Positions 1 through 64,000 of a stretch of 64,000 nucleotides of DNA are shown here, one piece after another. Under the pieces are notes generated by a model that did not search any database, was not told where the DNA came from, and was given only the letters and a program-made list of their open reading frames with translations. Position 1 is the stretch's first letter, and the number at the start of each line of letters is the position of its first letter. The stretch is taken from the IMG/VR virus record IMGVR_UViG_3300045988_006728. One strand, 5' to 3'. Made by a program: the position numbers and the translations under genes. This DNA comes from a virus. Its lineage: Duplodnaviria > Heunggongvirae > Uroviricota > Caudoviricetes.

Positions 1-190
1 TTAAAAAAGTTGTTGACAAAGTACTTGACAAGGTGTAGGCTTCTAAATACTTAGAAGATAACTTAAAAGGTTCCTCTAAAAAGGCTATTTAAACAGATAT
101 CTTTCTGGATATCTATCTTTTATCTTAAAAGCCTTTTAAGAGGTCTTATAAGAGGCATACCAATGAAAAACAGAACAAACAAAGGCCAGT
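1..190. repeat. Tandem direct repeat, copy 1 (190-bp unit)
   Basis: Positions 1-190 are identical to 191-380; the unit carries two TTGACA hexamers, palindromes CTTCTAA-ATAC-TTAGAAG and AGATATC-N6-GATATCT, and the first 12 codons of the ORF at 353. Confidence 0.9.
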
Positions 191-389
191 TTAAAAAAGT
201 TGTTGACAAAGTACTTGACAAGGTGTAGGCTTCTAAATACTTAGAAGATAACTTAAAAGGTTCCTCTAAAAAGGCTATTTAAACAGATATCTTTCTGGAT
301 ATCTATCTTTTATCTTAAAAGCCTTTTAAGAGGTCTTATAAGAGGCATACCAATGAAAAACAGAACAAACAAAGGCCAGTTTAAAAAAG
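191..389. repeat. Tandem direct repeat, copy 2 plus 9-nt start of a third copy
   Basis: Exact repetition of 1-190; sequence diverges after ttaaaaaag at 381-389. Confidence 0.9.
203..243 (+). promoter_or_regulatory. Sigma70-like promoter with duplicated -35 (TTGACA-N6-TTGACA); identical copy at 13-53
   Basis: TTGACA at 203-208 and 215-220 inside the conserved 12-mer CTTGACAAGGTG; the -10 region is weak (TAGGCT/TACTTA). Confidence 0.4.
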
Positions 390-724
390 GCCAATCTGGA
401 AACCCATCTGGAAGACCAAAAGGCTCTCGTAACAAAAGCTCACTTGTAAAAGCTCAACTGACCATTGATAATTCTGCTGAGTTTGCTGCAAAACTGTTTG
501 AGGCGATTGTTACAAGAGATGCTGCTAAGCTTGCAGAGTTCGGGTTAAACACAGACGACGTAACCATCAAGAGCATGATTGAGGTCGGTAAAACTATCAT
601 GACTCACTCAGCAGGTGAGATGAAAGCGATTGCAGCAGACACTAAGAAGACACCTGATAATGGTGGTCAGTCTCAGACAGATAACAAACCAACGTTCTCT
701 GCTGTAGCGATTCTCAAAAAATAA
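353..724 (+). CDS. Hypothetical basic protein with N-terminal Gly/Pro/Arg-rich motif (GNPSGRPKGSRN)
   Basis: 123-aa ORF; its start codon and first 12 codons lie inside the tandem repeat. Confidence 0.5.
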   Translation: MKNRTNKGQFKKGQSGNPSGRPKGSRNKSSLVKAQLTIDNSAEFAAKLFEAIVTRDAAKLAEFGLNTDDVTIKSMIEVGKTIMTHSAGEMKAIAADTKKTPDNGGQSQTDNKPTFSAVAILKK

Positions 725-736
725 TTTTAAAAGGTG

Positions 737-771
737 TTGACAGACTCTACAAAGTTGCTCTAAAGTCTGTC
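737..771 (+). promoter_or_regulatory. Promoter overlapped by an 8-bp inverted repeat (GACAGACT-N17-AGTCTGTC)
   Basis: TTGACA at 737-742; perfect inverted repeat 739-746/764-771 spans the spacer and -10 region upstream of the ORF at 807. Confidence 0.45.
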
Positions 772-806
772 ACATCAACAAACAAAATGAGAGAAGAGAG
801 TAAAAT

Positions 807-2222
807 ATGAGCGAATTATTCAAACATGCGCACCTTCATGCAGGTCGAACTGAAAATGGTGCTGTAAACCATACTTCATCAATGTCTGCTCTTGTAGACT
901 TTTACAAAGCTGCTGGTTCAAGCCGTAGCAACGTAGAAATCTTACCAGACCTGTTCTACAAAGCTTTGCGTGAGGATGTTGATGTTGCAGTTCGTATTTT
1001 GCTTCATATGCGAGATGTACGAGAAGGTATGGGTGAGCGTAAAGCCTTCAGAACTGTTTTACTTCAAGCGATTGAAGACAAAGTTTTAGAGCCTACGCAG
1101 GTTCTTCGCATTATGGATAAGATTGCAGAACTTGGTCGTTTTGATGACTTCAAAATCTTCGTAGGTACTCGTTTCGAGACAGATGCCTTCAAACATCTAG
1201 AAGCAGCATTACTAGACCCTGCAACAGCAGGTTTGGCGGCTAAGTGGTTACCACGAGTCAAACCACGTCATAAGCAGTTTGTAAAACGTTTCTGCAAGTT
1301 TGCCAACTTGAGTGAGAAAGAGTACCGCACACTGTTGTCTGCACTATCTGATACAGTTGAGCAAAAAATCTCTGCTAATGAGTTTGGTAAGATTGACTAC
1401 AGTAAGATTCCTTCACTTGCTGCTGCACGTTACCAAAAACTGTTTAACCGCAAAGATGGAGAACGCTACAAAGCTTACATCGAGTCCTTATCAAAGGGTG
1501 AGGCTAAGATTAATGCTGGTGCTGTTTACCCATACGATGTAATTAAATCTGTTAAGCATGGTAATGCAGATGTTGCTAATGAGCAGTGGAAAGCACTACC
1601 AAACTGGATGGCAGAGGGTGAAAACATCTTGTGTATGTCTGATGTTTCAAGCTCAATGTCTTGGGTGAATTTTGGTTCAATTACTGCTCTTGATATTGGT
1701 GTTTCACTTGCATTGTATGTAGCAGAACGTAATACAGGTTGCTTTAAGAATGAGTTGATGGTTTATTCAACAAACCCTCACTTCATCGAACTGAGTGGTG
1801 ATTTACGAAACCGTAATCGTCAGGTGATGCGACACGTTGAATATGGCTCAACTAACTTACAAGCAGCTTTTGACCGCATTCTTGAGATAGGTAAGAGAAA
1901 CAACTTGACTCAGAAAGATATGCCAAGTAAGCTTATCATCTTCTCCGATATGGAGTTCAATCAGGTTGATGGGGCTAACGGTCGTACAAACTTTGAAGCA
2001 ATTCAGAGTAAGTACAAAAAAGCTGGATACGAAATGCCTCAACTGGTATTCTGGTACTTAGCAAACCGTAATGGTACTTGCGAAGTGTCTGTTAAGGATA
2101 ACGGTGTAGCAATGGTATCTGGTTTTTCTCCAGCTACTTTAAAAGCTCTGCTTGGTGGTGAGAAGTTTGACCCAATCAGCGTAATGCTCAAAGCAGTAAT
2201 GATTGACCGTTATATCTGGTAA
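807..2222 (+). CDS. vWA-domain protein with MIDAS motif (D-V-S-S-S); possible TROVE/Ro60-like RNA-binding protein
   Basis: 471-aa ORF; DxSxS at ILCMSDVSSSMS about residue 276 with hydrophobic beta-strand context; helical N-terminal domain beginning TENGAV...LVDFYKAAGS, loosely like the Ro60 N-terminus as recalled. Confidence 0.45.
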   Translation: MSELFKHAHLHAGRTENGAVNHTSSMSALVDFYKAAGSSRSNVEILPDLFYKALREDVDVAVRILLHMRDVREGMGERKAFRTVLLQAIEDKVLEPTQVLRIMDKIAELGRFDDFKIFVGTRFETDAFKHLEAALLDPATAGLAAKWLPRVKPRHKQFVKRFCKFANLSEKEYRTLLSALSDTVEQKISANEFGKIDYSKIPSLAAARYQKLFNRKDGERYKAYIESLSKGEAKINAGAVYPYDVIKSVKHGNADVANEQWKALPNWMAEGENILCMSDVSSSMSWVNFGSITALDIGVSLALYVAERNTGCFKNELMVYSTNPHFIELSGDLRNRNRQVMRHVEYGSTNLQAAFDRILEIGKRNNLTQKDMPSKLIIFSDMEFNQVDGANGRTNFEAIQSKYKKAGYEMPQLVFWYLANRNGTCEVSVKDNGVAMVSGFSPATLKALLGGEKFDPISVMLKAVMIDRYIW

Positions 2223-2237
2223 AAAGTTTTAAAAAGG

Positions 2238-2275
2238 GTATTGACAATGTGTTTGATACCCTTTAATATGTTCTA
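2238..2275 (+). promoter_or_regulatory. Sigma70-like promoter (TTGACA-17-TAATAT)
   Basis: Good -35/-10 match with 17-bp spacer upstream of the tRNA array. Confidence 0.5.
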
Positions 2276-2330
2276 CATAGAAACGAAACGAGAGCTTTTC
2301 TAAGATACTGAAAAATATTTTAAAAAAGTT

Positions 2331-2368
2331 CTTGACAATCACTAAAAAATAATGTTAAAGTGGTTACA
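2331..2368 (+). promoter_or_regulatory. Sigma70-like promoter (TTGACA-17-TTAAAG)
   Basis: Second promoter in tandem directly upstream of the first tRNA. Confidence 0.4.
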
Positions 2369-2387
2369 TAGAGTTTGAAAAGTTTAT

Positions 2388-2464
2388 CTCTGTTTAGCTC
2401 AGCTTGGTAGAGCGTTCCGTTTGGGGCGGTAAGGCCGGAGGTTCAAGTCCTCCAACAGAGACCA
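2388..2464 (+). tRNA. tRNA-Pro (anticodon TGG)
   Basis: Acceptor ctctgtt/aacagag, D-arm gctc-agcttggta-gagc, T-arm ggagg-ttcaagt-cctcc, anticodon loop tttgggg, encoded CCA. Confidence 0.7.
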
Positions 2465-2471
2465 AATTAAT

Positions 2472-2549
2472 GTTCCAGTAGACAAAATGGTAAAGTCACC
2501 ACTCTTTCAAAGTGGATATCTGAGGGTTCAAATCCCTTCTGGAACGCCA
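2472..2549 (+). tRNA. tRNA-Glu (anticodon TTC)
   Basis: Acceptor gttccag/ctggaac, anticodon stem ccact/agtgg with loop ctttcaa, T-loop ttcaaat, CCA. Confidence 0.7.
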
Positions 2550-2556
2550 GTTTTGA

Positions 2557-2628
2557 CAGAAGACCAATTACAGCAAACTTAATCTACTCATCTGACACGA
2601 AATCGGACAAAGAAGATATTTGGTCTGG
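2557..2628 (+). ncRNA. Structured inter-tRNA element, unit 1 (A box CAGAAGACC ... B box GGTCTGG); candidate Y RNA-like stem-loop
   Basis: AGACC of the A box pairs with GGTCT of the B box; conserved TaCAGCAA follows the A box; same framing repeated at three other sites. Confidence 0.35.
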
Positions 2629-2639
2629 TCATTGAGAAT

Positions 2640-2716
2640 TGCGGGTATAGAGAAAGGGCGTCTCACATGTCTCATTAGCATGGTATCGGCAGGTTCGACT
2701 CCTGCACCCGCCTCCA
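2640..2716 (+). tRNA. tRNA-Met (anticodon CAT)
   Basis: Anticodon stem catgt/gcatg with loop ctcatta, T-arm gcagg-ttcgact-cctgc, CCA; first acceptor pair mismatched and position 37 is T. Confidence 0.55.
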
Positions 2717-2722
2717 ATTTTG

Positions 2723-2782
2723 CAGAAGACCGTATTCAGCAACAAAATACTTTTTGCGGATAAAAGAAAAAACACGGTCTGG
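2723..2782 (+). ncRNA. Structured inter-tRNA element, unit 2 (A/B box framed)
   Basis: CAGAAGACCgtaTtCAGCAA at 2723 and GGTCTGG at 2776; the inner helix shows compensatory changes relative to unit 1. Confidence 0.35.
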
Positions 2783-2793
2783 CAATGTATTAA

Positions 2794-2870
2794 GGTTAGG
2801 AAGCACATAAGGTATGTGCGGTCGCCTGTTAAGCGAATGGCACAGGGTTCGAATCCCTGACTAACCGCCA
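2794..2870 (+). tRNA. tRNA-Asn (anticodon GTT)
   Basis: Anticodon loop ctgttaa, T-arm caggg-ttcgaat-ccctg, acceptor 3' strand actaacc, CCA. Confidence 0.65.
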
Positions 2871-2879
2871 AATTTAAAT

Positions 2880-2967
2880 GTGTCGTTATCCCGTAGATGG
2901 TAGCGGTGGGGACTGTAAATCCCTTGTCATTGAGACTCGGTAGGTTCGACTCCTACACGGCACACCA
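2880..2967 (+). tRNA. tRNA-Tyr (anticodon GTA), class II with long variable arm
   Basis: 88 nt; anticodon stem gggga/tccct with loop ctgtaaa; T-arm gtagg-ttcgact-cctac; CCA. Confidence 0.65.
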
Positions 2968-2972
2968 ATAAA

Positions 2973-3050
2973 GGTTATGTAGTTTAATTTGGTTAAAATA
3001 CTCCCCTGTCACGGGAGATGATGAGGGTTCAAATCCCTTCGTAACCGCCA
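2973..3050 (+). tRNA. tRNA-Asp (anticodon GTC)
   Basis: Anticodon stem ctccc/gggag with loop ctgtcac; T-loop ttcaaat; CCA. Confidence 0.65.
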
Positions 3051-3111
3051 ATTTTGAGAGGGCTATTTAGCCCCTCCCTTAAAGGGTTCTTACGAGTATC
3101 CTTTAAAGGAG

Positions 3112-3184
3112 CAGAAGACCAAATACAGCAAGAACGTATGAAATTTCAAGCCAATTTAATTTTGAAAATTTAAACTTGGTCTGG
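3112..3184 (+). ncRNA. Structured inter-tRNA element, unit 3a (A/B box framed)
   Basis: CAGAAGACCaaaTaCAGCAA at 3112 and GGTCTGG at 3178. Confidence 0.35.
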
Positions 3185-3197
3185 CTCAACAAATTTA

Positions 3198-3329
3198 CAG
3201 AAGACCGTTTACAGCAAAACTTAAACAATCTATTTCTCCGGTAAAGAAAAGGCGAAGGTTCGATTCCTTCACTCGGCAGATGTCGAGTTGGTGTAATGGT
3301 AGCACTTAAGATGATAAACAACGGTCTGG
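3198..3329 (+). ncRNA. Structured element, unit 3b, with internal tRNA-mimic domain; candidate YrlA-like Y RNA
   Basis: A box at 3198 and B box at 3323 frame a T-arm (gaagg-ttcgatt-ccttc, 3254-3270), a 7-bp acceptor-like helix closed by a 4-nt loop (actcggc-agat-gtcgagt, 3271-3288) and a D-arm (gtg-taatggtag-cac); there is no anticodon arm. Confidence 0.4.
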
Positions 3330-3330
3330 T

Positions 3331-3474
3331 AATTATCTTTGTAGATAAGTTATTAAGCTTACCTGTGAGTATGCGACCACAAAGGGTGAAAGGGTAAATT
3401 CTAGATTTAAACCCAAAAAGGCACATCGCTACAGACCTTAAGCAAGTCTGGGTAGCTTATCTACAAAGATAATT
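3331..3474 (+). repeat. Perfect 19-bp inverted repeat (AATTATCTTTGTAGATAAG) flanking a 106-bp structured segment
   Basis: 3331-3349 is the exact reverse complement of 3456-3474; the interior holds further hairpins (cagac-N8-gtctg); ends 4 nt before tRNA-Lys. Confidence 0.6.
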
Positions 3475-3478
3475 TAAT

Positions 3479-3554
3479 GGAAGTGTAGCAGAATGGTGAT
3501 GCGGCAGACTTTTAATCTGACAGGCGATGGGTTCGAATCCCTCCACTTCTACCA
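3479..3554 (+). tRNA. tRNA-Lys (anticodon TTT)
   Basis: Anticodon loop cttttaa, D-loop aatggtga, T-loop ttcgaat, acceptor ggaagtg/cacttct, CCA; paralog of the tRNA at 5201. Confidence 0.7.
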
Positions 3555-3558
3555 ATAT

Positions 3559-3635
3559 GGTTCAGTCGCAGATAAGGTAATGCAGGGGTCTCATAAGCCC
3601 TATGAATGTGGGTTCGATTCCCATCTGAACCTCCA
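3559..3635 (+). tRNA. tRNA with anticodon CAT (Met, fMet or Ile2)
   Basis: Perfect acceptor ggttcag/ctgaacc, anticodon loop ctcataa, T-loop ttcgatt, CCA. Confidence 0.7.
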
Positions 3636-3636
3636 A

Positions 3637-3712
3637 GCTGGTATAGTTAAGAAGGTTATAACACTCCCCTGATAAGGGAACATCGGTGGTTCGATTCCAC
3701 CTACCAGTACCA
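3637..3712 (+). tRNA. tRNA-Ile (anticodon GAT)
   Basis: Anticodon loop ctgataa, T-arm ggtgg-ttcgatt-ccacc, CCA. Confidence 0.7.
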
Positions 3713-3723
3713 ATTTCAATAAA

Positions 3724-3759
3724 GTTGTTGACATTGAGATGTGACTACTTTATAGTAAC
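3724..3759 (+). promoter_or_regulatory. Sigma70-like promoter (TTGACA-17-TATAGT)
   Basis: Strong -35/-10 match; followed by about 230 nt of structured non-coding sequence before tRNA-Arg. Confidence 0.5.
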
Positions 3760-3987
3760 CTTAGTTTTCGTTGCGTAGCGTCTATTTTGCAAATTTAAAA
3801 TAAATGCAAACGACAATGTTTTTCTGGCAGTAGCTTGATAGGCTAAACACCAGTGAGGTCTTCCAATCCCTCATCAAAGAATTTGGCGTACTCGCCCACG
3901 GTATGATTAATAATGTGGGCAACACTCTAAAGGGTATCCCTTATGGGTCTTGGCTTAAATGCAATAAGTACCCTTTAAAATGTTAAT

Positions 3988-4064
3988 GCACCCTTAGTTC
4001 AATTGGATAGAGCAACGGTCTTCTAAATCGTTAGTTACAGGTTCGAATCCTGTAGGGTGTGCCA
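3988..4064 (+). tRNA. tRNA-Arg (anticodon TCT)
   Basis: Anticodon stem acggt/atcgt with loop cttctaa; T-loop ttcgaat; acceptor gcaccct/agggtgt; CCA. Confidence 0.7.
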
Positions 4065-4207
4065 ATTTAGTTAGCAGATTGCTTAGACGACCTTATCGGG
4101 TCTCCGTGTAAGGAGGTGGTCTGTATCTCATGTTTTCCAGAACATGTAAATAATCTGAGAAGGTGCTTTACAGTGTTGAGATAATACGGTAAGCTTCGAA
4201 TTATAGT

Positions 4208-4290
4208 GTGGGACGATGTTAAGACTCTAAGGCATGAGCAACGGCCTCCAAAACCGTTTCAAAGTGGTTCAACTCCTCCGTCCCATGCCA
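4208..4290 (+). tRNA. Atypical tRNA-like gene, anticodon loop ctCCAaa (Trp?), 8-bp acceptor helix
   Basis: 8-bp helix gtgggacg/cgtcccat, discriminator G, CCA and T-loop ttcaact are present, but the D-region is about 8 nt too long for a canonical fold. Confidence 0.35.
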
Positions 4291-4303
4291 AAGTCTTATT
4301 AGG

Positions 4304-4393
4304 GGTAGGTAGCGGCTAATGGTAGCCAAACTGTCTTGAAAACAGTTGCCACTGTAGAGATACGGTGAGGGTTCGACTCCTTTACTTACCGCC
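4304..4393 (+). tRNA. tRNA-Ser (anticodon TGA), class II
   Basis: 90 nt; anticodon stem actgt/acagt with loop cttgaaa; long variable arm; T-loop ttcgact; discriminator G; only CC of CCA encoded. Confidence 0.65.
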
Positions 4394-4662
4394 TAATAAG
4401 ATTTAAAGCCAAGCTTCATTCGGATGTTGCTTTGGTATCCCTCGTGTATTGTCGTACACGCACAGTAAAGCACCTAGTAGGTGTCACGGAGAAGAGATAA
4501 TATCAAGCTCTCCAAAGGTTCTAGTCACCGGATTAAACAAGACTATGCAAAGACCTTTTTAGGTCTTTTTAGAGGGCTTCTAAGGTTATTACAGCTTGTT
4601 GTGGAACCTTGTTGCTTAGGTTCTTAGAAGTTCTCTAAAAAGATTTAATGGGAGATTGACAT

Positions 4663-5115
4663 ATGGCACGTAGCAGTTTGACTAAAGATATTCTTGAACC
4701 TTTAGTAAAGGGTTCAGTATCATTCAGAGAAGTGCTTATAAAGCTTGGGAGAAAACCATCAGGTGGTTCTCAGTCACATCTAAAGCGTGTTATAGAGAAG
4801 TTTGAAATAGACACTTCTCATTTCCTCGGACAAAAGGCTGGTAAGATTAAAACTGTACCAAAAAGAAAGCCTGAAGAAATCTTAATTCTACGTGAATCTG
4901 GTGAAAGAGCAAGGTCTTCACAACTAAGAAGAGCTTTAATAGCATCTGGTATCGAATACAAATGCTCTAAATGCGGTCAGTTACCGGAGTGGTTGGGCAA
5001 CCCTCTAACTCTTGATGTTGACCACATTAATGAGAACTGGTTAGATGATAGAAAAGAGAATCTTCGGTTCTTATGTCCAAATTGCCACAGTCAATTCTCA
5101 AGGCATTTGATTTAA
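4663..5115 (+). CDS. HNH homing endonuclease inside the tRNA array
   Basis: 150-aa ORF with C-terminal HNH signature DVDHINENW...RFLCPNCHSQ; stop codon lies 2 nt before the next tRNA. Confidence 0.7.
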   Translation: MARSSLTKDILEPLVKGSVSFREVLIKLGRKPSGGSQSHLKRVIEKFEIDTSHFLGQKAGKIKTVPKRKPEEILILRESGERARSSQLRRALIASGIEYKCSKCGQLPEWLGNPLTLDVDHINENWLDDRKENLRFLCPNCHSQFSRHLI

Positions 5116-5116
5116 T

Positions 5117-5193
5117 GCACCTATAGCCCAACTGGTAGAGGCAGCAGACTTAGAATCTGCTCAGTGTGAGTTCGAATCTCTCTAGGTGTACCA
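5117..5193 (+). tRNA. tRNA with anticodon TAG (decodes Leu CUA) but class I, short-variable-arm fold
   Basis: Acceptor gcaccta/taggtgt, anticodon stem gcaga/tctgc with loop cttagaa, T-loop ttcgaat, CCA; variable arm only 5 nt. Confidence 0.55.
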
Positions 5194-5200
5194 AATTAAT

Positions 5201-5276
5201 GCAGGTGTAGCAAAATGGTTATGCGGCTGACTCTTAATCAGTAAGACGATGGGTTCAATTCCCTCCACCTGTACCA
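5201..5276 (+). tRNA. tRNA-Lys (anticodon CTT)
   Basis: Paralog of tRNA-Lys(TTT) at 3479 with a compensatory change in the anticodon stem; loop ctcttaa; CCA. Confidence 0.65.
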
Positions 5277-5282
5277 GACATT

Positions 5283-5358
5283 GGGGATGTAGTTTACATG
5301 GTTAAAACATAAGTTTTGCAAACTTAAGTACAGGGTTCAATTCCCTGCTTCTCCACCA
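5283..5358 (+). tRNA. tRNA-Ala (anticodon TGC)
   Basis: G3-U70 wobble pair in the acceptor stem (ggggatg/cttctcc), anticodon loop tttgcaa, T-arm caggg-ttcaatt-ccctg, CCA. Confidence 0.7.
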
Positions 5359-5364
5359 ATTAGT

Positions 5365-5439
5365 GCATCCATAGTTTAAACGGGAAAATTACAGTCTTCC
5401 AAACTGAGGTTGAGGGTTCGAGTCCCTTCGGATTCTCCA
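5365..5439 (+). tRNA. tRNA-Gly (anticodon TCC), acceptor stem imperfect
   Basis: Anticodon loop cttccaa, T-arm gaggg-ttcgagt-ccctt, CCA; two mismatches in the acceptor helix. Confidence 0.5.
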
Positions 5440-5477
5440 AGTTATTTTACTCTCTCTCAATTAAAATAATAATAATG

Positions 5478-5528
5478 CCCTGCTATAAGTATTCTTCCTT
5501 TCGCTACCGAAGAGTATTTTTAGACAGG
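5478..5528 (+). terminator. Hairpin plus T-run at the end of the tRNA array
   Basis: gccctg...cagggc followed by tttttt. Confidence 0.35.
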
Positions 5529-5661
5529 GCTTTTTTACAGAGTTATACTTTATAGGAAGACTTATACAGTATGTCTCTGACGTACATTGTGGTTTCTCCT
5601 TGACGGTCTCTGTGCCGTCTTTTTTAAGGGGAAACATGGTTAATTATTTGGAGAAAACATA

Positions 5662-5862
5662 ATGAGTGAGACCGTTTACAAAGAACTTTATGAAGCTAAT
5701 AAAAAGCTAGAATTTATGCAGAACACTATCATGGCAATTGCAGATAGATTATCTGTAGCAACAGGTATTGATATTAAAGAAGCATCTATGGATGCACTTC
5801 TTGATGCTGTTGATGCAAAGTTCGAAGTTAAGAAAGAAGAGACTGCTACAGACTCTGAATAA
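5662..5862 (+). CDS. Hypothetical small protein upstream of the large terminase (small terminase role unproven)
   Basis: 66-aa ORF tightly coupled to the terminase gene. Confidence 0.35.
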   Translation: MSETVYKELYEANKKLEFMQNTIMAIADRLSVATGIDIKEASMDALLDAVDAKFEVKKEETATDSE

Positions 5863-5883
5863 TTCTATTTGCGGAGGCGCTTA

Positions 5884-7485
5884 ATGGACTTAAATGCTGT
5901 TAAGCAGAAGCGAGTGGAAGATGTTAGGAAAGTCCTAGCTGGAGAGTTGGGGCTTTCTGATGAAGTAAAAGAAATTATTAAATCATTCGGTAAAGACCCC
6001 TCTAAATTCCTTCCAACTCAAATTCTGACTTTATTAAGATACACACCAGACCAAGTTCGCCTTATCTTTAAATTGATGACTGATAAGAACTATGTAGCCC
6101 CTCAGCCGGGTTCTCAAGAGGTCTTTTTAAATACTAATGCTGACTTGGTTCTCTATGGTGGTGCTGCTGGTGCTGGTAAGACTGCCGCATTGTTAATGGA
6201 CTCTTTAAGATTTATTGAAGACCCTAACTATAATGCTGTATATTTCCGTCGAAATACAACACAGTTACAAGGTGGTTTATGGCCTGCTGCAAAGAAACTA
6301 TTTGGTAAGTTTGGTGGGATTCCTCACGAGCAGAAAATGACTATCACATTCCCTTCTGGGGCAACTATCAAGTTTACCTACCTAGAACTTGAAAAGCACG
6401 CTGAAGGTCATCAGGGTATTGAATACTCAGCTATTTACTTTGACGAAGGTACACACTTCTCTGCTTCACAGATTTCATACCTACAAACCCGTCTACGTTC
6501 TGGTGCTGAAGGCGATTCATACATGAAGATTTCCATGAACCCAGACAGAGACCACTTTATTTACGATTGGGTAGAGCCATTCTTAGATGAAGAAGGCTAC
6601 CCAGACCCTGAAAAATGTGGTCGTATTCGTTGGTATGTAATGAACGATGGCGTGATGGTTTCTGATTGGGAGAGAGACAAGATTCTTGAAATGTTCCCCC
6701 TTGAGATTCCTCAAACATACACCTTTATTTCTGGTACGATTGATGATAACCCAATCCTTGACTTCTTAGAGCCTAAGTACCGTGGTAAGCTGGAAAACAA
6801 CACTCCTTTAAACGTTGCAAGACTTCGTTTCGGTAACTGGAAGGCTCGTGCAGAAGGTTCAAACTATTGGCAAAGACAATGGTGTGAAATTGTTGATTCA
6901 CTCCCAGAAGATGTATTTGATGTTAGAGCATGGGACTTAGCAGCAACTTTACCATCTGAGATTAACCCTAATCCAGACTGGACAGCAGGTGTTAAGATGG
7001 GTAAATCTAAAAAAGACGGTTGCTATTATATCATTGATGTAGTAAGATTTAGAGATAGACCCTCTGGAGTCGAAACACAAATTAATTTGACTGCTGAAAG
7101 TGACGGTAAGCGAACTGGTATTTTTATCCCTCAAGACCCAGGCGCTGCTGGTAAATCCTACGCAACATCCCTCATCAGGAAACTTGCCGAGAAAGGTTAT
7201 CGAGCAAGAGCCAAACCAACAAATAAAGATAAAGTTACCCGCTTTGCGGGATTTTCTGCTGCTTCTGAAGCTGGACTTGTAAAAGTCTTGAGAGGTAGTT
7301 GGAATGAAGCTTACTTTCAAGAGCTTGAAGGCTTTTGTGGTGATGGCAAAACTAAAGATGACCAAGTGGATGCTACCAGTGATGCTTTCAACAGTCTTAA
7401 CGAAGTTAAATTATTCAAGCCACCATCAATGGGCGCTCACACAGACTTAGTGAGGGGAAACCCATATGAGGGGCTTAGACGTTGA
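5884..7485 (+). CDS. Terminase large subunit
   Basis: Walker A LYGGAAGAGKT and a C-terminal nuclease-like region; GGAGG RBS before ATG at 5884 (the track ORF begins at 5869). Confidence 0.8.
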   Translation: MDLNAVKQKRVEDVRKVLAGELGLSDEVKEIIKSFGKDPSKFLPTQILTLLRYTPDQVRLIFKLMTDKNYVAPQPGSQEVFLNTNADLVLYGGAAGAGKTAALLMDSLRFIEDPNYNAVYFRRNTTQLQGGLWPAAKKLFGKFGGIPHEQKMTITFPSGATIKFTYLELEKHAEGHQGIEYSAIYFDEGTHFSASQISYLQTRLRSGAEGDSYMKISMNPDRDHFIYDWVEPFLDEEGYPDPEKCGRIRWYVMNDGVMVSDWERDKILEMFPLEIPQTYTFISGTIDDNPILDFLEPKYRGKLENNTPLNVARLRFGNWKARAEGSNYWQRQWCEIVDSLPEDVFDVRAWDLAATLPSEINPNPDWTAGVKMGKSKKDGCYYIIDVVRFRDRPSGVETQINLTAESDGKRTGIFIPQDPGAAGKSYATSLIRKLAEKGYRARAKPTNKDKVTRFAGFSAASEAGLVKVLRGSWNEAYFQELEGFCGDGKTKDDQVDATSDAFNSLNEVKLFKPPSMGAHTDLVRGNPYEGLRR

Positions 7486-7492
7486 TAGCTAG

Positions 7493-8968
7493 GTGAGAAG
7501 AATGGCAGATATTACAGAAACACAAGAAAGCTTACCACCATTTAGGATGGGTGAAGTAGGTTCTTTGGGTCTGAAGGTTAAGAATGGAAGAATCTATGAA
7601 GAACCTCGTCAGGCACTAAGGTTCCCTGAAAGTATTAAAACTTTCCAATTAATGATGCGTGACCCCGCTGTAGCAGCATCTGTAAATATTATTAAGATGT
7701 TTGTCAGAAAAGTCAACTGGAGATTCGTACCTCCAAAGGGAAAAGAGCAAGACCCTAAAATGCTTGAAAGAGCAGACTTCTTTAATTCTTTAATGGATGA
7801 CATGGAGCATGATTGGGCAGATTTTATTAACTCTGTAATGTCATTCTGCACTTATGGGTTCTGTGTTAATGAAAAGGTTTATAAGAAGCGTCAGGGTAAG
7901 AAAGGAAAGTACCAGTCTAAATTTGATGATGGTCTAATTGGATGGGCTAAATTACCAATCAGAAACCAATCAACACTTGATAAGTGGTATTTTGACGAAG
8001 ACTTTAGAAAAGTTACTGGTGTTAGACAGAATCTGAGAAATGTTTCACATATTGCTGGAGCAATTAATCTTGGAGAAAGACCACTAACAAGAAAACTCCC
8101 ACGAGCTAAATTCATGCTGTTTAAGTATGACGATGAATATGGAAACCCAGAAGGTCGTTCACCATTACTTAATGCCTATGTGCCGTGGAAGTATAAAGTT
8201 CAGATTGAAGAGTACGAAGCAGTCGGTGTTTCAAGAGACTTGGTAGGTATGCCAAAAATTGGTTTACCACCAGATTATCTGGATGAAAATGCAGAACCTG
8301 AAAAGAAAGCTTTCGTACAATACTGCAAAACTGTTGTTAACGATATGATTGCTAATGATAGAGCAGGTTTAATCTGGCCTAGATATATCGACCCAGATAC
8401 TAAAGAGGATATTTTTGAGTTCTCATTAGTTTCTAGACAGGGTGCTAAAGCATACGATACAGGTTCTATTATTGACAGATATTCCAAGCAGATTATGATG
8501 GCATTTATGTCAGATGTTCTTGCTATGGGTCAGTCAAAATATGGTTCATTCTCTCTTGCAGATTCTAAGACAAGCTTACTAGCAATGTCAGTAGATATTC
8601 TGCTGAAGCAAATTAAGAACGTAATTAACCGTGATTTAGTTGCACAGACTTATGCTCTTAATATGTGGGACGATGAAGAACATGTGCAAATCACATATGA
8701 TGATATCGAAACCCCAGACCTTGAAGTAATTGGTTCTTATATCCAGAAGACTGTTGCAGTAGGTGCTTTGGAAGTTGACAAAGAGCTATCTAACAAGCTT
8801 AGAGAGCATATTGGTCTTCCTCCTGCTGATGAGTCTCAGCCAGTATCTGAAAAGCTTTCTCCAAATAGCCAAAGCCGTTCAGGAGATGGTTATAAGACCG
8901 CTGGAGAAGGTACTGCAAAGACACCTTCAGCGAAAGACCCAAGCACAGCAAATAAGGCAAATAAATAA
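7493..8968 (+). CDS. Portal protein
   Basis: 491-aa ORF immediately after the terminase, acidic/Gly-rich C-terminus; call rests on position and size. Confidence 0.6.
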   Translation: MRRMADITETQESLPPFRMGEVGSLGLKVKNGRIYEEPRQALRFPESIKTFQLMMRDPAVAASVNIIKMFVRKVNWRFVPPKGKEQDPKMLERADFFNSLMDDMEHDWADFINSVMSFCTYGFCVNEKVYKKRQGKKGKYQSKFDDGLIGWAKLPIRNQSTLDKWYFDEDFRKVTGVRQNLRNVSHIAGAINLGERPLTRKLPRAKFMLFKYDDEYGNPEGRSPLLNAYVPWKYKVQIEEYEAVGVSRDLVGMPKIGLPPDYLDENAEPEKKAFVQYCKTVVNDMIANDRAGLIWPRYIDPDTKEDIFEFSLVSRQGAKAYDTGSIIDRYSKQIMMAFMSDVLAMGQSKYGSFSLADSKTSLLAMSVDILLKQIKNVINRDLVAQTYALNMWDDEEHVQITYDDIETPDLEVIGSYIQKTVAVGALEVDKELSNKLREHIGLPPADESQPVSEKLSPNSQSRSGDGYKTAGEGTAKTPSAKDPSTANKANK

Positions 8969-9468
8969 TGGCTGAAGTTATCTCTATTTCAAATGCTACA
9001 CGAGTGCATTCGTATAGAGGTGTTCTTATTATCACTGACAAATTATCTGTAGAGGCTGGCTCAAGGGTCAGCCTTTCAGGTTATGTAAGTGATGGTGGAA
9101 CCTCTGACGTTTTCACTATTTGCAGGTTACTTGATGCACCAATGAGTGGAAAACCGTTTATTTTAGGAAATTGTAGTGAAATTGTTAAAATTCCATTTGA
9201 CAGTTCATGCCTTTTGGGTGTAAAGTTATATAACTGCGAGAATAAACGTATCAATGTTAATAGCATTGAAGCCGCTTTCATTACCCTCGACACTGCATTT
9301 CAATCTCCAATGACAGTTAATAAAGAAACAAACAGACTTGAATACATTTTTTCACAAAATGATTACAAAGTACTTGTCAAAGGCAAAGTATATGATATGA
9401 TTGTAAATGTGGTAGATGAATCTGGTAACCATTCAACAGTCCTTAAACAAAAAGTAAGGTTTAATTAA
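8968..9468 (+). CDS. Hypothetical head-module protein
   Basis: 166-aa ORF, start overlaps portal stop. Confidence 0.4.
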   Translation: MAEVISISNATRVHSYRGVLIITDKLSVEAGSRVSLSGYVSDGGTSDVFTICRLLDAPMSGKPFILGNCSEIVKIPFDSSCLLGVKLYNCENKRINVNSIEAAFITLDTAFQSPMTVNKETNRLEYIFSQNDYKVLVKGKVYDMIVNVVDESGNHSTVLKQKVRFN

Positions 9469-9800
9469 TGGGAACATTAACTATTGATGGTAAGAATAAA
9501 ATCCTCGCCACGCTAACCCCAACGACTATTATTTTACACAATGTAGACCCAACGGCAGACCCTACAGCAAATAAGGTTACTCAGCCAGTGGCTATTTATT
9601 TTTCTGAACCGGATAATGGCTTAATTGCCTCAGAAGATACAGTTAATATTACTGTTCCAGCTTCTGCAACGGTCTCACACTATAGCTTGTGGGATGCTAA
9701 CGATAAATGCGTGGCAACTGGTGCTCTTAGCAAACCTCAATTCTTCGCTGAAGAAGGTATCTATGTTATCTCTTCAGTCTCTGTAGATTTAAACAAATAG
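9468..9800 (+). CDS. Hypothetical head-module protein
   Basis: 110-aa ORF, start overlaps previous stop. Confidence 0.4.
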   Translation: MGTLTIDGKNKILATLTPTTIILHNVDPTADPTANKVTQPVAIYFSEPDNGLIASEDTVNITVPASATVSHYSLWDANDKCVATGALSKPQFFAEEGIYVISSVSVDLNK

Positions 9801-9811
9801 GGTGAGTAAAA

Positions 9812-11158
9812 ATGAGTTCGAATATCTTCAGACTTGCTGATAGATTATTCAACCAACCTTTACTAGCCACTGAATCATTAGCTCACTCAGCAGCAACTTA
9901 TGTGAATAACAGATTGCTGGGTGATGTCCAAGCAGCAGTAAACTTTGATAAACCCAAAGGTGAAGCAAGAAGTCTTTTAAAAGTGAAAGATGACATTGCT
10001 ATTATCCCTATTATGGGTGGTTTAACCCATCGTATGACATTCATTGATGCAATGTGTACAGGTGGATTAAGCTCTTATGAAGGTTTGCGTAGAGGCTTTG
10101 ACGAAGCTTTAGCAGATGAGTCAATCAAGACTATTGTTCTGCACATCGATTCTGGTGGTGGTGAAGCTTCAGGTTGCTTTGAATTAGCACGTCACATTAT
10201 GGCTTCAAGAGGCCAAAAGAAAATTATTGCTTATGTAGATGAGTTCGCTTGTTCCGCTGCATACGCTCTTGCATCTTCTGCTGAAGAAATTATTGCATCA
10301 CCAGATGCAGATGTTGGTTCTATCGGTGTAATCATGGTTCATCAGGAATTAACTAAGGCATTTGAAAAGAATGGCGTAACAATTAACGTCATCAAAGCTG
10401 GTGAGTTTAAAGGTATGGGTTCACCATTCCAAGCACTCTCAGAAGAAAGCAAAGAAAGACTTCAAAAGAGAATTAATGATACCTACGCAACCTTTACAGG
10501 TTTTGTAGCTGAATCTCGTAATCTCTCTGAAGAAGCTGTAAAGAATACTGAGGCGAATGTTTATTCTGCTCAGGAAGCTCTTGAACTTGGTTTAATTAAC
10601 TCAATCATGTCTCAAGATGATTTCTTAAATTACTTACAAGGTTCTGAAGAGGCTCCTGTAAGTTTAAACGTTAACAATTCAGGTGAAGAAATGACTGAAC
10701 AAGAAAAGCAAGAACTAGAAGCTTTGCGTCTTCAGGTTGCTCAAATGAAAGCTAAAGAACAGGAAGCTGCTTTGTCAGATTTGACTAATAAGATTTCTGC
10801 TTCTGCTGAAGCTTTTGGATTTGATGCAAAAGAAGCTGCAACGACTATTTTAGGTGCTGGTCTTGATAACCCTCTGAGTGTTCTGTTTATGAATGCTATG
10901 GAAGGTGCTAACCAGAAACTTAATGAAACTATCGCGTCCCATGCTTCTGCAATGGAAGAAAAAGAATCAGAAATTACCAAGCTGAAAGAAACTGCTGGTG
11001 CTGTTCTTGAACATTCTAATGCTATGGAAGAAATGGGTAATGACGGCGAAGCTGATTTGGTTGAAGAAGAAAAAGAACCAGCTAAGAATGCTTCCGAAGA
11101 CACCGCTGAACAACGCAAACTGGCTCTCCAGAATGCTCTAAAATCTCTTATCAAATAA
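9812..11158 (+). CDS. Prohead serine protease (S49/ClpP-like) fused to a scaffold-like C-terminal domain
   Basis: IVLHIDSGGGEASG motif in the N-terminal half; C-terminal 150 aa are Ala/Glu/Lys-rich and coiled-coil-like. Confidence 0.6.
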   Translation: MSSNIFRLADRLFNQPLLATESLAHSAATYVNNRLLGDVQAAVNFDKPKGEARSLLKVKDDIAIIPIMGGLTHRMTFIDAMCTGGLSSYEGLRRGFDEALADESIKTIVLHIDSGGGEASGCFELARHIMASRGQKKIIAYVDEFACSAAYALASSAEEIIASPDADVGSIGVIMVHQELTKAFEKNGVTINVIKAGEFKGMGSPFQALSEESKERLQKRINDTYATFTGFVAESRNLSEEAVKNTEANVYSAQEALELGLINSIMSQDDFLNYLQGSEEAPVSLNVNNSGEEMTEQEKQELEALRLQVAQMKAKEQEAALSDLTNKISASAEAFGFDAKEAATTILGAGLDNPLSVLFMNAMEGANQKLNETIASHASAMEEKESEITKLKETAGAVLEHSNAMEEMGNDGEADLVEEEKEPAKNASEDTAEQRKLALQNALKSLIK

Positions 11159-11169
11159 GGAACACAATA

Positions 11170-11547
11170 ATGGCATATCAAGGTTTTACTAAGTTAGGTA
11201 ACAGAGAACCTCTGAATGATATCATTCTTTGGGAACAGATTACCCCAACAGGCCACTCTCGTAAAGAGTACACTCCACAGGCATCTACAGAGTATCGTGT
11301 AGGTGAAGTTCTGAAAGCAGATGGTACTAAGGTACAAGCTGGAGAAGAAGCCCAAGCAGACTCTGTATGTATCGTTAATTTCTACGCAGACCTGCAACTG
11401 TCTTATCATGGTCAGTTGAAAGTAGTAGGTATCCACCGTGATGCAGAACTGAAAGACCTGCTAACTCTTGAATCAAGAGTTGATGCTACTAAAGTCAAGA
11501 AAGCTCTGGCTGCTAAAGGTATTGATTTCGTACCAACTGGCCTGTAA
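11170..11547 (+). CDS. Hypothetical head protein (decoration-like position)
   Basis: 125-aa ORF between protease and capsid genes. Confidence 0.4.
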   Translation: MAYQGFTKLGNREPLNDIILWEQITPTGHSRKEYTPQASTEYRVGEVLKADGTKVQAGEEAQADSVCIVNFYADLQLSYHGQLKVVGIHRDAELKDLLTLESRVDATKVKKALAAKGIDFVPTGL

Positions 11548-11580
11548 TAACAATAATAAGACATTCTGGAGAATTTTACA

Positions 11581-12687
11581 ATGTTGACTAATTCTGAAAA
11601 AAGCAGATTTTTCCTTGCTGACCTGACTGGTGAAGTCCAGTCTATCCCAAATACTTATGGGTATATTTCCAACTTAGGTCTGTTCCGTTCAGCACCAATC
11701 ACCCAAACTACTTTCCTTATGGACTTGACTGATTGGGATGTTAGCTTGCTTGATGCGGTAGACCGTGATAGCCGTAAAGCAGAGACTAGCGCACCTGAGC
11801 GTGTTCGTCAAATCAGCTTCCCAATGATGTACTTCAAAGAAGTTGAAAGCATCACTCCTGATGAAATTCAGGGTGTACGTCAGCCAGGCACTGCAAACGA
11901 ACTGACTACTGAAGCTGTAGTACGTGCTAAGAAGCTGATGAAGATTCGTACCAAGTTCGATATTACTCGTGAGTTCCTGTTTATGCAAGCTCTGAAGGGT
12001 AAAGTTGTTGATGCTCGTGGTACTCTGTACGCTGACCTGTACAAGCAGTTCGACGTTGAGAAGAAGACTATTTACTTCGACCTTGACAATCCTAATGCTG
12101 ATATCGACGCTTCTATTGAAGAACTGCGTATGCACATGGAAGATGAAGCTAAGACTGGCACTGTAATCAACGGTGAAGAGATTCACGTAGTTGTTGACCG
12201 TGTATTCTTCAGCAAACTGGTTAAGCATCCTAAGATTCGTGACGCTTATCTTGCACAGCAGACTCCACTGGCTTGGCAACAGATTACTGGTTCTCTGAGA
12301 ACTGGTGGTGCTGACGGCGTTCAGGCTCATATGAATACTTTCTACTACGGTGGTGTTAAGTTTGTCCAGTACAACGGTAAGTTCAAAGACAAGCGTGGTA
12401 AGGTTCACACTCTGGTTAGCATTGACAGCGTAGCAGACACTGTTGGTGTTGGTCATGCTTTCCCTAACGTAGCTATGCTGGGTGAAGCTAACAACATCTT
12501 CGAAGTTGCATATGGTCCATGTCCTAAGATGGGTTACGCAAATACACTTGGTCAGGAACTGTACGTATTCGAATACGAAAAAGACCGTGACGAAGGTATT
12601 GACTTCGAAGCTCACTCTTACATGCTGCCATACTGTACTCGTCCTCAGTTGCTGGTAGATGTTCGCGCTGACGCTAAAGGCGAATGA
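11581..12687 (+). CDS. Major capsid protein
   Basis: 368-aa ORF following the protease/scaffold gene; identified by order and size. Confidence 0.6.
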   Translation: MLTNSEKSRFFLADLTGEVQSIPNTYGYISNLGLFRSAPITQTTFLMDLTDWDVSLLDAVDRDSRKAETSAPERVRQISFPMMYFKEVESITPDEIQGVRQPGTANELTTEAVVRAKKLMKIRTKFDITREFLFMQALKGKVVDARGTLYADLYKQFDVEKKTIYFDLDNPNADIDASIEELRMHMEDEAKTGTVINGEEIHVVVDRVFFSKLVKHPKIRDAYLAQQTPLAWQQITGSLRTGGADGVQAHMNTFYYGGVKFVQYNGKFKDKRGKVHTLVSIDSVADTVGVGHAFPNVAMLGEANNIFEVAYGPCPKMGYANTLGQELYVFEYEKDRDEGIDFEAHSYMLPYCTRPQLLVDVRADAKGE

Positions 12688-12708
12688 TATTCTTAAGGAG
12701 GGTTATGA

Positions 12709-13158
12709 ATGTGTTATACAGGCGCCCCAGCCAATAACCCTCTTGATAGAGTAAGAATCCTCTGCACAGACACCAATAATGATGAAATTCTTATTGAACA
12801 GTCTGTGCTAGAGTGGTTCTATCTAGAATCTGGAAAGGATGAAAAGAAAGCAGCCATCAAAGCTCTTAAATATTTACTCTTTCAAGTAGCCAAGATGGGA
12901 GATGAGAAGGTTGGTGGTGTTTATTTACGTAATTCTTCCAGATTCAAATCTCTGAAAGCTGTTTATGACGACCTTGTTAAAAGCTCTGTTTCAGGACTAC
13001 CCTATGCAGGTGGTATTAATCAGTGTGATATTGACATGCGTCGTCAGAATCCTTGCTCTGTCAAGAAATACACAGAATATGGTGATGCTGCCAGATACGA
13101 AGGCAGAGATTACTGCAACCGTGTTAATGGCGTATTTATTATCGAGCGAGATGAATAA
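12709..13158 (+). CDS. Head-tail connector/neck protein (hypothetical)
   Basis: 149-aa ORF in the morphogenesis operon. Confidence 0.4.
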   Translation: MCYTGAPANNPLDRVRILCTDTNNDEILIEQSVLEWFYLESGKDEKKAAIKALKYLLFQVAKMGDEKVGGVYLRNSSRFKSLKAVYDDLVKSSVSGLPYAGGINQCDIDMRRQNPCSVKKYTEYGDAARYEGRDYCNRVNGVFIIERDE

Positions 13159-13640
13159 TGGTTAAAAGGGTTATTCACCCCGCGAGAGCAAAATTAGTCG
13201 GGGCTATGAAGAACTTGCAAACGGCTAATGCTCAAGTTGGGTATTTTCAAGAACAAGGTCAACATAGCTCTGGTTTTTCTTATCCTGCTTTAATGTATTT
13301 ACAAGAAGTTATTGGGGTTCCTTCAGCTTCTGGTAAAGTATATCGTAGGTTGTTTGAAATCACTATGATGCTAAACAAACAGACCTTGTTAGAGCAGACT
13401 AAGAAGAATCTATATAAGCAACTTAGCAGTCTCAACACAGACCCTTCAAATACCTTAGAAGCATTTGCAAAGAATGCTCAAAAGGCAATTAAAAGAGGTT
13501 TTGGTAATTCTGCTATCCTCCCTCCTAACGCACCTTCCACAGTCAAGAAAAAAGGCTTTAACGCACCTCTTGTTGAGACAGGTGACTTAAGAGATAACCT
13601 TGCTTATAAAATTTCTACTAAGAAGGGTATTAAAAAATGA
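13158..13640 (+). CDS. Head-tail joining protein (hypothetical)
   Basis: 160-aa ORF, translationally coupled. Confidence 0.4.
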   Translation: MVKRVIHPARAKLVGAMKNLQTANAQVGYFQEQGQHSSGFSYPALMYLQEVIGVPSASGKVYRRLFEITMMLNKQTLLEQTKKNLYKQLSSLNTDPSNTLEAFAKNAQKAIKRGFGNSAILPPNAPSTVKKKGFNAPLVETGDLRDNLAYKISTKKGIKK

Positions 13641-14038
13641 GACTCTTAAACAGACACAGCTTTGTAGTAAAGCGTAAAGTCTCTGAAGATGGTTATTATA
13701 ATGCTGATGGTGATTGGGTAGCTTCACAAGATATTGTAGAGGTTAACTGTAAAGGTAATATTCAGCCATATATCAAAGGTTCTGTAAAGAATGGTACACA
13801 GATTGCTTTACCGGAAGGTATTAGGCTTACCGATACAAGAATCCTGTATACCACATATAAACTTAGAACTTCAGATGATGTAGAGTGGAATGAGTCTGAT
13901 ATTGTTATGATTGATGGTCATGAGTATGAAGTATTTATGACTATGGATTGGTCACAGCAATTAGCCCATACGTCCCATTATGAATATATCATTATTAGAA
14001 GGGATAAAATGAATGCAGTTAGAAACAGCAGAACTTGA
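13637..14038 (+). CDS. Neck/tail completion protein (hypothetical)
   Basis: 133-aa ORF, overlapping stop/start. Confidence 0.4.
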   Translation: MRLLNRHSFVVKRKVSEDGYYNADGDWVASQDIVEVNCKGNIQPYIKGSVKNGTQIALPEGIRLTDTRILYTTYKLRTSDDVEWNESDIVMIDGHEYEVFMTMDWSQQLAHTSHYEYIIIRRDKMNAVRNSRT

Positions 14039-14612
14039 AAAAGGTCTAGTTAGAACCTTAGTGGATGTTATTGGTCACAGACTAGCTCGTGATAAAAATA
14101 ATAGACCAAATGTAATTAGAGCTTACCCTTCTGATAACTCAAATGACAAAGGTTTAAAACCTGACCAGCCATTTATTACCGTATATTGTCAAGATGCTGC
14201 AACACCTTATGGTTGGGTTCTTGATAAGTTTGTTGAGGATGATGTAGTTTGCTACAGAATTGCTTTTCAGATTCCAGTATTAATTACGGTGAATGGTAAA
14301 GGTGCTCACAGTATTATGCTTGAGCTTAAACAACGATTAGAGATGAGTTCAGTCAGGGATTTAATTCTTGAAGAGACAGGAGCTACAGTACTAGACACTG
14401 GAGCCATCCCAAATGACTACACTTATCTCAATACAGATTTCGAAAATTCTGCGCCTCTTGTTGTAACTCTTGTAAAAAATTCAGTCCTGAAAGATGAACG
14501 TGGAAGTATTATTGAGCGTGTCATTGTTGATGGTGAGTTGGTTTATGAAGAAGGACAAGAGCCACCAGAATATACTATCCATCTAGATGTAGACTCCAAA
14601 GGGGTAAAATAA
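14013..14612 (+). CDS. Tail completion protein (hypothetical)
   Basis: 199-aa ORF. Confidence 0.4.
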   Translation: MQLETAELEKGLVRTLVDVIGHRLARDKNNRPNVIRAYPSDNSNDKGLKPDQPFITVYCQDAATPYGWVLDKFVEDDVVCYRIAFQIPVLITVNGKGAHSIMLELKQRLEMSSVRDLILEETGATVLDTGAIPNDYTYLNTDFENSAPLVVTLVKNSVLKDERGSIIERVIVDGELVYEEGQEPPEYTIHLDVDSKGVK

Positions 14613-15965
14613 ATGTGGAATCCAATTGTTAATGTAGATATTACATTGAACACCGCAGGAACTACAAGAGAAGGTTTTGGTTTGCCACTATTCTTAGCTT
14701 CAACAGATAACTTTGAAGAAAGAGTCCGTGGTTACACTTCCTTAACTGAAGTTGCTGAAGATTTCGATGAAAACTCTGCTGCATATAAGGCTGCTAAACA
14801 ACTTTGGAGTCAGACTCCTAAAGTAACTCAGCTTTATATTGGTAGACGTGCTATGCAGTACACTGTATCAATTCCTAATGCCGTTGCTGAAAGTACAGAC
14901 TACTCAATTACTGTAGCTGCTGGCGGTGGAATTTCTCAACCATATCAGTATACAGCGCAAGCTGAAGACACTGCTGAAAACGTGTTGCAACAGTTTAAAA
15001 CACAGATTGAAGCTGACCCAACAATCAAAGATAAGGTTTCTGTGAACGTAACTGGTAGCAATGGCTCTGCCACAATGATTATTACCAAAGCTGGTGATAA
15101 TGACTTTGTGAAAGTAACAACTACAGCACAGACTGTGTATATTGCAAGTACAACTGCCGATACAGCATCAACTGCTCTGGCAGCTATCGAAGCTTACTCT
15201 ACTGACTGGTATTTCATTGCAGCAGAAGACAGAACTCAACAGTTTGTCTTAGCAATGGCTTCTGAGATTCAGGCTCGCAAGAAAATCTTCTTTACAGCTA
15301 ACTCCGATGTAACAGCCCTGCAAGGTACAGAATTAGCCAGTGCAAATGATGTTCCAGCACAGCTTGCTAAGAGTATGTACACTCGTACAGTTTGCTTGTG
15401 GCATCACGCAGCAGCAGAAGACTACCCAGAGATGGCATACATTGCTTATGGTGCTCCATATGATGCAGGTTCAATTGCTTGGGGTAATGCTCAGCTAACT
15501 GGTGTAGCAGCTTCTCTACAACCATCTAATCAGAGACCTCTGACAAGTATTCAGAAGTCTGCTTTAGATGTACGTCACTGTAACTTTATTGACCTTGATG
15601 GTGGTGTTCCAGTGGTTCGTAGAGGGATTACTTCTGGTGGGGAATGGATTGATATCGTCCGTGGCGTTGACTGGTTAGAATCAGACCTGAAAACTTCTCT
15701 GAGAGACTTGCTAATTAACCAGAAGGGTGGTAAGATTACTTATGATGATACTGGTATTACCCGTATTCGTCAAGTCATTGAAACCTCTCTACAAAGAGCA
15801 GTCAACAGAAACTTCCTGTCATCTTACACAGTTAATGTTCCTAAAGCCTCTCAAGTTGCTTTGGCAGACAAGAAAGCTCGTATCCTGAAAGATGTTACCT
15901 TCGCAGGTATCTTAGCAGGGGCTATCTTGGATGTTGACTTGAAAGGTACAGTGGCTTACGAATAA
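14613..15965 (+). CDS. Tail sheath protein (putative)
   Basis: 450-aa ORF directly before a 148-aa tube-sized gene; a P2-like baseplate set downstream supports a contractile tail. Confidence 0.5.
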   Translation: MWNPIVNVDITLNTAGTTREGFGLPLFLASTDNFEERVRGYTSLTEVAEDFDENSAAYKAAKQLWSQTPKVTQLYIGRRAMQYTVSIPNAVAESTDYSITVAAGGGISQPYQYTAQAEDTAENVLQQFKTQIEADPTIKDKVSVNVTGSNGSATMIITKAGDNDFVKVTTTAQTVYIASTTADTASTALAAIEAYSTDWYFIAAEDRTQQFVLAMASEIQARKKIFFTANSDVTALQGTELASANDVPAQLAKSMYTRTVCLWHHAAAEDYPEMAYIAYGAPYDAGSIAWGNAQLTGVAASLQPSNQRPLTSIQKSALDVRHCNFIDLDGGVPVVRRGITSGGEWIDIVRGVDWLESDLKTSLRDLLINQKGGKITYDDTGITRIRQVIETSLQRAVNRNFLSSYTVNVPKASQVALADKKARILKDVTFAGILAGAILDVDLKGTVAYE

Positions 15966-15980
15966 TAGAGGTAAATTGGA

Positions 15981-16427
15981 ATGGCTATGTATCAGCAATA
16001 TTCCCCTAAAGACGTTGTATGTAGCTGGAATGGTATTGCCATTGAAGGCTTTGCCCCAGATTCATTCTTGCGTCTACAGAGAACATCACCGCTTGTGACA
16101 CCAGTTGTTGGTGCAGGTGGTCAAGTTGCTCTGACAAGAAATGCAGACAAGACAGGTACTATTGAGATTGAGTTAATGCAGACTTCTCTCTCTAACCAGA
16201 TGCTTTCTGCAATTCAAGCTAAACAAGACAATATGGAACTTGAAGAAGATATCTCTTCTAACTTCGTAATCTACGACCCATCAGGCTCTGTTCTGGCAAC
16301 TGGTATTAATGCTTGGTTGCAGGAATTACCACAGATTGAACTTGGTCGTGACCAGAACTCTAAAACTTGGATTTTTGGTTGTGAGAAGCTAGACTACACT
16401 TCTACAATTCCAGCGTCAAGTGTTTAA
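15981..16427 (+). CDS. Tail tube protein (putative)
   Basis: 148-aa ORF followed by a rho-independent terminator. Confidence 0.5.
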   Translation: MAMYQQYSPKDVVCSWNGIAIEGFAPDSFLRLQRTSPLVTPVVGAGGQVALTRNADKTGTIEIELMQTSLSNQMLSAIQAKQDNMELEEDISSNFVIYDPSGSVLATGINAWLQELPQIELGRDQNSKTWIFGCEKLDYTSTIPASSV

Positions 16428-16438
16428 TAAATCCTATA

Positions 16439-16476
16439 AGGGGGAGACTTTAAAAGGTCTTCCCCTTTTTTGTTTC
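16439..16476 (+). terminator. Rho-independent terminator
   Basis: ggggagac-tttaaaag-gtcttcccc hairpin followed by tttttt. Confidence 0.6.
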
Positions 16477-16500
16477 TTTTAAAAGTATTAAGGAATCACA

Positions 16501-16899
16501 ATGAAAACAGAATCTAGAGTAATTAATGGTAAGAAAGTAAATATCGTTCTGCTTGGGGCAAGAGATGGTATTAAGATGTCTATGAAGTTGGGTAAAATTG
16601 TTGTTCCAACTTTTGCACAGATGCTGTCAAGTCTGACTGACAAGGGTAAGAAAGAAGCTCCAATGGTTCCATTTAAAGAACTTGTTGAAGCTTGTTTTGA
16701 CAGAATTGAAGAAATTAACCTTGAAGAAATGGCTACCCTGTTATTTCAAGGAGCAACTGTTGATGACTTCCCACTTAATATTGATACATACTTCCAAGCA
16801 AACTATGGTGAATTTATTGATTACTTAGCATTTGCGCTGGAGGCAAACTTCGGAAGTTTTTTCGAAGCAAGCATTTTCAAAAGCCTAACTTCTCAGTAA
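16501..16899 (+). CDS. Tail assembly chaperone (G-like), upstream frame
   Basis: 132-aa ORF immediately before the tape measure gene; contains the slippery heptamer near its 3' end. Confidence 0.6.
   Translation: MKTESRVINGKKVNIVLLGARDGIKMSMKLGKIVVPTFAQMLSSLTDKGKKEAPMVPFKELVEACFDRIEEINLEEMATLLFQGATVDDFPLNIDTYFQANYGEFIDYLAFALEANFGSFFEASIFKSLTSQ
16857..16863 (+). promoter_or_regulatory. Programmed -1 ribosomal frameshift slippery site T_TTT_TTC
   Basis: Heptamer sits in the zero frame (agt ttt ttc) 12 codons before the stop; a -1 shift reads into the 16902-17141 ORF. Confidence 0.6.
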
Positions 16900-16901
16900 A
16901 C

Positions 16902-17140
16902 ATGGGTAACACTCTACAGACACCACTGACTGATGCTGCTGTAGAGGCAACCTATGAAGAAGCAGACGAGATGAAATTTGTGCTTGCTATTTATGGTATG
17001 GAAGGGTGTAAAGAAACACTTGACCAACTCTTTGCTATGACATTCTCTGATTTATTATCATTGAGACAATTTCTTGAAATTCAGAGGTCGTATAAAGAGG
17101 AAATTGCTTACAACGAACTTAGAAGAGCAGGAAAAATGTA

Positions 17141-17141
<1 letters not shown>
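16902..17141 (+). CDS. Tail assembly chaperone extension (GT-like), reached by -1 frameshift
   Basis: 79-aa ORF in the -1 frame relative to 16501-16899; ends at the tape measure start. Confidence 0.55.
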
Positions 17142-25157
<8,016 letters not shown>

Positions 25158-25159
25158 TA

Positions 25160-26347
25160 ATGGCGGTAGGTGAAATTCAAATTAGTGCCTTGCCTCAAGC
25201 AGCCTTACCAATTGACCTTAGTGATATCTTCCATCTTAAGCAGGGTATTGAGGATAAGAGATGTACTCTTGAGCAATTACTTGCTCCACACTCAAGCCTA
25301 AGAAATAACCCTCATGGTGTTACTAAAACACAAATTGGTTTAGATAACGTTATCAATGCTCTTCAGTTAGTTGCTGCAAATAACTTATCAGACGTTACTA
25401 ATGTAGCTCAGGCAAGAGCAAATCTACAGATTATGTCTTCAGAAGAGGTTAATAATCTTGTTCAACAGCATATTCAGGACAAGAGCAACCCACATAATAC
25501 AACTAAGGTACAGGTAGGATTGAGTAATGTTCAGAACTGGACAACATCTAACCTTTATAACGAAGATGCAGATAAGTATGCTACAGCAAGAGCAGTAAAT
25601 AACTTGTACAAGGCTGTTCAGGCTTCCTATCCAGTAGGTACTATCCATCTTTCCATGAACTCTGCAAACCCTTCTACATATTTAATTTGTGGAGGAACTT
25701 GGGAGTTAGTTTCAAAAGGTAGAGCATTGGTTGGTTATGACTCTGATACAAGACCAACAGGCTCTGTATTTGGTGCTTCAACTGTCACTTTGTCAGTTAA
25801 TAACATGCCACAACACTCACACTCTGTGTCTCTTAGTGGTGGTGGTCACACCCATAATGCAACGGTGTCAATTTCAGCTTTTGATTATGGAACTAAGACT
25901 ACCAACTCTTTTGACTATGGAACAAAGACCACTAACACGACTGGTAACCACAACCATGTGGGCAGTGGGTCAACAAATGCGGCTGGTGCTCACAACCATA
26001 GATTGACCTATGAAGCAGGTGGTGGTTTATCGGAAAGACCTGCAATGGTTTGGTCTACAAGGAATGACCAATCATGGTACTCAGCAGATGCTGTCTGTGA
26101 AGTCGCTGGTTCACACACTCACTCTTTCAGTGTTACCACTAACACGACTGGTAACCACAGCCACACGGTTGGTATTGGTGCTCACAGCCACACGGTTGGT
26201 ATTGGTTCACATACACACAATGGTACTGTAACAGTTTCTTCTTCTGAGCATACGCATAGCGGGAACACTAACAGTATTGGTGGTGGACAAGCTTTTAACA
26301 TTGAGCAGCCATCCTTCGTACTGTATGTATGGCAGAGAACAGCTTAA
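25160..26347 (+). CDS. Tail fiber protein with His-X-His repeat tip domain
   Basis: 395 aa; repeated HTHS/HSHT motifs and in-frame tandem DNA repeats; C-terminal motif shared with the next gene. Confidence 0.65.
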   Translation: MAVGEIQISALPQAALPIDLSDIFHLKQGIEDKRCTLEQLLAPHSSLRNNPHGVTKTQIGLDNVINALQLVAANNLSDVTNVAQARANLQIMSSEEVNNLVQQHIQDKSNPHNTTKVQVGLSNVQNWTTSNLYNEDADKYATARAVNNLYKAVQASYPVGTIHLSMNSANPSTYLICGGTWELVSKGRALVGYDSDTRPTGSVFGASTVTLSVNNMPQHSHSVSLSGGGHTHNATVSISAFDYGTKTTNSFDYGTKTTNTTGNHNHVGSGSTNAAGAHNHRLTYEAGGGLSERPAMVWSTRNDQSWYSADAVCEVAGSHTHSFSVTTNTTGNHSHTVGIGAHSHTVGIGSHTHNGTVTVSSSEHTHSGNTNSIGGGQAFNIEQPSFVLYVWQRTA

Positions 26348-26393
26348 TTTCTTTACAGGGGCTTGATAGCCCCTTTTAAGAGGAAAATTTATA

Positions 26394-28781
26394 ATGGCAG
26401 ATTACAAGTTGAGTGAATTAAACTCAATCAATACAATCCGTTCAGATGACCTTCTTCATGTCAGAGTTAAAAAGAGACCTGAAATGCTGGGTGATGAAGA
26501 CCGTCGAATGACCTATCAAGACTTCTTAGCATCTTTTAAACTTGAAAGGTTTGTTCAGATTGCTGGTAGCACTATGACGGGTGACTTAGGAATTGTTAAG
26601 TTACTTTATGGTGGTAAGGTAGTATTTAACCCAACAGGCTCTTCTGAGATTACTATTGGGGATGTTTTAAAGACTTTTAAAATCAACGCAAACGGCCTTA
26701 GATTAACTATTGCAGATGCTTCAAGGTCGGCAACTGTTTATCATACTCTGAATAAGCCAAGCCCTAATGAGCTTGGGATGAGAACTAATGAAGAGAATGA
26801 TGCAAGATATGCAAGGTTGGCTGTAAATAACACCTTTAGAGGCACTCAAGCTATTCTCTCTGACAATGAAGCTCTTATTGCTAAGAATATTACACAAGGG
26901 ATGCCACTCTATATTCGTGGTCAAGATGCAGATGGTACTAACAGGTGGTATCTAGGTAATGATAACAAGGGTACAGACAATCTTGTTTTAAAAAACGTTA
27001 AATCTGGTGCATATGTAGCTATTTTAGCTAACCTAATCTCCGTGAACAAATCAATCCAAATCACTGGGCAAGTTCAACCTTCTGATTGGACTAACTTAGA
27101 TGCTAGGTATTTTACTCAGACAGCAGCTAATCAGAGGTTTGCACAGTTAGCTGGTAATAATACCTTTAGAGGCGTGAATACATTTAATCAAATCCTATCA
27201 ATTAAGACGAATAGTGCAGCCTTAAGGTTAAAAAACACTGTAGCTAATGGTGCACTGTACATTAAAGCCGAAGCTAATGATGGCTCTGGTAAGTGGTATG
27301 TAGGTAATGGTGATAATACACCTGCTGTATTAATCCACAACTATACGTATGGTTCTAATCTTAGACTCGACAATGGTTATGTTGAGGTTAATAAGCAACT
27401 TAAAGTCGTTGGTCAAGTTCAACCTTCTGATTGGACTAACATTGACTCTAGATATATTCCGGCAGGAACTTTGAGTAATCTTGCCAAGCTGAGTGATGCA
27501 AACACTTTCAGGTCTACACAGGTTATCAATCTGAATGGCTCATTGTTACAGCTAAAGAACACTACACAAGACAGAGAGCTTTACTTTGCTGGCCATAATG
27601 CTGATGGTGTTAGAAGGTGGTACATCGGTAATGGGGAACCATCCAACCCAACAAGATTTACTATCCGCAACGACAGAACTGCAACTACGCTTTATATGCA
27701 AGACGATTTCTTGTTGGATAAAACTGTCAGAATTACTGGTCAAGTTCAACCTTCAGATTTCTCTAACTTAGATGCTAGATATTTCTTAAAAACAAAACTG
27801 TTAAACCAATCTTTAATGACAAGGACAGCTAATAGACTGGATGACCCATCATCATTCAACAAAGATTGTTCAGGGTTTGTAAGAAACAACGCTATTGAGC
27901 AGGGTCTGAAAGATTTAGCCATCCATGTAGCACATTCTGCTGGTATTGCTCATGCCAGAGGTATTGCTTTTACATATGGGTCTAAAGGTCTTGATGTCTT
28001 CACATACGCTTATGGGTCAGATGGAGCATATGTTGGAGAGGCACAGTTGTATTCAACGGCATTTAAACCAACCCCTTCAGGTATTGGTGCATATACTAAA
28101 GCTGAAACTGACCAGAAGATTGCACAGGCAGTAAGTGACTCTACAGACCTTAATAAAATCTATCCAGTAGGTATTGTGACATGGTTTAACAGCAATGTTG
28201 ACCCTAATACAGCACTTCCTGGTCTAACTTGGACGTACCTGAACAATGGTGTTGGTAGAACTATCAGAATTGCAGCAGCAAACGGTTCAGATGTTGCTAC
28301 AACTGGTGGTTCAGATTCTGTAACGTTATCTGTTGGCAACTTACCATCACACACCCATAGTTTCTCTGCTACCACTTCATCTTTTGATTATGGTACGAAG
28401 AACACTAATAGCACTGGTGGTCATACTCACTCTGTAAGTGGCACAACAAGTGCTGCTGGTAAACACGCTCACCACTTAGGTCTGCTATTGGTTAATGGTG
28501 GTGATGCTCAGTACGGTTATACAACTGTTAGCAATAACAAGACGAGAACTCTTGACTGGCTTGACAGAACTGATAACAAGTTCCCTAACACTAACACAAC
28601 TGGTAACCATACACACACATGGTCTGGTACTACAAGTAACACTGGTGCTCACACCCACTCTGTAGGTATTGGTGCTCACACCCATACAGTTAGGGGTAAC
28701 ACTGGTGGTACAGGTTCTGGTTCAGCATTTAGTGTCACTAACCAGTTCTACAAGTTGATGGCTTGGGTGAGAACTGCTTAA
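26394..28781 (+). CDS. Long tail fiber protein with three internal repeats and His-X-His tip domain
   Basis: 795 aa; three roughly 100-aa repeats each containing NTFR...DG..RWY.GN...QVQPSDW(F)...LD(A/S)RY; C-terminal HTHS repeats. Confidence 0.7.
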
Positions 28782-28792
28782 TCCTTGTTGAC

Positions 28793-28830
28793 TGATTGTT
28801 AAGATGGTGTTAATATTCTTTATGGGTATT
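28793..28830 (+). promoter_or_regulatory. Sigma70-like promoter (TTGACT-17-TAATAT) overlapping a 9-bp inverted repeat
   Basis: aagatggtg ... caccatctt flank the -10 region upstream of the gene at 28860. Confidence 0.45.
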
Positions 28831-28859
28831 CTCACCATCTTGGCTGATGAGGTGATTAA

Positions 28860-29057
28860 ATGCCTACAATCCTAGCAATTCTTCTAAAAAATCTAGGTAG
28901 CTTCTTCTGGAAACTCATTTTATCCCTTCTAAGTGAATACATGATTGAGAAAGTGTTCTTTAGGCTTGCAAGATACCTTGCGAGTAAAACAGACACACCT
29001 ATTGATGATGAGTTCGTAGATAACTTAGAAAAAGCTTTTAAGGGGGAGAATAAATGA
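28860..29057 (+). CDS. Small hydrophobic protein (holin-like candidate)
   Basis: 65-aa ORF with a hydrophobic N-terminal segment at the end of the late operon. Confidence 0.35.
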   Translation: MPTILAILLKNLGSFFWKLILSLLSEYMIEKVFFRLARYLASKTDTPIDDEFVDNLEKAFKGENK

Positions 29058-29425
29058 AGTGGCTAGAGGAAGCTTTTAAAAATAATATTGGTGCAATTGT
29101 AGTTGGTATTTTTAGTGTTATTGGGATGTTTACCACGATGCAAGTTTCAAGTGGTAAACAAGAAGTGTCTGTCACAACAAAGTTACAGCAGCTAGATAAT
29201 TATTCCAAAAGTAACTATTCAGCTATTCGTGATTTACAGTCTGACATGAGACTGATTCAGCTAGGGATGGAGAACCAGAAAGTTCAGTTAGAGAATGTTA
29301 AGGGTGAAAACGCAAAACTTACCAAAACTCTTGATAAATTCTCTGACAGTGTGAATAATCTGGCTCAATCAGTATCAGCCCTCCAAGCTATTACTGAAAA
29401 GAACACAAAGAATACTGAAAAATAA
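29054..29425 (+). CDS. Membrane-anchored coiled-coil protein (spanin- or holin-like candidate)
   Basis: 123-aa ORF with one N-terminal TM helix (IGAIVVGIFSVIGMFTT) and a helical C-terminus. Confidence 0.35.
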   Translation: MKWLEEAFKNNIGAIVVGIFSVIGMFTTMQVSSGKQEVSVTTKLQQLDNYSKSNYSAIRDLQSDMRLIQLGMENQKVQLENVKGENAKLTKTLDKFSDSVNNLAQSVSALQAITEKNTKNTEK

Positions 29426-29430
29426 AGTTT

Positions 29431-29461
29431 AAGGCTCCTTTTTACGGGAGCCTTTTTTGTT
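29431..29461. terminator. Bidirectional rho-independent terminator
   Basis: aggctcc-tttttacg-ggagcct with T-runs on both sides, between convergent operons. Confidence 0.6.
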
Positions 29462-29462
29462 T

Positions 29463-30362
29463 TTACTTGCCTACTGACAGAGGTGCTTCAATCTTTCCTG
29501 CATGTTGGTAGTTGTTAATGCCACCAATAAAATCACTTGCAGTAAGATGTTTCAGGTCACTTAAAGTATTAAGTGGTAGACCAATCTCAAAAGTTGGTGC
29601 ATGGAACTCTTCATTGTTCAGTAGTTCATAAACCTGTTTCATGTGGTTCTGATAAATCTGAGTATCTCCAAAGACACCTATCAAGTACCGTGGAGTGTAT
29701 CCAGTCATCTTACAAAGAACTTCCAGAATAAAACCATAAGATGCAATATTAAACGGGAGTCCTAAAAAGGTGTCTACTGAACGCTGATACCATTGTAAGT
29801 CAACTTCACCCTCGTTAGTGATATAAATCTGAAACAGAACATGACAAGGTGCTAAAGCCATTGAGTTTGCTGCAATATCTGCTGCATTCCAAGCATTAAC
29901 AAGCATGTAACGGTCTGTGATATCACCCTTCATCTTCGTTACTAAGGTCTCTAGTTGGTCTACAACACAGCCATTATGACCTTCAAAGTTTCTCCACTGA
30001 ACCCCATAGATTCTTCCACCTGCATCCTCTAACCAATCTTGTTCAGAAGAATAATTAGAGCTTAACCAGCGTTTAAAATCATCTGACCAGATAGTCCAGC
30101 GTTCTCCGTCATTTTCACCCCAAGTACGGTAACGAAGTTCACCAAGCTTATTCTCGCCATTCAGGAACCATAAAGCTTCCCCAATAACTTGCCGTGTAAA
30201 CACCTGTTTAGATGTTAAGAGCGGGAAACCAGTTCGCATATCAAAACGAAACTGAGGTGGAGCAAATGCAGATATAACATCTCCAGTTCGTGTAGTACGC
30301 AGTTCACCAACGGATAAAACATGGTTCAGGATATTTTTGTAACTTGTATCTGCTTGTGACAT
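29463..30362 (-). CDS. thyA: Thymidylate synthase
   Basis: 299 aa; N-terminal TRTGDV...FDMRTGFPLLTSK and active-site LAPCH motif. Confidence 0.85.
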   Translation of the reverse strand: MSQADTSYKNILNHVLSVGELRTTRTGDVISAFAPPQFRFDMRTGFPLLTSKQVFTRQVIGEALWFLNGENKLGELRYRTWGENDGERWTIWSDDFKRWLSSNYSSEQDWLEDAGGRIYGVQWRNFEGHNGCVVDQLETLVTKMKGDITDRYMLVNAWNAADIAANSMALAPCHVLFQIYITNEGEVDLQWYQRSVDTFLGLPFNIASYGFILEVLCKMTGYTPRYLIGVFGDTQIYQNHMKQVYELLNNEEFHAPTFEIGLPLNTLSDLKHLTASDFIGGINNYQHAGKIEAPLSVGK

Positions 30363-30363
30363 A

Positions 30364-30909
30364 TCAAAAGTGTCCTTTCACTTGTGGAACATAAATTTCA
30401 AAAGTTGCTTTACCATCCTCTGATGGTTTTGACTGTACCTTTGTAAATACACGGTTATCATACAGCTTCTCAAAGAAGTTTTCAAAAGGTAAATGCACAG
30501 TGGCCTCTTCAGTAACTTTATGGAAAACTGTATGGAAAACTACACCAGCATACGGTAAAGCATTGACAAGGACACCTGCACCACCAATTACAAAGACATC
30601 TTCATCAATAGAGCTATCAAGATAGTTCAAAAATGCTCCAAATGACTCTTTACTGGCTTTAGCATACATTACATCATCTTTGCCAAAGTCTATACCTAAG
30701 TATGGTACAGAATTTGTTAAGATGAGGTTTGCACGTTCTGGTAGAGGTTTACTACCCAGAGTCTTAAAAGTCTCATTACCCATGACTACTAAGTTATTTT
30801 TAGTGAGTCTCTTAAACTCTTGCATGTCCTGTTTATGTCGAGGCCACGGCATACCAGTTGGAGTACCAAACTCCCCATTTTCACCACTTGCAAAGATTAA
30901 TTTAATCAT
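30364..30909 (-). CDS. frd: Dihydrofolate reductase
   Basis: 181 aa; IFASGENGEFG...MPW...VVMGNETFKTL pattern; adjacent to thyA. Confidence 0.75.
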   Translation of the reverse strand: MIKLIFASGENGEFGTPTGMPWPRHKQDMQEFKRLTKNNLVVMGNETFKTLGSKPLPERANLILTNSVPYLGIDFGKDDVMYAKASKESFGAFLNYLDSSIDEDVFVIGGAGVLVNALPYAGVVFHTVFHKVTEEATVHLPFENFFEKLYDNRVFTKVQSKPSEDGKATFEIYVPQVKGHF

Positions 30910-31166
30910 TTTGTAAATCCTTTCTTAATGAACCAGTTGATAACATTCTTCACAGCTTTATTGCTATGGTAGATTAAGTGTGGTGTAGGTTGGTATGAAC
31001 CATAAGCCCAGAAAGCAATGATTTCATTACATCCTGTACACCTTGTACTCTCTTCAGCAATATGACCGTTGACTATTTCACTTACCTCGCCTTGTAAGTC
31101 TGTACACCCACAATGTGGACATCGGATAGGTGTTCCATCAGACTCATAGCAGTGTTCAATTTTCAT
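30906..31166 (-). CDS. Zinc-ribbon protein (CxxC...CxxC)
   Basis: 86-aa ORF with CPHCGC and CTGC pairs. Confidence 0.45.
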   Translation of the reverse strand: MKIEHCYESDGTPIRCPHCGCTDLQGEVSEIVNGHIAEESTRCTGCNEIIAFWAYGSYQPTPHLIYHSNKAVKNVINWFIKKGFTK

Positions 31167-31682
31167 CTATTTAACCTCAAAAACTGGCTCAAGAACCAAT
31201 ATAAAGTCTACACAGTCATCTTCTTCATCCAGAATACCATCAAAGTTCTTAGGAACGAAGTCGAAGAGGCTCATCACAAAGCAGTCAGAAGTGACCTTGA
31301 TAGTTCCTCCCATGTTCTCTACAGTTAACACTGTACGACTTTCTTTTACCTCCCTCAGAAGATTACCCACAAAGTCATCTAAGAAGTACTTCATCAGTGA
31401 CTTAAAACCTTTAGGATAATCTGTACCAGAGTATGTTTCAATCTGAGGCACAAGCTTAACATTTATACTAGTCTTTGTTAAGAACGTGTTAGAGAACATA
31501 CTATCAGGTAACTTACAAACACTCTTTCCAGTACCTTCATGTTCAATCTCAACAAAACCAGCTTCGTCGCCACATGTAACTATTTTAAAAGATGCTTCAT
31601 TCTCATACTGTGAAGCCATAAACTTTTTAAGCATCTCTTTAAGGAAATCTGCATGAGCATCTTGTAAGTAGATATCAATCAT
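31167..31682 (-). CDS. Hypothetical protein
   Basis: 171-aa ORF in the minus-strand operon. Confidence 0.4.
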   Translation of the reverse strand: MIDIYLQDAHADFLKEMLKKFMASQYENEASFKIVTCGDEAGFVEIEHEGTGKSVCKLPDSMFSNTFLTKTSINVKLVPQIETYSGTDYPKGFKSLMKYFLDDFVGNLLREVKESRTVLTVENMGGTIKVTSDCFVMSLFDFVPKNFDGILDEEDDCVDFILVLEPVFEVK

Positions 31683-31695
31683 AGTTAATCACCTA

Positions 31696-32055
31696 TTATG
31701 GGAACAAACACTTAATGTCATCGTTTTTGAAAACGAAACTTGTGTAGTTATGACCATCAACATCCAACCAAACAGCCTGAACATCTACACCATCAAGATT
31801 CTGGTAAAGCTCTTTGATGAAGTGGTCTTTCACAATCTGGCTACTAGTGGTTTCCAGCTTGATGTTTGAGATTGCTGAACCTACAGCCATATAGCCCATG
31901 ACACGTTTCTTCTCAGTATGCTTAATCTTACCATCTTTGTAAGCCATAATGAGATTGGAAAGAATCTTTACACCATAATACTTTTCAAGGTGAGTAGGTA
32001 CACCATAAAAGCCTAATGCGAAGTTTTCAGAGTGGATAATGTTTTCACGTTTCAT
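31696..32055 (-). CDS. Hypothetical protein
   Basis: 119-aa ORF. Confidence 0.4.
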   Translation of the reverse strand: MKRENIIHSENFALGFYGVPTHLEKYYGVKILSNLIMAYKDGKIKHTEKKRVMGYMAVGSAISNIKLETTSSQIVKDHFIKELYQNLDGVDVQAVWLDVDGHNYTSFVFKNDDIKCLFP

Positions 32056-32056
32056 A

Positions 32057-32386
32057 TTAGTCTGCCAACCTTAAATTGAAATTAACACCAAATTTTTCAC
32101 ATACTTCCAACATATACTCAAGGGAAACATTACCAGTGAGGTGGATTATGTTGGATACACGAGCCTGAGAGATACCACAAATTTTAGCAACTTGCTCTTG
32201 AGAAAGACCTCTGGATTTAATCTCTCTCTTAAAACGATGTGCAACGAAGTCTCTCATTTCGTCTACATCCATTGGACAAATATAACTCTCCATTTCAGCC
32301 TCTCTATCAGCCTCCCAATCATCTTGTGGGGCATAAGGGTCAAAAACCTCATTCATCTTTCTTCTTCCGTTTGCGTGAAGTGTCAA
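32057..32386 (-). CDS. Helix-turn-helix DNA-binding protein (XRE-like)
   Basis: 109-aa ORF with LSQEQVAKICGISQARVSNI. Confidence 0.45.
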   Translation of the reverse strand: MTLHANGRRKMNEVFDPYAPQDDWEADREAEMESYICPMDVDEMRDFVAHRFKREIKSRGLSQEQVAKICGISQARVSNIIHLTGNVSLEYMLEVCEKFGVNFNLRLAD

Positions 32387-32562
32387 TCAATGAATCTATG
32401 TTTGTAGCCCTAACCTTTTCACGTTCATCATTAAGATAATCATCAAGAGCCTTTTCAATCTGTGAATCATCTTGACAGATAACTGTAAAGACTGTAAATC
32501 CGTCTGTATCGTCAATTATCTTACCATAACCGCTTCTGGGATGTAACTTTTTAAGAGCCATA

Positions 32563-32946
32563 TCAAATACCTGTGCAGCTTCTGTTTTCTAAGAAATACT
32601 CCACACCATACATAGCTTTTTGCATCAAATCTTCTTTAAACTGGATACGGTGGTTGAGCATCGCCTGTACATCAATATCGTCATGGTGTTTCTCTTTAAT
32701 GTTTGCAGATTGCAGGAAATACTCTGCAAGAACACGATACTGGTAGTCAGTCACCTTATCAGTCATCTCTGTCAAAGACTCTTCAGAGATGGGTTTCAGT
32801 AGCTCACCATTAGCTAGAGCAACACCTTTTACAATCTGGCAAGTATCTTCTGGAACACCTGACAAGTCCACATTTGGGAGTTCTGTTGCATTGACTGGTA
32901 AATTCATTGCCATAACCATTGCAGCAGCTAATAAAATCTTTTTCAT
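32563..32946 (-). CDS. Secreted protein with N-terminal signal peptide
   Basis: 127-aa ORF; MKKILLAAAMVMAMNLPVNA followed by an acidic mature region. Confidence 0.5.
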   Translation of the reverse strand: MKKILLAAAMVMAMNLPVNATELPNVDLSGVPEDTCQIVKGVALANGELLKPISEESLTEMTDKVTDYQYRVLAEYFLQSANIKEKHHDDIDVQAMLNHRIQFKEDLMQKAMYGVEYFLENRSCTGI

Positions 32947-33039
32947 AATGACCTCAAAGTTATATTAAATTTTGTATTACATTGAGTATAAAAATAAGCT
33001 ATAACACCTGACTTGTCAACAGATTTTATAGCTTATTTG

Positions 33040-33300
33040 GCAGATTTTTTATAAGGCTACTGCCATCCTTCCATACCAAACCTCACCTGACCTCGCCTAA
33101 CCCTACCTTACCCCACCATACAGCACCTTATTAAAACACCCTGTTTAAAGACCTTTTAAAAAGGTAAGTCTCATTTTAATGTAGCTGAGACTAACTACCC
33201 ATACCGAACCTCACCGCACCATACTACACCTGACACCACCTTACACCACCGCACCATACCTGACCGAGCTACACATCACTTAAAAACCCTTTTCAAAGAC
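33040..33300. repeat. G-depleted, CA-rich non-coding region with two similar blocks of about 60 bp
   Basis: Plus strand 33061-33120 and 33191-33270 are almost G-free; blocks begin ccataccaaacctcacc and cccataccgaacctcacc. Confidence 0.6.
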
Positions 33301-33554
33301 TCTTAAGTGATGCTGGTGAGTACCCGTTGGTTTATGCTGCTCAGCATACTCACCAAATTTTCTATGTCAACAACTTTCTAATAAAGTTTTATGAAGATTT
33401 TGCTTAACAACCCGCCTCACATGCCTGTGCTCTTTCTTAATAAAGAGTGACCTCTTCTTGATAGAGCGCCTATTCTTGTAAGTATTACTAGGATACTTAT
33501 CATGAACCGGACAACAGCTACCCGGATTGGTAAACTTGATAATCTCTCTTTTCA

Positions 33555-34655
33555 CTATTCATAATCCCTAATAACTAACCCGACAGGGAACTGTAAAGAA
33601 CCCTTACGAGTCATCTTCTGAAACTGAACCGTTAAAGGCTTCCCGATAAACTCTTCAGGATGTTCAGCAAGATACTGTTTCTTCTCGTGTGTAGTCTTCC
33701 ATGAGACATCTACAAAGACGTTAGGAAGCGTCTCTACAACGAACTTACCATGACCACGTTTATCGGTCTTGACACCAGTAACTTTAAACTCTTCAGTGTG
33801 CATCTTCTTGTGCTTAATCAAGAAGTATGAACGGTGACTACACTCGTAGAAAGATTCTTCAGAGATTGAACGGTACATTGCACCTTCAAACTTAGCTTCA
33901 ACCCACTTATCATGGGCTTCATCAAACTCTTCCCAAGAATTTACACGGATAGTCTGTACAGGAACAACTCTACAGGTATCCCCAAGCTCAACAATTGGTG
34001 AATTATCAATAACTTCACGACGCTCAGGCCAAGTTTTTGAATTGTCGCAGATATCATACCAGTAGAATTTAAGAAGGTGACGGTCTGGATTGTCAGCATT
34101 CTTAATCATAGATACAATATCTTCTAAGTCCCAACCATGAGCATAAATCTCTCCATCAAAGTCTTCCACTTGCGGATGTAATTTAAGCAACAAAAGCAAA
34201 TCTGGGATTAGTTCTGTTGGAACGTTGTAAACAGTATTCTCACGAGAATAGGCTGTGAAACTAACTGAATCAGCATCTCTTGAAATCCTACAACGTACAC
34301 CATCAAGTTTTGGTTGAGCATCAGCAGGGAACTTCAGATACTTTGCATGGCTAACCTTTGCAGCATCATGAGCAAGCTGTACACCTACCTTCTCAGTATT
34401 CTGTGCAGATTCTTTTGTATAAGCATAACCTTTACGGTCAACTTGCTTTTTATACTTAGCAGCAACTTCAAAGAGAGCTTGCTGTTCAGCGTTACGCTCA
34501 TTCTTTTTACCGATGTTCTTAGGCTCTGCTGTATACTCTTCAAACATCATCTTGCCATTCTCTTTACCGTAGGTTGTAATAACTTTGTCACCTACAGCAA
34601 CACATGACCAGACGTTAAAAGAGCCGTCTTTATTTTGTTTGTACAGAATTGTCAT
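33555..34655 (-). CDS. ATP-dependent DNA ligase
   Basis: 366 aa; adenylation motif I PKLDGVRC (KxDG). Confidence 0.7.
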   Translation of the reverse strand: MTILYKQNKDGSFNVWSCVAVGDKVITTYGKENGKMMFEEYTAEPKNIGKKNERNAEQQALFEVAAKYKKQVDRKGYAYTKESAQNTEKVGVQLAHDAAKVSHAKYLKFPADAQPKLDGVRCRISRDADSVSFTAYSRENTVYNVPTELIPDLLLLLKLHPQVEDFDGEIYAHGWDLEDIVSMIKNADNPDRHLLKFYWYDICDNSKTWPERREVIDNSPIVELGDTCRVVPVQTIRVNSWEEFDEAHDKWVEAKFEGAMYRSISEESFYECSHRSYFLIKHKKMHTEEFKVTGVKTDKRGHGKFVVETLPNVFVDVSWKTTHEKKQYLAEHPEEFIGKPLTVQFQKMTRKGSLQFPVGLVIRDYE

Positions 34656-34957
34656 TTTCTCTTACCACCAATCTCTACGTCGATAACTTGAACATCGCCA
34701 GCAACATCAAACTTATGTATGATGCTTTCCACAGTATAAGTCCAACCATCAATGCGAACCATCTCACCTTCTCGTGGAACTATTGGATTACGTTGAGCTA
34801 CAGTTGTAGTGGAGTGAACAACATCATAACGATAGATATAGTTTACTAGGACTTCCATCGTGAAAACCTCACTCAATAACCGTAGTATGTGATTGTCCAT
34901 TTTTGCCATAGCTGTAAGATGTTGTTGTTTGAGAGTTTGGACATCTGACAACAACAA
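34652..34957 (-). CDS. Hypothetical protein
   Basis: 101-aa ORF, start overlaps the next gene. Confidence 0.35.
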   Translation of the reverse strand: MLLSDVQTLKQQHLTAMAKMDNHILRLLSEVFTMEVLVNYIYRYDVVHSTTTVAQRNPIVPREGEMVRIDGWTYTVESIIHKFDVAGDVQVIDVEIGGKRK

Positions 34958-35105
34958 TATCTCTGCTTATAGCATCACCATGTAACTTGTATACTCTGCA
35001 ATCTTGCATCTCTGGTGGGAGGCTATAAGAAGCATTTTTATCTTCATAAGAAGGGTTGCAGCCAGATAGAAAAATAACACCAAGCGCAATTACCACTTTC
35101 CACAT
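34869..35105 (-). CDS. Small lipoprotein (signal peptide plus lipobox LSGC); candidate superinfection-exclusion protein
   Basis: 78 aa from the internal ATG preceded by an AGGAG RBS; MWKVVIALGVIFLSGCNP. Confidence 0.5.
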   Translation of the reverse strand: MWKVVIALGVIFLSGCNPSYEDKNASYSLPPEMQDCRVYKLHGDAISRDIVVVRCPNSQTTTSYSYGKNGQSHTTVIE

Positions 35106-35760
35106 AACACTACTCCTATTACTGTTCACGATGTTCTACTTCTCTGTACGTTCGTCGATAGTATATAATAAGCTGTGCTAACTCGTTGCTTTTAACATCT
35201 GAACGTAGCAGTTGCCAATCAAAACCTTTACCGACTCTTCCATATAAACTAAACAGTTTTACTTTGCGTTTCATTTTGGTATACCAATACTCAGAAGTCA
35301 ATATTAATACGTTCGCCCTTAAGGACTCCAGTACGGTCTCTTGCAATCTTGCCGTCAACAATAAGGATATGTGCAGCCCTTAAAGAGTCACTATTAAAAG
35401 CTTTTACGAACTTACTAGGCATCACTACAATGGGCATCTCCTGAATCAACTCTGGAGTATAGCAATTGTCGTGAAGTTGCTGAATAACGTCTGCAAGTGT
35501 CATTTTTGATGTCTCCAATACTCAATGTCAATAAGTTCTTGTGCAATGCTTTTAAGGTTACCTTTCAAGAAAACCTTCTCAGAACCTGAAAGAGATGAAT
35601 TGTCAATTAACCTGTTCATTCTCTCAAACAACTTCTGCTTACGATTTTTGATAGTCTCCTTTGAAGCACCTTTCATCATTGCTGCATGGGTTCTTCCACG
35701 ATGGCTCATAATCCCTCCTATACAAGATGTAGTATAAGGTACTCTTCCCTGAGCACCTTG

Positions 35761-36324
35761 TCAACTTAGTTTTGCAAACTCTCCGTGGAGTTTAATAGCA
35801 GCTTCACAGTAAGCTTTATGGGCTTCTTCTGGTGTGTCAAACATACCAAGATGATAGTTTTTACCTTGTAAACGTATCATTGCTCGAAACCTTTTACTTA
35901 TCTTCTGTACACCTTTTGGCAACCCAGATGGGGACTTTCTTGACCGATTGCAAGAGTTTTGTGAAGCTGTACAAACCCTTAAATTCAAGTACCTATTGTC
36001 CCAACCGTCCCCATTCTTATGGTCAACCTGTAAGTTTTTATCAGGCAGGTATCCATCCACATATAGTATTGCTAGACGGTTAGCTTGGTAGCCTTTACCA
36101 TCAAGCAATAACTGAACAGACTTGTGACCATCTGTGTTTATCCTATAATTTCCTGCCTTTTTACCTCCAAAACGAGAGTTGAAGTTCTTATTGCCTCGTG
36201 ATACCGGCTCTCTAAACTTCCAAGTAAAGACCCCTGTTTCGGGGTCGTAGTCCAATAGCTCCTTAAGACGAATTTCTGTAATCATTTCAACACCATCAAT
36301 GTACTTCCAACCAGCTCTTACCAA
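35761..36324 (-). CDS. HNH homing endonuclease with AP2-type DNA-binding domain
   Basis: 187 aa; HNH region QVDHKNGDGWDNRYLNLRVC...N.CN; overlaps the 3' end of the polymerase gene by 29 nt; paralog of 45864-46388. Confidence 0.7.
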   Translation of the reverse strand: MVRAGWKYIDGVEMITEIRLKELLDYDPETGVFTWKFREPVSRGNKNFNSRFGGKKAGNYRINTDGHKSVQLLLDGKGYQANRLAILYVDGYLPDKNLQVDHKNGDGWDNRYLNLRVCTASQNSCNRSRKSPSGLPKGVQKISKRFRAMIRLQGKNYHLGMFDTPEEAHKAYCEAAIKLHGEFAKLS

Positions 36325-38995
36325 CCTTACCTGTGCCAGTTACAAGCGTCTCACTCTTCAAACCTAAATTCTTAGATGCCTGACCATACATCCAGTCAGT
36401 TATGGCTTTCACTTCTTGAGTCATACTTTCTGGACATTCCCAACTGTTTTCATCGTGGTATGCCAGCAAAAGCCTAGCACCAATTGCTGGTTTTCGTCCA
36501 TTTAATTTTGTCAACCCTTCTTCACATGCTCTTCTACAAGCAAGGTTAATTGCCTCATTTTGAATCTGAGCCTCCGAACCCATGAGCAAATAATTCAATA
36601 ACTTATGTGGAGATTTACACCACAACCAAGCTCCAGCAACCTTTACAAAACCCCCTTTAGAGATTGCAGCAGTCTTACCAAACACCTCTTCAAGTGCCTT
36701 TTTAGTTGCTTTGTAGTCAGCTTCCAAGTCATCTAACAGCTTCTTAATTTTAGGCAAACGGATAAAGTAAGTCTGTTTAGTCAGCGCACCTTCCTGAGTA
36801 GTTGCAGCCTTAATCGTCTTAGCAAACTTCTCATCACCTGCACCGAACAGCAGTGCATAGATACCATTCTTAGCTTTCTTACGGCCTTTGCTAATCTCAT
36901 GAAGAAGATTCTCATCCTGAGTAGCTCGACAAGTCAAGATATCCTGCTCATCATTCAAGCTAAAGTAAATACTGTTCAATGTATGTGCATCAGTCCCTGA
37001 ATAGACAACGTACAGGTCATTCTCAGAGTCATAGCGAAGGTACTTATCAATCTCTGGGTTGAGGTACTCATCAAAATGTTTGCAGTAATAGCGTCCATCT
37101 TCTTGACGAATGAACTCAATTTCTTCTTTACCTTGCGTTACCGCTTTGGTGAAGTCTTTATCACCCATAAAGTTACAAAGAAGAACTAGCTGGGCTGAGT
37201 TCATATCTACAGAGACAACGTTAGTACCTTCCTCACAAATCCATACTGCCCTCATTGGTTCTCCATAGACAGCAGCACCAGACGGTACGTTTACAATACC
37301 ATACTGTGTCATACGTCCAGTTGAAGTACCAAACACCATTGCACCAGCACTAAGGCGACCATCAGGACGAATCTGGTTAAGCCAACCTTTTTCATCATCC
37401 TTTGAGTTCTCAATAGTTCTGCGTCGGTGCATCAAAGTATAGTACTTAGCAATCTTCTGTCCAAGCTCACCTTCAATCGTATCATAAGATGATTCAGTAA
37501 GTTTTGGTGAAGTACGGATTAAGCAAGGTTCAAGCAAATCTGTGTATTTCTTCACAGACCAGTTATGCTCGATGTACTGTACACCTTCATGTTCAACATA
37601 ACTCAAACCACACCGCTCAACCATTTCCTGCCACTTAGGATGCTTTGTAATCATCTTTTTATTGTCTTTGAAACGACAAACTTTGACAGGGCGACCATCT
37701 GAGTCTTTCTTGTAATTCCAGTCATCTGGAACCCAACCAACTGATTTCAAGTAGTCTTTAACAACTGCTACCTGAGTCATACGAGAAACTTCAAACTCAA
37801 TTGGTGTATATGGCGCATCAATCAAACCTGTGTAGCGACTTGACTCAAGTTCAAAGTGGTTAACAACGTGGCTGTTATAGTACTTCACAGTTTTGACTGT
37901 TTTTACTGGTTTCCAGTCTTTGCATTTCTTACCAATCTTTGCGTTCAACTCATTGCAAATTGCACGAGCATCCTTCATTGCTACAAAACCCTCCTTGTAC
38001 TCTTCACCAGTTACAGAGTTGGTTGGTGTATAGCAATTTCTCTTTTCAATGTTAAAAATCTTTGTAGTTGGCTTACCAAATGGTTTGATTTCATAAGTCT
38101 GCATCTCACCATTACGCACCTGCTGACGATACTTCGTCTTAGGGTACTTGGTAATTCTTTTCAGTCCATCTGCATGACCAAATGCTTCAACATACTCATT
38201 CCAAGCTTTTGCAAACTCTTCTCCAGTGACTTTACCTTTGGTCTTAATAGTTGGAGGTAGATGCGGTTCAACTTCTGAAGCAAGCTCATTAGTCAACTTG
38301 TCAAGTTCCTTTACATGGAACTCCATAAGCTCTTTATCAGCTTTCCAGCCATTGATAGCTTGTTGACTCATCCAGAAAGATGTTTCTTTAGCTCGCATGT
38401 AGGTTTCATAAGTGTCTATGCCACACTTCTTAAGCTTGAGATATTCATTATCAAGTGCCCGTTTAGTTTTGGCGTTAATACGGATATCTTCTACAACACG
38501 AGTGAAGATTTCTGCATTCCACACACCCCAATGTTCAATCTCTGGTTTACGAACACCAACACGAGCACCCCATGCAGCCAAACCATGAGCACCTTTATAG
38601 CCCTTTGGAGTTGGTCTATCCATCCACTGAACACGAGACTGGATAAGAGAATCCTGAAAGAAATTACTCCACGGTTTACACTTTGGATTATCAAAGTTCC
38701 ATAAATCAGGTGCAATGTGATTGAAAACCCACCAGTCATAACCGAGACCATTATGGATGCAAAGACGTTTTGCCTTTAACGCAAACTCAATGCCTTCACG
38801 TAAGCCACCCTTAATGTACTTGGTATACTTGTGACCGAGGATAGGCTCATCTGTAAAGACCCATACAGGCGGCTCTTCATCGTCAGATTTATAGTCTGCG
38901 AAAGCCATTACGTGCACTTTAGTGAACTCAAGGAGTAAACCATCAGTTTCTGTATCACCAACTAAATGTAAGTTTTTAAAATCTACGTTTTCCAT
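36296..38995 (-). CDS. DNA polymerase, family A, with 3'-5' exonuclease domain
   Basis: C-terminal motifs VVSVDMNSAQL (A), KKAKNGIYALLFGAG (B) and LLAYHDE (C); likely start at 38995 with a GAGGGAG RBS (track ORF extends to 39025). Confidence 0.8.
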   Translation of the reverse strand: MENVDFKNLHLVGDTETDGLLLEFTKVHVMAFADYKSDDEEPPVWVFTDEPILGHKYTKYIKGGLREGIEFALKAKRLCIHNGLGYDWWVFNHIAPDLWNFDNPKCKPWSNFFQDSLIQSRVQWMDRPTPKGYKGAHGLAAWGARVGVRKPEIEHWGVWNAEIFTRVVEDIRINAKTKRALDNEYLKLKKCGIDTYETYMRAKETSFWMSQQAINGWKADKELMEFHVKELDKLTNELASEVEPHLPPTIKTKGKVTGEEFAKAWNEYVEAFGHADGLKRITKYPKTKYRQQVRNGEMQTYEIKPFGKPTTKIFNIEKRNCYTPTNSVTGEEYKEGFVAMKDARAICNELNAKIGKKCKDWKPVKTVKTVKYYNSHVVNHFELESSRYTGLIDAPYTPIEFEVSRMTQVAVVKDYLKSVGWVPDDWNYKKDSDGRPVKVCRFKDNKKMITKHPKWQEMVERCGLSYVEHEGVQYIEHNWSVKKYTDLLEPCLIRTSPKLTESSYDTIEGELGQKIAKYYTLMHRRRTIENSKDDEKGWLNQIRPDGRLSAGAMVFGTSTGRMTQYGIVNVPSGAAVYGEPMRAVWICEEGTNVVSVDMNSAQLVLLCNFMGDKDFTKAVTQGKEEIEFIRQEDGRYYCKHFDEYLNPEIDKYLRYDSENDLYVVYSGTDAHTLNSIYFSLNDEQDILTCRATQDENLLHEISKGRKKAKNGIYALLFGAGDEKFAKTIKAATTQEGALTKQTYFIRLPKIKKLLDDLEADYKATKKALEEVFGKTAAISKGGFVKVAGAWLWCKSPHKLLNYLLMGSEAQIQNEAINLACRRACEEGLTKLNGRKPAIGARLLLAYHDENSWECPESMTQEVKAITDWMYGQASKNLGLKSETLVTGTGKVGKSWLEVH

Positions 38996-39054
38996 TTTTA
39001 CTCCCTCTAAAATCATTAACCTCATACATTACTGCAAAAAATTATAAAAAGCAA

Positions 39055-39095
39055 GTTGACAATGCACTTGACAAGGTGTTAATCTTTGCGAAGTG
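39055..39095 (+). promoter_or_regulatory. Promoter with duplicated TTGACA and conserved CTTGACAAGGTG 12-mer in a divergent AT-rich control region
   Basis: Same TTGACA-N6-TTGACA architecture as in the terminal repeat; ACTTAAAAGGTT motif follows at 39106. Confidence 0.45.
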
Positions 39096-39252
39096 GGTTT
39101 TTACTTAAAAGGTTACTTAACAGTTTAACTATACAGATACTTTAAAACTCTTAAAAGATTATTTAATAGCTTTTAAAAAGCTTTAAAGTATAACGTATAG
39201 AATACGTTAAGATAAAAGATTAAAACTTAATAGTTACTTAAAAGAGGCTTAC

Positions 39253-39675
39253 ATGCAGAAAATGTTTGTTCACCCAGACATAGCTGACTTTGTTAGAGCT
39301 TTGCAGAAGTTGGAAGAACTTGACATTGCTGCTCAACGGGAATATGCTCACCATCACAGGAGAATGGTTGATATACAACATGAAATAGAGTTGTCTGAAA
39401 ACTATGAAGATGACTTAAAATGCTCTGTATTTGAGCATATGAAAGATGTTGCTACAGCTAGACGTAAAGCTAAAGACACAGTTGCTTTACTAGATTCTCT
39501 TAAAAAGAGGTTGCAAAGTGGTACAGACTTGTGTAATCTAGCGTCACTGATTAACGATGTTGAAACTTCTTGGGATAGGCACTATTATCCACGTTCTGAA
39601 AAGACACTTGACTTTTCTTCATCAGAAAACTTAAAATGTTCTAGAAAGAAACTTAACCAACTGAGAGAGAAATAA
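39253..39675 (+). CDS. Hypothetical protein
   Basis: 140-aa ORF. Confidence 0.4.
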   Translation: MQKMFVHPDIADFVRALQKLEELDIAAQREYAHHHRRMVDIQHEIELSENYEDDLKCSVFEHMKDVATARRKAKDTVALLDSLKKRLQSGTDLCNLASLINDVETSWDRHYYPRSEKTLDFSSSENLKCSRKKLNQLREK

Positions 39676-39676
39676 T

Positions 39677-40477
39677 ATGAATATCAATGTAGAAAAGATG
39701 CTTGAAGAAAAAGGTATTAACGAAGCATTTTTAATCAATGCCGTAGAAAGCATGGCTATGATTCTTCGTGGGAACAACTACACAGAACAGTTTATGCCTG
39801 CAAGCTACAACTTGCCTGAAGACAAGTCTGATAACGGTGCTTTTGCAGAACAGGTCAACATGATGCTTTGTGACAAAAAACTTGCTTTAGCATCTATTGT
39901 TGTAGGTGTCGATGCTCTTGCAGAGTTCATTTTTTATGAGATGCAGAAAAATGACTATATTGCCATGACCTCTGAAGAAAAAGACTCACTACTGCTCTTA
40001 GATAATAATGAGCTAATTGACCTGTTAATTTCGTCAACGAGTGCTGTTATGGCTGCGCTTGAGAAGCGCATGGAAGAGAAACTTTCACGATATGAAAAAC
40101 TTGATTGGGGCGTAGAAGAATTAAACCCACGAATCAAAGAGATTATACAGCAAACTAAAGAGTCTTTGGAAGAAGCTGTTGAAAATGACTCTGTAGCTGA
40201 TATAGAACCACTTCAGGTGAAAGTTACACTGATGATTCCAGCTATCTCCACGATGATGAAAATCGTTGCACTAATCCAACTTTCACAGATGATGGGTGTG
40301 AGTATTGAGTTAATTGAGGAGATGACTGGTGGCGTTAGTATGCAAGCAATCAATGATGTTTTGGTGAACATTGGTGCTTCAATCATTGAAGAGAAACTAC
40401 GCATTAACTTCGGTGATGATTTTGTGAAGCAAATCTCAGCTATGGCTGAAAAAGAGTCTGCTGAGCAACTGCACTAA
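39677..40477 (+). CDS. Hypothetical protein
   Basis: 266-aa ORF followed by a terminator hairpin. Confidence 0.4.
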   Translation: MNINVEKMLEEKGINEAFLINAVESMAMILRGNNYTEQFMPASYNLPEDKSDNGAFAEQVNMMLCDKKLALASIVVGVDALAEFIFYEMQKNDYIAMTSEEKDSLLLLDNNELIDLLISSTSAVMAALEKRMEEKLSRYEKLDWGVEELNPRIKEIIQQTKESLEEAVENDSVADIEPLQVKVTLMIPAISTMMKIVALIQLSQMMGVSIELIEEMTGGVSMQAINDVLVNIGASIIEEKLRINFGDDFVKQISAMAEKESAEQLH

Positions 40478-40538
40478 GTCTTTATAAATCTTACAAGCCT
40501 CCTTAGTTGGGGGCTTTTTAGTAATTAAGGGAGATAAA

Positions 40539-41282
40539 ATGAGTAATATTATCGCATTTACTGGAAAGGCACGTTCTGGAAAAGACACCTCATGTTCTAT
40601 TGTGAAGAACATCTTAGAGGATGAGTATGGCTACAATGTTGCTGTAATGGCCTTTGCAGACAACCTTAAACTATCTGCATCAAAGATATTTGACTTGACT
40701 TGGAATGACCTGTACGGTGAAACTAAAGAGACTCCACAGGTTTTTGACTTATCATACTCTGAACTGATGTTTAAAGTTACGGAAGCTATGGAGTTCACCT
40801 TCAGAGATGAACGTTACCATATGGACTTCAAGCTTATGTCAGAGTTAACCGGACGATTAATCATGGAGCTTAAGAAGGTTGCTAAACCGACTCTATTGAC
40901 ACGTCTGGGGTTTAGTAAAAAGTATAAATTCTCATCAAGACAAATTCAACAGATTTGGGGTACTGAAGTTGTCCGTAAAGTAATGGGCGACAAGTTCTGG
41001 TCTAAAGACCTTGAAAAAAGAATGGTTAGATTCCATGAAATGTGCTCACTTAGAAATCAATATGGTTTTGTCTTAATCAGTGATTTAAGATTTGACTCTG
41101 AAGCTGAATGGCTGAGTAGATTTGCACACCAAACTATTGAAGTAAAAAGAGACAATGTGGACAAAGTTTCATCACATGTTTCAGAAAATGGGATTTCTAC
41201 AAAATATGAGCGTGACATTATTCATAATAATGGTACTCTTGCAGACCTTGAGAACAAGCTAAGAGCCATCATTAAAGTTTAA
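40539..41282 (+). CDS. Deoxynucleoside monophosphate kinase
   Basis: 247 aa; N-terminal P-loop AFTGKARSGKDT matches the phage dNMP kinase signature as recalled. Confidence 0.7.
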   Translation: MSNIIAFTGKARSGKDTSCSIVKNILEDEYGYNVAVMAFADNLKLSASKIFDLTWNDLYGETKETPQVFDLSYSELMFKVTEAMEFTFRDERYHMDFKLMSELTGRLIMELKKVAKPTLLTRLGFSKKYKFSSRQIQQIWGTEVVRKVMGDKFWSKDLEKRMVRFHEMCSLRNQYGFVLISDLRFDSEAEWLSRFAHQTIEVKRDNVDKVSSHVSENGISTKYERDIIHNNGTLADLENKLRAIIKV

Positions 41283-41477
41283 AAGAGAGAATGAAGATGA
41301 GAGTAAAAGACAATTTTAAAGTTATTGACCACCGTTTAGTGGAACTCTCATCTCTTTCCAATGAGGTAATGATTGAACGTCTTAAGAGAGTTGAATCACG
41401 AAGGAAAGAGATTGCAGATGAAATTCATGAACTGGACAAGATTGAAAATGGATTGAAGGCAGAACTACAACGAAGAG

Positions 41478-43469
41478 GTGCTAATGTCTAAAGGTCGTAA
41501 ATTGAAAGAGGCTGGTCAGTTTGTTGGTCATTGCGCATGTCCACGTTGTGGTTCATCAGATGCTGGTTCAATCTATCATCATGACGATGATTCTTATTCA
41601 ATGACTTGCTTTAGTTGTAACAAAGGTTTCCCAGAGTGGGATTTTGATAAAGGACAAATCGTGAGCACTTATTCTACTGGTTCAGACAATAAAAACCGTA
41701 CTTTCCGTGGAATGGATTTAGACGATGTGAAAGAAAACCTTGAAGCAATGGACTTAAAGGATAGGAAGATTCCTGCAAAAGTCCTTGAACGCTTAGGTAT
41801 CAAGGTTGACATTGACAGTGACGGTGAAATTGATGCGCACTTCTATCCAACTTACAAACGTAATGAAGATGGTAAGCTAGAACATGTTGGCTACCGTGTT
41901 CGTCACCGTTACCCAGAAGACCATCCAAAAGAGCACCTACGTGGTAAGTTAAAAGACTTTTCTGGTGGTGTTGGAGACATTAAAGGTGAACTAGCAATGT
42001 TCGGTTCATGGATTGCTCCAGAAGGTGGTAACCGTCTATTCATCTGGGAAGGTGAGATGGAATGTGCGACAGCAATCTATATGACTTCTCTTGCGATTAA
42101 GGACAAGTCTCGTCGTAAGAATTACTGTCACGTATCTGTTCCATCAGGTGCAAACATTAAGTCTATCAAAGACAACTATCAGTACATCACATCATTTGAT
42201 GAGATTTACTTGTGCTTTGATAACGATGAAGCAGGTGCTAAAGCTACCAAAGAGGCTGCTGGTATCCTACCTATTGAGAAGGTTCGCTTATTCCAGTATC
42301 CAGAAGGTGTAAAAGACCTTAACGAGTGGTGGACAAAGTTCTATAAAGAGAAAGATACAGTTCTGGAAGGATTTAAGCAGCGTATCTACAATGCACCTCG
42401 TTACTGTCCTGCTGGTATCAAGAACTTTGCAGACGGTTTTGAGGCAATGAAGAATCGTGGTCAGATTCCATTGATTCCTTTCCCAGAATCTTTCGGGGAT
42501 TTGAACAGGCTGACTTATGGTGGTTACGGTTTAGGTGAGATTACAACTCTGGCAGCACCATCTTCAGTGGGTAAATCTGCATACACTCGTGAAATGATTT
42601 ATACTGCTTGGAAGGAAACCGATTACAATATTGGTGTAATTCCAGTTGAAGATACCTATGAAGAGTTGATGGAGATGCTCTGTGCAATTCACCTGAGCAA
42701 GCAGATTTCTGAGATTCCTTATGACGAACGTGATTGGGATGAATTGAAGGAAGCACACGCAGAACTATCTAAAGGTCGTCGTATCCACATCGTAGACCAT
42801 CAAGGGGCAATTGACCAAGATAACTTGCTGGAGTTTGTTGACTATCTTGTTAATAGTTTAGACTGTAAGATTATTATTCTTGACCCTATTACATTGGCCC
42901 TGTCACGTTCAGATACGGATGAAGAGGAAGTTTTATCTGAGCTATTGCGTCGTTGCAAACGCTACCAGTACGCACAGGTGAACGTCTGTCACGTTCGTAA
43001 GAGTGCAGGTGGTCAGAAGGCTAACTCCGAAGGTGGAGATATCTCTGAAGAGGATATTAAAGGTTCTGGTGCGTATTTCCAGATTTCTATGAACAACATT
43101 CTGTTAATGCGTAACAAGGTTGACCCAGACCCTGTTAAGAAAAACTTGACAAAAATCAAGTTAACTAAGTGTCGTCGTCATGGTAAGTCAACAGGTATTG
43201 CTGGTCATACTTGGTACAATCCAGATACAGGACGTCTTATCAAAGCTTCTGGATGTGGTGTTGATATTGATGGTGCAGCAGAAAATATTCGCCAGCAGTT
43301 TGGTATTGGTGAAGCTGAAGACCATTACGATGACTCTTTGCCACATTATGAGGACGAAGTGTTTGACCGTGAGACTGGTGAAGTCTATACTGAAGAGCAG
43401 CGTCAAAGCTCAACGATTCCACCTGTATTAAGTGAGGATGCAGATGACTGCCCGTTCGAAACTGAGTGA
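41478..43469 (+). CDS. Bifunctional DNA primase-helicase (T7 gp4-like)
   Basis: Zn-binding CACPRCG...CFSCN, TOPRIM region (FIWEGEMECATAI, CFDNDEAGAKA), helicase Walker A APSSVGKS and Walker B IIILD. Confidence 0.8.
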   Translation: MLMSKGRKLKEAGQFVGHCACPRCGSSDAGSIYHHDDDSYSMTCFSCNKGFPEWDFDKGQIVSTYSTGSDNKNRTFRGMDLDDVKENLEAMDLKDRKIPAKVLERLGIKVDIDSDGEIDAHFYPTYKRNEDGKLEHVGYRVRHRYPEDHPKEHLRGKLKDFSGGVGDIKGELAMFGSWIAPEGGNRLFIWEGEMECATAIYMTSLAIKDKSRRKNYCHVSVPSGANIKSIKDNYQYITSFDEIYLCFDNDEAGAKATKEAAGILPIEKVRLFQYPEGVKDLNEWWTKFYKEKDTVLEGFKQRIYNAPRYCPAGIKNFADGFEAMKNRGQIPLIPFPESFGDLNRLTYGGYGLGEITTLAAPSSVGKSAYTREMIYTAWKETDYNIGVIPVEDTYEELMEMLCAIHLSKQISEIPYDERDWDELKEAHAELSKGRRIHIVDHQGAIDQDNLLEFVDYLVNSLDCKIIILDPITLALSRSDTDEEEVLSELLRRCKRYQYAQVNVCHVRKSAGGQKANSEGGDISEEDIKGSGAYFQISMNNILLMRNKVDPDPVKKNLTKIKLTKCRRHGKSTGIAGHTWYNPDTGRLIKASGCGVDIDGAAENIRQQFGIGEAEDHYDDSLPHYEDEVFDRETGEVYTEEQRQSSTIPPVLSEDADDCPFETE

Positions 43470-43943
43470 TAGCTATAAAAGAGAGGGGTTCACACCCTTC
43501 TTTGAAGAAAAAAGTTTAAATAAATTTCATGAAGAGTGTTTGACAAAGATTGATAGGTTCTATAGAATGCTCCACATGAAATGCGATGGAGAAGTTGAAA
43601 TAGAACAACAGTTCCATCAAAGTATGATTACAGTCATCATTACACTGCCTCAGCATAATATTGGTTGGCTGTTTATAATGAAAGAAAATGTGTTTGAATA
43701 TCAAGTATATCGGAGAATATCATGAAACACTCTAAAGCATTTGAAAAAGTTTTTGGGGATTCCTTAAAAGCCACTGCTGGAAAACCAGCAAAATACTATG
43801 AAGAAAAACGTGTAAGAACTGGAAAAACTGCACGTAAAGCAGCTTCTAAAGATAAGCACAACTTCCAGTAATTAGTATTTGACAATAGAGTATCAACAAA
43901 TTAGAATTGGTACTCTTCATAAATTGAGATAGAGGTTTAAATA

Positions 43944-44801
43944 ATGTCTAAAGTTGTTAAAATGAAAGCTCCGGTAGAGAAGTACAACGGTACTGAACGT
44001 CAAACTCTGCGTTACCTGCTGAAAGATGTCTGGTTTTATTACCTGAACACTTCACCACGTCCGGGTAAAGGTAAATCTATTGACAAGAAATTCCCAGGAA
44101 AAGATTGTAACTACAGCGTATCAATTCTGGCAGAAGACGGTAACAAACTCTTTAAAGAGTTTACTAAGTCTAAGAAGAACCCAGAAGGTTGGGATAAAGT
44201 TACTACTGAAGCAGTTGATGCAGATGACTTCGAAGAGAAGTTTGGTTGCAAACCACCTTTTGAAGCAGACACTTACTACATCTTGAAAGTAAGTCGTGCA
44301 GCAGCTTATAAAGATGGTGCTGTATGGACAGCTAAACAGTCATTCCCTGTTATGCTTATTGAAGAAGTAAATGGTAAGCGTGTAGCTGTTAAACAGCCGA
44401 TGAAGAAAATTAAAGCTCAAGCATCTGATAAACACGAAGATGACAAGAACTATGATGTAATTCATCCAGATATTGCAGTTGGTAACGGTTCTTTTGGTAG
44501 TGTGATTCTTTCTACTCACTTCTACACTTTTGAGAACAATGTTCTGACAAAACCTATTCAGGAACAGTTTATCATTGATACTCTTGTACCTTACACTGGT
44601 GGTAACGGTGCTAATGGTGAACCTGAACTGGATGAAGATGAACTGGCTATGCTTGGTCTTGATGGTGTTGAAGATAACGGTGAAATCACTGAAGAAGACG
44701 CAACAGACCATAAATCTTCGAATGATTCTGATGATGGTGATGATGAAGACTTGCCAGACCCAGATGACGAAGAAGATGAAGACTTCGATACAGAAGACTA
44801 A
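43944..44801 (+). CDS. Single-stranded DNA-binding protein (putative) with acidic C-terminal tail
   Basis: 285 aa; C-terminus DDGDDEDLPDPDDEEDEDFDTED; preceded by a strong promoter (TTGACA-17-TAGAAT). Confidence 0.45.
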   Translation: MSKVVKMKAPVEKYNGTERQTLRYLLKDVWFYYLNTSPRPGKGKSIDKKFPGKDCNYSVSILAEDGNKLFKEFTKSKKNPEGWDKVTTEAVDADDFEEKFGCKPPFEADTYYILKVSRAAAYKDGAVWTAKQSFPVMLIEEVNGKRVAVKQPMKKIKAQASDKHEDDKNYDVIHPDIAVGNGSFGSVILSTHFYTFENNVLTKPIQEQFIIDTLVPYTGGNGANGEPELDEDELAMLGLDGVEDNGEITEEDATDHKSSNDSDDGDDEDLPDPDDEEDEDFDTED

Positions 44802-44863
44802 TCTCTAAAAGTTACTTTAAAGCCCTGTACTTAGTATGGGGCTTTTTCATATGGAGAGCCATA

Positions 44864-45910
44864 ATGGAGAAGTACACATTAACAAAACTTCCCGATTCAG
44901 TTACACATGTTTTTATTGACTCTGACAGTATTGCCTATAAAGGCGCTTGTGTAGTTGAGAAAGCAAAATATAAATATGTCAATAAACTCACAGCAGAAGA
45001 ATCTGAATCATTTGATAATGCAAAAGATGCTGCAAGATGGTTAGCAGACCAGAGAATCCTTGTGGAAGAGCTTGGCCTGACATTTGATGAAGATGAATGG
45101 GAAAGACAGACTTGGAAAGAAGCTAAGAGTGAAAAAGAAGCTATCATGGCTACTCAACAGGTGCTTCAGGAATGGCTTAAGATTGTTGGTAAAGAGAGAA
45201 CTTGGGTAGGTTATTTAACAGAGAAAGGTGTGCATAAACATAAAGACATTAAAGGTCTTGAGCACCAATATCAAGGTAACCGCAAAGATGCTGTCACACC
45301 AACACACTTAGTTGCTTGTCGTGAGTATCTTCTGTCAAGACCAGAGTTTAAATTGATTCTTGATGGATTTGAAGCTGACTCTATCGTTATCGCTAAAGCT
45401 GAAAAGATGGGAAAAAAGGCTGCCTTAATGAGTATTGATAAAGACCTTCGCCAAGCTGAAGGTACTTACTGCATTGATATGACCTATGAAAAATCACCTT
45501 TAATTTTCATTGCTGATAACAACGTTGGTGAAATTTGGGATTGTCCAATAAAATCGACACCAAAAGCTAAGAAGACAGTTGGTGTAGGTTTTAAATTTCT
45601 TTGTTATCAAGCTGTGGCTGGTGATAATGCGGATAATTACTTTGGTTTAAAGGGTGTTGGCAAAGCTGCTGTGATGAAGGCTCTTGAAGGGAAAACAACT
45701 TACAAAGAGTGTCTTGATGCAATTTACGAGCTATATGCTAAGAAAGACTCCTACACTTATGTATCATGGGATGGTCAAACAATTACCAGAACACCTTTAG
45801 AATTAATGCAGCAACACTTTTTCTTAGCTTATCAGGAAAGAAATAAAAAAGACGATTTTACTTTTGATAAGTATGGGTGGACACCAAATGTTAACTCAAC
45901 AAACTCTTAA
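44864..45910 (+). CDS. RNase H / flap endonuclease-like 5'-3' exonuclease
   Basis: 348 aa; segments HVFIDSDSIAYKGA and GFEADSIVIA...MSIDKDL resemble the T4 RNase H acidic clusters as recalled. Confidence 0.5.
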   Translation: MEKYTLTKLPDSVTHVFIDSDSIAYKGACVVEKAKYKYVNKLTAEESESFDNAKDAARWLADQRILVEELGLTFDEDEWERQTWKEAKSEKEAIMATQQVLQEWLKIVGKERTWVGYLTEKGVHKHKDIKGLEHQYQGNRKDAVTPTHLVACREYLLSRPEFKLILDGFEADSIVIAKAEKMGKKAALMSIDKDLRQAEGTYCIDMTYEKSPLIFIADNNVGEIWDCPIKSTPKAKKTVGVGFKFLCYQAVAGDNADNYFGLKGVGKAAVMKALEGKTTYKECLDAIYELYAKKDSYTYVSWDGQTITRTPLELMQQHFFLAYQERNKKDDFTFDKYGWTPNVNSTNS

Positions 45911-46388
45911 AGAATACCTGCACTATGACCCCGAAACAGGGGTCTTTACTTGGTTAGTTGGTAGAAGAGGTAAGGCCAAAGCTGGCTCAGTAGCAGGTCT
46001 TAAACACCATAGTGGTTATATCTATATAAAACTCTTCGGAAAAAGATATGCAGCACACAGACTGGCAGTCTTGTATATGAAAGGCTACCTCCCAAAATTT
46101 GTTGACCACAAGAATGGTATCAGGCACGACAACTGGTTCGACAATTTGAGAGAGTGTAGCAGGTCAGACAACAACTGCAATGCAGTCAAAAGAAAAGATA
46201 ATAAGTCTGGTGTGAAGGGTGTATATTACCACAAGCAAAGAGGTAGATGGGCTGCACAAGTCAAGCATAATAAAGTATGCTACCATCTAGGTTTATTTGA
46301 CTCTATCACTGAGGCTGAATCAGTTGTCAAAAAGAAAAGAGAAGAACTACATAAAGAGTTTTCAAATCACGGAGAAGCTTATGAATGA
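45864..46388 (+). CDS. HNH homing endonuclease with AP2-type domain
   Basis: 174 aa; VDHKNGIRHDNWFDNLRECSRSDNNCN; shares the N-terminal motif YDPETGVFTW with 35761-36324. Confidence 0.7.
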   Translation: MISMGGHQMLTQQTLKEYLHYDPETGVFTWLVGRRGKAKAGSVAGLKHHSGYIYIKLFGKRYAAHRLAVLYMKGYLPKFVDHKNGIRHDNWFDNLRECSRSDNNCNAVKRKDNKSGVKGVYYHKQRGRWAAQVKHNKVCYHLGLFDSITEAESVVKKKREELHKEFSNHGEAYE

Positions 46389-46882
46389 AGATTAAAGGAT
46401 TTGGCAATTGCCCTACCTATGGTCATTGGGTGTCTTTATGTGGGGAAGTTGACCCCACTAAACATTTTGGCTTTGTCTATTTAGTGCACTGTAAGAAGAC
46501 TGGACAATATTATATCGGAAAGAAACAGCTTAACAGTGTGACCAAAAGAAAAGTTGCTGGGAAGACTCGGAAGAAGGTAGTCACTAAGGAAAGTGATTGG
46601 ATGACTTACGAAACCTCTTCTGAGTATATTAAAAAAGATATTGAGAGCTTTGGAAAAGAATTTTTTGACTTTTACATTATCCAAACCTACTACACAAAAG
46701 GTGGCCTAGTCTATGGTGAAGCAAACCTTCAACATAAATTCGATGTAATGACAAAAAGGATTGACTCTAAGCTCAGACTCTTCTACAATGCCAATATTGC
46801 AGCAATTAAGTTTATTACTAAAGAAACTTATGAAGATGCTGAAAAAAGAATCCATAAGGTAATGAAAGCAAATTGTGCTTGA
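46385..46882 (+). CDS. GIY-YIG-like nuclease (putative homing endonuclease)
   Basis: 165 aa; N-terminal FGFVYLVHCKKTGQYYIGKK fits the GIY...YIG pattern. Confidence 0.4.
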   Translation: MKIKGFGNCPTYGHWVSLCGEVDPTKHFGFVYLVHCKKTGQYYIGKKQLNSVTKRKVAGKTRKKVVTKESDWMTYETSSEYIKKDIESFGKEFFDFYIIQTYYTKGGLVYGEANLQHKFDVMTKRIDSKLRLFYNANIAAIKFITKETYEDAEKRIHKVMKANCA

Positions 46883-46888
46883 TAACTA

Positions 46889-47134
46889 TTGAGAGAGAAT
46901 AAAATGTTTAACAAAAGCAAAGCTGTGAGTCATGTAGCAAAAGTTGACAGTAAGATTGAAGAACTTGAGCGCATTCTTGCAAATGCTAGAGAGTCAATAA
47001 TTAAAGAAGTTGAAGCTGTTGAATCACAAATGCAGCATCTAATACTTAAACGCCAAGAGCTACGTGAGCATCTGGAATATATTGAAACACGAGAGCTAAA
47101 GGTTAACAGATTTTTAAGGAGTCCAAATGTTTAA
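46889..47134 (+). CDS. Hypothetical coiled-coil protein
   Basis: 81-aa ORF. Confidence 0.35.
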   Translation: MRENKMFNKSKAVSHVAKVDSKIEELERILANARESIIKEVEAVESQMQHLILKRQELREHLEYIETRELKVNRFLRSPNV

Positions 47135-47882
47135 CTCAAGAGAAGCAGTAAAAAACTGGAATCTTCGTTGTGGAAACACTCAAAAGCAACCTTACAGTGA
47201 TGAGTATTGGGAATCTTTAAAATCCCAGTCTCTGTGTATGCTGGAAGAAGCAAAAGAGCTTGTAAAAGCAATTGAAGAGAAAGACCCCATTGAGACACTG
47301 GATGCTCAGGCAGATTTGCAATATGTTCTTGACGGTTTGATTTACCTGTCACAACATGACCATAACGGTGCTATGAAAGCTGTTTGCCGTAATAATGACC
47401 TGAAGTACACAGATGACTATGAAGAAGCTTTAAAACGTCTTGCAGATATTGAGAAGCGTACTGGTCAAGAGTGTATTATCAGAATGTCAGTAGTTGATGG
47501 TAAAGAGTGGTATGCCATTGTTCGTGCAGCAGATGGGAAGATTATGAAGCAATCGAATCTCCCTAAAGTACAGCTTGGTGAATACATTGTAGAACTTGAA
47601 AGCCAAGAACTTTTTGTGGTAGTATCTGAGACATGCGTTATCTGCAAAGGTATTGTAGATAGTTTAAAGGATTTAGGTGTAGATGGTTTTGTAGAAGTTA
47701 ATCCAATTACCTCTAAAGCAGATAAAGACTTCTGTAAAGAGAATGGACTATGGATTGCAGACATTATCTACTATGATGGTGAGCAGTTCCATGTAACCTC
47801 ATACCCGAAACTGAATTATGATGCTAATAACCTGAAGTGCTGGTTAAAAGGGGTTGGTTATAATGGATTCACAGAACATTAA
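47127..47882 (+). CDS. MazG-like nucleotide pyrophosphohydrolase domain protein (putative)
   Basis: 251 aa; N-terminal helical EE..E...D motif cluster (LEEAKELVKAIEE...DAQADLQYVL). Confidence 0.35.
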   Translation: MFNSREAVKNWNLRCGNTQKQPYSDEYWESLKSQSLCMLEEAKELVKAIEEKDPIETLDAQADLQYVLDGLIYLSQHDHNGAMKAVCRNNDLKYTDDYEEALKRLADIEKRTGQECIIRMSVVDGKEWYAIVRAADGKIMKQSNLPKVQLGEYIVELESQELFVVVSETCVICKGIVDSLKDLGVDGFVEVNPITSKADKDFCKENGLWIADIIYYDGEQFHVTSYPKLNYDANNLKCWLKGVGYNGFTEH

Positions 47883-48186
47883 TAAAGAGGGTGTGGCTCA
47901 GAAGAGCCACTTCTCAAACTACAATATTTCTATGACGGTGTTTATGAATGACCCGTTACTAGAAAAATATGGTGAGACTCCAGATACACTTCTGGACAAT
48001 GAACAAGTTTTAAAAGCAGTCCTGTACAAATACGGGATTGATATTGAGAAAGAATATTCCTTTGAAATCTGCCAACACAGGAATACTTTCGGTAAAGTTG
48101 TGATGGCTCCACTCTTTATGGGTGTAGAAAGGACTGACTATGGTTGGTTGTATCTAAAAAGAAACTTGGAGAAATACCGTGTCTAA
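47854..48186 (+). CDS. Hypothetical protein
   Basis: 110-aa ORF. Confidence 0.35.
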   Translation: MVIMDSQNINKEGVAQKSHFSNYNISMTVFMNDPLLEKYGETPDTLLDNEQVLKAVLYKYGIDIEKEYSFEICQHRNTFGKVVMAPLFMGVERTDYGWLYLKRNLEKYRV

Positions 48187-48517
48187 AGCAAAAAAGCTAT
48201 CTTATGATGATATTGTCTCAGGTGCTAAGTTAGGCGTTGACAGCCTCGGACAAGATGTTAAGCACGGGGACACAGTTATGTACTGTGATGACCGAAGAGG
48301 TAGAAGTGCAATCTTGTTTGGAAGAATTGTTTGCAAGATGCGAGGCAATTACGTTGTTGCAGACATGGATGTGAACGTTACACAAAAACTTGAAACACTT
48401 ATGGATGATAATACATCATCATGGTTCTCCCTGAATTGTATGCACACTTCTTCAGTCACAAAAGTAAGTGATAAGTTTTACGATATGTGGCAGAATGAGC
48501 AAATTTTCAAGATTTAA
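48179..48517 (+). CDS. Hypothetical protein
   Basis: 112-aa ORF followed by a terminator (ggagcctc-ttcg-gaggctc). Confidence 0.4.
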   Translation: MSKAKKLSYDDIVSGAKLGVDSLGQDVKHGDTVMYCDDRRGRSAILFGRIVCKMRGNYVVADMDVNVTQKLETLMDDNTSSWFSLNCMHTSSVTKVSDKFYDMWQNEQIFKI

Positions 48518-48563
48518 ACTAGGGAGCCTCTTCGGAGGCTCTTTTCATCTGTAGGATTCAAAA

Positions 48564-50798
48564 ATGATTAAGACAATTAAAAAATCAAACGGTACAGTAG
48601 TAAGCTTTGACCCAGAAAGACTGAATAAGTGGGCATCATGGGCAGATAAACGTGGAATTATCTGGTCAGAAGTCACTATGGAAGCTATGAAACGTGTCTA
48701 TGAGGGTTGCACTACAAAAGAGATGCACCAAGCCATGATTGATGTTTGTGTTGATAAACAAACTCAAGAGTACTCAGATATGGCTGGACGGCTACTTCTA
48801 GGAATTATCTACAAAGAAGCCTTTGGAGGCTTTACTAAGGTTCCTACGCTGGTTACCTTCGTTAAAAATATGGAGAGAGCAGGACTTTGGGAGAAGATGG
48901 ACTATTCCCAGGAAGAGCTTGAATACCTGCAAGGGTACATTGTGCACTCAAAAGATATCTCTTATGGTTATGCAGTCCTGAAACAGTTCAGAGACAAGTA
49001 TGGTATCCGTGATATTAAAACGGGAAGACTTTTTGAGTCACCACAGTTTATGTTTATGGGTATGGCTATGAAAGCCTTTGAGAAGCAACCAAAGCACCGT
49101 AGACTGCAAGATGTTATCAAGCTGTACACTTACCTATCTGACCTGAAGATTAACGCTCCTACGCCTTATTTAAACGGTTTGAGGGCAACTAAATCAGGTT
49201 ATGCGTCATGCTGCTTGATTAAGGCAAACGATACTGCTGAATCACTTGGTATTGCTGCAAAGGTTGCTTATGATATGACTACAAAGCAAGCTGGTATCGG
49301 TATGCTGATGGAGACTCGCACTATTGGTGATGGTATCCGTCAAAACACTATCGAACACATGGGTAAACTGCCTTATTACAAGCTTGTACGTTCATCTGTA
49401 GAGGCAAACAAACAGAAGAGTCGTGGTGGTTCAGCTAATAACTTCTACACTGCTCTAGACCCGCAGATTGAAGATTTACTGCGTTTGAAGCACCCTACAA
49501 CGGTTCCTTCTAAACGTATTAATGAGATGGACTACTCATTCGGCACAAACGATTATTTCTGGCAGTGTGTTCAGTATGATACAGATTGGTTGCTATTCTC
49601 TTACAAAGATGCACCAAAACTCTATGACATGTTCTACACAGCATCTGCTGATGAGTTTGCTATGGCAGTTGGTCACGCAGTACATTCAGGAGTTAAGCAC
49701 AGACGAGTCAAGGCTCGTGAAATTGCTAAGCTGTTTATTCAACAGCGTTATGCTACAGGTCGTGTGTATCCATTCTTCACTAACAACGCAAACACACATA
49801 CACCATTTAAAGAACCATTGAAGATGTCAAATCTTTGTATGGAAATTGTATTGCCAGTGTATGGTTTTGAGAAAGAGACAGACCTTTACAGAGACGATGC
49901 TGTGAAAGAGGATGGTGAGGTGGCTCTTTGCTTCCTAGCTAGTTTGGTTGCAGGGAGAATTTCAGAAGATGAATACGCTGACGTTGCTTATTATGCTCTT
50001 GCAATGGTTGACTCCGTTATTGACCTTATGGATTATCCGTATCCGTCGATGCGTAACCATGTTCAGAAGCGTCGTTCTGTTGGGATTGGCCTTACAAATG
50101 TGGCTCATTACCTTGCGAAGAACTACGTGAACTACTCTTCACGAGCAGGTAAAACGAAACTCCATGAACTGGCAGAGATGCACTCTTACTACTTACACGA
50201 AGCTTCTTTAAGACTTGCTAAAGAACGTGGTGTACCTGAGTATATGCAGTTCACTAAGTACCCTGAAGGTTGGGTTCCTCCAAAGACAGCCAACAAGAAG
50301 ATTGATGAGAAGCATGATGCAAAACTAAGATATGATTGGGATGACTTAGCACAACGTATCAAAGAAAATGGTGGAATCCGAAACTCTGTATTAGAAGCTT
50401 ACATGCCTAATGAGAGTTCTTCACTAGCAACTAATACGACAAACGGCTTGTACCCAATTCGTGACTTTATTTTAACTAAAAAGTCTGCAACTGGTAACGT
50501 GCTGTTTATTGTTCCAGATTATGAAGAGTTGAAGTATGTATATGAAATTGCTTGGGGTATTGACACCTTTGACCTGATTGATTGTTATGCAATTGTTCAA
50601 AAGTTCACTGGTCAAGCTATCTCTTCAGATTTCTATGTTGACTACGCAAAAGCTAAGAAGGTATCATTGGCTCAAGCTTTGAAGTACATGATTTATGCCA
50701 ACTCGGTAGGTATGAAAACCATGTACTACCTTAACAGTCGCATTGGTGTAGGTAAATCTGCACTGCAAGATGCTTATTGCGAGGGTTGTGGTGTTTAG
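48564..50798 (+). CDS. nrdA: Ribonucleotide reductase class I, alpha subunit
   Basis: 744 aa; N-terminal ATP-cone-like region, NLCMEI active-site segment, C-terminal CEGCGV redox pair. Confidence 0.85.
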   Translation: MIKTIKKSNGTVVSFDPERLNKWASWADKRGIIWSEVTMEAMKRVYEGCTTKEMHQAMIDVCVDKQTQEYSDMAGRLLLGIIYKEAFGGFTKVPTLVTFVKNMERAGLWEKMDYSQEELEYLQGYIVHSKDISYGYAVLKQFRDKYGIRDIKTGRLFESPQFMFMGMAMKAFEKQPKHRRLQDVIKLYTYLSDLKINAPTPYLNGLRATKSGYASCCLIKANDTAESLGIAAKVAYDMTTKQAGIGMLMETRTIGDGIRQNTIEHMGKLPYYKLVRSSVEANKQKSRGGSANNFYTALDPQIEDLLRLKHPTTVPSKRINEMDYSFGTNDYFWQCVQYDTDWLLFSYKDAPKLYDMFYTASADEFAMAVGHAVHSGVKHRRVKAREIAKLFIQQRYATGRVYPFFTNNANTHTPFKEPLKMSNLCMEIVLPVYGFEKETDLYRDDAVKEDGEVALCFLASLVAGRISEDEYADVAYYALAMVDSVIDLMDYPYPSMRNHVQKRRSVGIGLTNVAHYLAKNYVNYSSRAGKTKLHELAEMHSYYLHEASLRLAKERGVPEYMQFTKYPEGWVPPKTANKKIDEKHDAKLRYDWDDLAQRIKENGGIRNSVLEAYMPNESSSLATNTTNGLYPIRDFILTKKSATGNVLFIVPDYEELKYVYEIAWGIDTFDLIDCYAIVQKFTGQAISSDFYVDYAKAKKVSLAQALKYMIYANSVGMKTMYYLNSRIGVGKSALQDAYCEGCGV

Positions 50799-50853
50799 TT
50801 TTAACAATTATGAGGGTCGTAAAAGACCCTCTAAAAATAACTTTGGAGAGACC

Positions 50854-51111
50854 ATGAAAGATTTAATAGAAAAACATGAGCGACCTATATACTTGCTCCA
50901 CAAGCCTCGGAAAACGATGTACTATGTGAGTAGCACAGACATGATGATAAAACAAAATGATGACTCATGGGTTGCTGGTATCTCTTACATCTCTACAGCA
51001 GATGGTAAAATCTACGCAAGACCTTATGAGATGTTTAACAAAGAAAATTGGGAAGTTTTAGACAGAAAACAAGCCTTAGAAATGATAAAGAAAGGAGAAA
51101 TCACGCTATGA
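50854..51111 (+). CDS. Hypothetical small protein between nrdA and nrdB
   Basis: About 85 aa from the ATG at 50854 (track ORF 50770-51111). Confidence 0.35.
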   Translation: MKDLIEKHERPIYLLHKPRKTMYYVSSTDMMIKQNDDSWVAGISYISTADGKIYARPYEMFNKENWEVLDRKQALEMIKKGEITL

Positions 51112-52181
51112 TTAACCAGCACCCAATCTTTTTAGGTGGTGAGAGAAAAACTTTTGACTCACTTAATAAACACTACCCAAAAATCTTTGAACTTTATAAA
51201 CAACAAAAAGCACAAGACTGGTCAGAAGATGAGTTTCCTTTTGAACAATCACGTCTTGATTTTGAGAGTGTTCCAGCATCAATGTCAGGTGTAATGCTTG
51301 AGATTCTTAAGTGGCAATGGGAAGCAGACACTCAAGTTGCTAAGAGCTTGGCATTTGCCTTTGCACCTTTTATCTCTGATGACATTTATGCAACTGCAAT
51401 TATGAAGCAGTCTGAGATTGAAAACCTACATGCTCTTACTTACTCAGAGATTGTAAGACAATGTATTAAAAACCCTGAAACAATCTTAGATGAGATTAAC
51501 CAGAATGTTGCTGTGCAAGACCGATTAAAAACTGTGAATCGTGTTCTTGAAGAATTACTGGATGAAGGGATAAACTACCGACTGAGTTATGTCCGTGATT
51601 CACTTCTGGACAAAGACCCTTTACACTTCCATAAAGTGATTTTAAAAGGTCTATTTGCAGTGACTGCACTTGAAGGTATATCTTTTATGGCATCCTTTGC
51701 ATGTACTTTTGCACTTGATGCTCAAGATAAATTTCAGGGTATTGCTCAAGCTGTCCAGAAAATTATGCTTGACGAAATCCTTCACACTAAAATTGATATT
51801 GAAGTTTTAAAAGAAACTTTAAGAGATGATGAGTGGCAGAAAGCTTTTCAACAAATTCTTCCAGAGATTAAAGTAATCTTAGATGAAGTAGTTGAAAGTG
51901 AAGAGAAATGGTCGTATTATATCTTCTCCGAAGGACGTGCTGTAGTTGGCTTAAATACAAAGCTTCTCCATGAGTGGGTTTACTATAATGCTGCCCCACT
52001 GTATGACATGTTTGGCATTCCCAGAGATTTTGTAGCTCCTAAAGAACCACCTTTGAAGTACATGATTAAGAAGATGGAAATTGATAAAGAGCAGAATGCT
52101 AATCAGGAGCAACAGAACGGTGCGTACCTGTTGAATACTGTTGTAGATGATTTGAATAGTGGATTTTTAGAGGTTCCTTAA
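51108..52181 (+). CDS. nrdB: Ribonucleotide reductase class I, beta subunit
   Basis: Start taken at the ATG after AAAGGAGA RBS (track ORF starts at 51048); ferritin-like helices with E/H-rich metal-site segments. Confidence 0.75.
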   Translation: MINQHPIFLGGERKTFDSLNKHYPKIFELYKQQKAQDWSEDEFPFEQSRLDFESVPASMSGVMLEILKWQWEADTQVAKSLAFAFAPFISDDIYATAIMKQSEIENLHALTYSEIVRQCIKNPETILDEINQNVAVQDRLKTVNRVLEELLDEGINYRLSYVRDSLLDKDPLHFHKVILKGLFAVTALEGISFMASFACTFALDAQDKFQGIAQAVQKIMLDEILHTKIDIEVLKETLRDDEWQKAFQQILPEIKVILDEVVESEEKWSYYIFSEGRAVVGLNTKLLHEWVYYNAAPLYDMFGIPRDFVAPKEPPLKYMIKKMEIDKEQNANQEQQNGAYLLNTVVDDLNSGFLEVP

Positions 52182-52423
52182 TGACTTATGTAATTTACTC
52201 CAAAACTGGATGCCCTCAGTGTGAGACTGCAAAGAATTTTGCAAAAGCTCGTGGTATTGACCATGTTGTGAGAATGTTAGGGCAGGACTATGAACTATCA
52301 GACCTGATGGATATTGCACAGATGCCAGTTCGTCAGATGCCGTTCATCATGAAAACTGATGGACAAAACCTAAAACCTGTTGGGACGCTACAGAATTTTA
52401 TGGCAGAGGTGAATAATGCTTAA
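52181..52423 (+). CDS. Glutaredoxin/NrdH-like redoxin
   Basis: 80 aa; CPQC active site near the N-terminus; immediately downstream of nrdB. Confidence 0.65.
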   Translation: MTYVIYSKTGCPQCETAKNFAKARGIDHVVRMLGQDYELSDLMDIAQMPVRQMPFIMKTDGQNLKPVGTLQNFMAEVNNA

Positions 52424-52670
52424 ACGCATTTGGGAAGGTTTGGTTGTCGATGCACCAGCTATTGTGATTGGTATGCTGATTGTTAACCTATTTACTGATT
52501 TTGAACAAGGTTCATTGTTTGGGGCCATGTTACTATGGGTTATCTTTGAAATATTAGAGATACAGCTAGGCATCACTGAAAAACTGAGAAAACTCGTTTC
52601 TAAGTTTTCTAAAAAGATTTAAAATGAAAGGGTCTCTTCGGAGACCTTTTTAGCATGTAAAGGGGCAATA

Positions 52671-54815
52671 ATGAACAAAGTACAGATTATTAAAAAGAAT
52701 GGCTCACTTGAAGAACCTAATATCAAAAAAGTTTTAGCAGCAGTCACAAAGTCAGCTAACAGAGTTGGTTATAAAGAGCTTCCACCAGATGTTACTCAAG
52801 CTCTTGAGTCAGCATTTATGAGGATTCTGGTAAAGTCCACTAAGCAGAATAATTTGCTAATTTCGGTAAATGATATTCACAGTATTGTTGAGGGTGCTTT
52901 GGCAGAAGTCAATCACGAGATTTATGAGTCTTACTCAACATATAGAAATTACCGTAAAGAGGTTGCTCAAAATTGGGATGAGCTTTACAAAAAGACTAGA
53001 GACACGCTCTTCTTAGGTGACCGTGAAAACGCTAACTTTGACAGCAGTTTAATTTCTACAAAAGGTTCAATTATTCGTGGTTACCTGACTAAAGAAATCT
53101 TTAAGCAGTACCATTTAACACCAGAGGAACTTGAAGCCATTGAAAAAGGGTTTATCTATATCCACGATTTAAGAGACCTGATTTTTGGCGGCATTAACTG
53201 TTGCTTGTTTGACATTGGTAAAGTACTGAAAGGTGGCTTTGAGATGTCTGGCATCGAATACTGTGAACCGAAGTCTGTGCTGTCAGCCTTACAGGTTATT
53301 GGTGATGTAGTTCTTTCAGCAACTGCACAGCAATTTGGTGGATTTACTTTAGCAGAGATTGATAAGGTGCTTGTACCGTATGCTAAAAAGTCTCTACGCT
53401 ACCATGCTGAGAAAGCAGCATCTTACGGTATTCCTAAAGAACATTACCACAATTATGTCATGGAGCAGCTACAGCTTGAATTAACTCAGGGTTTCCAGTC
53501 ACTCGAAATGAAACTGAACACTGTACCTTGTAGCCGTGGTGATTTTGCATTTACAACTTTGACATTTGGATTACTTGACTCAGATATGTCTAATGAAGAC
53601 AACCGACTGCAATACATGATTGCAAACACCATTCTTGATGTTCGCATGAATGGACAAGGTAAGAGTAAGAAGCCTGTTGTATTCCCTAAACTGGTTTATA
53701 TTCATGACCAGAAGAGACACGATGAGAATATCTGTCAAGGCCAACTGTACAGCAAAGCTATTGAGTGTTGCTCTAAAGCGATGTATCCAGATTTCTTAAG
53801 TGTATCTGGTCATGGTGCTGTAGCAGAAGCTTTTGAGCGTTCTGGCAAGGTAATTTCACCGATGGGTTGCAGAGCTTTCTTATCCCCATATCTTAACGAG
53901 AATGGAGAAGAGTTCTACGTTGGTCGTGCTAATATTGGTGCTGTATCTTTGAACTTACCAATGATTTACCAGTATTCTAAAGAGAATGGTTTAGATTTCT
54001 GGAAAGAGCTTGATAAGTACCTAGAAATGATTCGCAGCTTCCATAAGAAACGTTACGAAATGATTGCCAATATGCCAGCAAGTTCTAACCCTCTTGCATT
54101 CACACAAGGTGGTCTGTATAAAGGGACTAAGAAGCCTACTGACAAGGTTGGTTGGGATATTGTGAAGTCCTTCACAGCTTCTTTTGGGGTTACTGCTCTT
54201 GATGAGTTATCTGTTCTTGCTGAAGGTAAACGACTTCATGAAGTTGGAAGTTCCAGTTTTGCATACGATGTTCTGGCATACATTAACATGAAAACTGAAG
54301 AGTTTAAGAATGAAGATGGCTTCCTGTATGCAGTATATGGCACTCCAGCAGAGTCATTGTGTGGAACTCAGCTAAAACAGTTCAGAGATATGTTTGGTGT
54401 TATTAAAGGCGTTTCTGACAAGGAATACTTTACAAACAGTTTCCATATGAATGTTGCAGCAAACATCTCACCATTTGAGAAGCAGGACTTAGAAGAGCCA
54501 TTCTTCCATATCTGTAGAGGTGGCAGAATCCAGTATGTAAGGGTAGCTAACCCAGAAAACTTACCAGCACTTAAAAGTTGTATTACCAGAGGGATGTTGA
54601 AGGGTTTTTATCAGGGGCTTAACTTTGACTTAGCAATCTGTGAACATTGTGGTAACAGACCAAAGGCTGATGTTGAAGAATGTGAGGTTTGTCATTCACA
54701 TGATATCTCTGTGATTAACAGGGTGTGCGGATATCTGGGATGGACTAAGATTAAAGGTGAATCCCGAATGAACGATGCAAAAATCGCTGAGATTCGTGAT
54801 AGAATATCTATGTAA
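52671..54815 (+). CDS. nrdD: Anaerobic ribonucleotide reductase (class III)
   Basis: 714 aa; C-terminal Zn site CEHCG...CEVCH and glycyl-radical motif RVCGYLG. Confidence 0.8.
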   Translation: MNKVQIIKKNGSLEEPNIKKVLAAVTKSANRVGYKELPPDVTQALESAFMRILVKSTKQNNLLISVNDIHSIVEGALAEVNHEIYESYSTYRNYRKEVAQNWDELYKKTRDTLFLGDRENANFDSSLISTKGSIIRGYLTKEIFKQYHLTPEELEAIEKGFIYIHDLRDLIFGGINCCLFDIGKVLKGGFEMSGIEYCEPKSVLSALQVIGDVVLSATAQQFGGFTLAEIDKVLVPYAKKSLRYHAEKAASYGIPKEHYHNYVMEQLQLELTQGFQSLEMKLNTVPCSRGDFAFTTLTFGLLDSDMSNEDNRLQYMIANTILDVRMNGQGKSKKPVVFPKLVYIHDQKRHDENICQGQLYSKAIECCSKAMYPDFLSVSGHGAVAEAFERSGKVISPMGCRAFLSPYLNENGEEFYVGRANIGAVSLNLPMIYQYSKENGLDFWKELDKYLEMIRSFHKKRYEMIANMPASSNPLAFTQGGLYKGTKKPTDKVGWDIVKSFTASFGVTALDELSVLAEGKRLHEVGSSSFAYDVLAYINMKTEEFKNEDGFLYAVYGTPAESLCGTQLKQFRDMFGVIKGVSDKEYFTNSFHMNVAANISPFEKQDLEEPFFHICRGGRIQYVRVANPENLPALKSCITRGMLKGFYQGLNFDLAICEHCGNRPKADVEECEVCHSHDISVINRVCGYLGWTKIKGESRMNDAKIAEIRDRISM

Positions 54816-54816
54816 A

Positions 54817-54862
54817 ACTTGACAAGGTGATGTAGGTCTTGATAGGCTTACATCACCTTTTT
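54817..54862 (+). promoter_or_regulatory. CTTGACAAGGTG promoter-like 12-mer followed by hairpin and T-run
   Basis: ggtgatgtagg ... cttacatcacc inverted repeat then tttttt, immediately after nrdD. Confidence 0.4.
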
Positions 54863-54969
54863 TATTGGATGTTAGATATGGCAGAGAGTATTATTGGATT
54901 GTTCATAGGTTCTGTCTTACTAGGGTTCTTTTTAGGACTCTCTTATTGTGAATTGAAAGGTAAGTTAAA

Positions 54970-55170
54970 ATGTTTAAGATATCAAAAGCGTTGATATACA
55001 TACTCCATATTCTAGTCTTCTTCTTTGGGGTTAGCGTTATGGTATGGGGCTTTTCAGACCCACAATGGGGTTTCTCATATCATGGTCAGATGGATTTATG
55101 GTCATGCTTCAAACCATTTTTAGGGTTAGCTATAGCATTCAGTGCATTACCAACTAAGGTGAAATTATGA
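54970..55170 (+). CDS. Small membrane protein
   Basis: 66-aa ORF with two hydrophobic segments. Confidence 0.4.
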   Translation: MFKISKALIYILHILVFFFGVSVMVWGFSDPQWGFSYHGQMDLWSCFKPFLGLAIAFSALPTKVKL

Positions 55171-55562
55171 TTAAGTTGAGCCAAAAACAGTTAGAGTGGA
55201 TTAAAGATTACGCCTCAGAGTGTGGCTCTTGCGAAAAGAATCACGTAAGATACTCAACATTCCACACGACCTTCACATTGTATATTGGCGACAATGTTCT
55301 AAGTGATTCTGTAGAAGATGGCGTAGCATTGCCTAACGAATTGCTTGACAAATTAGCTGTAGTCACTGGAACTTGGTCTGAAGAAGACGGTCATGAACTA
55401 TCTAATGATATTGTCTTCTACAGTCTTGAAAACATTATGAATCCAGAGTACATTATGCTAATGACTTGTGCACAAGACTGTGTGCCATTACAAAGCTTCA
55501 TTAAAGAGCACTGCGAAGAGTTTATTACTAAACAGGTTCCCTGTCAGGTGGTGTTTGAATGA
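55167..55562 (+). CDS. Hypothetical protein
   Basis: 131-aa ORF. Confidence 0.4.
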   Translation: MIKLSQKQLEWIKDYASECGSCEKNHVRYSTFHTTFTLYIGDNVLSDSVEDGVALPNELLDKLAVVTGTWSEEDGHELSNDIVFYSLENIMNPEYIMLMTCAQDCVPLQSFIKEHCEEFITKQVPCQVVFE

Positions 55563-55858
55563 GTAAAACAATTCGAAGAAAAGGTTTAAAGAACGTTCAT
55601 GGACTCTATGAGTGGAGAAATGAGGTACGTAACAGAGAAAATGCTTCAGATGTCTACTTCCATTCTGATATGATGTCCAGAAAAGGTGGCTCTTACGACT
55701 TCACAAGCCAGCCTTGTAGAGAGATTAAGAAGGCCACTAAACGTCTTACAAGAACACAAATAAGGCAGCTTTCTAAGACATCCTTCTTAGATGAAGACTT
55801 TGATATTGATAGCAAGTCTCCAAAGAAAGCCGCTAAGAACACTTATATGTATTGGTGA
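55559..55858 (+). CDS. Hypothetical basic protein
   Basis: 99-aa ORF. Confidence 0.35.
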   Translation: MSKTIRRKGLKNVHGLYEWRNEVRNRENASDVYFHSDMMSRKGGSYDFTSQPCREIKKATKRLTRTQIRQLSKTSFLDEDFDIDSKSPKKAAKNTYMYW

Positions 55859-55867
55859 GGTAACTAG

Positions 55868-56353
55868 ATGAATTACATGGAGATTAGGCCATTTGACACA
55901 GCTAATGGTGAAGGGGTTCGTGTAAGCCTCTTCGTAGCTGGTTGTAAGCATCACTGTGAAGGCTGCTTTAACAGGGAGTCTTGGAAGTTTAATGCTGGTA
56001 AAGTATTTACTTATGCAAACCTCTACGGCATCATTAAGCTAATGGATGATGAGGCCATCAGTGGGTTGTCAATACTTGGTGGGGAGCCTCTGGATGATAG
56101 AAACATTCAAGAGGTCACCAACATATGCAAGCGTATTAAAACTGTTTATCCAGAAAAGTCTATATGGCTTTGGACAGGTTTTCAACTGCACGAAAAAATC
56201 CACTTAGATGTGATGAAATATGTTGACGTGGTGATTGATGGTAAGTATGATTCATCTAAACCAACAGTTAAACCATATCGTGGTTCTGATAACCAAAACC
56301 TCTGGAGAAAAGAGTATGGGTGGCAAGGTGATTGCCAATGGCGAGCAGAATGA
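55868..56353 (+). CDS. nrdG: Anaerobic ribonucleotide reductase activating protein (radical SAM)
   Basis: 161 aa; CKHHCEGC cluster near the N-terminus. Confidence 0.7.
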   Translation: MNYMEIRPFDTANGEGVRVSLFVAGCKHHCEGCFNRESWKFNAGKVFTYANLYGIIKLMDDEAISGLSILGGEPLDDRNIQEVTNICKRIKTVYPEKSIWLWTGFQLHEKIHLDVMKYVDVVIDGKYDSSKPTVKPYRGSDNQNLWRKEYGWQGDCQWRAE

Positions 56354-56590
56354 TTATTCTGGTAAGTGGACTTATGACATCAACAAGTTAGATGCCTGGA
56401 TGATTTATACGAGAGAAAAATTTGGTGCACGTTCATTATGTGCTCTTGCAACGATGGTGAAGAACGTTACCTTTGAAATTCATGAATCAGATAAGTTTGG
56501 AGACTTCTACAGGATTCAAAACATCAGAGAAGGTATAACTCCAATCGGTATCACTGAAGAAGAACTTCATAAGTTCTGTATTAAACTTTA

Positions 56591-56872
56591 ATGAGAGAGA
56601 CTAAAATGGGAATTTTAGGCAATATTAAAGCTGGCTTTTTGAAGGCACTGGCAAAAGCAGCAGCAATCATTTCTATGACTGGGAAGCAGGTTGGTGTAGA
56701 TGCTTCAGCAATTGCACAGGTTCTTGCAAGCCAAATTGAACAGCAGCCTTACATCCACGTTGGACGTGGTAAAGGTGGTAAAAAACAAGCACATCGACCA
56801 ACTGGTGCAGCAGCAATTAAACGTGCAGCTAAGAAAGCTCGTAACCGTAAACGTAATAAGAAGGCTAAATAA
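56591..56872 (+). CDS. Small protein with highly basic C-terminal tail
   Basis: 93 aa ending RAAKKARNRKRNKKAK. Confidence 0.4.
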   Translation: MRETKMGILGNIKAGFLKALAKAAAIISMTGKQVGVDASAIAQVLASQIEQQPYIHVGRGKGGKKQAHRPTGAAAIKRAAKKARNRKRNKKAK

Positions 56873-56874
56873 TC

Positions 56875-57186
56875 ATGAGCAAAGTTTATAACACTCGTAA
56901 GATTCAGATTGCAGTTCTGTGTCAGTTTATGGTTGAGCAACATAACGCACATTATTGTGGTACGGGATTTCTAACCTTTGGTGGCGAACACATCCCATTT
57001 AAGAAAGCTGTGAAGATGTACAACGAATCTCTTGATGGTAGTAAAGAGCTAGAACAGCTTAAACTAACTTACAATAAGAAAGACAAGAAGATTGTATGTC
57101 TAAACCACTCTATTAAACCTACAAATTACATTATAAGCAACATTGGCGAAGAAGGCTTCCTCAAAGTGTTGAAAATCTCACAGTAA
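56875..57186 (+). CDS. Hypothetical protein
   Basis: 103-aa ORF followed by a terminator (gggaac-tgtaaag-gttccc). Confidence 0.4.
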   Translation: MSKVYNTRKIQIAVLCQFMVEQHNAHYCGTGFLTFGGEHIPFKKAVKMYNESLDGSKELEQLKLTYNKKDKKIVCLNHSIKPTNYIISNIGEEGFLKVLKISQ

Positions 57187-57237
57187 TATTATATGATTAG
57201 GGAACTGTAAAGGTTCCCTTTTTATTTTGGAGATAAC

Positions 57238-57753
57238 ATGTATCTGTCAAACCTGAAACGTTCGGCTGCAATGTCAGTTCTAAGACTCAGCTTTGAGGAA
57301 CGTCAAGAATTTATAGACTCCCACAAATATGACCCTTCAAATTCTAATCACATGGTTCTTTGGAATCGTGATAACTTCCGTGAAAGAGCACTTGTCCGTT
57401 ATTACCCACACTACACAATAGATAACCTGTATGAATGGTGTGTTGTGAAGAACACCATTGCAACACTGAACAATCTTTGCAGGTATACGGGTAAGCAAAC
57501 ATTTACACTAGGCCACCACAAACCTGTTACAAAAGGTGGTGAACATCACTGTGCGAACTGGTTTATCCAAACTAAAGCTGATAACCAGAAGCAAGGAGAT
57601 AGCCTCCTAAGTATCCCTAAGATGACCTATGAAGAGCAAGAGAAATATATCAAAAATAATATGCCAGATGTGCTTGACAACAACTATACAGATTTGGCAA
57701 TATCTCTCCTGTTGAAGTTCGAGACAGTTTATAGGGCAACTTATAATGGCTAA
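57238..57753 (+). CDS. Hypothetical protein with possible HNH-like His/Asn cluster
   Basis: 171 aa; GHHKPVTKGGEHHCANW segment; weak. Confidence 0.3.
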   Translation: MYLSNLKRSAAMSVLRLSFEERQEFIDSHKYDPSNSNHMVLWNRDNFRERALVRYYPHYTIDNLYEWCVVKNTIATLNNLCRYTGKQTFTLGHHKPVTKGGEHHCANWFIQTKADNQKQGDSLLSIPKMTYEEQEKYIKNNMPDVLDNNYTDLAISLLLKFETVYRATYNG

Positions 57754-58020
57754 AGAAAAGTGGGAGATTTTACCATTAGTCAGTGAAGGAGGTAATGGTT
57801 GTGAAATGTACATGATACGTGGTCATGTTCCAGAGCCAATTGCACTTGAGATGGTAAACAACTTTACAGATGGTTCTTACAAAGACTTAGGCGAACCAAC
57901 TGTCAAGCAACAATGGGTTAAACCTGTACCAGACAGCACAGGTAACTGTAGTGTACTTTATCACGTTGTAGACCCTGCAAAATGCAAATCTGCAATGGCA
58001 GTAACAAACGTAACTTTTGA

Positions 58021-58371
58021 TTGAGAGAGAAAACTATGAAAATCAAAGAGATGAACATCAACATTGTCTTAGAAGAACGTTGGGAGAACATCAAGAAGCC
58101 TGAAGATGGCCATAAGTTTCTTAACAAAATTTTAGTAGCAGCTAAAGAAGAACTAACTGGCAAGGTCGCAGCAGCAATTACAATAAAGGTCTGTGTAAAA
58201 GGTCTTCCAGATAATCACCAATTTGCACTTGACGAGTTTAAAGAAAGCTTCTACAATCCAAACAAACAGATGCTTGAAAGTAACTTTGCAGTGTCTACAA
58301 GTATCGTCCATGACAGAAGCTTTATCCTTTACAAGAATATGAGAGGTGAGTCATGCAAGCATATTGGATAG
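58021..58371 (+). CDS. Hypothetical protein
   Basis: 116-aa ORF. Confidence 0.35.
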   Translation: MREKTMKIKEMNINIVLEERWENIKKPEDGHKFLNKILVAAKEELTGKVAAAITIKVCVKGLPDNHQFALDEFKESFYNPNKQMLESNFAVSTSIVHDRSFILYKNMRGESCKHIG

Positions 58372-58557
58372 AAATTTTACTGTCACTTGGTAGTGTAGCA
58401 GTATTTGTCTACCTCCTTTGTAAGTACTTTGCAGAGCACAAAAAATGTGACTACTGTAATGGAGAGGGGTACATAAGGGCAGGTTGTTGCCCTATGTGTG
58501 GTGGTTCTGGTAAAATGTTTAATAAGTAATTTAACAGTAAACTAAGAGGAAAGTATT

Positions 58558-60924
58558 ATGCGCATGGTAAACGACCACGCAGAAGTGATTAAGAGTTCAA
58601 CTTCTTTAGAGACGTCTCAAGCACAGATTACAATGACACCTGAAATGTTCAGCCTTTTGAGTTCCGGTGTATACACATTTAAAGAAAGGGCAGTGATTCG
58701 TGAACTGTCATGTAACGCAGTAGATGCTCAAAAAGAAGCTGGAAAAGAGAACATCCCGTTCCATGTGCATTTACCTACTCGATTTGAGCCTTACTTTGAA
58801 GTCCGTGACTTTGGAACTGGTTTAACCCATGACAAAGTAATGAGTTTGTATCTGAACTATGGGGCTTCTACGAAGAATGACTCTAATGACTACATTGGTG
58901 CAATGGGTATCGGCTCAAAGTCACCGTTTGCGATTGCTCAGTCATTCACAGTGTCTAGCTATGTTGATGGTGTTGTTAATAAGTACTCTGTTTACCTTGA
59001 GAATGGTATTCCTCAAGTAACTAAGCTTACTACTAACCAAACAAATGAACCTAATGGTTTAGCTGTACGTGTGGCAGTTGCTGACCACCGTATTTCAAAG
59101 TTCTTTGAAGAGGCTGGTAATGTATACTCATACTTTGCTGTAAAACCAGAGAGTAATGTGGAGTATAATGATATATTAGCAGATATGGATGTGATTGCTC
59201 GTGAAGAAGGTGTCTATGATGCCATGACTCATAAGCATAGCTGGCGTTCAAGCAGCAATAGAACAGAGTTTAACGTGGTTATGGGTAATATTGCCTACCC
59301 AGTTAATATGGAGGTATTACTTGGTGATGATTTCTTCAAAGTATTACCAGAATTTTTCCGCAGGAGCATAGACCTTGTAAACATCTACATGCCTATTGGT
59401 TCAGTTGCTTTTGCAGCTTCTCGTGAAGCATTGCAGATGAATGACACGACAAAAAATGTTATCATCGAGGCTACTAAAAAGATAACTGAAGCAATTACAA
59501 AGGATGTTATCAAGAAAGTTAATAGTCAACCTACACTCATGGATGCTGCACAGGCTTATGCTGAGTTACGCTTGAACTCACGAGAGATGTTTAATGTTGT
59601 GTGTCCAAAGCTAGAGTGGGGAGGTGTTAAGCTTGATTCTCTGGAAGAAGAATTACTAAACATTCGTTGTGGAATTATCTACGCAGAGGACGGCTCAGTC
59701 ATCTATGAACGTGACGGCAAAGGTAATATTAAGGTTGACAGTAAAGGAAACAACATTCCTAAAGTGGACTACCTATACAATCCAGTTGCTTATGTTAAGT
59801 TCAACTCTTTAGAGAGTAAGATTCGTGCAACAGCACTTTCCTACACTCAAGAGGCGAGCATGTTCAATATCTTTGGTGCAATGCGTAAAAGCCAAATTGA
59901 ACAGTTTTTGTTCGTGATTAATGACCGTCGCAATAAAAACGGTACTGAAAAGACTGTAGGCCGCAATCAGATTCTGCGTGATGCATGTCGAGACTACGCC
60001 AGTGAGTCAAGTCTGTTTCACAGATATAATGGTATTGTGTTTGTATTCTCGACTGAAAAAGAGTTAGACGACCTAATCAATCTACACAAACTTGATAAAA
60101 GCTTGTTAAAGATTGTGAAGATGTCTGATAAGGAACATTACTATCAGCGTAAAGAAGCTGTAAGGGGTGTTGTAAAACTCTGGAAAGCTGTTCCAGCAGA
60201 AGGTGTAGCTTCCTATAAAGAGGTTTCAGAGGACTTCGATACAATTGAAGAACCTCAGCTTTACATTAAGGCAGTTGGTGATACAGTTGATGGCGAATGT
60301 TTTTGCTCATCTCCAGAAGATGTAGCCAAGTCAGTTGCTAATGTTACAGGGAAGACAGTCTATGTTTTCCGAAAAGCAAATTGGAAAAAGATACCAGAAG
60401 ACTGGATTGAAGTAGATGAGAAGCTCTTGAACGACAGCTTAACTGATGTTCACTGGATTAATCATAACAGGTATATGACACGTATCTATATGAATGGTGT
60501 TCTTGACCTTACAAGCAGTTGGATTATCGCCAGAAACTTTACATTCAATAACAGGAAGATTTCTCGTGGTTATTGCTATTCACGAGATACTAACAAAACT
60601 ATCTTCCTAGAAGGCAATGAAGATGCTGTAGAGGCAATGTTCGGTAAAATCCAATACGTTGCTGCACCATTTGCATACACTTATACTGTTAGTGTATTGA
60701 AAACTTTGAAAGACTGTCTTGACAATGATACAAAGCTTTACAAGAAAATTAAGAAAGCTGGTGACCGCATGGTCATTAAGGTGACAAACTACCTTTCAAA
60801 AAGAAAACAAGAAAACTTCTTGCTTTCTCATTTAGATTGGAATAAAGTGTCACCTATCGAAGTGAGTAAGTTCTTAGGCTTTGATGTGAAGTGTGTTCCA
60901 GAAGGGACTACAATTTTCGATTAA
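58558..60924 (+). CDS. rIIA: rIIA-like protein (GHKL ATPase fold)
   Basis: 788 aa; N-terminal block RELSCNAVDA, RDFGTGL, DYIGAMGIGSKSPF...SY closely follows the T4 rIIA N-terminal pattern as recalled. Confidence 0.8.
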   Translation: MRMVNDHAEVIKSSTSLETSQAQITMTPEMFSLLSSGVYTFKERAVIRELSCNAVDAQKEAGKENIPFHVHLPTRFEPYFEVRDFGTGLTHDKVMSLYLNYGASTKNDSNDYIGAMGIGSKSPFAIAQSFTVSSYVDGVVNKYSVYLENGIPQVTKLTTNQTNEPNGLAVRVAVADHRISKFFEEAGNVYSYFAVKPESNVEYNDILADMDVIAREEGVYDAMTHKHSWRSSSNRTEFNVVMGNIAYPVNMEVLLGDDFFKVLPEFFRRSIDLVNIYMPIGSVAFAASREALQMNDTTKNVIIEATKKITEAITKDVIKKVNSQPTLMDAAQAYAELRLNSREMFNVVCPKLEWGGVKLDSLEEELLNIRCGIIYAEDGSVIYERDGKGNIKVDSKGNNIPKVDYLYNPVAYVKFNSLESKIRATALSYTQEASMFNIFGAMRKSQIEQFLFVINDRRNKNGTEKTVGRNQILRDACRDYASESSLFHRYNGIVFVFSTEKELDDLINLHKLDKSLLKIVKMSDKEHYYQRKEAVRGVVKLWKAVPAEGVASYKEVSEDFDTIEEPQLYIKAVGDTVDGECFCSSPEDVAKSVANVTGKTVYVFRKANWKKIPEDWIEVDEKLLNDSLTDVHWINHNRYMTRIYMNGVLDLTSSWIIARNFTFNNRKISRGYCYSRDTNKTIFLEGNEDAVEAMFGKIQYVAAPFAYTYTVSVLKTLKDCLDNDTKLYKKIKKAGDRMVIKVTNYLSKRKQENFLLSHLDWNKVSPIEVSKFLGFDVKCVPEGTTIFD

Positions 60925-61003
60925 AGTGTTTGACAAGGGGCTTCAAAACCCCTTAGAATAGCATCACAAAATGATTTATTAACTAACAAGAGAGAGTAAT
61001 AAG

Positions 61004-62113
61004 ATGACTACCAAAACTAAAGCACAGATTGACGCAGAAATTTACAAACTGGTTAAAGAAGGTAAGTTGACTAAAACAGCTATTGCACAGAAATTTAATA
61101 CTTCAACCCGTTCAGTCGGTCGTGCTGTAGAGCGTCATGAAGCAACCTTAAAAGGGAATAAGAAGGCAACTTCTACACCAGCTACGAAGACTTTGAAGCA
61201 AGTTGCTAAGACCTTTAAAAAGAAAGCTGACAAACCAGTTGAAAAGGTTGTTAAAGATGCTGTACAGAAAGCTCCGGTAAATAAACTGCATGAAGCTATG
61301 CAGAAAGATGACAAGATTGAGTACATGATTACTGGTGACTCTGTAATTATGACTTATGGTTCAGAATCTGAAATTGTTGAGTCTACTCATCCGAACTATC
61401 AAGAGATTGTAGTTCATGTTGTGAAAGGTGAGTTCAAAAAAGCCTTTGAATTGATGAACATTCGTAAGTCTATCGAAAACTTCACTCAGGGCGCTATCAC
61501 AATCAAAGGTGACAAGTTATTCTACGGTGCTGTTGAGATGCGTTCTACTCTGGTTGACCGTATTCTTCACATGATGAAGACTGGAGATAAAGGTTTCGAA
61601 CGCCTTGTGATGTTCTTCGAAAAACTGATGGAAAACCCATCTAAAGACTCTGTAGAGCAACTTTGGGGCTTCGTATCTCACCTTGATGTTGAAATTGATG
61701 AAGAAGGCTACATCATTGGTTGGAAGAAAGTATCTACTCGTGAAGGCAAGCTGGTTGACTCCCACACCTACAGAGTACCTAATGATTTGGGTAACATTGT
61801 AGAAATGCCACGTTGGATGGTTGATAATAACCGTAACGTGACTTGCTCTCAAGGTCTTCATGTTGGTGCTTGGGATTATGTTCGTTGCTTCTCAGGTGAT
61901 ACAATTCTGAAGGTTCGTGTCCATCCACGAGACGTTGTATCCGTACCAACTGATTACAACGATATGAAGATGCGCTCGTCTCGTTATGAAGTTGCAGCAA
62001 TCGTTGATAATCAACGTAAAGTACTGAAAGCATGGGATGGCAAGACTGAAGCTTTGCATGTCATCGTTGGCACTGCTGGGGAACTTATCTCTCAGCGTAA
62101 ACGTGAAATCTAA
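61004..62113 (+). CDS. rIIB: rIIB-like protein
   Basis: 369 aa; blocks LFYGAVEMRSTLVDRIL, FEKLMENPSK, CSQGLHVGAW, KVRVHPRDVVSVPTDYNDMKMR match the T4 rIIB pattern as recalled; directly downstream of rIIA. Confidence 0.8.
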   Translation: MTTKTKAQIDAEIYKLVKEGKLTKTAIAQKFNTSTRSVGRAVERHEATLKGNKKATSTPATKTLKQVAKTFKKKADKPVEKVVKDAVQKAPVNKLHEAMQKDDKIEYMITGDSVIMTYGSESEIVESTHPNYQEIVVHVVKGEFKKAFELMNIRKSIENFTQGAITIKGDKLFYGAVEMRSTLVDRILHMMKTGDKGFERLVMFFEKLMENPSKDSVEQLWGFVSHLDVEIDEEGYIIGWKKVSTREGKLVDSHTYRVPNDLGNIVEMPRWMVDNNRNVTCSQGLHVGAWDYVRCFSGDTILKVRVHPRDVVSVPTDYNDMKMRSSRYEVAAIVDNQRKVLKAWDGKTEALHVIVGTAGELISQRKREI

Positions 62114-62122
62114 TAAGTAATT

Positions 62123-62148
62123 TCTTAAAAGGCTGCTTCGGCGGCCTT
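62123..62148 (+). terminator. Rho-independent terminator
   Basis: aggctgc-ttcg-gcggcct followed by tttttt. Confidence 0.55.
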
Positions 62149-62213
62149 TTTTATTTGTATTTTGTGCAGAGTGCTGTATAATTGTTTTCACGATAAACTA
62201 AACAGGAGAACCA

Positions 62214-62762
62214 ATGAAGAAATTGATTCTAGGTTTGTGCTTAATGTTTACAGCACACTTATCTTATGCAGTTGACTGCCCAGAGCTATCAATTAGCCAA
62301 AAAGTAAACATGTTAAAAGCTTACCAGTATGGTGAGAATAACATGGGTAAAGGTTGGGGTATCACTCTAGCTGCTATAGCCTTACAAGAGTCAGAGTTAG
62401 GTCTGAAGGTAGAGAATAAAAAGACCCATGACTATGGTATCTTCCAGAATCACTTGAAGACTGTTGTAAAGCGTAACAAAATTAGTCCTAATGTGGCTAA
62501 AAAGAAACTCTTAAAAGACTTTGACTATGCTGCGAAGGAAACTCACAAAGAGCTTGAGTTTTGGACAAAGGTGCATGGTCAGCCAAAGTCAAAGAAGACT
62601 TTACAAAAAGTTTTAGCATCATATAATGCTGGGTATTCGTACAGAATCCCTAAAGCTAAGAAATATTCTCAAGATGTCTATAACAACATGAAAGTTATTG
62701 CTCAATGTGAATTTGCAACAAACATTTCTAAGGTAAACCATGAAAAAATTAAAAAAGTCTGA
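62214..62762 (+). CDS. Secreted lytic transglycosylase (SLT-domain muramidase)
   Basis: 182 aa; signal peptide MKKLILGLCLMFTAHLSYA; catalytic E-S (ALQESELG), YGIFQ and SYNAGYS motifs. Confidence 0.5.
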   Translation: MKKLILGLCLMFTAHLSYAVDCPELSISQKVNMLKAYQYGENNMGKGWGITLAAIALQESELGLKVENKKTHDYGIFQNHLKTVVKRNKISPNVAKKKLLKDFDYAAKETHKELEFWTKVHGQPKSKKTLQKVLASYNAGYSYRIPKAKKYSQDVYNNMKVIAQCEFATNISKVNHEKIKKV

Positions 62763-63435
62763 TGAAGTACTGTGTCATGCTTACGACTTACATCCTCATG
62801 AGTTAGGTCTTGATTCCTGTGTATGGACTCCAGAACAGTGTAGGGATTTTGAAGACACTGCAAGAGAAGTTGTATGTTCACTCGAAGAGTTCCACACATC
62901 AGAACCAATTGTGAATGTTGTAGATAAAGAGACTGGACAAACTATAGGTGTAAGTCGTGATAGCTTAGTCATAGTCAATAAAGACCTTGTAGAAAAAGGG
63001 AATCTCATCTTAGCAGATATTGATGGTGTTCTTACAAATTTTAATCACGAAGATTGTTCAACGGAATTGACTGACGGTTCATTCTCGCAGTACACTAATC
63101 TTCTTGACTCTGTAAGAGCAAAACCAACGTATGTTTTCAATATCATTGATGCAATTGCTAATCATGCTGCTGTTGGACTCTTGACAGCGAGAGGTGAATC
63201 TCAGAGAATACCTACTGAGATGTTTTTAAGGCATAACACAGAGCATGACTACATGCTTTTTATGCGTGGTTTTGGGACTAACTCTATAAGCGCAGAAAGT
63301 TTGAAAGTGAGGATGATTCAGTCTTGCATTCTGCCTTACTTTAATATAGTATGTTTTATAGAAGACACAGAGAAGAATGTGCAGAAGGTGAACAGAATCC
63401 TTCCACACATTAAAACCATGTTAGTTAAACATTGA
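62740..63435 (+). CDS. HAD-family hydrolase (putative nucleotidase/phosphatase)
   Basis: 231 aa; HAD motif I LADIDGVL. Confidence 0.4.
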   Translation: MKKLKKSDEVLCHAYDLHPHELGLDSCVWTPEQCRDFEDTAREVVCSLEEFHTSEPIVNVVDKETGQTIGVSRDSLVIVNKDLVEKGNLILADIDGVLTNFNHEDCSTELTDGSFSQYTNLLDSVRAKPTYVFNIIDAIANHAAVGLLTARGESQRIPTEMFLRHNTEHDYMLFMRGFGTNSISAESLKVRMIQSCILPYFNIVCFIEDTEKNVQKVNRILPHIKTMLVKH

Positions 63436-63445
63436 GAGAAAACTT

Positions 63446-63910
63446 ATGAACAATATCATTACGGTAGCACTGGACGATACGGTAAACAAATCTGCAATAG
63501 TTCGTAAAATGATTCAAGGTAACTTTGAAGGTAAAATTTTTCGTGCTGTTAATGTAAAAGCTGATGGCAGCATTCGTGAATATCGTGCATTATTGAATGT
63601 TAAAAAACACGTAAAAGGTGCTGGTTCAACGACTGCACACAAAGAAAACCTGATGACTATCTATGATATGGGTAAGGCTTCAGAGTTAGGTGCTGAAGGT
63701 ATCGTTAAAGAAGGTGCTCCGTATCGCTCTTTCAATCTGGAAACTACTCTTATGCTTTCCTTTACAAGTGGTTCTAAAACAATCACTTATCTCTTTACTG
63801 ATGCTGCAACGGTATCTGCTATTAAGGATAGCACTGTCAAAGCTGGCGTAGTTGCTGCTGCAAAAGCTTCTTCGATGGCTGCGAATATCCTTGCTAAAGT
63901 CCTCGGTTAA
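63446..63910 (+). CDS. Hypothetical protein
   Basis: 154-aa ORF followed by a terminator (ggctcc-ttcg-ggagcc, T-run). Confidence 0.4.
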   Translation: MNNIITVALDDTVNKSAIVRKMIQGNFEGKIFRAVNVKADGSIREYRALLNVKKHVKGAGSTTAHKENLMTIYDMGKASELGAEGIVKEGAPYRSFNLETTLMLSFTSGSKTITYLFTDAATVSAIKDSTVKAGVVAAAKASSMAANILAKVLG

Positions 63911-64000
63911 GGTTAAGATACAGGCTCCTTCGGGAGCCTTTTTCATTTTAGGAGATTGTTAAATGACATTTAAAGAGTTCTGTCAAGCTACTTTCATAAT

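Follow-up and report, generated by a model that had tools for sequence, protein, structure and literature searches.

Xu, Hendrix and Duda are said to have described, in 2004, a conserved -1 frameshift of the long-tailed dsDNA phages. In phage lambda the G/GT shift takes place on the heptamer G_GGA_AAG and works without a downstream structure, and in phage P2 the -1 shift takes place on a T-rich heptamer. The lambda protein gpG and the rare fusion gpGT (present at about 30:1) both attach to the tape measure protein, while the major tail protein is recruited through the T domain, and both chaperones are absent from the virion (PMC5009743). The efficiency of the P2 frameshift is 2- to 3-fold above that of lambda (PMC5009743). 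Closer to the locus described here, a frameshift is reported in the genome announcements of the Felix O1-like Citrobacter phages Moogle, Michonne and Mijalis, where the published statements are annotation calls and not experiments, and a joined CDS is annotated in the RefSeq record of phage Mordin (NC_041977). No protein-level evidence for this phage group (mass spectrometry, western blot or reporter assay) was found in the literature searched.

The window, which is the whole 64,000-nucleotide stretch of DNA analysed here, is by sequence comparison a Felixounavirus genome (subfamily Ounavirinae), i.e. that of a Felix O1-like myophage. Region 14600-19400 matches Escherichia phage ECML-1 over its full length at 98.8% identity, and about 250 other Felix O1-like myophages match the same region at a coverage of at least 80%. 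Genes of the tail module follow one another on the + strand in the order sheath, tube, zero-frame chaperone (G), -1 frame extension (T) and tape measure, T being in the -1 frame relative to G. The features of the locus are the following.

14613..15965, + strand: tail sheath gene, which starts the tail module (phrog_205, E=1.6e-123; Pfam DUF3383)
15981..16427, + strand: tail tube / virion structural protein gene (Pfam KPP10_Orf10, E=3.2e-7; phrog_280)
16501..16899, + strand: zero-frame chaperone gene (G), 132 aa (Pfam PF21822 Phage_TAC_15, E=1.7e-19; phrog_1613, E=2.9e-48)
16839..16843, + strand: internal Shine-Dalgarno (SD)-like GGAGG, putative 5' stimulator, 13 nt 5' of the heptamer
16857..16863, + strand: slippery heptamer T_TTT_TTC in the zero frame (P-site UUU, A-site UUC), recognised by position, phase and conservation
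16863..17141, + strand: -1 frame extension (T part), an open frame of 92 codons plus stop (phrog_4963 tail assembly chaperone, E=2.8e-55)
join(16501..16863, 16863..17141), + strand: predicted fusion chaperone GT, 213 aa (the Mordin record, NC_041977, carries the homologous CDS as a join)
17141..19369, + strand: tape measure protein gene (Pfam TMP_3, E=2e-17; phrog_4036, 1533 bits)

A tail sheath annotation is also present in the records of phages UAB_Phi87 and Mordin. Assignment of 15981-16427 as the tube gene fits its placement after the sheath gene and directly 5' of the chaperone genes. The product of the zero-frame gene scores 71 bits with Phage_TAC_15, for which the curated cut-off is 22, and its second match, phrog_1613, is a tail assembly chaperone family. 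G has an SD of its own (AAGGA, duplex dG -6.1). The -1 extension contains the 79-aa ORF 16902-17141, which appears as a separate gene in database annotation, and the ATG of the tape measure gene overlaps the stop of the fusion (ATGTAATG). Gene order, the Phage_TAC_15 match and the in-phase heptamer thus agree with the proposal, made in an earlier sequence-only reading of this DNA, of a G/GT-type chaperone 5' of the tape measure gene. A PDB sequence search with the fusion returned no solved structure of a relative.

That reading had placed T_TTT_TTC in the zero frame at 16857-16863, and both coordinates and phase hold when checked on the sequence. Counted from the ORF start at 16501, a codon begins at 16858, and the heptamer is read as AGT TTT TTC (Ser-Phe-Phe). 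It has the X_XXY_YYZ phase, lies within the overlap of the two frames and precedes the end of G by 36 nt. The -1 frame has a stop at 16818-16820 and is open from 16821, through the ATG at 16902, up to the stop at 17139-17141, as had been claimed for a stop-free continuation into the 16902-17141 ORF. As the stop of G is at 16897-16899, the stop-free overlap of G with the -1 frame comprises 26 codons. The first codon after a -1 slip would be CGA at 16863 (Arg), giving the fusion junction ...ANFGSFF / RSKHFQKP... (extended as ...EANFGSFF-RSKHFQKPNFSVNMGNT...) and a fusion of 213 aa. The predicted junction peptide for a shift at the heptamer is ANFGSFFRSKHFQKPNFSVNMGNTLQTPLTD(AAVE). A secondary U_UUC site is present at 16875-16878, and a shift there is predicted to give ANFGSFFEASIFQKPNF....

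Taken together with the comparisons described below, this anatomy makes it very probable that the tail assembly chaperone gene of this Felix O1-like myophage undergoes a programmed -1 ribosomal frameshift. Most ribosomes would translate 16501-16899 and release the 132-aa G. In a minority of them, the P site would hold tRNA-Phe paired with UUU 16858-60 and the A site tRNA-Phe paired with UUC 16861-63, and the two tRNAs would slip one base back to pair with UUU 16857-59 and UUU 16860-62; tRNA-Phe reads both UUU and UUC. Decoding would restart at CGA 16863 and run to the stop at 17139-17141, yielding the 213-aa GT. By analogy with lambda, G and GT would cover the tape measure protein, the gene of which follows directly, and the rare GT would recruit the tube protein (15981-16427) through its T part; both G and GT would be needed to assemble the tail, and neither would be expected in the virion. 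Because of the gene position and the family assignment, this lambda-like chaperone role is our best guess. In a measurement of all heptamers in E. coli, Sharma et al. found the H_HH.U_UU.Y class, which includes U_UU.U_UU.C, to be among the most efficient (PMC4066793). Heptamers of this class are depleted from E. coli genes and are used by IS elements (PMC4066793).

Within the window, 72 in-frame X_XXY_YYZ heptamers are present among about 19,000 ORF codons (0.0038 per codon), so that about 0.1 slippery heptamers of any kind would be expected per 26-codon overlap. In-frame T_TTT_TTC occurs a single time among these approximately 19,000 codons, namely at this site. TTTTTTC is under-represented in the window as a whole, with 12 occurrences on both strands (2 on the + strand) against 28.6 ± 6 expected. 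Evidence from this single genome against a chance origin of the site is modest when any slippery heptamer is counted and stronger for this particular one, and on the whole it is moderate.

The claim that the frameshift site is conserved is well borne out, since none of the relatives examined, the most distant at a protein identity of about 25%, lacks the heptamer or the -1 extension. An in-frame heptamer and a long open -1 frame ending just 5' of the tape measure gene are also found in Citrobacter phage Mordin (Mooglevirus), Escherichia phage SUSP2 (Suspvirus), Yersinia phage P778, Erwinia phage phiEa21-4 (Kolesnikvirus) and Pectobacterium phage Arno162. The same arrangement is seen in the Vequintavirinae Av-05, CR3, LTH01 and phiTE, the chaperones of which are 26-30% identical to that of the window, and the heptamer is present in 10/10 phage records of the Ounavirinae and Vequintavirinae. 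A scan of IMG/VR for related loci gave 80 loci, all with a zero-frame heptamer (T_TTT_TTC in 73 and T_TTT_TTT in 7) and with -1 extensions of 69-123 codons. These 80 loci form 19 clusters at <50% chaperone identity. Contigs with 60-65% GC, in which TTT and NNT codons are disfavoured, are among those that conserve the site. When region 16430-17200 is compared with the Erwinia phages at the DNA level, only 16846-16886 aligns, a 41-nt stretch of 92.7% identity centred on the heptamer.

Part of this nucleotide conservation is driven by the protein, because the chaperone residues F120 and F121 are invariant. The IMG/VR scan was seeded with a peptide pattern that contains Phe-Phe, and the test was hence made on the codon choice, not on the residues; the criterion required a T at the end of the Ser/Cys codon before the Phe-Phe and TTT as the first Phe codon. 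The probability of this choice by local codon usage is 0.03-0.34 per lineage, and the product is 1.8e-16 with the 19 clusters taken as independent, which addresses the contribution of the protein under that same assumption. As a control for ascertainment, six Ounavirinae G proteins were cut before the Phe-Phe and the patterns YFxxNYGE and LFxGATVDD were used for the search. Five new lineages with 25-32% identity were found in this way, 5/5 of them with an in-frame T_TTT_TTT and -1 extensions of 91-98 codons. An alignment of nine truncated G proteins contained no conserved stretch usable as a search seed.

A search for a downstream stimulatory structure, which the sequence-only reading had asked for, came out negative, as neither the folding of nine lineages nor RNAalifold revealed a conserved one. 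In these nine lineages the folding energies of the 47 nt 3' of the heptamer do not surpass those of shuffled sequences (z from -0.24 to +1.48). RNAalifold on six Ounavirinae sequences gave zero consensus pairs 3' of the heptamer, and an Rfam scan of 16000-17600 run with a permissive cut-off returned a chance miRNA match alone. A hairpin at about 16901-16956 (97-nt fold, z=-2.4) was rejected as a stimulator; it starts 37 nt past the heptamer and is not conserved. As no conserved downstream structure is present, it appears to be the heptamer itself on which the shift depends.

On the 5' side, pairing of the anti-Shine-Dalgarno with the GGAGG located 13 nt 5' of the heptamer may help the shift. 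Duplex formation of this GGAGG with the 3' end of 16S rRNA amounts to -9.3 kcal/mol, exceeding 90% of the start-site SDs of the window, and GGAGG occurs 14 times on the + strand of the 64 kb. The 13-nt spacer falls inside the range of 9-14 nt between SD and shift site reported for -1 shifts (PMC5009743). The Glu codon that forms GAGG is GAG in 14/17 divergent lineages against 6.4 expected by local usage (P=1e-4; lineages not fully independent). Among the five independently found lineages ...LRENF... replaces ...LEANF..., yet AAGGAG, GGGAG or AGGGAG is present 11 nt 5' of the site in 4/5. The element is absent (GAA) in the Erwinia Kolesnikvirus, in Certrevirus CR3 and in the lineage L128. It is plausible but unproven that GGAGG 16839-16843 is a frameshift stimulator.

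The Phage_TAC_15 family spans the Ounavirinae, the Vequintavirinae and many uncultured myophages, including the contigs with 60-65% GC. We tentatively suggest, at somewhat below even chances, that the whole family keeps one cassette, consisting of T_TTT_TTY (the invariant Phe-Phe) and an SD-like GAGG, GGAGG or AGGGAG 11-13 nt 5' of it, and that rRNA pairing on the 5' side, in the manner of dnaX, would stimulate the shift in place of a 3' structure. A family-wide SD-assisted G/GT signal was not found described in the literature searched.

A rival reading does without any recoding. In it, 16902-17141 would be a small gene in its own right, as most database records have it, and ribosomes ending at the stop of G would reinitiate on its ATG. 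The ATG at 16902 indeed lies only two bases past this stop (TAA AC ATG), and two separate CDSs are given in most Felixounavirus records, including that of RefSeq Felix O1. However, the 17 nt 5' of the ATG hold no SD, the duplex with the 16S 3' end having a dG of +0.7 kcal/mol, which is in the bottom 2% of the 65 + strand ORFs (median -5.8). Nor is the start conserved. In the -1 frame of phiEa21-4 the first start codon is the Met of ...QILEM..., some 60 codons beyond the shift site, and phiEa104 annotates a 37-aa stub alone for the second part; the Erwinia T protein is nevertheless conserved 5' of that Met, being 51% identical to that of the window along the full extension and having the motifs CKET and LRxFLE. 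In the Vequintavirinae the open -1 frame starts 40-60 codons ahead of the annotated downstream ORF, and no in-frame start is present at the head of T. Moreover, the 13 codons from the heptamer to ATG 16902 (RSKHFQKPNFSVN; RSKHFQKP...) are conserved as protein of the -1 frame, and an independent gene would leave the invariant synonymous choice T_TTT_TTY unexplained. The missing SD, the absent starts in relatives and the conserved peptide ahead of the ATG suggest that T is reached by frameshifting and not by independent initiation, which leaves a separately initiated gene very unlikely indeed.

The same fusion could in principle arise before translation, if RNA polymerase added one U on the T6 run and the resulting transcript was translated in the standard manner into GT. 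The site is homopolymeric (T6 here, T7-T8 in some relatives), and the GenBank record CL1, with T7 and an in-frame fused ORF, shows a tendency of the run to length errors at one stage or another. The CL1 fused ORF is probably a homopolymer sequencing error. A terminator scan also flagged 16837-16863, where the T run comes after a weak hairpin (16837-16853). This terminator-like candidate was rejected, as it comprises six pairs including two G-U, derives from the LEANFG codons and is not conserved in the divergent lineages, so that the upstream hairpin does not extend beyond close relatives. Efficient transcriptional slippage in bacteria usually needs runs of about nine or more, and the six T's are short for this mechanism. 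The SD-like element, in addition, seems to be preferentially conserved at a spacing that stimulates -1 shifts and would be irrelevant to a polymerase, and U_UU.U_UU.C is experimentally efficient as a ribosomal shift motif in E. coli (PMC4066793). We consider transcriptional slippage very unlikely. The heptamer might instead be a chance by-product of a conserved Ser-Phe-Phe beside a coincidentally open -1 frame. Such a view can draw on the invariance of F120/F121 and on the expectation of about 0.1 in-frame X_XXY_YYZ per overlap of this length, but in 19 + 5 divergent lineages T is without exception the last base of the codon preceding the Phe-Phe, and TTT the first Phe codon (joint probability about 2e-16), and the -1 frame is open for 69-123 codons at 85/85 loci (80 from the scan and five from the control). 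Comparative conservation effectively excludes chance, and this view seems to us hardly credible. The programmed -1 ribosomal frameshift remains the reading that we favour.

The frameshift is thus already known, belongs to the G/GT class and is often under-annotated. Two separate chaperone genes still stand in most records of Felixounavirus, RefSeq Felix O1 and UAB_Phi87 among them, and in the records of some relatives the second part is absent or a truncated stub. Mildly new are the breadth of the T_TTT_TTY cassette across the Phage_TAC_15 family and the candidate SD-like stimulator on the 5' side. The value is mainly one of annotation, as the conserved T_TTT_TTY site permits a correct joined CDS across the Ounavirinae and Vequintavirinae. 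The locus provides another well-conserved example of G/GT in contractile-tailed phages and leaves the current understanding unchanged. With no 3' structure and a possible SD-like element on the 5' side, it would be a clean test case for how a low level of -1 frameshifting is set.

Among bacterial genes, E. coli dnaX (A_AAA_AAG with an SD-like AGGGAG and a downstream hairpin) resembles the locus in having an SD-like element 9-14 nt 5' of its heptamer; the corresponding distances are 13 nt for the GGAGG of the window and 11 nt for AGGGAG/AAGGAG in the relatives L125-L129. Unlike dnaX, the window has a different heptamer and no hairpin 5-9 nt 3' of it, its shift would lengthen the protein whereas that of dnaX truncates it, and the role of the SD-like element here is one that we infer. 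Phage P2, with its gpE/gpE+E' pair, shares the contractile tail and the position of a chaperone pair between the tube and tape measure genes, whereas no sequence relationship of its chaperone to that of the window was detected.

The gpG/gpGT pair of lambda has the same layout of two overlapping ORFs directly 5' of the tape measure gene, with the second in the -1 frame. It likewise needs no downstream structure, and an abundant short form with a rare fusion would be expected here too. The locus differs from lambda in using T_TTT_TTC (Phe-Phe) in place of G_GGA_AAG, in a G protein of family PF21822 that has no detectable similarity to gpG, in belonging to a contractile-tailed myovirus and in having a candidate SD-like stimulator upstream. 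The nearest of the described systems is that of the Citrobacter Mooglevirus phages Moogle, Michonne, Mijalis and Mordin. They belong to another genus, and the Felixounavirus records, unlike theirs, list the two ORFs separately. Their chaperones are nevertheless direct homologues, with 70% protein identity over the fusion, the same heptamer and the same gene order, and in Mordin the heptamer and its 30-nt upstream context are identical to those of the window except for two bases.

The slippery heptamer T_TTT_TTC (16857-16863), at which ribosomes are predicted to pass from the zero-frame tail assembly chaperone gene (G) into its -1 frame extension (T), is accompanied by a second slip site and by two hairpins around the chaperone genes. 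These features, together with the tRNA genes of the window, are as follows:

2388-5439, plus strand: cluster of 15 tRNA genes
16438-16467, plus strand: strong terminator-like hairpin (13 pairs, 6 of them G-C) with a T tract, followed by TTTTTGTTTCT
16875-16878: one-tRNA slip site, the tetramer U_UU.C, in A TTT TC (zero-frame ATT TTC)
16901-16956, plus strand: hairpin CAUGGGU...ACCUAUG with the inner stem CUCUACAG/CUGUAGAG

The tetramer, which is weaker than the heptamer and lies 12 nt 3' of it, falls within the block conserved among Ounavirinae. Phe is encoded in both frames at this position and therefore a shift at either the heptamer or the tetramer ends in the same ...FQKPNF... sequence. 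Further downstream, the hairpin at 16901-16956 starts at the ATG of T, 37 nt 3' of the heptamer, and contributes to the fold of 16864-16960 (z=-2.4); other genera do not conserve this hairpin. The terminator-like hairpin separates the tube gene from the chaperone gene, and a terminator is annotated at the equivalent place in the Citrobacter phage Mordin and in other records. Because of this hairpin, the chaperone and tape measure genes are probably transcribed at a lower level than the sheath and tube genes.

The tRNA cluster comprises genes for Pro, Glu, Met (two), Asn, Tyr, Asp, Lys (two), Ile, Arg, Ser, Leu, Ala and Gly. tRNA-Phe is absent from these 15 genes and, as far as the window goes, the shift site relies on the host tRNA-Phe. 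Over both strands of the whole window, TTTTTTC occurs 12 times, less than half of the 28.6 occurrences expected from dinucleotide content, and GGAGG is also depleted (41 observed, 58.6 expected). Depletion of the two strings fits a pattern in which slippery and SD-like sequences are avoided within genes.

Annotation of the region varies among database records. The Erwinia Kolesnikvirus T part is a conserved -1 frame protein of ~94 codons, left unannotated or annotated only as a 37-aa stub, and no start codon of its own is present in phiEa21-4 (locus L005, 1212-1502) or phiEa104 (locus L096, 454-744). 'Campylobacter phage A132' (MG065664.1) contains sequence with 98.7% identity to the E. coli/Salmonella Felix O1-like module of the window, and sequence of 'Staphylococcus phage SA1' is annotated, in a note that cites this phage, as a homologue of the module; the records carrying these two host labels are likely to be mislabelled or contaminated.

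In Escherichia phage CL1 (OK040806.1; locus L007, 652-700, corresponding to window 16857-16863), the shift-site run has seven T instead of six, which joins G and T in one frame, and a single 213-aa 'tape measure chaperone' is annotated. The longer run is probably a homopolymer error of sequencing or assembly; if true, the fusion would be the sole form made by this phage.

Among the rV5-like Vequintavirinae, a joined CDS is annotated in none of the four records (Av-05, CR3, LTH01 and phiTE). The same T_TTT_TTC site is present in all of them, and 90-102 nt remain from it to the chaperone stop, so that the short form carries a tail of ~30 residues absent from the fusion.

Follow-up and report, generated by a model that had tools for sequence, protein, structure and literature searches.

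The 64,000-nucleotide stretch of viral DNA analysed here (the window) encodes the short and the long tail fibre of a Felix O1-like Escherichia coli phage (Felixounavirus), and each of these two receptor-recognising fibres very probably carries a tip of the T4 gp37 type, in which a needle built from repeated units bears an exchangeable, hypervariable head. ORF A (25160-26347, + strand, 395 aa) and ORF B (26394-28781, + strand, 795 aa) both fall into PHROGs annotated as tail fibre (phrog_2097, 1.2e-136, and phrog_4277, E = 0, respectively), and the 238 matching phage records are nearly all Felixounavirus (top identity 96.6%), with ORF A 97% identical to many proteins of the genus. ORF A is the orthologue of Bas63 gp26, VpaE1 gp74 and Felix O1 'GP37', and ORF B that of Bas63 gp27 and VpaE1 gp75. 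Position agrees with orthology: the fibre pair follows genes for a 489-aa wedge protein (Baseplate_J), a 285-aa wedge protein (DUF2612) and a 100-aa protein, and both this order and the sizes of the two wedge proteins match Bas63 gp23-gp27 (PMC12609058). Judging only by synteny, the 100-aa product would be a putative long-fibre platform, equivalent to Bas63 gp25. The two downstream ORFs (28860-29057 and 29054-29425) belong to PHROGs of unknown function and matched no Pfam family significantly, giving only a sub-cut-off match to DivIC. The features of the region are collected in Table 1.

Table 1. Features of the two tail fibre genes and the gene upstream of them (positions are those of the window)
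Feature	Coordinates	Strand	Details
100-aa protein, upstream of fibres	24855..25157	+	phrog_4141, 6.2e-62
ORF A N-terminal part, aa 1-145	25160..25594	+	mean pairwise identity in genus 0.91
ORF A collar, N-terminal part, aa 146-218	25595..25813	+	aligns with T4 gp37 D10 and T4 gp10 C-terminal domain
ORF A ascending needle arm, aa 219-280	25814..25999	+	HxH 219, 230, 264, 278; two 10-aa FDYGTKTTN units
A/S-FDYGTKTTN pair, 30-nt period	25877..25936	+	TRF; copies 25877-25906, 25907-25936
TTNTTGNH 25-nt exact direct repeat	25928-25952 (ascending), 26135-26159 (descending)	+	offset 207 nt; flanks head
ORF A head cassette, aa 281-318	26000..26113	+	counterpart of the H931-H966 interval of the T4 tip
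ORF A descending needle arm, aa 319-366	26114..26257	+	HxH 319, 333, 342, 351, 364
HSHTVGIG 24-nt exact direct repeat	26156-26179, 26183-26206	+	offset 27 nt; 8/8 identical codons, P ~1e-3
ORF A C-terminal strand (...GQAFNIEQPSFVLYVWQRTA), aa 367-395	26258..26344	+	aligns with T4 gp37 ...NIAFNYIVRLA
ORF B shaft, three repeats of ~110-115 aa	26754..27833	+	70-nt cores 27043-27112, 27388-27457, 27715-27784
ORF B collar, N-terminal part, aa 586-652	28149..28349	+	weak Pfam Gp10_C match; genus identity 0.83
ORF B ascending needle arm, aa 653-693	28350..28472	+	HxH 653, 677, 691 (HAHH); one FDYGTK unit
ORF B distal needle and head shared with Tequatrovirus gene 37	28383..28694	+	84% DNA over 312 nt, 87% aa
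ORF B head cassette, aa 694-738	28473..28607	+	genus mean identity 0.19
ORF B descending needle arm, aa 739-764	28608..28685	+	HxH 739, 753, 762
ORF B C-terminal collar strand, aa 765-795	28686..28778	+	aligned; genus identity 0.90

Histidine motifs are far more numerous in both fibres than amino acid composition would predict. There are nine HxH in ORF A (H219, 230, 264 and 278 on one side of the head and H319, 333, 342, 351 and 364 on the other) and six in ORF B (H653, 677 and 691, then H739, 753 and 762), against means of 1.4 and 0.47 in shuffled sequences; the observed count was reached in none of 20000 shuffles for ORF A and in one for ORF B. Searching the PDB with phmmer, ORF A aa 146-367 matched the T4 gp37 tip 2XGF (chain residues 18-228, E 2.6e-26), as did ORF B aa 641-774 (E 4.2e-20). 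All seven T4 motifs (883/915/929/966/980/989/998) align with motifs of ORF A (219/264/278/319/333/342/351), and six of the seven (883/915/929/966/980/989) with those of ORF B (653/677/691/739/753/762), which has no equivalent of H998; ORF A has two extra, collar-proximal motifs, H230 and H364, without T4 counterpart. The original prediction was therefore right that these arrays are the needle motif of a T4 gp37-type fibre, as has been published for the VpaE1 and Bas63 orthologues, although it located them at the fibre tip, and they sit in the needle stem and not at the receptor-contacting end.

In T4, the gp37 tip consists of a split D10 collar, which takes in residues 1010-1026, and of a D11 needle inserted into it that holds seven Fe; residues of the tip bind LPS and OmpC, and replacement of either H929 or H931 by alanine is lethal (PMC6957217). 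By homology, the chain of each window fibre would exit the split collar and extend outwards in a trimeric needle of six strands, of which it first forms the ascending arm, a small distal head would touch the receptor, and the chain would then return as the descending arm, leaving a short C-terminal strand (...W.RTA) to complete the collar. Each HxH, contributed by three chains, may place six histidines round one axial metal ion (iron in T4), and with one metal per motif nine sites are predicted for ORF A and six for ORF B. The receptor is probably LPS, as in published relatives, and ORF A aa 281-318 is the presumed receptor-contacting end.

Could the HxH motifs be a mere signature of beta-strand packing, in a needle without metal that is stabilized only by hydrophobic contacts and hydrogen bonds? 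Some lineages swap an ascending HxH for FDYGTK units or lose the histidine pair of a unit, the class of L020 and Bas63 has only seven HxH and the orthologues of Erwinia and Hafnia phages six, so histidines seem to be unnecessary in some layers of the needle. We nevertheless regard a metal-free needle as very improbable, given the motif-by-motif alignment with the seven iron sites of T4 (PMC6957217), the excess of HxH over composition and the existence of counterparts of the lethal positions H929/H931 in both fibres (H278/H280 in ORF A, H691/H693 in ORF B). Also, in 53 homologues, with identities as low as ~30%, conservation reaches at least 90% at 10 of the 18 histidines in the ORF A motifs (H219/221, 319/321, 333/335 and 342/344, with H351/353 invariant).

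Both parts of a split collar can be recognized. Pfam Gp10_C matches ORF A aa 154-261 (1.9e-18), where the N-terminal part of the collar runs up to NNMPQ-H219-S-H221, and the C-terminal ...AF..(x)..W.RTA aligns with ...AFNYIVRLA of T4. The collar of T4 gp10 and gp12 (PF21939 Gp10_C; PDB 2FKK) corresponds to the collar part of both fibres. Similarity to gp10 is limited to that region, ORF A aa 144-220. To our knowledge, the collars of gp10 and gp12 lack an inserted long needle with many HxH, and only one His-coordinated metal site is present in gp12. The ORF B collar is 37% identical to the collar and needle of ORF A. A C-terminus common to the two fibres had been described from their sequences: W-x-R-T-A does close both, and an A-F lying 17 residues from the C-terminus aligns between them, but the glutamine included in the proposed pattern is offset by one residue. 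This shared end is, from its alignment, probably the strand going back to the split collar domain, and in ORF A its identity within the genus is 0.80.

Structure prediction contributed less. The AlphaFold2 monomer of ORF A reached a pLDDT of 65.9 and a pTM of 0.28, with 83-89 at aa 131-180, 56-77 by aa 218, 43-51 in the head and 88 in the last block, and a Foldseek search of this model against the PDB returned nothing at E <= 1e-3 and did not retrieve 2XGF, the best match being the C-terminal domain of T4 gp10 at E 0.011. With a moderate model and no Foldseek match at that threshold, the assignment of the fold draws on sequence homology and on the published models of orthologues. T4 gp37 requires the chaperone gp38, and a tblastn search with the gp38 proteins of T4 and SHBML-50-1 found no homologue in the whole window (best E 0.2), so assembly of the window fibres must differ somehow; in T4, reliance on such a chaperone is an accessory trait and does not belong to the fold. 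The fibres also differ from T4 in their general organization, as they are single-gene, baseplate-attached proteins, whereas T4 gp37 is the distal half of a jointed fibre made of four proteins. The N-terminal part of ORF A, putatively the baseplate-binding end by orthology to Bas63 (PMC12609058), contains two 60-aa repeats with the motif NPHxxTKxQxGLxNV (aa 50 and 110; nt 25307 and 25487), while the repeated shaft of ORF B shows GQVQPSD at aa 225/340/449, WYxGN at aa 184/300/408 and three stretches of Pfam gp37_trimer (1.4e-57).

The tandem repeats of ORF A correspond to structural units from which the needle is built, and T4 has both of them as well. TRF detected two in-frame arrays, at 25878-25936 (period 30, 2.0 copies) and at 26149-26218 (period 27, 2.1-2.4 copies), which hold about two copies each, and not several near-perfect head-to-tail DNA copies, with one exact stretch of 24 nt at the 27-nt offset. 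The first had been read as a duplication of 21 nt, and its real period is 30 nt (10 aa). Its two FDYGTKTTN copies share 5 of 9 codons against 4.3 expected, with four synonymous differences and no common exact stretch of at least 10 nt, and T4 has the corresponding pair TDLGTKTTS and SFDYGTKGTN; they thus appear to be an old duplication, kept back to T4. In the second array GIGAHSHTV, supposed to occur twice, is present exactly once (26171-26197), as one of three 9-aa units, TTGNHSHTV, GIGAHSHTV and GIGSHTHNG (26144-26224).

The original prediction was largely right about the identity of the region, and overstated the dynamics of its repeats. It held that these can expand or contract and thereby change the geometry of receptor binding, which would make them fast contingency repeats in which slippage or unequal recombination at the 27- and 30-nt units varies the length of the needle. 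Detection of both arrays by TRF, the exact repeat at 26156/26183 with all eight codons identical and the different numbers of units found in different lineages speak for this reading. Among close relatives, however, number is fixed. All 13 clusters of at least 92% identity have 395 aa and nine HxH; both FDYGTK units were detected in 12 of the 13, and in the remaining one (P0010) the strict pattern matched one copy with length unchanged. Full-length members of six clusters showed no length variation (73/73 of canonical length), and the 32 records with an ORF A-type head keep it at a constant offset from the gene start, wherever a start is listed. The sole apparent expansion, 41 additional aa in pSJ21, is an assembly artefact that coincides with an untrimmed terminal overlap of 123 nt in that record. 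Copy number so fixed is not that of fast contingency repeats, and together with the chance-level codon identity of the FDYGTKTTN pair and its conservation back to T4 it leaves this explanation hardly any credit. What survives of the proposed expansion and contraction is the difference between deep lineages; receptor specificity probably changes through the head cassette that separates the HxH arms, and not through the repeats themselves.

Between lineages, the number of FDYGTK-type units ranges from 0 to 4 and that of descending HxH units from 2 to 6, and the T4-like gp37 of SHBML-50-1 has one FDYGTK and one GIGAHTHTV unit more than T4. The needle would be made of repeating elements, FDYGTKxTN units of 10 aa on the way out and GIGxHxHTV units of 9 aa on the way back, whose number sets its length, and since the chain would go out and back, both arms must change length together. 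Across 129 tips with 21 architectures the spans of the two arms are strongly correlated (r = 0.93, uncorrected for phylogeny) and differ by ~14-16 residues, and ascending minus descending units equals +1 in 102 of them. The 27 tips that break this rule look like cases in which degenerate units were missed by the regular expressions. A change in one arm only, as slippage at a single array would produce, would disrupt the out-and-back register of those 102 tips.

Variation is concentrated in the head, whose mean identity within the genus is 0.26 in the short fibre and 0.19 in the long fibre, compared with 0.64-0.90 in the flanking needle and collar. The head of ORF A was found only in 32 Felixounavirus records. 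That of ORF B is 87% identical to gp37 heads of Tequatrovirus (SHBML-50-1, AV122, BYEP01; 83% for sutha). By blastn and blastp against Shigella phage SHBML-50-1 g37 (NC_031085; aa 881-983), the shared segment covers ORF B aa 664-767 and is bounded by the same FDYGTK and GIGAHTHTV boxes in both phages, while the remainder of the gene and the genome are unrelated to the window at the DNA level. There are two further cases: the L005 long fibre is 94.2% identical to T4 g37 over 275 nt, and the L019 short fibre is 91.4% identical over 198 nt to the long fibre of the same phage. Specificity would lie in a hypervariable head that moves as one cassette when recombination takes place at the conserved boxes coding for needle units, with the two fibre genes of one phage, or Felixounavirus and T4-like phages, as exchange partners; the points at which similarity begins and ends suggest the boxes themselves as crossovers.

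Exact direct repeats flank the head as well. The 25-nt repeat coding for TTNTTGNH has 8 of 8 codons identical between its copies, against 3.5 expected (P ~1e-3), and relatives carry analogous exact repeats in this position, of 17-45 nt in many lineages, which intragenic conversion at the boxes would explain. We lean, by a small margin of preference, towards a general scheme in which the FDYGTK box on the outward arm and the GIGxHxHTV/GNHxH box on the return arm are portable recombination junctions, the distal needle and head pass from one fibre gene of a phage to the other, short or long, as well as between Felixounavirus and Tequatrovirus, the boxes undergo intragenic conversion, and needle length evolves only when an ascending and a descending unit are gained or lost as a pair. 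Exchange at conserved motifs is, as a principle, already established for T-even adhesins. The literature searched contained no description of exchange between two fibres or between two phage families.

Much of this architecture has precedents among the closest known systems. Both fibres of Bas63 (Escherichia phage JohannRWettstein), which belongs to the same genus as the window phage, have collar, HxH needle and head by cryo-EM (Sci Adv 2025), and an out-and-back topology was reported for these orthologues (PMC12609058). Its long fibre has six HxH, like ORF B, and a similar histidine-rich motif close to the head (H692, H693 and H695, compared with HAHH at H691-H694 in ORF B). The short fibres are of different classes, that of Bas63 (98.4% identical to L020) having 382 aa, 7 HxH and 3 FDYGTK-type units and ORF A 395 aa, 9 HxH and 2 units, and the heads of the Bas63 fibres are unrelated to those of the window. 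The two classes differ also in source, since the Bas63 class comes mostly from isolations on K-12 and the ORF A class from phages of LF82, NRG857c, O145, O121 and O1 strains. In VpaE1, with truncated LPS core as receptor, both fibres were reported to have C-termini with homology to the adhesin gp37 of T4 (Viruses 2015, PMC4690856); the cassette of its long fibre (taken as L005) has 94% DNA identity to T4 g37, whereas that of ORF B is of the SHBML-50-1 type, and the head of its short fibre differs from the ORF A head. The T4 tip itself (D10-D11, 2XGF; Bartual et al. 2010; Islam et al. 2019, PMC6957217) has FDYGTK and GIGAHxHTV units in common with the window fibres and different heads. The SHBML-50-1-type needle is longer, with 6 ascending and 5 descending units compared with 4 and 3 in ORF B, and in that phage gene 38 (tail fibre assembly) follows gene 37.

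Current understanding of these fibres is unchanged; their architecture, their homology to T4 and the variable nature of their tips were already published. Their practical interest is that both genes determine which hosts a Felix O1-like phage can infect, and such phages serve for typing, biocontrol and therapy directed at Salmonella and E. coli. For retargeting, a head cassette lying between conserved boxes (ORF A aa 281-318; ORF B aa 694-738) shows where to cut, and the coupling of the two arms implies that the units of an engineered needle would have to be gained or lost in pairs.

The span originally predicted to hold two tail fibre genes coincides exactly with two adjacent plus-strand ORFs (25160-28781), both of which belong to PHROGs tail fibre families. 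In a megablast search the fibre region matched 238 phage records, nearly all of them Felixounavirus, the best at 96.6% identity. This genus holds Felix O1-like myophages infecting E. coli, Salmonella and Shigella. The genes upstream of the fibres encode two wedge proteins, Baseplate_J (489 aa) and DUF2612 (285 aa), and a 100-aa member of phrog_4141 (Pfam, PHROGs). Phage Bas63 has the same order in gp23 to gp27, where two wedge proteins (2, then 1) and the long-fibre platform precede the short and the long fibre (PMC12609058); this identifies ORF A as the short fibre and ORF B as the long one. A strong bidirectional terminator, facing a convergent thyA/dhfr unit, closes the two fibre genes and two small downstream genes. 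Unlike T4, the window has no detectable gene for a gp38-type chaperone, which, like the gp35/gp36 connectors, had no significant match anywhere in it. The two small products look membrane-associated on reading their sequences, the larger with a coiled-coil-like stretch as well, and neither resembles T4 gp38; their roles may lie in fibre assembly or in lysis. Two other-frame ORFs within ORF A are by-products of repetitive coding sequence, not genes.

Coordinates of the fibre genes, their repeats and neighbouring features
Feature	Position	Strand	Length	Remarks
HxH protein upstream of wedge genes	21484-22107	+	207 aa	
ORF A, short fibre	25160-26347	+	395 aa	phrog_2097 tail fibre family, 1.2e-136
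ORF A shaft motif NPHxxTKxQxGLxNV	25307-25351, 25487-25531			aa 50 and 110
Other-frame ORFs (rejected)	25731-26006, 26010-26231			
TRF in-frame array 1	25878-25936			period 30
TTNTTGNH-coding stretch, exact	25928 and 26135		25 nt	offset 207 nt
TRF in-frame array 2	26149-26218			period 27
HSHTVGIG-coding stretch, exact	26156 and 26183		24 nt	offset 27 nt
ORF B, long fibre	26394-28781	+	795 aa	phrog_4277 tail fibre family, E = 0
ORF B shaft repeat cores	27043-27112, 27388-27457, 27715-27784		70 nt	74-80% identical
ORF B segment common with SHBML-50-1 gp37	28383-28694			aa 664-767
Small gene directly after long fibre	28860-29057	+	65 aa	phrog_402
Second small gene	29054-29425	+	123 aa	phrog_4038
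Terminator	29431-29454			bidirectional

His-X-His (HxH) motifs number nine in ORF A (H219, 230, 264 and 278 before the head; 319, 333, 342, 351 and 364 after it) and six in ORF B (H653, 677 and 691; 739, 753 and 762), compared with means of 1.4 and 0.47 in shuffled sequences, of which 0/20000 and 1/20000, respectively, reached the observed count. The two proteins are 37% identical between ORF A aa 157-346 and ORF B aa 590-766 (E 9e-23), and a PDB sequence search matched both to 2XGF, the crystal of the T4 gp37 receptor-binding tip (ORF A aa 146-367, E 2.6e-26; ORF B aa 641-774, E 4.2e-20). Weaker PDB matches of the collar region to the T4 gp10 C-terminal domain agree with Pfam Gp10_C, and the ORF B shaft has three Pfam gp37_trimer matches. 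In T4, the collar D10 (residues 811-881 and 1010-1026) is interrupted by the needle D11 (882-1009), which holds seven iron atoms along its length; H929 and H931 are essential, and tip residues around 933-959 bind LPS and OmpC (Islam et al. 2019, PMC6957217). When the T4 gene 37 product was aligned with both ORFs, needle H883, 915, 929, 966, 980, 989 and 998 fell on ORF A H219, 264, 278, 319, 333, 342 and 351, with two extra collar-proximal HxH in ORF A, H230 (outbound) and H364 (return), and with the first six of the seven present in ORF B. The needle iron sites of T4 thus have aligned HxH counterparts, all seven of them in ORF A and six in ORF B. In a 53-sequence alignment reaching down to ~30% identity, H351/H353 is invariant, and conservation reaches 90% or more at H219/221, 319/321, 333/335 and 342/344. 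The proposal that the HxH arrays are a gp37-type fibre-tip motif is right as to the gp37-type needle, but the arrays form its stem, so that the label of tip is slightly wrong.

The shared C-terminus is also borne out, as both proteins end in W-x-R-T-A, although the Q of the pattern first given is offset by one residue between them. Since these ends align with the 1010-1026 strand of T4 D10 (T4 ...IAFNYIVRLA; ORF A ...QAFNIEQPSFVLYVWQRTA; ORF B with an equivalent strand in the three-tip alignment), the shared C-terminus is the strand that runs back and closes the collar. An AF2 monomer model of ORF A, built on the 53-sequence alignment, had a pLDDT of 65.9 and a pTM of 0.28, with a confident collar and a poor needle and head, presumably because the tip is expected to be an obligate intertwined trimer, for which monomer modelling is uninformative. 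A Foldseek search of the PDB with this model had no match at E <= 1e-3 and missed 2XGF; the T4 gp10 C-terminal domain came closest (E 0.011). The 207-aa protein encoded upstream of the wedge genes ends in ...NE-H188-T-H190-HYYW, the numbering of its HxH being that of the iron site in the Bas63 central puncturing protein (HxH residues 188/190; PMC12609058), which points to a third HxH metal site in the same structural module.

At the DNA level, TRF detected two in-frame arrays in ORF A. The first contains the predicted in-frame duplication of FDYGTKTTN, but with a period of 30 nt and not 21 nt; the second has the predicted period of 27, but GIGAHSHTV itself occurs only once and the exact repeated stretch encodes HSHTVGIG. 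Another exact stretch, encoding TTNTTGNH, has one copy on either side of the head, and comparable exact repeats (17-45 nt) border the head in the long fibre and in further lineages. In both the HSHTVGIG and the TTNTTGNH copies 8/8 codons are identical (~3.5 expected, P ~1e-3 each), which indicates recent homogenisation. The FDYGTKTTN copies have 5/9 codons in common, near the 4.3 expected from phage codon usage, and therefore represent an old duplication maintained by protein-level selection. T4 gp37 has both unit types, TDLGTKTTS and SFDYGTKGTN on the ascending arm and a descending pair that includes AIGSHGHTI, and both are structural units of the gp37 needle. By sequence distance from the hairpin centre the FDYGTK units lie opposite the GIGxHxH units; the assignment of individual metal layers by the same distance was dropped, as H264 falls level with H333. 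The shafts are repetitive too, with two 60-aa repeats in ORF A and three of ~110-115 aa in ORF B; the ORF A motif occurs a third time in a distant short-fibre orthologue (P0050, 453 aa), and the number of this short-fibre repeat therefore also varies between lineages. Long fibres of relatives range from ~780 to 870 aa, and some of their ORF starts may be over-extended.

The unit count covered 72 orthologue clusters, 28 IMG/VR loci with both genes and six large clusters, from each of which as many as 40 members were read. At >= 92% identity there are 13 clusters, every one 395 aa long with nine HxH; both FDYGTK units are detected in 12 of them (in P0010 the strict pattern matched one copy and the length is unchanged). 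Across lineages, short fibres have 6-11 HxH, nine being the commonest (50/72 clusters), and long fibres 4-7. FDYGTK-type units range from 0 to 4 and descending HxH units from 2 to 6. Ascending minus descending units equals +1 in 102 of 129 tips (21 architectures), and in the same 129 tips the residue spans of the arms, which differ by ~14-16 residues, correlate with r = 0.93 (a raw correlation ignoring phylogeny). The gp37 of the T4-like phage SHBML-50-1 has exactly one FDYGTK and one GIGAHTHTV unit more than T4. Paired arm changes of this kind are what an out-and-back needle requires, and Korf et al. (2019) had already noted 7-9 HxH among T4-like gp37 proteins (PMC6563267). With units fixed in close relatives and paired changes between lineages, the idea that in-frame repeats expand and contract holds on an evolutionary scale only: paired gain and loss between lineages sets needle length. 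It does not hold as a rapid mechanism; 73 of 73 full-length members have the canonical length of their cluster. The only outlier, an apparent recent expansion in Salmonella phage pSJ21 (P0193; 429 aa, 12 HxH, exact 41-aa duplication), was rejected as a record artefact. Record OK539833.1 (L031/L032) is circularised within the short-fibre gene and its last 123 nt repeat its first 123 nt; this retained overlap is therefore the source of the false duplication and of three spurious HxH in UGL60317.1. A tblastn search with the duplication-junction peptide gave no match, probably owing to low-complexity masking.

Some other records require care. A Felixounavirus short-fibre protein (P0179/P0183) comes from a contig of 88,424 bp that is catalogued as the archaeon Methanobrevibacter gottschalkii, and fibre genes of this genus also turn up in records labelled Campylobacter phage A132 and Staphylococcus phage SA1; these are probably contaminant or mislabelled phage sequence. 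In KhF2 (KT184314.1; L033 4365-4374) and XTG1 the long-fibre gene carries a 10-nt misc_feature labelled 'cos site', which has no support and looks like a pattern-match annotation.

Mean pairwise identity of fibre regions across the genus
Region	Short fibre	Long fibre
N-terminus	0.91	0.87
Shaft	n/a	0.49
Collar, N-terminal part	0.82	0.83
Ascending arm	0.65	0.70
Head	0.26	0.19
Descending arm	0.66	0.64
Collar, C-terminal strand	0.80	0.90

As the least conserved region of both fibres, the head is the presumed determinant of specificity, and it behaves like a mobile cassette. Three loci of relatives (L012, L014 and L019) have the same head on the short and long fibre of one phage, the common segment in L019 being 91.4% identical in DNA over 198 nt, and the long-fibre head of L028 is the short-fibre head of phage SPJ41 (P0027). 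In the long fibre of L005, a 275-nt stretch (~7197-7471 of the locus) matches T4 gene 37 nt 2692-2966 at 94.2% identity (gp37 aa 898-989, 90% protein identity), with the remainder of this Felixounavirus gene unrelated; the segment represents a recent exchange between phage families. The fibre proteins of phage VpaE1 had been called only distantly related (PMC4690856). Likewise, ORF B shares 84% DNA and 87% protein identity with gp37 aa 881-983 of the Tequatrovirus SHBML-50-1, and the two genes are unrelated outside this segment. In every case of exchange, similarity begins at the FDYGTK box and stops at GIGxHxHTV or at the first descending HxH box.

This architecture has been published for relatives, which makes the finding a known one: Simoliunas et al. 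(2015) reported homology to the T4 gp37 adhesin for the C-termini of both VpaE1 fibres (PMC4690856), and the 2025 cryo-EM study of Bas63 described both fibres with collar, HxH needle and head, compared them with 2XGF, counted HxH and found the tips most variable (PMC12609058). The original prediction is thus confirmed as an observation, with small corrections, and partly supported in its interpretation, with repeat dynamics overstated. Our analysis makes three minor additions. First, the majority short-fibre class, which includes the window, has nine HxH rather than the seven reported for Bas63, whose short fibre (98.4% identical to that of L020) is of a class 382 aa long that has three FDYGTK-type units. 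Second, the needle arms change by paired units. Third, the two fibre genes share head cassettes with each other and with Tequatrovirus gp37.

The receptor of VpaE1 is truncated LPS core (PMC4690856), Bas63 depends on intact LPS core (PMC8594841) and Felixounavirus is listed among the clades recognising OPS or LPS moieties; by analogy, these published relatives suggest LPS as the receptor. These two short-fibre classes come from different isolation hosts, the Bas63 class from K-12 and that of the window from LF82, NRG857c, O145, O121 and O1 strains, as a correlation only. The ORF A head was found only in 32 Felixounavirus records. The heads of ORF A and ORF B show no relationship to one another, so that each fibre probably recognises a different structure.

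Follow-up and report, generated by a model that had tools for sequence, protein, structure and literature searches.

Tandem PF20744 shaft modules in the long tail fibre of a Felix O1-like phage and their probable exchange as cassettes between conserved joints

The long tail fibre (LTF) encoded in the window, by which we mean the whole stretch of 64,000 nucleotides analysed, contains three consecutive modules that very probably represent one known trimeric unit of fibre shafts (Pfam PF20744), repeated in tandem within a homotrimeric Felixounavirus fibre whose module bodies are exchanged between relatives as cassettes bounded by short conserved joints. The repeat itself is already known, being a catalogued Pfam domain drawn in two cryo-EM studies (Bas63 and Sf14), and alone it adds nothing new; what may be useful is an answer to a point left open by the authors of those structures, namely why the shaft domains of Felixounavirus LTFs vary as much as the receptor-binding tip. 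This variation would come from exchange of whole bodies between joints and not from missense drift, with synonymous sites saturated inside the bodies and nearly untouched outside them. The features discussed are the following:

25160..26347, + strand: short tail fibre gene (395 aa), matching Pfam Gp10_C only and PHROG 2097
26394..28781, + strand: LTF gene, an intact ORF of 795 aa
26394..26792, + strand: N-terminal baseplate-binding region and first, non-repeat shaft domain (aa 1-133; domain assignment following PMC12609058)
26793..27122, + strand: repeat module R1 (aa 134-243), PF20744, similar to the T7 gp17 pyramid domain
27123..27467, + strand: repeat module R2 (aa 244-358), with a 6-aa insertion after NTFRG
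27468..27794, + strand: repeat module R3 (aa 359-467), matched by PF20744, BLASTP and the module HMM
27795..28148, + strand: fifth shaft domain (aa 468-585), a putative swappable cassette with a marginal match to PF12604 (gp37_C)
28149..28781, + strand: T4 gp37-like receptor-binding tip, consisting of collar (Gp10_C), HxH needle and head, with a match to PDB 2XGF

The label of long tail fibre given to this gene in the initial annotation holds, as PHROG 4277 (tail fibre) aligned to it over its full length (1-795 against 1-780, E=0), its DNA is 96.4% identical to that of Felixounavirus NRG857CP1 (up to 96-97% against Felixounavirus LTF genes in general), and the gene order at the locus is identical to that in the annotated relatives VpaE1, FelixO1, wV8, SUSP2, Sf14 and Mordin (baseplate wedge, small ORF, short fibre, LTF, small ORF, holin-like gene, then convergent thyA and DHFR). 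Full-length homology and genomic position thus both place the protein among the Felixounavirus long tail fibres, and the phage carrying it is, to judge from these comparisons, a Felix O1-like Felixounavirus. The counterparts of the LTF are Bas63 gp27, Sf14 gp53, Felix O1 ORF184 and VpaE1 gp75, the first two being long fibres of 630 Å (PMC12609058, PMC11821841). The adjacent short fibre ends in a tip of the same kind but lacks PF20744 modules, so that it can be used as an internal control for their contribution; its Bas63 counterpart, gp26, is 430 Å long (PMC12609058). A scan for promoters and terminators within the LTF gene gave nothing exceeding the shuffled expectation.

A triplicated module of about 100 residues had been proposed for the entire span 26394-28781. 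The triplication is real and far above chance in pairwise BLASTP, in searches with an HMM built from the three modules and in three separate PF20744 matches, but the measured period is slightly longer (109-115 aa, with a unit of about 112 aa, or 327-345 nt in DNA) and the repeats are confined to nt 26793-27794, the original span being that of the whole gene. Compared with one another by BLASTP, the modules are 35-42% identical over 105-109 residues (E 3e-27 to 9e-22), and each module searched against the rest of the LTF with itself masked matched only the other two (E 6e-19 to 2e-24). The self-alignment suggested as a check therefore does show significant internal repeats, although splitting and masking were needed, since self-BLAST on the whole LTF returned the trivial self-match alone. 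The HMM found exactly three copies in the LTF and no significant fourth. All three motif types named at the outset occur three times: NTFRG at aa 146 and 256 with NTFRS at aa 370, DG..(R/K)WY.GN at aa 180, 296 and 404, and GQVQPSD..N.D.RY at aa 225, 340 and 449; the second copy has KWY and not RWY, and all three have DG.

The assignment to PF20744 (gp37_trimer), which is also present in all relatives checked, is strong: the score of 192.2 bits exceeds the cut-off of 21.7 (E 1.4e-57), and three stretches are matched. As a single sequence the LTF reached 4A0U at E 2.4e-3, covering aa 284-345, while a profile of 51 modules matched residues 366-436 of T7 gp17 (4A0T, 4A0U, 7BOZ) at E 6.5e-8, with a weaker match (E 4e-3) to Mu fibre S (5YVQ). 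An AlphaFold monomer model of aa 225-378 (R2), obtained from a 35-row alignment of paralogs and orthologs (the full-length single-sequence model had a pLDDT of only 30), gave a body with pLDDT of 75-95 and five β-strands, with short helices on both sides. In Foldseek its top four matches were 4A0U and 4A0T chains (T7 gp17 371-553) with probability 1.00, rmsd of 1.6-2.3 Å and 31-33% identity over 64-70 columns. On this profile and model evidence, the module is homologous to the T7 gp17 pyramid domain in sequence and in predicted monomer-chain fold. The T7 domain is an intertwined trimeric β-layer ahead of a helical linker (PMC11680406), and the Bas63 and Sf14 maps (PMC12609058, PMC11821841) suggest that the modules are likewise trimeric and intertwined. 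The likeness has its bounds: the T7 alignment is limited to the β-body of about 70 residues, with the GQVQPSD joint aligning with Mu fibre S (QVIPGNYANFDSRY), and in T7 gp17, as in the fibres of Mu, P2 and lambda type that were checked, a single copy (occasionally two) stands just before the tip, whereas the LTF has three in a row, after which come a further domain and a tip of T4 and not T7 type.

These results fit what has been described for relatives, whose 630 Å LTF has unexpectedly variable β-domains with helix-and-turn motifs between them (PMC12609058, PMC11821841, PMC4690856); T7 gp17-like and Mu gp49-like domains were reported in Sf14 gp53 (PMC11821841). The Bas63 authors counted five 'β-helix repeat domains' and likened them to T4 gp34 (PMC12609058), a rod in which, as in the LTF, repeated trimeric β-domains with short helix-and-turn motifs build a long stiff shaft. 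Kinship with the gp34 rod repeats was supported neither by profile search nor by fold search: gp34 (5NXH) gave no match to the module profile at E ≤ 1 and does not appear among the 50 best PDB matches listed by Foldseek. One gp34-like protein (P0068, PF21446 Gp34_trimer) has weak PF20744 matches, which lie outside the crystallised part, and only analogy or a very distant relationship remains. Published structures thus count five structural repeat domains, of which three are interrelated at the sequence level; a fourth or fifth related repeat was sought in aa 45-133 and 468-585 with the module HMM (and hhalign for domain 1) and none was found. Comparison of the domain-1 and module profiles by hhalign gave no similarity except for a shared boundary peptide, ENDARYARL.

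Outside the modules, the aa 1-133 region is conserved, its nucleotide identity lying mostly at 82-100% in comparison with 10 Felixounavirus LTFs. The fifth shaft domain, which when excised (aa 468-585) matches PF12604 at 25 bits in this allele, is 18-48% identical in nucleotides to that of ASO1B, FelixO1, wV8 and phiWec177 and about 100% identical to that of NRG857CP1 and LF82P2; the FelixO1 allele matches the Mu fibre 8JU3 (E 1.6e-23). The tip matches PDB 2XGF at E 4.2e-20 over aa 641-774 and contains six HxH motifs (aa 653, 677, 691, 739, 753 and 762), the number also reported for the Bas63 LTF (PMC12609058), while its head (aa 685-750) is variable among Felixounavirus LTFs.

The motifs noticed at the outset, NTFRG and GQVQPSD..N.D.RY, are joints conserved in both protein and DNA, which is a new point. 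They occupy the following positions:

26808..26843, + strand: left joint of R1 (aa 139-150), direct-repeat family D5
27138-27173 and 27480-27515, + strand: paralogous copies of the left joint (D5)
27060..27110, + strand: right joint of R1 (aa 223-239), direct-repeat family D1
27405-27455 and 27732-27782, + strand: paralogous copies of the right joint (D1)

Copies of the right joint have 74-80% nucleotide identity over 70 nt and include an exact 27-nt repeat (at 27069 and 27414); in FelixO1 the exact repeat between paralogous joints is 33 nt long. Of the 12 invariant degenerate positions in the right joint, 7 have identical codons where 2.8 would be expected (P=0.009); this excess is confined to this joint, is modest in size and could stem from selection at the mRNA level instead of gene conversion. 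In the paralogous bodies, all-identical codons occur at 4 of 18 invariant degenerate positions (4.0 expected), with a pairwise identity of 0.44 against 0.44 expected. Synonymous sites in these bodies thus agree no more often than at random, which makes the triplication ancient; the internal duplication proposed earlier is therefore borne out as an old event, and the same test rules out both a recent duplication and concerted evolution acting on entire modules.

Comparison of the window with 10 Felixounavirus LTFs indicates that the bodies, domain 5 and the tip head are swapped independently as cassettes among near-identical phages, with breakpoints at the joints, which is likewise new. Sliding nucleotide identity is 30-60% in the bodies and mostly 76-100% in the joints. 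At conserved residues, swapped bodies have identical codons in 24-53% of cases, where about 44% would be expected at random, and the joints and other unswapped segments in 64-100%, mostly 75% or more. Per-codon maps place left breakpoints at or just after NTFRG and right breakpoints at the GQVQPSD joint, so that the divergence switches are sharp and independent, include synonymous sites and have their boundaries at conserved motifs. In the module tree each position holds several deep allelic types that assort independently: R1 of the window is 97% identical in amino acids to that of NRG857CP1 and only 25-57% to other allelic types, while R3 is 98% identical to that of LF82P2, its body being 25-33% identical to those of Z31, VpaE1 and FelixO1. 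The architecture of conserved N-terminus, three PF20744 modules, domain 5 and T4 gp37-like HxH tip is common to Felixounavirus and Mooglevirus LTFs, from which that of the window differs only in its combination of alleles (R1 of NRG857CP1 type, R2 of VpaE1 type and R3 of LF82P2 type).

Recombination between the His-box or GXHXH motifs of gp37-gp38 has reportedly been described by Tétart et al. for the distal fibre genes of T-even phages, where, likewise, divergent segments lie between short motifs of conserved DNA, at which crossovers exchange them among related phages. The two systems differ in that the T-even swapped part is the tip adhesin, with an experimental link to host range, whereas in the LTF it comprises shaft modules and the evidence is comparative only.

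In each unit, a body of about 75-85 aa, built of β-strands and containing the DG..(R/K)WY.GN turn, lies between a left joint (A-x-L-x-x-x-N-T-F-R-G) and a right joint (GQVQPSD..N.D.RY) predicted to form short helices and turns. Placed in series, the bodies would be the beads of a rod that keeps the N-terminus, which binds the baseplate, apart from the T4 gp37-like HxH tip; they would build shaft length and hold the three chains in register. When two phages infect one cell, homologous recombination at the joints would bring about the exchange, and out-of-register pairing of joints may give rise to variants with four or five modules. The same points, after NTFRG and before GQVQPSD, offer natural splice sites at which chimeric fibres could be engineered, in phages of a group that serves in Salmonella diagnostics and biocontrol, and the effect of shaft modules on host range becomes directly testable through swaps of single cassettes.

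Whether the bodies do more than build the shaft is a separate matter. In line with the added binding sites suggested earlier, they may be auxiliary adhesins that bind glycans laterally along the shaft (O-antigen or LPS core), with triplication multiplying the sites and swapping retuning host range, a reading that we regard as possible but rather unlikely. It is one of the three possibilities listed by the Bas63 authors (PMC12609058), and Ounavirinae are known to recognise LPS or O-antigen by a mechanism still unresolved (PMC8594841). Few parts of the genome, which is otherwise >90% conserved, vary as much as the bodies, and these equal the receptor-binding head in variability; the maintenance and independent reassortment of deep allelic types is a pattern of specificity determinants, and hypervariable swapped bodies are compatible with a surface under diversifying selection. 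Nevertheless, no binding pocket and no lectin- or adhesin-type family was found in aa 134-467, for which Pfam gives a trimerization domain only, the modules are distant from the distal tip, and the homologous T7 pyramid domain gained no substitutions under host-range selection in an evolution experiment (PMC6962156). In addition, FelixO1 (from Salmonella) and wV8 (from E. coli O157) have a common R1 type (89% identity), so allele type does not obviously track host.

A broader version of this idea, which we put forward only tentatively, is a combinatorial system of five slots (the three modules, domain 5 and the head of the tip) in which the joints are crossover sites and the shaft bodies help in host recognition. 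Each slot would hold one of several ancient alleles, and the built-in crossover sites would be NTFRG on the left and GGT CAA GTT CAA CCT TCT GAT on the right, with in-register crossovers reshuffling alleles and out-of-register ones changing the copy number from three to four or five. The bodies might then make, for example, side-on contacts with O-antigen or LPS, so that shaft and tip would both be specificity determinants in Felix O1-like phages.

Appreciably less probable is that the bodies are seen by something other than a receptor, either because a defence sensor of the host targets them (third among the hypotheses of PMC12609058) or because they dock on the tail sheath when the fibre is folded back, in which case swapping would represent escape or co-adaptation. 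Both fibres do run along the sheath in Bas63 and Sf14 virions (PMC12609058, PMC11821841), but sheath identity is only slightly reduced (PMC12609058), which makes it improbable that the sheath co-varies with fibre bodies as divergent as these; sensing of a PF20744-type domain is not known for any defence system, and the window offers nothing bearing on either version.

Relaxed constraint, in which shaft β-domains tolerate missense changes and drift faster than the joints with neither recombination nor selection, was the first hypothesis offered for Bas63 (PMC12609058), and a fold with only about 8 invariant columns in the alignment of 51 modules does tolerate much change. As the source of body variability it is nonetheless very improbable, being contradicted by the fractions of identical codons, which within the same gene pair are 24-53% in swapped bodies against mostly 75-100% in adjacent joints; such unequal synonymous divergence within one gene requires different histories. 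One and the same pair, NRG857CP1 and the window, is 95-99% identical in two of the bodies but 36% in the remaining one, and the transitions are sharp and located at joints. Since synonymous sites are saturated in the bodies and the joints are conserved, accumulation of missense changes is disfavoured as the cause of the variability noted in Bas63, and cassette exchange remains our preferred reading.

A recent tandem duplication or an assembly artefact, suggested by the tandem layout and the near-constant period of 327-345 nt, can be dismissed, as it is refuted by the low protein identity of the paralogs (just 35-42%), by their random-level synonymous sites and by a module tree in which position-specific lineages are common to Felixounavirus, Suspvirus and Mooglevirus.

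Module number was also compared across relatives, as had been recommended. A homologue search with the repeat region returned 34 proteins, mostly fragmentary and below 600 aa, and the counts were taken instead from a representative search and a phage collection. In the latter, 266 records were matched at 768 places, the listed Ounavirinae isolates having three places each apart from one record with two; four and five modules were seen in metagenomic sequences only. The five-module protein (P0035, 1015 aa) and the four-module one (P0036, 901 aa) are encoded on syntenic metagenomic contigs of 77-87 kb, the former on one contig from one sample and the latter read on 3 contigs. The longest exact internal repeat in the five-module gene is 23 nt, which makes a repeat-induced assembly chimera unlikely. 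Judging by these two syntenic relatives, the copy number can vary in the lineage and fibre length, by extension, can vary too and is probably not fixed.

The earlier suggestion that the modules may set fibre length receives indirect support from their position in the shaft, from the 430 Å of the module-less short fibre compared with the 630 Å of the long one, and from the four- and five-module relatives; the difference between fibres with and without five shaft domains would correspond to roughly 40 Å per module. A pure spacer role alone leaves the maintenance of deep allelic body types unexplained. The extra modules in the five-module relative resemble R1, with two of them showing 72-73% DNA identity when aligned to R1 of the window.

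The long tail fibre (LTF) gene occupies one reading frame of the window:

26394-28781, + strand: LTF ORF, single and intact, 795 aa

Its protein aligns over the full length with PHROG 4277 'tail fiber protein' (E=0), its DNA matches 234 phage records, with identity of up to 96-97% to the counterpart gene in Felixounavirus genomes, and its neighbourhood (baseplate protein, 100-aa ORF, 395-aa fibre, LTF, small ORF, holin-like ORF, convergent thymidylate synthase and DHFR) has the Felix O1-type arrangement. In its C-terminal third, aa 641-774 are matched by the receptor-binding tip of T4 gp37 (2XGF, E 4e-20), and six HxH motifs are found in the C-terminal tip. By cryo-EM, the counterparts Bas63 gp27 and Sf14 gp53 make up the 630 Å fibre, the longer of the two sets, and the 395-aa gene upstream encodes the 430 Å one (PMC12609058, PMC11821841). 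On these grounds the name 'long tail fiber' used in the initial annotation is correct.

The triplicated module described in this protein is confirmed, and by sequence comparison the repeat is genuine, far beyond chance: the pieces aa 130-243, 244-358 and 359-467 are 35-42% identical to each other over ~105-109 residues (E 3e-27 to 9e-22), each of them in a self-alignment with itself masked matches only the other two (E 6e-19 to 2e-24), and an HMM made from the three recognises just three domains in the LTF protein (134-243, 245-357 and 359-467) and no significant fourth. These modules (R1, R2 and R3) carry the expected motifs, NTFR(G/S) as NTFRG at aa 146 and 256 and NTFRS at aa 370, and (I/V)(T/V)GQVQPSD(W/F)(T/S)N(L/I)D(A/S)RY at aa 225, 340 and 449, which we refer to as the left and right joints of a β-stranded body. 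The D(G/A)..RWY.GN segment is present at aa 180, 296 and 404, but the middle copy reads KWY. The proposed module length of 100 aa has to be replaced by a measured period of 109-115 aa, and the repeats, although contained in the ORF to whose whole span they had been assigned, cover only nt 26793-27794, ~40% of it.

The module is already known: it is a Pfam family, and structures published for close relatives show it. The family, PF20744 'Tail fibre protein gp37 trimerization region', covers the three repeats in three stretches with a score of 192 bits (cut-off 21.7). From 16 LTF genes of Ounavirinae type, 51 modules were aligned into a profile; among all PDB sequences, it matched T7 fibre gp17 residues 366-436 (4A0T, 4A0U, 7BOZ; E ~7e-8) and Mu fibre protein S (5YVQ, residues 354-442; E 4e-3), the QVIPGNYANFDSRY stretch of the latter aligning with the GQVQPSD..N.D.RY joint. 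A single-sequence AlphaFold model of the full-length LTF was not usable (pLDDT 30); the model used covers aa 225-378 (joint, R2, joint), was built from an alignment (35 rows) of modules, both paralogs and orthologs, and has a body of five β-strands (pLDDT 75-95) with short helices on its flanks. Its four best Foldseek matches in the PDB were T7 gp17 371-553 chains (probability 1.00, rmsd 1.6-2.3 Å over 64-70 columns, 31-33% identity); in T7, the chains of this 'pyramid' domain intertwine into a trimeric β-layer, after which comes a helical linker (PMC11680406). The Bas63 fibre has been described as five 'β-helix repeat domains' spaced by 'triple α-helix and turn' motifs and likened to the T4 gp34 rod (PMC12609058); at the sequence level, however, only three of the five are mutually related, and the T4 gp34 crystal fragment was matched neither by the 51-module profile in the PDB nor among the 50 best Foldseek matches listed.

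Since the module is present once or twice in many unrelated fibre types, including those with P2/Mu-type N-termini, those with lambda gpK-type assembly domains and one gp34-like protein, it is a generic shaft and trimerization element. A very long T4-like distal fibre protein of Aeromonas phages, annotated gp36 in phage 31, has a single copy (34% identity to R1, E 6e-5), and a gp34-like representative protein (P0068) has two weak ones, which may point to a remote relationship in sequence between PF20744 and the shafts of T-even fibres.

The best supported reading makes the modules trimeric shaft beads, set between the gp37-like tip and the baseplate-binding end, that would lengthen the fibre and hold its chains in register. 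That they add binding sites, as proposed initially, seems unlikely: Pfam and PHROG searches detected no binding-type family, the T7 homologue gained no substitutions under host-range selection (PMC6962156), and one R1 type is common, at 89% identity, to a Salmonella phage and an E. coli O157 phage. It retains some plausibility from the persistence and reassortment of ancient alleles at positions whose variability equals that of the receptor-binding head, and from the Felix O1-type receptor mechanism, which is still unresolved (PMC8594841).

In the left joint and body, 18 positions have the same degenerate amino acid in all three paralogs, and the codons are all identical in 4 of them, the number expected from window codon usage being 4.0; the triplication is thus old, and the internal duplication proposed for these paralogous units stands as an old event. 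When R1 was searched by tblastn against 50,697 phage records, 266 records were matched at 768 places. Among the matches listed, Ounavirinae (Felixounavirus, Suspvirus, Mooglevirus) have three places per record with one exception, and other phages just single weak copies; these counts agree with the repeat number reported as invariant among recognised Felixounavirus species (PMC12609058). The exception, Salmonella phage S19cd (MZ150758.1), has two places; its fibre may truly have two modules, or the third may be very divergent or disrupted by a frameshift. When 1.84 billion representative proteins were searched exhaustively with a profile, longer fibres came up, encoded on Ounavirinae-like metagenomic contigs:

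L016 (Logan SRR22802239), 8001-11048: fibre gene with five full modules, 1015 aa
L017 (ENA ERZ28599557), 8001-10706: fibre gene with four modules, 901 aa

Both contigs (77-87 kb) have the gene order of the window. The five-module gene is known from one contig, ~71% identical to the window in aligned parts of the DNA; its three extra modules are of R1 type, two of them aligning to window R1 at 72-73% DNA identity, and the gain per extra module is ~110 residues. These syntenic relatives, which are one increment of the present analysis, indicate that copy number can change in the LTF lineage. The suggestion that module duplication sets fibre length is therefore plausible, copy number being variable as a length-setter would allow, and the 630 Å and 430 Å fibres would imply a step of ~40 Å per domain.

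Codon-by-codon comparison with ten Felixounavirus LTF genes revealed a mosaic. Nucleotide identity is mostly 82-100% in the N-terminal 135 residues and 76-100% around GQVQPSD...NTFRG, and falls to 30-60% in the bodies of R1 (aa ~150-222), R2 (~254-338) and R3 (~373-446), in domain 5, the shaft domain after R3 (~467-560), and in the tip head (~685-750), these drops being independent of one another. NRG857CP1 departs from the window essentially only between aa 260, just past NNTFRG, and aa 340, just ahead of GQVQPSD. In Z31 the R3 body accounts for most of the divergence, R1 being moderately changed (77% amino-acid identity). In LF82P2 the divergent parts are R1 and R2, and identity is ~100% from aa 359 onward, up to the stop. 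The module tree has several deep allelic types per position, the window combining an R1 of NRG857CP1 type (97%), an R2 of VpaE1 type (94%) and an R3 of LF82P2 type (98%). Synonymous sites served as the key control: at residues that both proteins conserve, identical codons amount to 24-53% in swapped bodies, the random level, against 64-100% (mostly >=75%) in the neighbouring joints and the remaining unswapped segments of that gene pair, so that different parts of one LTF gene have different histories. This argues for recombination, or cassette exchange, between DNA-conserved joints as the source of body variability, a further increment of this analysis together with the recognition that the motifs noted initially are such joints, and against tolerance to missense mutation, the first of three hypotheses offered for shaft-domain variability in PMC12609058.

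The joints are also repeated DNA within the gene:

27069-27095 and 27414-27440: exact direct repeat of 27 nt, in the joints after R1 and R2

Its counterpart in FelixO1 is an exact repeat of 33 nt, and in the right joint the paralogs have identical codons at 7 of 12 positions against 2.8 expected from codon bias (P=0.009). With repeats of this size, exchange in register is plausible, as is out-of-register exchange at paralogous joints, which would change copy number, with the 27-nt repeat as a possible substrate for unequal crossing-over.

Domain 5 (27795-28148, aa 468-585) is likewise a cassette that is swapped, and at least three allelic types of it exist. PF12604 gp37_C is matched strongly by the FelixO1/SUSP2/Sf14 type and at only 21-25 bits by the window type; the domain of FelixO1 is homologous to Mu fibre S/S' (8JU3 residues 329-426, E 1.6e-23), and those of wV8 and phiWec177 have a longer, different insert, giving LTFs of 844-848 aa, still with three modules.

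The short tail fibre (395 aa, 25160-26347) has nine HxH motifs and a tandem pair of FDYGTKTTN decapeptide motifs (aa 241 and 251). The pair is ten residues apart also in wV8 and Sf14, Mordin has two copies twenty residues apart, and VpaE1, FelixO1 and both metagenomic relatives have one; from these differences, small duplications may alter the length of the needle. At 29431-29454, in the gap separating the convergent holin-like ORF (29054-29425, +) from thymidylate synthase (29463-30362, -), is a G+C-rich hairpin that has T-runs on both strands and coincides with a sign change in GC skew; it looks like a bidirectional intrinsic terminator.

Some database entries with Felix O1-type modules have unlikely host labels, namely 'Staphylococcus phage SA1' and a 'Staphylococcus hyicus' protein (P0011), probably host mislabels or contaminating phage DNA and not true host jumps; the unverified 'Campylobacter phage A123' (Drexlerviridae) has one weak copy (28% identity). 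GU169904.1 and MG065669.1 are the R1 tblastn matches so labelled. Database homologues of the repeat region (P0001-P0034) are nearly all truncated fragments of <600 aa, many from Shigella, Salmonella or E. coli draft assemblies, which suggests that short-read assemblies often break the LTF gene and that DNA of Felix O1-like phages is a common component of bacterial sequencing runs.

What the first reader, a model, noticed from the sequence alone, without database searches (positions are those of the whole stretch)
34869..35105. Small lipoprotein in the early region: candidate superinfection exclusion factor
A 78-aa ORF with a good RBS encodes MWKVVIALGVIFLSGC, a signal peptide with lipobox and the Cys at +1. 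Small phage lipoproteins such as T5 Llp and Cor block the phage receptor to prevent superinfection. A second secreted protein at 32563-32946 and an SLT muramidase with signal peptide at 62214-62762 show several envelope-targeted proteins made outside the late operon.
Basis: partly seen in the sequence, partly recalled or inferred. Interest (0 to 1): 0.5.

Follow-up and report, generated by a model that had tools for sequence, protein, structure and literature searches.

The report
Conserved early phage lipoprotein, function unknown
A Felix O1-like phage makes a real 78-residue lipoprotein from its DNA-replication gene block; it belongs to an uncharacterised family (DUF4884) shared by many unrelated virulent phages, is not related to the known receptor-blocking lipoproteins, and does not track the phage's receptor-binding fibres.

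Summary
The ORF at 34869-35105 (minus strand) has AGGAG 7 nt before its ATG, the signal peptide MWKVVIALGVIFLSG and a lipobox Cys16. The window is a Felixounavirus. The protein matches phrog_902, and its homologues carry precomputed PF16225 (DUF4884). The family has at least 1,202 clusters at 50% identity, all small stand-alone lipoproteins with an invariant lipid Cys and two further Cys. dN/dS is about 0.06.

Members sit among small early genes in Ounavirinae, Vibrio Demerecviridae, Straboviridae, Schitoviridae, Vequintavirinae and jumbo phages. They are almost absent from bacterial genomes.

The "Llp/Cor-like receptor blocker" reading is not supported:
- The mature domain shows no sequence or fold similarity to Llp.
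- The gene lies 6 kb from the tail-fibre genes.
- Felixounaviruses use the LPS core as receptor.
- The mature protein is 100% identical in an E. coli phage and a Salmonella phage whose tail fibres are 57-77% identical.
- Sorting signals differ (CN versus CDG/CDN).

It is not a spanin either.

My best inference is a periplasm-facing effector that binds a conserved host envelope component. Receptor-independent exclusion is one possible outcome. No exclusion phenotype can be shown here, and function remains untested.

The parts
34869..35105 (-). Coding sequence of the 78-aa prolipoprotein (stop codon included); member of phrog_902 / DUF4884 (PF16225)
   Evidence: sequence; phrog_902, E = 1.3e-16; homologues carry precomputed PF16225:DUF4884; dN/dS 0.06; the identical protein is in public databases, named only 'hypothetical protein'
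35113..35117 (-). Shine-Dalgarno AGGAG, 7 nt upstream of the ATG
   Evidence: read directly from the minus-strand sequence
35061..35105 (-). Signal peptide, residues 1-15 (MWKVVIALGVIFLSG), ending in the lipobox L-S-G
   Evidence: pattern match, absent from shuffles; lipobox conserved in 149 of 149 representatives; LPAM_1 hits in 28 of 84 members
35058..35060 (-). Codon of Cys16, the predicted lipid-modified +1 residue. It is followed by Asn-Pro, with no Asp at +2, so outer-membrane sorting is predicted by the E. coli +2 rule
   Evidence: invariant column; the sorting prediction rests on established knowledge of Lol avoidance signals and was not tested
34872..35057 (-). Mature domain after the lipid Cys: about 7 kDa, hydrophilic (GRAVY -0.79, pI 6.1), predicted as a small antiparallel beta-sheet
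   Evidence: AlphaFold2, pLDDT 73.6 and 67.8; strands around residues 19-22, 37-42, 50-54, 60-66 and 69-75; composition; no hydrophobic segment
34998..35003 (-). Codons of Asp35-Cys36. Cys36 is invariant in all alignments; Asp35 is invariant in the 84-sequence alignment and in at least 90% of the 150-sequence one. Cys36 is the presumed disulfide partner of Cys55 at the base of the beta2-beta3 hairpin
   Evidence: invariant or nearly invariant columns; 133 of 149 members have exactly two further Cys; the disulfide is an inference from the predicted hairpin
34932..34952 (-). Codons of the family signature V-V-R-C-P-N-S (residues 52-58), the most conserved stretch, containing Cys55
   Evidence: the motif VVRCPNSxT[ST] is present in 112 of 256 collected members
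35119..35274 (-). Context: upstream small gene (51 aa from the ATG at 35274; phrog_2381, unknown function). It has no transmembrane segment, so it is not an i-spanin partner
34652..34858 (-). Context: downstream small gene (68 aa; phrog_4427, unknown function). It has no transmembrane segment and overlaps the start of the ligase gene

Best explanation
The ORF is a real gene for a small Sec/LspA-processed lipoprotein of the uncharacterised DUF4884 / phrog_902 family. It is transcribed with the replication and nucleotide-metabolism genes of a Felix O1-like virulent phage.

Proposed mechanism (inferred):
1. After export and lipidation at Cys16, the 7-kDa disulfide-stapled beta-sheet domain hangs in the periplasm from a short linker.
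2. In this phage it is probably anchored to the outer membrane (Asn at +2). In some relatives it is probably anchored to the inner membrane (Asp at +2).
3. There it binds a component of the host cell envelope that is conserved across Gammaproteobacteria.
4. It therefore acts on the host and independently of the receptor. It does not mask this phage's own receptor, and it does not bind a part of an incoming phage.

I cannot fix the phenotypic output. I rate general protection or exclusion of the infected cell at a step after adsorption at roughly half of this hypothesis. The other half is a different envelope takeover or anti-defence role.

Shown: the gene, the lipobox, family membership, the family's distribution, purifying selection, and decoupling from the tail fibres. 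Inferred: localisation, the disulfide, the class of target, and the phenotype.
For: - Real conserved lipoprotein.
- Large family of stand-alone 75-130 aa lipoproteins: 1,202 representatives at E <= 1e-3 and 674 at E <= 1e-10, with an invariant lipid Cys and two further Cys.
- Spread over at least six virulent phage lineages with different tails, receptors and hosts: Felixounavirus, Vibrio Demerecviridae, Straboviridae (Acj61, Aeh1), Schitoviridae (BUCT194), Certrevirus and Eneladusvirus/Asteriusvirus jumbo phages. In all of them the gene lies in arrays of small early genes.
- No conserved neighbouring gene across lineages, so no dedicated phage partner.
- Strong purifying selection.
- The mature protein is 100% identical between this phage and Salmonella phage DR094, although tail fibres are 57-77% and the ligase 90% identical. 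This points to a target that does not vary with host range.
- Nearly absent from bacterial genomes: 1 locus in 185,579 species genomes, using a motif that 44% of members carry. This suggests a role in lytic infection.
- Anchor signals differ among Enterobacterales phages: C-N-P here, C-D-G in Erwinia/Yersinia jumbo phages, C-D-N in Pectobacterium CB7. A periplasmic target reachable from either membrane would fit this.
Against: - No partner was identified and no homologue has been characterised.
- The fold is only moderately confident and matches nothing informative.
- No literature on the family was found.
- The gene is dispensable. It is detectable in 196 phage records against 296 for the adjacent ligase, and truncated alleles exist.
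- The +2 sorting rule was established for E. coli and may not hold in all hosts.
- Hosts of most metagenomic members are unknown, so 'conserved across Gammaproteobacteria' rests on the cultured phages only.
Confidence: 0.5

Rival explanations
1. Llp/Cor/Rtp45-type superinfection exclusion. The lipoprotein sits in the inner leaflet of the outer membrane, binds the phage's own receptor and makes it unusable. This protects the infected cell and keeps progeny from being lost on cell debris.
For: It has the same size class and architecture as Llp: a mature lipoprotein of about 62 residues with two Cys, made before late genes in a virulent phage. Asn at +2 predicts outer-membrane sorting. The characterised non-spanin phage lipoproteins reviewed here (T5 Llp, Rtp45, and Ltp of Streptococcus phages) are exclusion factors (PMC9586334, PMC12685063, PMC3952083, seen).
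Against: - The mature domain has no sequence or profile similarity to Llp, and there are no Cor/Llp PHROG or PDB hits.
- No fold match was found.
- The gene is not adjacent to the receptor-binding genes, unlike T5 llp/pb5. In Vibrio T5-like phages it lies near the ligase genes.
- Felixounavirus receptors are the LPS core sugars on the outer leaflet. A 7-kDa periplasmic protein cannot mask them directly.
- The mature protein is identical in phages with 57-77% identical fibres and hosts of different genera.
- The family is shared by phages with unrelated receptors.
- Asp+2 (inner-membrane retention) variants occur in other Enterobacterales phages.
Confidence: 0.07
2. Spackle/Imm-type exclusion. 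The lipoprotein binds a component of an incoming phage's penetration machinery in the periplasm (tail lysin, tape measure protein or tube tip) and stops genome delivery after adsorption.
For: In Acinetobacter phage Acj61 the homologue lies immediately upstream of the spackle gene, in the same orientation. In a 233-kb metagenomic phage contig an Imm_superinfect gene lies about 4.2 kb away. The periplasmic location fits. T4 Imm and Sp act in this way (PMC7677548; bioRxiv 10.64898/2026.03.06.709160).
Against: - The penetration machineries of sipho-, podo- and myoviruses are unrelated, yet the family keeps an almost invariant VVRCPNS core across them.
- Factors directed at a phage partner are expected to co-vary with that partner, but no conserved phage neighbour exists.
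- The two co-locations are single cases among about 20 contexts inspected.
- There is no similarity to Sp or Imm.
Confidence: 0.12
3. Lysis function: an o-spanin (Rz1-like), a u-spanin or another lysis accessory lipoprotein.
For: It is a small phage-encoded outer-membrane lipoprotein. Three family members give weak hits to the Rz1-like LysC model (best E = 0.0095), which probably come from the signal peptide.
Against: - Felixounaviruses have a separate annotated, overlapping Rz-like / o-spanin pair. In phage GEP101 it lies at 63.7-64.2 kb, which corresponds to just past the right end of this window.
- Neither flanking gene here has a transmembrane segment, so there is no i-spanin partner.
- None of 249 family members has a C-terminal hydrophobic segment, so the protein is not a u-spanin.
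- The mature domain is a predicted folded beta-sheet with 4 Pro in 63 residues, not a proline-rich extended chain.
- The gene lies in the replication block, far from the holin (about 29.05-29.4 kb in the window) and the lysin.
Confidence: 0.03
4. A dispensable accessory gene with no role in the envelope biology of infection under most conditions, for example a selfish or niche-specific gene, or a protein that acts simply by loading the Lol/Lsp lipoprotein pathway.
For: The gene is absent from about one third of relatives that carry the adjacent ligase. Truncated alleles exist. It lies in a mosaic region next to a homing endonuclease.
Against: dN/dS is 0.06. The residues conserved across very distant phages lie in the mature domain, not only in the signal peptide. 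That argues for a specific binding function.
Confidence: 0.1

Closest known systems
T5 Llp (lytic conversion lipoprotein; labelled 'Cor superinfection exclusion protein' in the T5 RefSeq record)
   Same: A lipoprotein of a virulent phage with a mature part of about 62 residues and two Cys, made before the late genes, with outer-membrane sorting predicted.
   Different: The mature sequence is unrelated. No fold match was found. The gene is not beside the receptor-binding gene. The host receptor is LPS core rather than FhuA. The protein does not co-vary with the fibres. The family spans many phage families rather than one subfamily.
Cor (phi80, N15, T1) and Rtp45 (phage Rtp), exclusion lipoproteins acting on FhuA and LptD
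   Same: Small periplasm-facing phage lipoproteins that work by binding a host outer-membrane protein. This is the closest precedent for 'binds a host envelope component'.
   Different: No PHROG, Pfam or PDB sequence match was found. Those genes lie next to the tail-tip or receptor-binding genes and are receptor-specific. This family lies among early genes and is independent of the receptor.
DUF4884 (Pfam PF16225) / phrog_902
   Same: This is the family the protein belongs to. phrog_902 matches at E = 1.3e-16. Homologues at 59-97% identity carry strong precomputed PF16225:DUF4884 hits. NCBI already names some phage proteins 'DUF4884 domain-containing protein' (PMC12210894).
   Different: Both are only labels for 'unknown function', with no experiment behind them. 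The local Pfam scan did not reproduce the PF16225 hit.
T4 Spackle (Sp) and Imm
   Same: Early-expressed envelope proteins of virulent phages that protect the infected cell. One homologue is adjacent to sp.
   Different: Sp and Imm are helical proteins, are not lipoproteins, and bind phage components (the gp5 lysozyme and the tape measure protein). They show no sequence similarity to this protein.
Rz1 o-spanins and the T1 gp11 u-spanin
   Same: Phage-encoded lipoproteins with a lipobox.
   Different: A separate spanin pair exists in this genus. This gene has no i-spanin partner and no C-terminal membrane segment, and it is not in a lysis cassette.

Membership tests
Bacterial-type lipoprotein (LspA substrate) | N-terminal signal peptide with a positive n-region, a hydrophobic core and a lipobox [LVI][ASTVI][GAS]C, with the Cys within about 15-35 residues | tested here: met
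   MWK-VVIALGVIF-LSG-C16. It matches the pattern, with 0 of 100 shuffles matching the strict form. The Cys is invariant in 149 of 149 representatives. 28 of 84 members hit LPAM_1.
Bacterial-type lipoprotein (LspA substrate) | Actual lipid modification and globomycin-sensitive cleavage | not testable with these tools
   Needs labelling or a mass-spectrometry experiment.
DUF4884 (PF16225) / phrog_902 | Significant match to the family profile | tested here: met
   phrog_902 E = 1.3e-16 over residues 1-76. PF16225 is listed, unmarked (E <= 1e-5), for homologues at 59-97% identity. Caveat: the local hmmscan gave no PF16225 hit for the window protein or five relatives.
T5 Llp family | Homology of the mature domain to Llp | tested here: not met
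   hhalign aligns only the signal peptide (18 columns). BLASTP of the mature parts gives E = 0.72. No PDB sequence hit.
T5 Llp family | Gene adjacent to, and divergent from, the receptor-binding protein gene | tested here: not met
   T5 llp starts 80 bp from the pb5 gene. Here the tail-fibre genes are at 25160-28781, about 6 kb and more than 10 genes away.
T5 Llp family | Sequence co-varies with the receptor-binding protein or receptor | tested here: not met
   The mature protein is 100% identical to that of Salmonella phage DR094, while tail fibres are 77% and 57% identical.
T5 Llp family | Binds the phage's outer-membrane protein receptor and abolishes adsorption | not testable with these tools
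   Literature gives the LPS core as the Felixounavirus receptor (PMC13196588), which makes this unlikely. No experiment was possible.
Cor / Rtp45 exclusion lipoproteins | Profile or sequence homology, and a position next to tail-tip genes | tested here: not met
   The only PHROG hits are phrog_902 and a weak unknown family. There is no PDB sequence hit at E <= 10. The gene lies in the replication block.
o-spanin (Rz1) | Embedded in, overlapping or directly following an i-spanin gene within the lysis genes | tested here: not met
   The flanking genes have no transmembrane segment. An Rz-like/o-spanin pair is annotated elsewhere in the genus.
u-spanin (T1 gp11) | N-terminal lipobox plus a C-terminal transmembrane segment | tested here: not met
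   No 19-residue window with mean hydropathy above 1.6 occurs in the mature part of any of 249 members.
T4 Spackle / Imm | Homology to Sp or to Imm_superinfect (PF14373) | tested here: not met
   No Pfam, PHROG or PDB match. In Acj61 the sp gene is a separate neighbouring gene.

The most novel reading that the evidence does not exclude
DUF4884 lipoproteins are a receptor-independent envelope effector shared across phage families. They would be made early by virulent phages of Gammaproteobacteria with unrelated tails and receptors, and would bind one conserved periplasmic or outer-membrane host machine, for example a step of lipoprotein, LPS, outer-membrane-protein or peptidoglycan biogenesis. 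The result would be a general block to secondary attack on the envelope, or a new kind of host-envelope takeover.
Probability: 0.3. Interest if true: 0.7.

Novelty: new variant of a known kind. Interest (0 to 1): 0.42.

Why it matters
The characterised non-spanin phage lipoproteins reviewed here (Llp, Rtp45, Ltp) are narrow exclusion factors tied to a receptor or cell-surface target. This family is different. It is one of the few small accessory proteins shared, with a nearly invariant core, by Felix O1-like, T5-like, T4-like, N4-like, rV5-like and jumbo phages. It does not follow the receptor-binding proteins.

Finding its partner would show either a general way for lytic phages to seal or re-programme the Gram-negative envelope, or a conserved weak point of that envelope. 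Practically, it bears on phage cocktails. A receptor-independent exclusion factor could make unrelated phages interfere with one another.

If the gene turns out to have no phenotype, it remains an ordinary DUF annotation.

Tried and rejected
- **Pfam, NCBIfam, PADLOC.** Scans of the protein and its neighbours gave nothing informative. The local Pfam copy never returned PF16225, although precomputed tables do.
- **PDB by sequence.** A single-sequence search and a profile search gave no relevant hit.
- **Conserved neighbours.** All-against-all BLASTP of ORFs from 23 loci found no gene that travels with the lipoprotein across lineages.
- **Bacterial genomes.** A first attempt with the 84-sequence alignment failed for lack of a conserved stretch. 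The 12-sequence alignment found one locus, in Hylemonella gracilis.
- **Literature.** Searches on Felix O1 or Felixounavirus plus lipoprotein, DUF4884, phage-encoded lipoprotein and lipobox found no study of this family.
- **Spanins.** The o-spanin and u-spanin ideas were rejected.
- **Chance ORF.** Rejected.
- **Alternative GTG start at 35129 (86 aa).** Rejected for this phage. It overlaps the upstream gene's end, and the ATG at 35105 has the AGGAG. Felix O1 itself uses a longer, different N-terminus.

Full report
**1. What is there**

The window is a Felix O1-like myovirus. A 4-kb stretch around the finding is 97% identical to Felixounavirus LF82P2 and matches 262 phage records, mostly Escherichia, Salmonella and Shigella Felixounaviruses.

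The ORF is on the minus strand, with its ATG at 35105 and its stop at 34869-34871. AGGAG lies 7 nt upstream of the ATG. The preceding gene ends 13 nt before the ATG, and the following gene starts 10 nt after the stop.

The product begins MWKVVIALGVIFLSG-C: a basic residue, a hydrophobic core and an L-S-G-C lipobox with Cys16. A strict lipobox pattern finds this one ORF in the window and none in 100 shuffles.

The gene lies between DNA polymerase plus an HNH endonuclease (35761-39025) and an ATP-dependent DNA ligase (33555-34655), all on the minus strand. In an annotated relative (GEP101) this leftward block runs from DNA polymerase to thymidylate synthase and is flanked by the structural genes and the holin. 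"Early or middle" is therefore a reasonable inference, but I had no transcript data.

**2. It is a real, conserved protein family**

- The protein matches phrog_902 (unknown function) at E = 1.3e-16.
- Its relatives in a 5.8-billion-protein collection carry the precomputed Pfam family PF16225. Other outputs name this DUF4884, with strong unmarked hits. My own hmmscan against the local Pfam copy never returned PF16225, and I leave that discrepancy unexplained.
- A profile search of 1.84 billion cluster representatives found 1,202 members at E <= 1e-3 and 674 at E <= 1e-10. Nearly all of the 150 best-scoring hits listed are 75-130 residues long and match over almost their whole length.
- In 149 sampled representatives the lipid Cys is invariant behind a canonical lipobox, and 133 have exactly two further Cys.
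- The conserved core reads Y-x-L-P-x-x-L-x-D-C-x-[IV]-Y-x-L ... V-V-R-C-P-N-S-x-T-S-T-T-x-x-x-G-K.
- Within Ounavirinae the mature part has a median dN/dS of 0.06.
- The exact window protein is already in public databases, always as "hypothetical protein". Felix O1 ORF91 is its orthologue.

**3. Distribution and context**

tblastn against about 50,700 phage genomes finds the family in about 600 records:

| Phage group | Examples |
|---|---|
| Felixounavirus and relatives | many |
| Vibrio T5-like Demerecviridae | JSF12 and about 290 V. crassostreae phages |
| T4-like Straboviridae | Acinetobacter Acj61; Aeromonas Aeh1 and AsFcp_2 |
| N4-like Schitoviridae | Vibrio BUCT194 |
| Vequintavirinae, Certrevirus | Pectobacterium CB7, where it is annotated "putative lipoprotein" |
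| Phages of about 145 kb | Klebsiella phages |
| Jumbo phages of 320-380 kb | Erwinia, Yersinia, Escherichia and Salmonella phages |

Everywhere the gene sits in runs of small genes of unknown function. These runs lie near replication or nucleotide-metabolism genes, or at the early end of the genome. An all-against-all comparison of ORFs from 23 loci found no gene that accompanies it across lineages.

A few neighbours are suggestive, but each is a single case:
- spackle lies immediately downstream in Acj61;
- an Imm_superinfect gene lies 4.2 kb away in a freshwater jumbo-phage contig;
- the anti-CBASS gene Acb1 lies two genes upstream in another contig.

A motif carried by 44% of known members found only one locus among 185,579 bacterial and archaeal species genomes. 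That locus is in a Hylemonella gracilis island. The family is thus essentially a property of virulent phages.

Within the Felix O1 group the gene is accessory. It is detectable in 196 records, against 296 for the adjacent ligase, and truncated alleles exist.

**4.

T5 llp lies 80 bp from, and divergent to, the receptor-binding gene pb5. Here the two tail-fibre genes are at 25160-28781, about 6 kb and more than ten genes away. In Vibrio T5-like phages the homologue lies upstream of the ligase genes, among hypothetical genes with no annotated receptor-binding gene within 7 kb.

Sequence and structure comparisons gave the following:
- Profile comparison with T5 Llp aligns only the 18 columns of the signal peptide. 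The mature parts give E = 0.72.
- No PDB chain is matched by sequence or by profile.
- The AlphaFold2 models are of moderate confidence (pLDDT 73.6 and 67.8). They show a small antiparallel sheet whose beta2-beta3 hairpin would be closed by Cys36-Cys55.

Published work assigns the LPS core oligosaccharide as the receptor of Felixounaviruses (PMC13196588). A 7-kDa periplasmic protein cannot cover that.

The most direct test is the comparison across genomes:

| Compared with the window phage | Tail fibre 1 | Tail fibre 2 | Ligase | Mature lipoprotein |
|---|---|---|---|---|
| Salmonella phage DR094 | 77% | 57% | 90% | 100% |

Across five genomes the identity of the lipoprotein does not follow the fibres or the host genus.

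Finally, the residue after the lipid Cys differs among phages of Enterobacterales. It is Asn-Pro here, Asp-Gly in Erwinia and Yersinia jumbo phages, and Asp-Asn in Pectobacterium CB7. By the established +2 rule the last two mean retention in the inner membrane. A protein that must sit under an outer-membrane receptor should not tolerate that.

Together these results make an Llp/Cor/Rtp45-type receptor mask unlikely. I give it about 7%.

**5. Other alternatives**

*Spanin.* A spanin role is excluded for practical purposes. The genus has its own overlapping Rz-like/o-spanin pair elsewhere. The flanking genes here lack membrane segments. No family member has a C-terminal membrane segment.

*Spackle/Imm-like action.* Binding to an incoming phage component is possible but fits poorly. 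The family keeps a nearly invariant core across sipho-, podo- and myoviruses, and it has no co-travelling phage partner.

*Chance ORF.* This is excluded by conservation and selection.

**6. Best explanation**

The pattern has six elements: very broad spread across phage lineages, strong purifying selection, independence from fibre type and host genus, no phage partner, restriction to virulent phages, and a variable membrane anchor. It is most simply explained by a periplasm-facing effector that binds a host envelope component conserved among Gammaproteobacteria.

What that achieves is not determined. By precedent the characterised small non-spanin phage lipoproteins reviewed here are exclusion factors (PMC9586334, PMC12685063, PMC3952083). 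On that basis and the few neighbourhood hints, general receptor-independent protection of the infected cell is the leading guess. Another envelope takeover or anti-defence function is about equally likely. I put 0.5 on the host-directed, receptor-independent model as a whole.

**7. Comparison, novelty and score**

The protein is a member of an already catalogued but uncharacterised family (DUF4884 / phrog_902). It resembles Llp, Cor and Rtp45 only in being a small phage lipoprotein. It fails their membership tests on homology, gene position and co-variation with the receptor-binding protein.

If it is an exclusion factor, it is a new variant of that kind: a different family, independent of the receptor and shared across phage families. 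If it targets a core envelope machine, it would be more novel than that.

As it stands, this is a correct gene call with an over-specific functional analogy. It is of moderate interest mainly because of the family's unexpected breadth. Score: 0.42.

Noticed in passing
window 62214-62762 (+): A 182-aa protein with a signal-peptide-like N-terminus (MKKLILGLCLMFTAHLSYA) and a sub-threshold Pfam SLT hit (19.2 bits against a cut-off of 21.3). The lytic-transglycosylase motifs ES, GIFQ and YNAG are readable. It matches phrog_600 (unknown function). It lies after rIIA/rIIB-like genes and before a polynucleotide kinase, away from the lysin and holin genes.
   Followed up: partly
window 32563-32946 (-): A 127-aa protein with a cleavable-looking signal peptide (…PVNA|TE). 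It is 100% identical to Felix O1 ORF87 and matches phrog_4332 (unknown function). Distant Ounavirinae orthologues also start with signal-like sequences.
   Followed up: partly
window 32947-33554: A gap of about 600 bp with sigma-70-like promoter matches lies between the ORF87 homologue and the ligase gene. Relatives (DR094, BPS15Q2, AYO145A) carry two or three extra genes at this position, so it is a plastic insertion spot.
   Followed up: no
window 35761-36324 (-) and 36296-39025 (-): An HNH/AP2 homing endonuclease gene overlaps the 3' end of the DNA polymerase gene by 29 nt. In the relative GEP101 the polymerase is annotated in two pieces with the endonuclease beside it, which suggests homing-endonuclease activity around the polymerase gene.
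   Followed up: no
window 33555-35105 compared with L065 (Salmonella phage DR094): Local mosaicism: the mature lipoprotein is 100% identical to DR094 while the adjacent ligase is only 90% identical. Against Felix O1 the pattern is reversed (ligase 98%, mature lipoprotein 92%). This suggests recombination breakpoints between these neighbouring genes.
   Followed up: partly
L006 5956-6234 (Hylemonella gracilis ATCC 19624, NZ_AEGR01000062.1): This is the only bacterial-genome homologue found (92 aa, lipobox LAGC, VVRCPNS core). It sits in what looks like a genomic island, beside an XRE-type regulator gene.
   Followed up: partly
L003 2489-3079 (Acinetobacter phage Acj61); L052 552-779 and 5001-5339; L059 5364-6246: Homologues lie next to spackle (Acj61), 4.2 kb from an Imm_superinfect gene (a freshwater jumbo-phage contig) and two genes downstream of the anti-CBASS gene Acb1 (a 91-kb contig). 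Each is a single case and none is a conserved linkage.
   Followed up: partly
proteins P0013 and P0014 (64 aa): Frameshifted or truncated alleles of the lipoprotein, diverging after residue 46 or so, occur on metagenomic Felixounavirus contigs. They are either natural loss-of-function alleles or assembly errors.
   Followed up: no
tool outputs: The local Pfam hmmscan never reports PF16225 for this family, even at E <= 10, although the precomputed tables list PF16225:DUF4884 as a strong hit for almost every member. The cause is unknown; the model may be missing from the local copy.
   Followed up: no
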